14,512 nucleotides of DNA, taken from positions 1 to 14,512 of the forward strand of contig JAFGGO010000028.1 of assembly GCA_016930515.1 (NCBI GenBank), read 5' to 3'. Below, in pieces: positions 1 to 14,512 of the stretch (within the stretch, counting starts at the first letter, position 1; each line of letters begins with the position of its first letter). Origin of the DNA: Promethearchaeota archaeon. GTDB taxonomy: Archaea; Asgardarchaeota; Lokiarchaeia; Sigyniarchaeales; SOKP01. The notes under the pieces were generated by a model, which did no database searches, had not been told where the DNA came from, and worked only from the letters and a program-made list of their open reading frames with translations. The position numbers were made by a program, and so were the translations under genes.

Positions 1-1
1 A

Positions 2-73
2 ACAAAAAATGTCGCTGTTATTAAAAATGCTGAAAGACTCTTAGAAATAATTTTAATAGAAATTGGTGATTGA
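2..73 (+). CDS. 3' end of an upstream gene of the same operon (partial; ...TKNVAVIKNAERLLEIILIEIGD*)
   Basis: Frame is open from the window edge to TGA 71-73. Its last codons contain GGTGA, an archaeal SD-like motif positioned for the next gene. Confidence 0.6.
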   Translation, partial: TKNVAVIKNAERLLEIILIEIGD

Positions 74-1195
74 ATCTTTAAAGTAAGCGAGTTTGTCGAT
101 AAAAATATCCTAGATATTAAGAAAAAGTCTCATGGCGGGGAAATTCATAATTATCCTAATTATAATTTAATCGATTTTAGTTCAAACATCAATCATTTGA
201 TACCCAAAAATATCTATAAGGATACCTTGGACGAAATTTCTAATCAAATTGCAAAATATCCCGACTCGAATTCGAATCGATTGAAAAAGACATTATGCTC
301 GTATTTTAAAGGAAAATTAGAACCAGAAAATATGATAGTAACTAATGGTTCGATGGAATTAATCTCTTTATTCGCGGATACCTTTATTCAAAAAAATAAC
401 AAGGTAGTGATTTACCAACCAAGTTTTTCTGAATATTATTGGGCCGTAAATAAAAGGAATGGGCGCGTGATCAATATATTTAGAGATCCATTAAAAGAAT
501 TTCAATTAAATCTGAATGAACTTGAAAAATCGCTTTCCTATAATCCACAATGCGTTTTTATTTCTAATCCAAACAATCCCAATGGATCTTTAGACGATAT
601 AAACATTATTGAGAAGTTTATATCGTTGGCTGAAGAAGAAAATATTTTAATATTCCTCGATGAGGCCTTTATCGATTTTACAGGAGAAACAAATTCCATT
701 ATCACAAAAGCGCGTAAATATAACAATTTATTAGTTGCGCGCTCGTTTACAAAGTTTTTTGGAATACCTGGTTTGAGAATTGGTTACGGTGGAGCTAATA
801 GTGAAATTATTGAATTATTGAAGAAATTTCAAATACCTTGGTCAGTCAATTGTTTTGCTCAGAACTTGGCAGAAAAATTGATAAAATCAAACGATTTTAT
901 TAATAAGAGCATTAATTTTTTTCAAAACGAGCGAGAATATGTTGTGAAAAAACTTAGTAATATAAAAAATCTCAAATTATATTCGTCTGATACGAATTTT
1001 CTCCTTATAAATACAGAAAAAACACATTTAGACTCTCAATTTCTTTTGAATGAATTAATAAAACACGATATATTAATAAGAAATTGTTCTAATTACGAGG
1101 GACTCGATAAATATTATATCAGAATTGCTATAAAGTCAAGAAATCATAACAATAAATTGATAAATATATTAGAGTCTCTAATCAAGCAATCCTAA
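74..1195 (+). CDS. cobD: L-threonine-O-3-phosphate decarboxylase (PLP class I/II aminotransferase fold, HisC/CobD family)
   Basis: Motifs NGSMELI, NPNNPNG, DEAF, RSFTKFFGIPGLRIGY (PLP lysine) and IRIA. The family N-terminal motif HGG...DFSSNIN is encoded in frame upstream of the ORF-track TTG at 197, so the true start is near 74. Cob operon context favours CobD over HisC. Confidence 0.85.
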   Translation: MFKVSEFVDKNILDIKKKSHGGEIHNYPNYNLIDFSSNINHLIPKNIYKDTLDEISNQIAKYPDSNSNRLKKTLCSYFKGKLEPENMIVTNGSMELISLFADTFIQKNNKVVIYQPSFSEYYWAVNKRNGRVINIFRDPLKEFQLNLNELEKSLSYNPQCVFISNPNNPNGSLDDINIIEKFISLAEEENILIFLDEAFIDFTGETNSIITKARKYNNLLVARSFTKFFGIPGLRIGYGGANSEIIELLKKFQIPWSVNCFAQNLAEKLIKSNDFINKSINFFQNEREYVVKKLSNIKNLKLYSSDTNFLLINTEKTHLDSQFLLNELIKHDILIRNCSNYEGLDKYYIRIAIKSRNHNNKLINILESLIKQS

Positions 1196-1216
1196 TTAAA
1201 ATAAGAGATATAAAAA

Positions 1217-1561
1217 ATGCATGAAAAAGGTAGGATGTTAATCAAAAAAGCAATGAAAGTGGGAAAACTATCTGGTCTTGATAGCGATTGCAATTACTTG
1301 CCATGCCACGATGCAATACAGGATTGTACCTTTTGTTATTGTCCGTTTTACCCGTGTAACGACCCAGATGTGGGTGGGCGCGAAATAATTAGCTCGCGTA
1401 CCGGTCAGTCCGTTTGGTCTTGTTCGCAATGTACATTTAACCACGAAGCTAAAAATGCTGAAAAAATTCTTGATGGATTGATAAAACTCAACGAAGATTT
1501 TAACTTGATTAGCAGGAAAGAATTATTATCCCTGAAAAAAAGAATAATTGAAGGATGGTGA
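1217..1561 (+). CDS. Cysteine-rich small domain protein (zf-like, cobalamin-operon associated metal-binding domain)
   Basis: Pattern CNYLPCH...DCTFCYCPFYPC...VWSCSQC...H matches the Cys-rich small domain family. Its stop overlaps the cbiP start. Confidence 0.85.
   Translation: MHEKGRMLIKKAMKVGKLSGLDSDCNYLPCHDAIQDCTFCYCPFYPCNDPDVGGREIISSRTGQSVWSCSQCTFNHEAKNAEKILDGLIKLNEDFNLISRKELLSLKKRIIEGW
1276..1443 (+). repeat. Inverted repeat arm 1 (partner 6589-6755)
   Basis: Hand alignment: 168 vs 167 nt, about 10 differences including one indel; 1375-1430 is a 56-nt perfect match. Confidence 0.9.
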
Positions 1562-3075
1562 TTAATCTGGAAAAGTGTAAAACTATAATGATACAAGGAA
1601 CGGCTTCGCACGCCGGTAAGTCTTTAATGGCTACGGCCTTATGTAGGATTTTTAGTGACATGGGTTATAAGGTTGCGCCATTTAAGTCTCAAAACATGTC
1701 TTTAAATTCTTGTGTGAACGAAAGTGGAGATGAAATTGCACGATCTCAAATAGTTCAAGCCATGGCGGCAAGAGTAAAACCTATCGCAGAACACAATCCC
1801 ATATTATTAAAACCTAAAAGCGATAATTCATCGCAGATAATTTTAATGGGAAAATTATATGCCGATTATACCGTAAAAGAATATTATAAAACATATATCC
1901 CTCAATTAATCCCCCATATCCACGAGTCGTTAGAGAAATTGAAGAGAAATAACGATATAATAGTAATTGAGGGCGCTGGAAGCCCCGCAGAAATTAATAT
2001 TATGGATGGAGAGATCGCTAATATGTATGTAGCAAAATACTTGAAAGCTCCAGTTTTATTATGTTCTGATATAGATAGGGGAGGTGTATTCGCTTCAATT
2101 TATGGAACGATAAAACTACTCAAGCAAGAGGAACAAGATTTGATTAAGTTTTTCGTTATTAATAAATTTCGAGGCAATTTAGATCTTTTAACAGATGGTA
2201 TTAAGCAAATAGAGCGATTAGTGGGCAAAAAATGCTTGGGAGTCGTGCCCTTCATTCAAGATTTAAGAATTCCTGCCGAAGATTCAGTATCTTTAGAGGA
2301 TAAGCGATCACAGGGCATTATAAAAATAAAAGTCATTCAACTTCCAAGAATTTCGAACTTTAATGATTTTGAAGCCTTAGAATGGGAACCAGAAGTGCAT
2401 CTATCCTACACTTCCAATCCGGATGATTTGAAGGATTGTGACCTTATTATAATACCAGGTACGAAAAATACCATAAATGACTTATCATGGATGAAGCAAA
2501 AGGGATTTTTTTCAAAATTACGAGATTTAAAGGAATCAGGAAAAATTATTGTTGGCATTTGTGGAGGATATCAAATTTTAGGAGAAAAAATTATTGATAA
2601 TGCTATAGAAGGAGATCTTGATAAAGAATTTTCTGGACTGGGATTTCTTCCAATTAAAACGGAGTTTAAAGCTTATAAAAAGACAACAAGACAAGTAATT
2701 TCACGAATGATTGGTTTTCCTCAATTTAATGGATTATTAATTGAAGGCTACGAAATTCATATGGGAGAAATAACCTACTTGAGCAACGCACATCCTTTAT
2801 TACAGATCGAGGGAGAACTTAACGCAAACAAGGAGTTTGATGGGGCTATAAACGAAACTCATAATGTGTTTGGGAGTTTTATACACGATTTCTGGAATAA
2901 CAATGAATTTAGGAAGAAATTTATCCAATTTTTAGCCTCTAGAAATAATTATAAAAATGTTAAGGTGGAAAGCAAGAGTTATCAAGAGATTGTTGAGTTC
3001 AATATTGAAAAGCTAGCTAATAGCGTTAGAAATAATATAGATATGAAAGCCCTTCTTACAGAACTAGGAATATAG
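1555..3075 (+). CDS. cobQ: Cobyric acid synthase (adenosylcobyric acid synthase, glutamine-hydrolysing)
   Basis: QGTASHAGKS P-loop, VAPFKSQNMSLNS, NPILLKP, EGAGSPAEIN, DIDRGGVFA, INKFRG, PRISNF, PGTKNT, GICGGYQ (GATase Cys), GYEIHMG. Also called CbiP. Confidence 0.97.
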   Translation: MVINLEKCKTIMIQGTASHAGKSLMATALCRIFSDMGYKVAPFKSQNMSLNSCVNESGDEIARSQIVQAMAARVKPIAEHNPILLKPKSDNSSQIILMGKLYADYTVKEYYKTYIPQLIPHIHESLEKLKRNNDIIVIEGAGSPAEINIMDGEIANMYVAKYLKAPVLLCSDIDRGGVFASIYGTIKLLKQEEQDLIKFFVINKFRGNLDLLTDGIKQIERLVGKKCLGVVPFIQDLRIPAEDSVSLEDKRSQGIIKIKVIQLPRISNFNDFEALEWEPEVHLSYTSNPDDLKDCDLIIIPGTKNTINDLSWMKQKGFFSKLRDLKESGKIIVGICGGYQILGEKIIDNAIEGDLDKEFSGLGFLPIKTEFKAYKKTTRQVISRMIGFPQFNGLLIEGYEIHMGEITYLSNAHPLLQIEGELNANKEFDGAINETHNVFGSFIHDFWNNNEFRKKFIQFLASRNNYKNVKVESKSYQEIVEFNIEKLANSVRNNIDMKALLTELGI

Positions 3076-3084
3076 GTGGATAAA

Positions 3085-4161
3085 ATGAACACCACATTGT
3101 TTTGGAATAATTTTTGGATCATAACAGTTTTAACTCTGCTTTTTAGTTTTATAATAGATGTAATAATGGGAGATCCTAAGACCAAATATCACCCCGTAAT
3201 GATAATAGGAAAAACAATATCTCGTTTAAAATCTAAGTTGAGAACAGGAAAAGCAAGGCTCGATAAGTTTTTAGGAGTCCTAATGCTAATTTTAATAATT
3301 TTAATATTTTGTTCGCCGATTTTATTATTGCAAGGAATAATATGTGAAACTACGAGCTTGATAATCCAAATTAATGAGATATTATCAATAATTACCATCA
3401 TATTATTTTCTTTTTTTTCAGGATTTTTGCTCAAATGGACATTCGGCCTTAAATCGTTAGGTCAGGCAACTATACCAATTGGTGATACCTTATTAAAAGG
3501 AGACTTGGAAGAGGCAAGAAGCCGTCTTTCCTATATAGTAAGAAGAGATGCGCGCCAATTATCTGTAAAACACATTATTTCAGCCACAGTAGAGTGTATT
3601 GCTGAAAGCAGCACTGATGGTTCCACTAGCGTAATATGGTTTTATTTAATGGGAAATGCGGTGGGCGCCATTGTTTTTATTTTTATCAATCAAAATATTT
3701 TCTGGTTATTCCTCGGAATTCCCTCTGCTTATGCTTATAGAGTAATCAATACTGCCGATAGCGTTGTGGGCTATAAAGACGAAGAGAATATAAACATTGG
3801 GTATTTCTCAGCGAGGATGGACGATATTTCTAATTACATTCCAACTCGTCTTACGGTATTATGCATGCTTGTAGTCGGAAAGGTCATGAGGAAGGATATT
3901 AAGAACGCTTGGAGCGTGCTCAGGGCCGATCGTAAAAGCATGGAAAGTCCAAACGCAGGTTGGACCATAGGCGCAATGGCTGGATTATTAGGCATACAAT
4001 TAGAAAAAATAGGTCATTATATACTTGGTAATCCCAAGCGAGAGCTCGAAGTGAAAGACATTAAAACCTCGTTTAAAATAGTCGTATTGAGCGTGTTATT
4101 ATTCAATGCTCTTGTTTTTATAATGGTGTTTATCGTGATATTTTTAGTGAGAACGATATAA
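3085..4161 (+). CDS. cbiB: Adenosylcobinamide-phosphate synthase (CobD/CbiB family membrane protein)
   Basis: GDP...HPV, AR.RLSYIVRRD, ECIAE.S.DG, YRVINTADSVVGYK, ARMDDI.NYIPTRL, SPNAGW, A..LGIQLEK.G.Y.LG. ATG 3085 is preferred over GTG 3076 because AGGTGG lies 5 nt before it. Confidence 0.93.
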   Translation: MNTTLFWNNFWIITVLTLLFSFIIDVIMGDPKTKYHPVMIIGKTISRLKSKLRTGKARLDKFLGVLMLILIILIFCSPILLLQGIICETTSLIIQINEILSIITIILFSFFSGFLLKWTFGLKSLGQATIPIGDTLLKGDLEEARSRLSYIVRRDARQLSVKHIISATVECIAESSTDGSTSVIWFYLMGNAVGAIVFIFINQNIFWLFLGIPSAYAYRVINTADSVVGYKDEENINIGYFSARMDDISNYIPTRLTVLCMLVVGKVMRKDIKNAWSVLRADRKSMESPNAGWTIGAMAGLLGIQLEKIGHYILGNPKRELEVKDIKTSFKIVVLSVLLFNALVFIMVFIVIFLVRTI

Positions 4162-4179
4162 GGGAGGTATATTGAATAT

Positions 4180-4872
4180 TTGACAATAAACAAGTTTGAA
4201 AGCAAAATCAGAGATTTAACGATATCAATGGACAAGAAAAACATCGTATTTAATTCAAAAAGAGAGATGCAATGCATTAGTAACGCCGCTGTAAACGGAG
4301 GACGAATAAAGGCTCACTCAATTGTAAATCACCATGTCAAATTAGATTTCAACTTCACGAGCCTCGAAAACATTTTCGAACCCATTCAAAAAAAATACAA
4401 TTTAATTGAACCTACAATTGGTTTGTTAACAGCAGTTAAAATGGAAGAAGCAGTCTTAATTAACGAAAAAATCGACAATATTAATTTTACTGTTGTATTA
4501 ACGGCCGGACTTTCGAACTCAATAGCCCCTTTTGATTGCGAAGGTGTAAATAACGATTATAAGCACGAGAAAAACTATAAACCAGGAACAATAAATATCA
4601 TAATTCTTTTTGATTGCAAGTTAACAGAATACGCATTGGTAAACTTAATTATCACTCTCACGGAAGCAAAGACTTTATTGTTAAGTAAATATAACATCCG
4701 AACTTCTAACAATAACCAAGCCACGGGCACTTCCACCGACACGATTACGATTGGATATCTTGGAAATATTCCTTTAGTCAAATGGACGGGATATTCTACG
4801 AAATTTGGCCAATACGTGGGAAAAACCGTGTATAGTTGTCTTGAAAAAGCCATTAGAAAGTGGAGAGATTAA
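4180..4872 (+). CDS. cbiZ: Adenosylcobinamide amidohydrolase
   Basis: SNA.VNGG, GLLTAV, TAGLSN, GTINII, TEAK and ATGTSTD motifs. TTG start with GGAGGT at 4163-4168. Confidence 0.92.
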   Translation: MTINKFESKIRDLTISMDKKNIVFNSKREMQCISNAAVNGGRIKAHSIVNHHVKLDFNFTSLENIFEPIQKKYNLIEPTIGLLTAVKMEEAVLINEKIDNINFTVVLTAGLSNSIAPFDCEGVNNDYKHEKNYKPGTINIIILFDCKLTEYALVNLIITLTEAKTLLLSKYNIRTSNNNQATGTSTDTITIGYLGNIPLVKWTGYSTKFGQYVGKTVYSCLEKAIRKWRD

Positions 4873-4873
4873 C

Positions 4874-5722
4874 ATGGCTGTTTTTAAAGGTCTAAAAAAT
4901 TGCATTGCTTTTTTAACAAGAATTCCAATAAAAAAGGAAGTTGATATAATTCAAAATATCGCTACAAAAACATGGTTGTTTCCAGCAGTTGGATTTCTGA
5001 TCGGTCTTATTTCGAGCTTAATTGGCACGATATTATTTAATTTGCTTCCAAACCTCATCGTGGGATTTATGCTATTAGGTTCCATATTATTTGTATCGGG
5101 TGCTCATCATCTAGATGGCTTGATAGATTTTGGAGATGGGTTAATGGCTATGGGTCCTCAAGATCACAAAATTAAGGTAATGCACGATGTTTCAATTGGA
5201 GCTGGTGGGTTTTCGCTTGGATTAATTGTAATGATCTTAACAGGATTGAGTTTAGGATGTTTGAAAGATCTCCTAATTATTGCATTCATTTTAAGTGAAG
5301 TCGTTGCAAAATTGAACATTGTTGCTGCTTGTTCGATTGGAAAATCTGCGGGTACACCTATGGCAGAGCCGTTTATCGCTCAAACCAACAAGAAGCACTT
5401 GATAGTCTCTGCGTTGCTTTCCATTTTTTTGATTACATTTTCAGTAATGCTTCAGAATTTTAATTCTCTTTCATATAAAAAATTTCCCGGACTGAGCATA
5501 TTGATTACCCAAACAAATTTTCTTGATATAACATTCTTCAATATTTTCATTTTAATAATTATTCTAGCAATTTCTTCAATAATTCCCCTCTTAATAACGA
5601 TTAAACTTGCAAACAAGCATTTTAACGGGCTTACGGGAGATTGTTTAGGGGCATTAAACGAAATCACTAGAATGTTTTCGTTAATCGTTTTTATATCATT
5701 TATGGAAGCAGGCTTGATTTAA
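4874..5722 (+). CDS. cobS: Adenosylcobinamide-GDP ribazoletransferase (cobalamin 5'-phosphate synthase)
   Basis: FLTRIP, FPAVG, GAHHLDGLIDFGDGL, MHD..IGAGG, GLTGDCLGA.NE. The start is the ATG at 4874, just after the cbiZ stop, not the TTG at 4805. Confidence 0.95.
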   Translation: MAVFKGLKNCIAFLTRIPIKKEVDIIQNIATKTWLFPAVGFLIGLISSLIGTILFNLLPNLIVGFMLLGSILFVSGAHHLDGLIDFGDGLMAMGPQDHKIKVMHDVSIGAGGFSLGLIVMILTGLSLGCLKDLLIIAFILSEVVAKLNIVAACSIGKSAGTPMAEPFIAQTNKKHLIVSALLSIFLITFSVMLQNFNSLSYKKFPGLSILITQTNFLDITFFNIFILIIILAISSIIPLLITIKLANKHFNGLTGDCLGALNEITRMFSLIVFISFMEAGLI

Positions 5723-5737
5723 AAAAGAGGAAAATTA

Positions 5738-6382
5738 ATGAAAGTTACAGCAATTATAATGGCTGGAGGAAAAGGAAGTCGTTTTGATTACAAGAAAGCT
5801 CAATTTCCACACCAAGAAAAATTATTGCTCAAGCTTGGATCGAGGGTGATCATTGAAAGAGTTGCCGATGCCCTCAAGAAAGTAAGAAAAATTAATAAAA
5901 TTATATTTGCAGTATCTCCAAACTCACCTAAAACAAAGCAACTCATTTACAAGAAATATTCTAAAAATAAAATCATAGATACAAGTGGTATTGGATATCA
6001 CGAAGACCTCCAAGAAGTCTTTAGAAAAGAAAATTTAGCAACTACTTTAATTATTAATGGAGATATTCCATTAATTAAGCCTGAAATAATTGACGAAATT
6101 ATTGAGATTTATGTAAAGCTGAATAAACCCGCTCTTTCCGTAATGGCAAAAGCTAACTGTTTTGCCTTACATAATTTAACACCTACATCGTTATTAAAAT
6201 CCGAGCAAAATAAATGTTCATTAGTCCCTCTGGGAATAAATATGATAAACGGTAATTATATTAAGGATCAAGAGATCGAACAAGCAATATACATTACCAA
6301 TAGAATAGAATTATTTTACAACATAAACACTTTCGACGATTATATGGAATTATTAAGCTTTTTCGACGATCAAAAGAATTAA
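5738..6382 (+). CDS. cobY: GTP:adenosylcobinamide-phosphate guanylyltransferase (NTP transferase family)
   Basis: AIIMAGGKGSRF, EK.LL, AVSPNSPKT, T.G.GYHEDL, GDIPLI, G.N, NINT..D. Directly follows cobS. Confidence 0.9.
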   Translation: MKVTAIIMAGGKGSRFDYKKAQFPHQEKLLLKLGSRVIIERVADALKKVRKINKIIFAVSPNSPKTKQLIYKKYSKNKIIDTSGIGYHEDLQEVFRKENLATTLIINGDIPLIKPEIIDEIIEIYVKLNKPALSVMAKANCFALHNLTPTSLLKSEQNKCSLVPLGINMINGNYIKDQEIEQAIYITNRIELFYNINTFDDYMELLSFFDDQKN

Positions 6383-6437
6383 GATACTAAGGGTGATTAT
6401 TATAAGCTACTTCCCATATGGACGAAATGATGTTTTC

Positions 6438-6816
6438 TTAATGAAGAATATCTGATATTTCTTTTTCTTTACAAAGTACTCTTACAATTTTTTCTCTTAG
6501 ATTTAATAATTGTTTTCGGGTAATTGAATCAAAATCCTCGTTCAATTCCAATAAACCTTTCAAAATTTTTCGAGCGTTCCCCGTCTTATGGTTAAATCTA
6601 TATTGCGAACAAGACCAAACGGACTGACCGGTACGCGAGCTAATTATTTCGCGCCCAACCACATCTGGCTCGTTGCACGGGTAAAACGGATAGAAACAAA
6701 GGTACAATCCTGTATTGCACCGTGGCATGGCAAGTAATTGCAATCGCTATCAAGATCCGTGATTTTTTTTTTGCTTTAATTGCTTTTTTAATGAGCATTC
6801 TATCTTTCTCGTGCAT
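6438..6816 (-). pseudogene. Frameshifted paralogue of the Cys-rich small domain gene at 1217-1561
   Basis: Begins MHEKDRMLIKKA at 6816 (MHEKGRMLIKKA in the intact copy). An A10 run where A8 would keep frame, a 1-nt deletion in a T run, and two Cys-to-Tyr changes (CYC to CFY, CSQC to CSQY). Confidence 0.85.
6589..6755 (-). repeat. Inverted repeat arm 2 (partner 1276-1443)
   Basis: Reverse complement of 1276-1443 at about 94% identity. Confidence 0.9.
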
Positions 6817-6933
6817 TACAAATCACATGAATTTAGACTGTAAATATATAATAAACATAGTTCTCCATTCAATTTAAGCGGATTAAATAAATAATAATCG
6901 CAAAGATATGTACTCAATTGATCGTCTAAAGAA

Positions 6934-7344
6934 TTACAATTCCTTCCAAACGATAAAATCGTTATCGTTTAACGCATAATCGTCAGATGCAACGGGAGGT
7001 TGAGAACCGTTTACGGAAAATACCCACCCGTTTCCATATACTCCGTTTATTGCTTCAACATATATTACCGTATTGATTGACCCTTTATAGATAACATCAC
7101 ACCAAAGGTCTAAAGCGTGAAAAACTGTGGTTTCATGATTCTTCAAGGAAAAATCAAACCAGTTTAAATCTTCGTTTGTTTTAAAGTCAATTCTCAAGCT
7201 AATACCGTTGACTTCTTCTTTTAAACCAGGATTTTGGGTCGCTGAAGGGTTGTTTGTAACTAAATAATTTACGATAATAAGCGTTGAAAAAGAGACAATT
7301 GCTAGTATTATTATTATCAGATATTTCAAGCTTTTTTTATTCAT
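6934..7344 (-). CDS. Membrane-anchored DUF4430 / transcobalamin-like C-terminal domain protein (putative corrinoid binding)
   Basis: N-terminal TM helix, then TVFHAL, YVEAINGV, W.F.VNG...PVASDDY.L.D.D.I.W, the beta-grasp pattern of DUF4430. Confidence 0.8.
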   Translation of the reverse strand: MNKKSLKYLIIIILAIVSFSTLIIVNYLVTNNPSATQNPGLKEEVNGISLRIDFKTNEDLNWFDFSLKNHETTVFHALDLWCDVIYKGSINTVIYVEAINGVYGNGWVFSVNGSQPPVASDDYALNDNDFIVWKEL

Positions 7345-7361
7345 TTTACATCAATCTCAAT

Positions 7362-7377
7362 AAAAAAAAAGAAAAAA
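7362..7377 (-). terminator. Oligo-T tract, archaeal-type terminator candidate after the 448-aa gene
   Basis: TTTTTTCTTTTTTTTT on the minus strand about 10 nt after the stop codon. Confidence 0.45.
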
Positions 7378-7386
7378 TTAGTATTA

Positions 7387-8733
7387 TTATTTGTTCAATT
7401 TCTTTTGATACCTCATCACGAATACAATGGAGAGTGCTCCGATAATTCCAATAACAGCAAGTATTGGAAATGAGGGCACGGAATCTAATATGTTTTCGGG
7501 ATGATACACATCCAAGATGGACATTTCCAAGCTATAATCTCCAACAACAGTTTGGACCCATTGAAGTAGTCCAGTGTATTTATCGTAGATTAAAGAAGTT
7601 GATTGGAATCCACTCGATTGTTCAAAGCTGATATGTATCGTCAAGTTCGTATATTGGATAGAAACTGTTCCAGCGAAATAACCTTCGTTCTGATCTTGCG
7701 CTTGCTGAGCAACCTGCGTGAGATTGTTCACATCGAGGAAAAAACCAGAAGTGAAATTGTAATATCCTATAGCGAGAGCGTAGGCAGCTTCCGAATTAGA
7801 AACATTGTTAAAGGTCATTATCTCGAAACTATTAGTTATATTTTCCACGAATGTAATGTTAATAAAAGGGACTGCCCCTTCAAATGGAGAAGGATCGAGC
7901 GTTTCTTTATCGAAAAAATCGTTAACATTCACTATCACAAGGCCACCTGGATTTGTGGAATAGTTTCCTCTCGATCCTACCATCCAATCGTAGCCCCACC
8001 ATTCGGATTCTCCTCCGAAATCGTGAACATTGTAGATAAAAGGATCGCTATAATCAAAAGTATAATTCGTGAGAAACATGTCAAGCTGATAATTCCCAGC
8101 ACTCGTCCAAGCCCTTACCAACAAGCCTGTCTTCTTGTCGTAGATCAATTGGGTCGATTGAGGGAGGAATCCAGAGGTCTTAAAATGGAAGTATATTAAA
8201 GAATATGTTTCTTCGACTGAGAGAATAACATCCTCTCCCTCTGCGGCTATTTCTGCCATTTCAATCAAGCCTTCATAATCGTTGTTAGGTACAAGGAATC
8301 CTGAAATAAAACCGTTCCAATACCCTAGTGTCATTTGACTCTGTGCTTCACTGTTCGAACAATTTAATCTCGTCAAGTTTGCGGTCGTTTCTCCCGCTTT
8401 ATACACCCTCACATCCATCCAAGACATGTTAGAGCTGGGAAAGATATCCCCCCAATCGTTCGGGTCCTTGCCGTAAAATCCAGTAAAATTAACCTTAATT
8501 TGTCCGCCCTTATTTGTGGACCAATTTGAAATCGGAGTCGAGAAAGCCCACCACTCAGCAACGCCTCCAAAAGCCGTCACGTTATAAACATACTCTTGTC
8601 CGATTGCAATATCTTGCGAATACTCTGGAGGGATTGTTGAAGCGGCTTTCGCAAAAGGAATCGATCCAAACGCTACGATGGCAAGCAATATCGAACTGAG
8701 AAACAATCCAGTTAGTTTTGTTTTGTTTTTCAT
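7387..8733 (-). CDS. Secreted, C-terminally anchored surface glycoprotein with two ~175-aa repeated domains
   Basis: Signal peptide ending AKA|A; repeats at aa 48-221 and 232-407; about 14 N-x-S/T sequons; C-terminal VPSF + hydrophobic helix + basic tail, resembling PGF/PEF-type archaeal sorting signals. Confidence 0.85.
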   Translation of the reverse strand: MKNKTKLTGLFLSSILLAIVAFGSIPFAKAASTIPPEYSQDIAIGQEYVYNVTAFGGVAEWWAFSTPISNWSTNKGGQIKVNFTGFYGKDPNDWGDIFPSSNMSWMDVRVYKAGETTANLTRLNCSNSEAQSQMTLGYWNGFISGFLVPNNDYEGLIEMAEIAAEGEDVILSVEETYSLIYFHFKTSGFLPQSTQLIYDKKTGLLVRAWTSAGNYQLDMFLTNYTFDYSDPFIYNVHDFGGESEWWGYDWMVGSRGNYSTNPGGLVIVNVNDFFDKETLDPSPFEGAVPFINITFVENITNSFEIMTFNNVSNSEAAYALAIGYYNFTSGFFLDVNNLTQVAQQAQDQNEGYFAGTVSIQYTNLTIHISFEQSSGFQSTSLIYDKYTGLLQWVQTVVGDYSLEMSILDVYHPENILDSVPSFPILAVIGIIGALSIVFVMRYQKKLNK

Positions 8734-8787
8734 CTTTTTTCGTGTTTATGTGATTTATAATTTATTATTACATGAGAGAAAAACGAA

Positions 8788-9414
8788 CTAATCTATCATT
8801 TTTGAACATAGTTGAATTAACGCGGGAAGAATGTAAATAAAGCCAAGCGTGTTTCCCACGATGTGAATGATCGTAAATATAATACCCGACATGAAATAAA
8901 GTAAAAAAGATTCGGTAGTCGTAAACACGAACAAATATCCAACTAATGAAGCAAAAATTTGATATATTAATGTTAAGCTAAAGCCCATACAACCGAAGAC
9001 TGCAACAATTTTCCATTTGAACATGTCGTGTTTTTGAACAAAATAAGGCTTTTTTGTTAGATAGTACTTAGCAAATCCACCCATCAAACCAACTAACGAA
9101 TAATGGATCATTTGATAGGTCAAGAGAGGAATACTTGACATTCCCATTGGATTAAATCCACAAAATAGGAACGAACTCAACGCTCCAATAATTAATCCTT
9201 CTTTTTTACCGATAACAAATCCCGATAAAAAAATGACAAGCGTGAATAATTCTATATTAGGTATTGTTGCCAAGAGATATCCAAAAACGACTGCTAAAGA
9301 GGTGAATATTGCCGTGAGCGCAATTCTAAACGAAATACTGTTGAGTCTAGAAGAATGAAATTCCTTTAATTGATCTTCTTCTTCTTCAACTTTTAATGTA
9401 TCTGTTTGTTCCAT
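8788..9414 (-). CDS. ECF transporter S component, CbrT-like (putative cobalamin/cobinamide specificity)
   Basis: About 6 TM helices, an AxxxS/A motif in helix 1 (TAIFTSLA), IPNIE loop, Q...Y and HIVGN motifs resembling CbrT. Neighbours are DUF4430 and cob genes. Confidence 0.8.
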   Translation of the reverse strand: MEQTDTLKVEEEEDQLKEFHSSRLNSISFRIALTAIFTSLAVVFGYLLATIPNIELFTLVIFLSGFVIGKKEGLIIGALSSFLFCGFNPMGMSSIPLLTYQMIHYSLVGLMGGFAKYYLTKKPYFVQKHDMFKWKIVAVFGCMGFSLTLIYQIFASLVGYLFVFTTTESFLLYFMSGIIFTIIHIVGNTLGFIYILPALIQLCSKMID

Positions 9415-9458
9415 TTTTCTTCGTTTGAATGAATAATTGTATTAATGTAATAATTTAT

Positions 9459-9491
9459 CCTATAAAAGGTTATAGGTTAATCTGTCCTACG
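9459..9491 (-). promoter_or_regulatory. Promoter/operator copy 1: TATA (TTTTATA on -) plus DtxR/IdeR-like palindrome ATAGGTTAATCTGTCCTAC (9472-9490)
   Basis: About 45 nt upstream of the ECF S start; 28/33 identical to 9788-9820; 13/19 match to the consensus TTAGGTTAGSCTAACCTAA. Confidence 0.65.
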
Positions 9492-9556
9492 ACTGTCACG
9501 CTTTAAGAGCTTGAATCGTTTAAACATTAATTATGGCGATTTTTAGTCGAGAAATA

Positions 9557-9676
9557 TTAAAAAGAGCATGAATAAACGAGAGGGCTTGCTGGAGGGTCCA
9601 TTGGAAGGATCAAGGTAGTAAGTAACGAGACTTAACCTCCAGCAAGCGTTCTCTCCCTTTATTAAGGGCTTTTTAA
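9557..9676. ncRNA. Long interrupted stem-loop, candidate structured ncRNA or regulatory leader
   Basis: Nested complementary arms: TTAAAAAG/CTTTTTAA, AATAAA/TTTATT, GAGAG/CTCTC and a perfect 12-bp GCTTGCTGGAGG/CCTCCAGCAAGC (9584-9595/9636-9647) around a 40-nt loop. No ORF. Confidence 0.5.
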
Positions 9677-9787
9677 CAATAGGAAAACATTAAGCGTGAT
9701 GTGAACAATCTAAAGAATGATCATAACGGTTTCTTTCTTGAATCAATGCAATTTGTTTTTTTCTATTTAATGAGTAAAAACAATATT

Positions 9788-9820
9788 CCTATATAAACTT
9801 ATAGGTTAAACTATCCTACG
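9788..9820 (-). promoter_or_regulatory. Promoter/operator copy 2: TATA (TTTATATA on -) plus DtxR/IdeR-like palindrome ATAGGTTAAACTATCCTAC (9801-9819)
   Basis: Direct repeat of 9459-9491 at 329 bp spacing; 14/19 match to the DtxR consensus. Confidence 0.62.
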
Positions 9821-10159
9821 GAAATATTCTTAAATTCAAAAAAATTCCTTTTTTTTCATAAATAACAAACCTTACTTGTTCGACAAAATTGGAGTCAAAC
9901 GTTTTAATGTCCATTTTCCTCTTTGTTACATATTCGTGAAAAAATTTCCGCTTTTTTTGTCCGAATTTAGAGCGAAATGATATGGAAAAATCCCAAAATT
10001 CGTCATAAAACTTGCTTGATTAAATTAATTTAATGACCTGGCTCGTTTTATCTTTTTTTTTCCGGTGAGTGTTGTTTGTCGATTATGTTTTTTTTAAAAA
10101 AAACAAGTCCATAAATCGAAAGCCAATGGTTTTTTACACATGCGAGATTATATCCATTT

Positions 10160-11032
10160 ATGGTAGACGCAAGTATAATTGCCAAGGAAATACAAGAAAA
10201 ATACCACATCATCGGTCGAACCGAAGAGCTCAAGAAAATCGTGCTGGCTCATTCAGTGGGAAAAAACATCCTGATCGAGGGAGAAGTAGGAGTTGGAAAA
10301 ACCACGCTCGCCAAGGCCATATCGTCGTATTTCGACGCCGAGTTTTATCGCATAGATTGTAGTGAAGAAAGTCTCGCTCACAATCTCATCGGGTATTTTG
10401 ACCCGCCCTTAGTCATTGCGAAAGGTTACGTGGAAGATTCTTACGTGTATGGTCCGCTTCCGTCTGCCATGCTCAAGGGAGGTTGCTTGTTCATTAACGA
10501 GATTAACCGAATGCCCGAAAGCACTCAAAATTCTTTACTCACCGCGTTAGACGAGAAAACGCTCGAAATCCCTAAACTCAAGGCGATCAAGGCCAAGCAG
10601 GGATTTTTTGTGATTGCGACCCAAAACCCTGGAGCACATATTGGAGTTACTGTATTGGGAGAAGCTCTAAAGGATAGATTCGTGTGGATCAAGCTCGATT
10701 ATCAACCAGCTCCTGAAGAGATAGAAATCATCAAGCAAGACAATACCTTTAGCGAGGACGCAGCTCATTCCATTGCTGAAATTTCACAACGCATCGTGCA
10801 ACGAACGCGTAATAGCACAACCTTGCGGAGAGGAAGTTCCATACGTGGGGCGATCGATCTTGCTGCACTAATGAACCATAATGGAGAAGCAAAAAGTTCC
10901 AAAGCATGGGTTGACGCTGCCGTCATGGCACTGCACAACAAGATCGAACTTGAAGACGGAGTGAATAAGACAAAATCAGAAGTGATTAGCGACATCGTTC
11001 ATTCCGTGCTTAATAAAGCAGATTTTCAGTAA
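10160..11032 (+). CDS. MoxR-family AAA+ ATPase
   Basis: Walker A GEVGVGKT, Walker B variant LFINEINR, QNSLL.ALDE, VIATQNP, sensor/Arg finger EALKDRF, lid GSSIRGAID. Confidence 0.93.
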   Translation: MVDASIIAKEIQEKYHIIGRTEELKKIVLAHSVGKNILIEGEVGVGKTTLAKAISSYFDAEFYRIDCSEESLAHNLIGYFDPPLVIAKGYVEDSYVYGPLPSAMLKGGCLFINEINRMPESTQNSLLTALDEKTLEIPKLKAIKAKQGFFVIATQNPGAHIGVTVLGEALKDRFVWIKLDYQPAPEEIEIIKQDNTFSEDAAHSIAEISQRIVQRTRNSTTLRRGSSIRGAIDLAALMNHNGEAKSSKAWVDAAVMALHNKIELEDGVNKTKSEVISDIVHSVLNKADFQ

Positions 11033-11069
11033 TCGATGACTTCTCTTCGGAAGAAATCGAAGAGATCGA
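11020..11069 (+). other. Candidate -1 programmed ribosomal frameshift signal (A_GAT_TTT, 6-nt spacer, bulged stem-loop)
   Basis: The vWA frame (-1) is open from 11017 and overlaps the MoxR end. Stem TCGAT/ATCGA (11033-37/11065-69) plus CTCTTCG/CGAAGAG (11043-49/11058-64). Confidence 0.5.
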
Positions 11070-11085
11070 GAACAGACGGCTGCAC

Positions 11086-12144
11086 GTGAGGCTTACTGAG
11101 CGCCCACCTGATAAGGAAATCCTTCGATATGAGATAGTCAGAAAGAAGAAAAAGAAACCTGATTATTATCGACACTTGGCAAATACCATGGACTATAAGG
11201 AAATCAAGGAACTCACCTATATGGCAATTCAAGCCAAGAACTTGGAAGCCATCATGGGCATGCTCAAGTCCAATGTGTACGCCGCAACGGACGCTCTGGA
11301 TTGCGACGAGGGCGTCAAGTTCTTTTCCGAAAAAGCAGAAGAATCGAGCGCGTTTGTCCCTGAAGTCTATTTTTTCGTGCGCCGTCCCATATCTGAAAAA
11401 TACAAATACGTGTTTCGAAGGCTGGCCAGACAAAGCATCATCAAGATGTCGCTCAAGATCACGAGCAAGGGCATCCAGGGTCACTACAAGAAGACCGTAC
11501 CTACTTACCAAATTGGCATGCCCGAGTTTGATTTGGACGAGACCATCCAACACAACCCGCTCAAGATACTTGATAGGACCTTGAGTTATCGGGATGTGTA
11601 CGGCATCAAGCGCCAAAGGCAAAAACGAAGGATTGTCATGATCCTCGATACGAGTGGCTCTATGTACGGCAGGCTCTTGTTAAACGCCGCTCTCACGACA
11701 TCAGTACTAGCGTATAACATGGAAAAGGAGAATTATGGCATCGTGCTATTCAACTCCACGGCGATGTTATTAAAAAAAATCGACGAGAGAAAGTCAATTA
11801 AGGACATCATTGACGAAATATTGGATTCAGAGGCAGTTGGTTTCACGAATATCTATATTGGCCTTGAGAAAGGCTTGAAAGAGCTTCACAAGATCAAGGA
11901 CAGTTCAAAAAAACAATTTGGCATCCTAATATCTGACGGAAACTACAACAGGGGAGAAAATCCCTTGAAGCTGGCAAGCCAATTTCCAAAATTACATGTC
12001 ATTGGCATTCCCGCCGATAATGACGCCGATCGTGGCCAACAGACTTGTCGTGAGATCGCACGAGCGGGTAAGGGAAAATTTTATGCCGTCGAGGATTATA
12101 AGGAAATTCCTCGTGCTTTAATAAACCTGCTATCCCAAAATTAA
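11086..12144 (+). CDS. von Willebrand factor A domain protein (CoxE/ChlD-like partner of the MoxR ATPase)
   Basis: MIDAS DTSGSM...GFTNI...ISDG; pre-vWA segment EFDLDETI. The start is uncertain because the frame is open from 11017. Confidence 0.92.
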   Translation: MRLTERPPDKEILRYEIVRKKKKKPDYYRHLANTMDYKEIKELTYMAIQAKNLEAIMGMLKSNVYAATDALDCDEGVKFFSEKAEESSAFVPEVYFFVRRPISEKYKYVFRRLARQSIIKMSLKITSKGIQGHYKKTVPTYQIGMPEFDLDETIQHNPLKILDRTLSYRDVYGIKRQRQKRRIVMILDTSGSMYGRLLLNAALTTSVLAYNMEKENYGIVLFNSTAMLLKKIDERKSIKDIIDEILDSEAVGFTNIYIGLEKGLKELHKIKDSSKKQFGILISDGNYNRGENPLKLASQFPKLHVIGIPADNDADRGQQTCREIARAGKGKFYAVEDYKEIPRALINLLSQN

Positions 12145-12491
12145 TGAATTTTTAACAATTCAATTATAATATATTTTATACTCATTTTTTGATAAAAATA
12201 GAAATTTGGAAGTAGAACAATTTATATTCCTTAACCATATTATTACTTTATTTAATAACAGGTTCTTTGTTATGGCATTTTTAAAAAAAAATACAAAAAA
12301 AATCGCAAAATCGGGTAATTTTATAGAAGAATGATCAATTATAAAATTACTCCTTTTTTTCTTATCTTATTATTTATATCGTATTGATTTTTGTAGTTAA
12401 TAATTAATTTAAAAACCAATACTCACCTACTCTTTTTAACGATTTGTTGTCAAGGTTATATGTAGAATGTAGACAATTAGGTGTTAAATGC

Positions 12492-13823
12492 GTGGTCCGA
12501 CCCCCGACTGAAAAGAACATTTGCCTTCGTTGTAAGGGTGCTCGACAGCTCTGTGGCAAGTCCTCTTGCCCCATCTTGTTCAAGCAATCAGTTCTTAAAT
12601 CGATGCTTCCGTTCAAGTTTGGAAAGGTCGAACGAAATGTCGAGTTGTTTGGGGCAAGCCCTCCTGGATTTTTCGTAGGACGGTTTGGATACCCTAATGT
12701 GAACATTGGTCCATTAGTTCCTCTTTCGGAACTTGGTTCAAAGCTAGATATCACCGATTTTCACATCTTGGACGCTCCCGAGATATGGTTTGGTAAGCCA
12801 ATGGTTGACATTGTTCAATACCGTAGTAGTCTTGTCCGTAGCAATTTTAGTATTAATGTACGCATTGATAAGGAAAAAAGCAAGAACACGCTTCCGATTA
12901 AGACATCCAAGTTACTCGACGCATCTAGGGAGCTATCGATGGCAGCACGACCCGTTGATACCGAAACGAAGCTGGAAAAAATGCGCATGGGTCTCACGAT
13001 GGATAATCACGCCCTGCCCGTAGGACCTACGGGTAAAACCGAACAGATACGAATCGACGAAAATGTGAAAGTACACCCCAAAGTAGACTATTGCGTTTCG
13101 GACGGCGATTTGAAAGCGAGCGAGGCGATTTCGGAACACCTCTATTTCAAGGGCCATGTGCCACAATCTACCATCGAGCGAGTTTTTTCAGCGGGACTTC
13201 TCGGAGAGGAAAAGAACCGGAAGATCGTTCCAACGAGATGGACCATAACAGCCATTGACGATATTGTTTCAAAGCGCTTGATTCAAGAGATCAAGAAGTT
13301 CCCCGAGATTAACGATTATCGAATGTTCGAAAGCACCTACCTTGATAACCATTTCAAGATTCTTCTCTTTCCCGGCAAGTTCGCCTTCGACATGAACGAG
13401 GTATGGGCGCCAAACTCGCTATGGAATGTCTCGCTCTCCGGAAATAATAAAGCCCTCACGCCTCAAATTATGAACGACTACGAGTTTTACAGCGGGAGAA
13501 AAAAATACGCAAGTAACATAACGGGTGCTTACTACGCTGCAAGAAAATCGGTTTGCGAGTATTTATATGACATTAGAAAACAAGCAAGAGTGCTCATTTT
13601 TCGAGAAGTGTCAGGAGGGTATATCGTACCGTTAGGTGTATGGGTCATTCGCGAAACCGTAAAAAACGCTCTTGAAAAAGCACCACCACGAGTACTAGAC
13701 AATTTTGAAAACTCCCTCAAAGAAATGGGCAATGGCTTAATGGTGGACCTCAAATCGTGGCAAAAAAAGAGCACGCTTATAAACTTTATAAAAAATCAGA
13801 GAACTTTAGACGATTTTACATGA
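12492..13823 (+). CDS. nreA: Nre-family archaeal DNA repair protein (PCNA interacting)
   Basis: N-terminal CLRCKG..LCG...CP, SPP..FVGR.GYP.V..GPL, VPTRW.ITA.D, GAYYAAR, GY.VPLGVW.IRE, C-terminal PIP motif QRTLDDF. GTG 12492, with AGGTG upstream, is preferred over TTG 12444. Confidence 0.93.
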   Translation: MVRPPTEKNICLRCKGARQLCGKSSCPILFKQSVLKSMLPFKFGKVERNVELFGASPPGFFVGRFGYPNVNIGPLVPLSELGSKLDITDFHILDAPEIWFGKPMVDIVQYRSSLVRSNFSINVRIDKEKSKNTLPIKTSKLLDASRELSMAARPVDTETKLEKMRMGLTMDNHALPVGPTGKTEQIRIDENVKVHPKVDYCVSDGDLKASEAISEHLYFKGHVPQSTIERVFSAGLLGEEKNRKIVPTRWTITAIDDIVSKRLIQEIKKFPEINDYRMFESTYLDNHFKILLFPGKFAFDMNEVWAPNSLWNVSLSGNNKALTPQIMNDYEFYSGRKKYASNITGAYYAARKSVCEYLYDIRKQARVLIFREVSGGYIVPLGVWVIRETVKNALEKAPPRVLDNFENSLKEMGNGLMVDLKSWQKKSTLINFIKNQRTLDDFT

Positions 13824-13930
13824 TCTTTAGTGTTTTAGCTTGATAAAACTTCAAATTGTATGAAGAATAAAGATTTCGGGAAAACTATTAATTTAAATAA
13901 TTAAATTAGAAAATTAAGGAAAAAATAGAA

Positions 13931-14080
13931 TTATTCGGCATCTTTAAAACCGTAGCTGAATTTCCAGGGGTGATGCGCGTAATCCATTAAGACTCTCATC
14001 ATGTCTTTGTCCCCTTCTTTAGTTTCCCATAGGTCCCATGGAATCACTTTCACGTGTTCAACTAATCCAACTTTGCTCAT
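13931..14080 (-). CDS. Unknown 49-aa small protein, copy 1 (MSKVGLVEHVKVIPWDLWETKEGDKDMMRVLMDYAHHPWKFSYGFKDAE)
   Basis: Missing from the ORF track (too short). SD-like GGAAGTGA precedes the ATG; differences from copy 2 are nearly all synonymous. Confidence 0.85.
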   Translation of the reverse strand: MSKVGLVEHVKVIPWDLWETKEGDKDMMRVLMDYAHHPWKFSYGFKDAE

Positions 14081-14148
14081 TTTTTTCACTTCCTTTGTTT
14101 TTTATTTTACTTTTTGTTTTAGGTCCAACTTTGTAATAATATCAAGAG

Positions 14149-14173
14149 TACTTAAAAGATCGCTATAAATATT
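14149..14173 (-). promoter_or_regulatory. Putative promoter of small-protein copy 1
   Basis: AATATTTATAGCGATCTTTTAAGTA, identical over 25 nt to 14396-14420; contains TATA-like TTTATA and TTTTAAG. Confidence 0.55.
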
Positions 14174-14189
14174 ATAAGGAAAAAAAAAA

Positions 14190-14339
14190 TTATTCAGCAT
14201 CTTTAAAACCGTAGCTGTACTTCCAGGGGTGATGGGCGTAATCCATTAAGACTCTCATCATGTCTTTGTCCCCTTCTTTAGTTTCCCATAGGTCCCACGG
14301 AATCACTTTCACGTGTTCAACCAATCCAACTTTGCTCAT
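14190..14339 (-). CDS. Unknown 49-aa small protein, copy 2 (Y instead of F at position 41)
   Basis: Same SD and ATG as copy 1. The upstream ATG at 14378 is not conserved in copy 1. Followed by a T10 tract on -. Confidence 0.85.
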   Translation of the reverse strand: MSKVGLVEHVKVIPWDLWETKEGDKDMMRVLMDYAHHPWKYSYGFKDAE

Positions 14340-14395
14340 TTTTTTCACTTCCTTTGTTTTTTGTTTTATTTCTAACATTATAATAATATAAAGAC

Positions 14396-14420
14396 TACTT
14401 AAAAGATCGCTATAAATATT
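14396..14420 (-). promoter_or_regulatory. Putative promoter of small-protein copy 2
   Basis: 25-nt exact match to 14149-14173. Confidence 0.55.
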
Positions 14421-14512
14421 TTAAGGGTGTTTAAACTTGTTTGAAAGAATTAAGCGAAAGCGTTTAAATTGCACATTTAAGGGGATAATGATTAAATATT
14501 GAATGAATTATT

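Follow-up and report, generated by a model that had tools for sequence, protein, structure and literature searches.

A probable programmed -1 ribosomal frameshift joining a MoxR-class AAA+ ATPase to a vWA domain in Asgard archaea

In a 14,512-nucleotide stretch of Promethearchaeota DNA (contig JAFGGO010000028.1, positions 1 to 14,512; hereafter the window), we found that an AAA+ ATPase open reading frame (ORF) and the vWA ORF overlapping its end are, with high probability, a single gene recoded by programmed -1 ribosomal frameshifting. An earlier note on this DNA had proposed the same reading, which is supported by the conserved frame, the slip motif, the lack of a conserved start codon for the vWA ORF, and natural in-frame fusions. 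Judging from comparative sequence evidence, an arrangement that would yield the AAA protein alone and a 661-residue fusion has very probably been kept across most of the Asgard phylum.

All features described here lie on the forward (+) strand. The AAA+ ATPase ORF, of the AAA_5/AAA_3 (MoxR-class) type, occupies the 0 frame at 10160..11032, encodes a short product of 290 aa, and ends in GCA GAT TTT CAG TAA. The vWA frame is -1 relative to the AAA frame, and the two overlap by 16 nt; a -1-frame TAA at 11014..11016 sets the 5' limit for shift entry into the vWA frame, which is open from 11017 to the TAA at 12142-12144. The candidate slip site, A_GAT_TTT (11020..11026), is followed one codon later by the 0-frame TAA (11030..11032) that closes the short product. 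Slippage on TTT would read ...ADF-SVIDDFSSEEIEEIENRRLH..., with ADFSVIDDFSSEEIEEIENR as the predicted trans-frame junction peptide here and SDFSIIDDFS... as that of most relatives, and the -1-frame coding part (11026..12144; 372 codons from TCA at 11026, ending at the TAA at 12142-12144) would bring the predicted long product to 289 + 372 = 661 aa. The earliest ATG, GTG, or TTG in the -1 frame is the GTG at 11086 (codon 24). No GGAGG-like motif was found upstream of this GTG, but the AAA start is likewise without one, so the absent Shine-Dalgarno (SD) motif carries little information in this organism. What the earlier note had read from the sequence, namely the ORF ends, the -1 offset, the heptamer, the first GTG, and the absent SD, was reproduced in full.

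The layout recurs far beyond chance, as the -1 offset is present in 140 of the 144 split orthologous loci, representing 19 Asgard families, although these locus counts overstate independence, the relatives being MAG-derived kin. The offset was found in all 29 loci of relatives, in 80 of 80 further Promethearchaeota loci, in 14 of 14 loci from other families of the order and class, and in 17 of 19 loci from other Asgard families, with AAA identity among loci of the 19 families down to about 45%. A +1 relation occurs in the four other split loci (L137, L148, L146, and L150), so recoding does not take a single form everywhere. A U-run slip motif is found in each of the -1 loci, with the 0-frame stop 0-2 codons behind it. 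Within the window's family, N_GAT_TTT is present in all 105 loci except one or two with A_AAT_TTT, and canonical X_XXY_YYZ heptamers occupy the same place in other families (A_AAT_TTT, A_AAT_TTC, T_TTT_TTA, T_TTT_TTC, G_GGT_TTT, and C_CCT_TTT). Orthologous junctions across the 19 Asgard families therefore do carry the conserved GAT TTT, or another U-run heptamer, together with the -1 overlap that had been proposed as a check.

Most relatives of the window carry G_GAU_UUU, a heptamer already established as a -1 site in viruses of plants (PMC4737148, PMC5009743); the window itself carries A_GAU_UUU. Compared with X_XXY_YYZ, the A-site half of the window's heptamer (U_UUU) fits and the P-site half does not; after a slip, Asp-tRNA would face AGA. 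The base ahead of GAT is variable in the window's family (G, A, or T), with only U_UUU constant, and in two loci (L019 and L020) a -1-frame TGA stands immediately ahead of TTT, which pins the shift to U_UUU. The earlier caveat that the P site is non-canonical was thus correct, and slippage of Phe-tRNA as the essential event would fit the constant U_UUU.

MoxR and vWA partners are usually encoded by separate neighboring genes, as in NorQ/NorD, and the locus could accordingly encode two separate proteins, with the vWA ORF translated alone and the -1 overlap a mere compact junction. Translation would then begin by reinitiation after the UAA (at AUC 11032 or GUA 11029) or at GTG 11086 or ATG 11188. 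Gene callers do place internal vWA starts (at residue 87 in P0003 and near residue 26 in P0004), and in one locus of family f5 (L114) a TTG overlaps the stop and is a possible ordinary start. We nevertheless regard this explanation as very unlikely. The first ATG, GTG, or TTG of the -1 ORF is not conserved among relatives, ranging from codon 10 to beyond 100, and two loci (L022 and L023) plus five further Promethearchaeota loci have no start codon at all in 90-100 codons; the absence of a conserved independent vWA start, on which the earlier note depended, is borne out. ATG 11188 and GTG 11086 were each considered as an independent vWA start and rejected, neither being conserved in relatives. 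In addition, a slip-prone U-run and a fixed offset over 19 families would be unexpected of compact junctions.

The region ahead of these starts also argues against separate translation. Relatives align from residue 2-3 of the open -1 frame, and the 23 codons before the window's first GTG are conserved as protein, with 68% amino-acid identity and a third-position periodicity of variation. Within 50 codons, the other two frames meet a stop in 24-25 of 25 loci and the -1 frame in none of the 25. The start-less stretch behind the slip site, conserved as protein, thus appears to be translated. The silent-site difference rate at the junction is 0.03 vs. a mean of 0.51, the lowest of the whole 671-column alignment, and a second trough (0.13) is located 11-16 codons further on.

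Natural in-frame fusions, which the earlier note had suggested looking for, were found as well. Homologues include in-frame AAA_5-linker-vWA proteins of 560-711 aa, and family f25 carries such fusions. One fusion is P0032, encoded on an Asgard contig, which shares 51% identity with the AAA protein up to ...SNSDF and then continues with FRSKRQIKVRFSE. The junction DNA of P0032 reads TCG GAT TTT TTT CGT, and after the shared ...SDF motif the protein runs on into KVRFSE, the counterpart of RLHVRLTE in the window. That natural fusions pass this motif in frame is a further point against two separate proteins.

Alternatively, the fusion might be made at the RNA level, through slippage of RNA polymerase on the T-run that leaves one base more or less in some transcripts. 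Longer runs in some loci (T6-T7 in families f4, f10, f19, and f27, and T8 in L146) are in line with this possibility, as are the increase of efficiency with A-run length in frameshifted chlD (fs-chlD) and the transcriptional slippage of Thermus dnaX (PMC3711429). However, the run is just four T's long throughout the window's family, the window included, which is far short of the lengths given for transcriptional realignment (more than 7 A's or more than 8 T's; PMC3711429), and the conserved phase of the heptamer, the close stop, and the conserved downstream RNA block are better fitted by a ribosomal event, making polymerase slippage extremely unlikely. The chance that the gene is broken or misassembled, i.e., a former in-frame AAA-vWA fusion with a one-base homopolymer indel, is practically negligible: the window does come from a metagenome-assembled genome and other lineages do have in-frame fusions, but 140 loci assembled independently of one another show the identical offset, neither frame is disrupted, both halves are under purifying selection, and silent-site conservation at the junction is unusually strong.

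Under programmed -1 frameshifting, the majority of ribosomes would decode GAU UUU CAG and terminate at the UAA (11030), producing the 290-aa MoxR-class AAA+ ATPase. A minority would slip one base back with Phe-tRNA on UUU (11024-11026), which would re-pair with the identical UUU at 11023-11025; the P-site pairing of Asp-tRNA would be poor and is apparently not required. The shifted ribosomes would then read the acidic linker, the helical domain, and the MIDAS-bearing vWA domain to give the 661-aa fusion. The nearby stop codon and an RNA structure about 6 nt downstream probably promote the slip. The likely purpose would be to form AAA+ rings with the vWA adaptor covalently tethered on some subunits, by the same logic as ChlI/ChlD, and the shift may set the hexamer-to-adaptor stoichiometry. 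The layout, its conservation, the coding signal of the start-less stretch, and the natural fusions are direct observations on the sequences; that ribosomes make the slip, how efficiently they would do so, what the structure contributes, and what the two products do are inferred.

The bulged stem-loop that the earlier note placed six nt downstream of the site was recovered by RNAfold as the minimum free energy (MFE) structure at 11033..11069, beginning 6 nt after the heptamer. It consists of a 4-bp outer stem (11033-11036/11066-11069), a 5-nt bulge, and an 8-bp inner stem (11042-11049/11058-11065) with an 8-nt loop (11050-11057), and both of its arms coincide with the two silent-site troughs. 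The hairpin is not more stable than shuffled sequence (z of -0.4 for 91 nt and -1.2 for 72 nt). Across 41 diverse loci, a 72-nt segment around the stop had a mean z of -0.6, and only 7 loci fell below -1.5, so MFE folding fails to single out the element. RNAalifold applied to 25 junctions recovered no more than two invariant 4-bp helices, which hardly covary, and covariation in the window's family was restricted to an apical 3-bp helix. Applied to this family, three explicit models of the pairing were equal in fit, with 82-92% of cells paired and none clearly best; therefore, no single model was adopted. Compensatory stem changes, which had been put forward as a check, are few, and the exact pairing of the stem-loop is not clearly conserved. 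A search of the entire window against Rfam returned no family at threshold.

Kink-turns were defined by a C stem, a 3-nt bulge, tandem sheared G.A/A.G pairs, and an NC stem. Of the 86 junctions of the window's family, 47 carry this signature in full, and a strict scan of other families detected it in 13 of 35 loci vs. 0.9 expected. At the level of sequence, a kink-turn-like hairpin is supported in other families and in about half of the window's family. A kink-turn in the window itself was considered and rejected, as its non-bulged strand has UC (11047-11048) at the place where GA is found in 48 of the 86 family members, and Watson-Crick pairs replace the G.A pairs. It is conceivable, though rather unlikely, both that the slip is no fixed leak but a switch, regulated in most Asgard lineages by L7Ae (or a paralogue) binding a kink-turn or K-loop, and that the fusion is a prokaryotic relative of midasin. 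Occupancy by L7Ae or its paralogue would in that case decide how much ATPase is made free and how much as ATPase-vWA, and the window would be a natural variant with its G.A pairs swapped for Watson-Crick pairs.

The AAA protein matched PF07728 at 78 bits (cut-off 22) and PF07726 at 68.8 bits (cut-off 27), and has a Walker A motif of GEVGVGKT and a Walker B motif of LFINE, with NE instead of DE. Among solved structures, the AAA modules of Midasin/Rea1 were the top matches (E 3e-38), followed by NorQ (8e-12) and CbbQ. The -1-frame part begins with an acidic disordered linker (SVIDDFSSEEIEEIENRRLHVRLTERPP...; 11026..11109) that is conserved in 29 orthologues, with pLDDT below 50 at residues 1-20. 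It is followed by an all-helical middle domain (residues 29-146 of this part; 11110..11463) of eight helices with pLDDT 85-93, which had no match in a Pfam search or in a fold search with the AlphaFold model. The vWA domain (11623..12141; PF00092, PF13519, and PF05762) has an intact MIDAS, in which DxSxS begins at 11647 (DTSGS) and is followed by T (GFTN) and D (SDG); the MIDAS residues D208, S210, S212, T274, and D304 are invariant across the 29 orthologues. The single vWA ORF sequence matched nothing among solved structures, and a vWA profile gave only uncharacterized archaeal vWA proteins and weak CobT matches. A fold search with the AlphaFold model (pLDDT 71) gave generic vWA matches, including NorD of NorQD complexes and Rea1-MIDAS (6qt8). 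The locus thus combines an AAA_5/AAA_3 domain with an adjoining vWA domain bearing an intact MIDAS, as in MoxR-class ATPases and their vWA partners, and the long product would have the order AAA-acidic linker-vWA.

The closest precedent is fs-chlD, which encodes both AAA and AAA-vWA subunits with a measured efficiency of up to 63% (PMC3711429; PMC9227772). As predicted for the window, termination at the normal stop yields an AAA+ subunit, and a frameshift right after the AAA module yields an AAA+-acidic linker-vWA protein (PMC3711429; PMC9227772). The fs-chlD genes are also similar in having in-frame fusions in other lineages and both -1 and +1 forms, and in occurring in archaea as well as bacteria. 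By contrast, the AAA of the window is of the AAA_5/AAA_3 (MoxR) class and that of fs-chlD is ChlI-type, and slippage in the window would take place on a short U_UUU motif, conserved across Asgard archaea, instead of a run of 7-11 A's. Membership in chlD itself was rejected, as the PF01078 alignment is confined to the P-loop (residues 17-56), and the TIGR02442 scores of 17.7 and 23 bits fall far below the cut-off of 779. Separately, the cobamide genes nearby in the window belong to salvage rather than to a chelatase.

Other known systems share part of the arrangement. In E. coli dnaX, a -1 shift in a cellular AAA+ gene gives long (tau) and short (gamma) subunits (PMC3711429) that share the ATPase part and join one complex, and a slippery heptamer is followed by a downstream hairpin. 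However, dnaX is bacterial, its shifted product is the short one, and its site, A_AAA_AAG, has an upstream SD-like stimulator. The GGAUUUU sites of umbraviruses and dianthoviruses have the heptamer of most of the window's relatives, followed by a downstream structure (PMC4737148, PMC5009743), but these are eukaryotic RNA viruses, whose sites act together with pseudoknots or long-range elements. MoxR-class AAA+ and vWA domains likewise cooperate in NorQ/NorD, CbbQ/CbbO, and RavA/ViaA, there as separate polypeptides from separate genes, whereas the window would join some AAA subunits to vWA covalently. Midasin/Rea1 has AAA_5 modules, an acidic linker, and a C-terminal MIDAS/vWA in one chain, but with six fused AAA modules, about 4,900 residues, and no frameshift. 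The window's vWA model matches Rea1-MIDAS no better than other vWA domains, and kinship between the window's AAA module and midasin is a lead only.

Literature searches for this frameshift, covering MoxR, vWA, Asgard, and archaea, found nothing. To our knowledge, few cellular genes rely on -1 frameshifting, with no more than a handful of examples from archaea, whose ribosomes are the closest relatives of eukaryotic ones. Retention in most of the Asgard phylum would make this locus a good natural system for studying slippage of archaeal ribosomes. If our reading is correct, the chlD principle, in which one gene supplies an AAA+ subunit both with and without a vWA domain, extends to a second, distinct AAA+ family, suggesting that the mixing of tethered and untethered subunits in one ring may be a general design. 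The unusually strong midasin likeness of the AAA module may also offer a lead on the origin of the eukaryotic ribosome-assembly machine. For annotation, our reading would mean that current gene calls split the locus and shorten the vWA protein by 25-90 residues.

The AAA ORF runs for 290 codons on the forward strand (10160-11032) and ends ...AAT AAA GCA GAT TTT CAG TAA, and a vWA ORF lies in the -1 frame of the same strand, where a TAA at 11014-11016 precedes 375 open codons and a TAA at 12142-12144. The frames overlap by 16 nt, and this overlap contains the heptamer A_GAT_TTT (11020-11026); a -1 slip on TTT would give a protein of 289 + 372 = 661 residues, and the first ATG, GTG or TTG of the -1 frame is the GTG at 11086. 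The earlier note, which proposed a frameshift here, proved correct in all its statements on the sequence, as the ORF limits, the overlap, the heptamer, this GTG and the 661-residue product were re-derived from the window. We consider it very probable that the locus is read by programmed -1 ribosomal frameshifting on U_UUU, which would be aided by the nearby stop codon and by downstream structure, and that this yields two products that would co-assemble, a short ATPase and a longer fusion of ATPase and vWA.

Alternatively, the vWA ORF might be translated independently or by re-initiation, which we regard as improbable. The first possible start codon of the -1 ORF lies anywhere from codon 10 to past codon 100 among the loci, several of which have none within 90-100 codons, and public gene calls truncate the vWA protein at varied internal starts; a conserved vWA start of its own, the observation that was to count against frameshifting, was not found. 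Genomes match the window's -1 ORF from residue 2-3 onward, and the 23 codons 5' of its GTG have a mean identity of 68% among 25 orthologues, with variation mostly at third positions. In the first 50 codons past the AAA stop, stops interrupt the -1 frame at 0/25 loci and the other two frames at 24/25 and 25/25. These patterns suggest that the start-less stretch is coding and that there is no separate vWA start. An antisense ORF of 198 codons (11026-11622, minus strand) opposite the vWA linker and helical region is probably spurious, lying as it does inside conserved sense coding sequence.

The natural in-frame fusions that the earlier note had suggested looking for do exist. Searching the -1 ORF against 1.8 billion representative proteins returned numerous proteins, 560-711 residues long, whose C-terminal half matches it, and all 10 of the long homologues scanned have an N-terminal AAA_5 and a C-terminal vWA domain. 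The homologue P0032 (locus L031) is encoded on a contig whose other genes, EAP30, Spt5 and S17e among them, give an Asgard context. It shows 51% identity to the AAA of the window as far as ...SNSDF, after which it reads FRSKRQIKVRFSE, comparable to the window's ADF-SVIDD...RRLHVRLTE; its junction DNA, TCG GAT TTT TTT CGT, retains GAT TTT followed by a longer T-run. Uninterrupted fusions of about 590-730 residues are found in one or two Asgard families (L147, L151 and L152 in f25, L149 in f24, and L031), with family f25 and one f24 genome having the fusion in place of the split locus. Since these in-frame fusions include P0032, across the same SDF junction, the fused AAA-vWA protein is a natural, selected form.

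In the window's family the slip site is N_GAT_TTT, where N is G in most loci, A in about a dozen including the window, and T in a few. At two of the loci (L019 and L020), T before GAT makes a -1-frame TGA directly 5' of TTT, so the vWA frame can be entered only on U_UUU itself. In other families this position is occupied by fully canonical heptamers (A_AAT_TTT, A_AAT_TTC, T_TTT_TTA, T_TTT_TTC, G_GGT_TTT and C_CCT_TTT), and the 0-frame stop is always 0-2 codons past the slip site. GGAUUUU is an established -1 site of plant RNA viruses (PMC4737148, PMC5009743). Given the variable first base, the TGA of L019 and L020 and the differing heptamers across families, the constant element is a Phe codon with U before it. 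P-site re-pairing looks dispensable in the window's family, as the earlier note suspected: this fits the variable base before GAT and the TGA before TTT. Transcriptional slippage at the T-run is a rather remote alternative, being unlikely with four T's.

The frame relation was determined per orthologous locus, with loci drawn from whole genomes. The vWA frame is -1 in 29/29 relatives (25 of the same family and four of a sister family), 80/80 further Promethearchaeota loci, 14/14 loci of other families of the order and class, and 17/19 loci of other Asgard families, counts that overstate independence because these genomes are related to one another and the first two sets have loci in common. 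Despite this kinship the sequences are well diverged, spanning 19 families with AAA identity down to about 45%, and the window's family comprises 86 distinct junction sequences. When orthologous junctions were aligned, the -1 overlap and GAT TTT were kept in the window's family, and other U-run heptamers were found in other families. A broken gene or an assembly error is thus barely credible to us. Four loci have a +1 vWA frame (L137 and L148 in f32, L146 in f23, L150 in f24), and their site consists of six to eight consecutive T's, e.g., AAG TTT TTT CGG; in f32 this relation is probably genuine rather than an assembly slip, since two species have it in common.

Selection at the junction acts on something besides the protein. 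In a codon alignment of the virtual fusion (25 orthologues, 671 columns), the synonymous difference rate is 0.51 overall and falls to 0.03, the lowest of the 671 columns, in an alignment window centred 2-3 codons past the slip, with a second trough of 0.13 at 11-16 codons past it. RNAfold predicts the bulged hairpin of the earlier note at 11033-11069 (4-bp outer stem, 5-nt bulge, 8-bp inner stem, 8-nt loop), with a stability not above shuffles; RNAalifold on 25 orthologues retains just two invariant 4-bp helices. Over the 86 junctions, three pairing models fit about equally: this hairpin (82% of cells paired), a kink-turn with a loop-capped NC stem (90%) and a kink-turn homologous to that of other families (92%). 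The compensatory changes expected of a conserved stem are few, and real covariation is confined to the apical GGA/UCC helix.

In other families, a hairpin begins 2-8 nt past the stop, with a 5' GA, a 3' (G/A)AU-GA and pairing flanks, and its stem sequences vary from family to family. A strict scan for this signature there found it at 13/35 loci against 0.9 expected, with many near misses visible, and both GA dinucleotides occur at the homologous position in 47/86 junctions of the window's family. From these signatures a kink-turn is plausible for the group; it was rejected for the window itself, where UC at 11047-11048 can form Watson-Crick pairs with the GA opposite, which gives a longer regular stem. 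The sequence UAAUCGAUGAUUUCUC directly 3' of the 0-frame stop (11030-11045) is near-invariant in the 86 relatives, silent sites included, even where the proposed 3' pairing partner differs, and none of the three models accounts for the near-invariance of AUCGAUGA right after the stop.

The AAA ORF belongs to the MoxR-class AAA+ ATPases (AAA_5, 78 bits; AAA_3, 68.8 bits). Its nearest solved structures are the Midasin/Rea1 AAA modules (E 3e-38), well ahead of bacterial NorQ (8e-12) and CbbQ, which match at about 1e-11 and weaker, and profile searches ruled out a ChlI-type identity. Its Walker B is LFINE, with Asn-Glu in place of Asp-Glu, a variant also seen in the fused homologues P0031 and P0032. 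The C-terminal 170 residues of the -1 ORF are a vWA domain (PF00092, PF13519, PF05762). Modelled from 29 orthologues (pLDDT 71), the -1 part begins with an acidic, disordered stretch, followed by a confidently modelled all-helical domain, for which a family search gave no match, and by a vWA domain whose MIDAS motif is intact; the fold search returned generic vWA domains, including NorD in NorQD complexes and Rea1-MIDAS. The AAA relatives and the intact MIDAS point to a MoxR-type remodelling ATPase with a metal-dependent adaptor as the predicted function.

The closest precedent is fs-chlD, in which a single gene gives AAA and AAA-vWA chelatase subunits via A-run slips with measured efficiencies of 10-63% (PMC3711429; PMC9227772). 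The logic is the same, but the AAA+ family, slip motif, downstream element and lineage all differ; E. coli dnaX offers another analogue, with a frameshift in an AAA+ complex. For the Asgard locus, frameshift efficiency, the structure's role and the stoichiometry idea are what we infer, and literature searches found no published report of this frameshift.

The gene context is archaeal: downstream lies Nre_N/Nre_C, and the upstream side has a cobamide salvage cluster and an ECF S component. The cobamide salvage and late-synthesis cluster (197-9414; aminotransferase, CobQ-like, CobD/CbiB, CbiZ, CobS and MobA-like NTP transferase) faces the ECF S component, an unknown 448-aa protein and a DUF4430 protein. 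About 745 nt (9415-10159) separate divergent genes; no ORF of 60 aa lies wholly within this stretch, and Rfam gave no match there. Two Cys-rich zf-like paralogues lie at 1217-1561 (+) and 6438-6743 (-). G+C is 43-44% at the AAA-vWA locus (10001-12000), versus 29-36% over the initial 7 kb of the window and 32-41% in the flanks closer to the locus.
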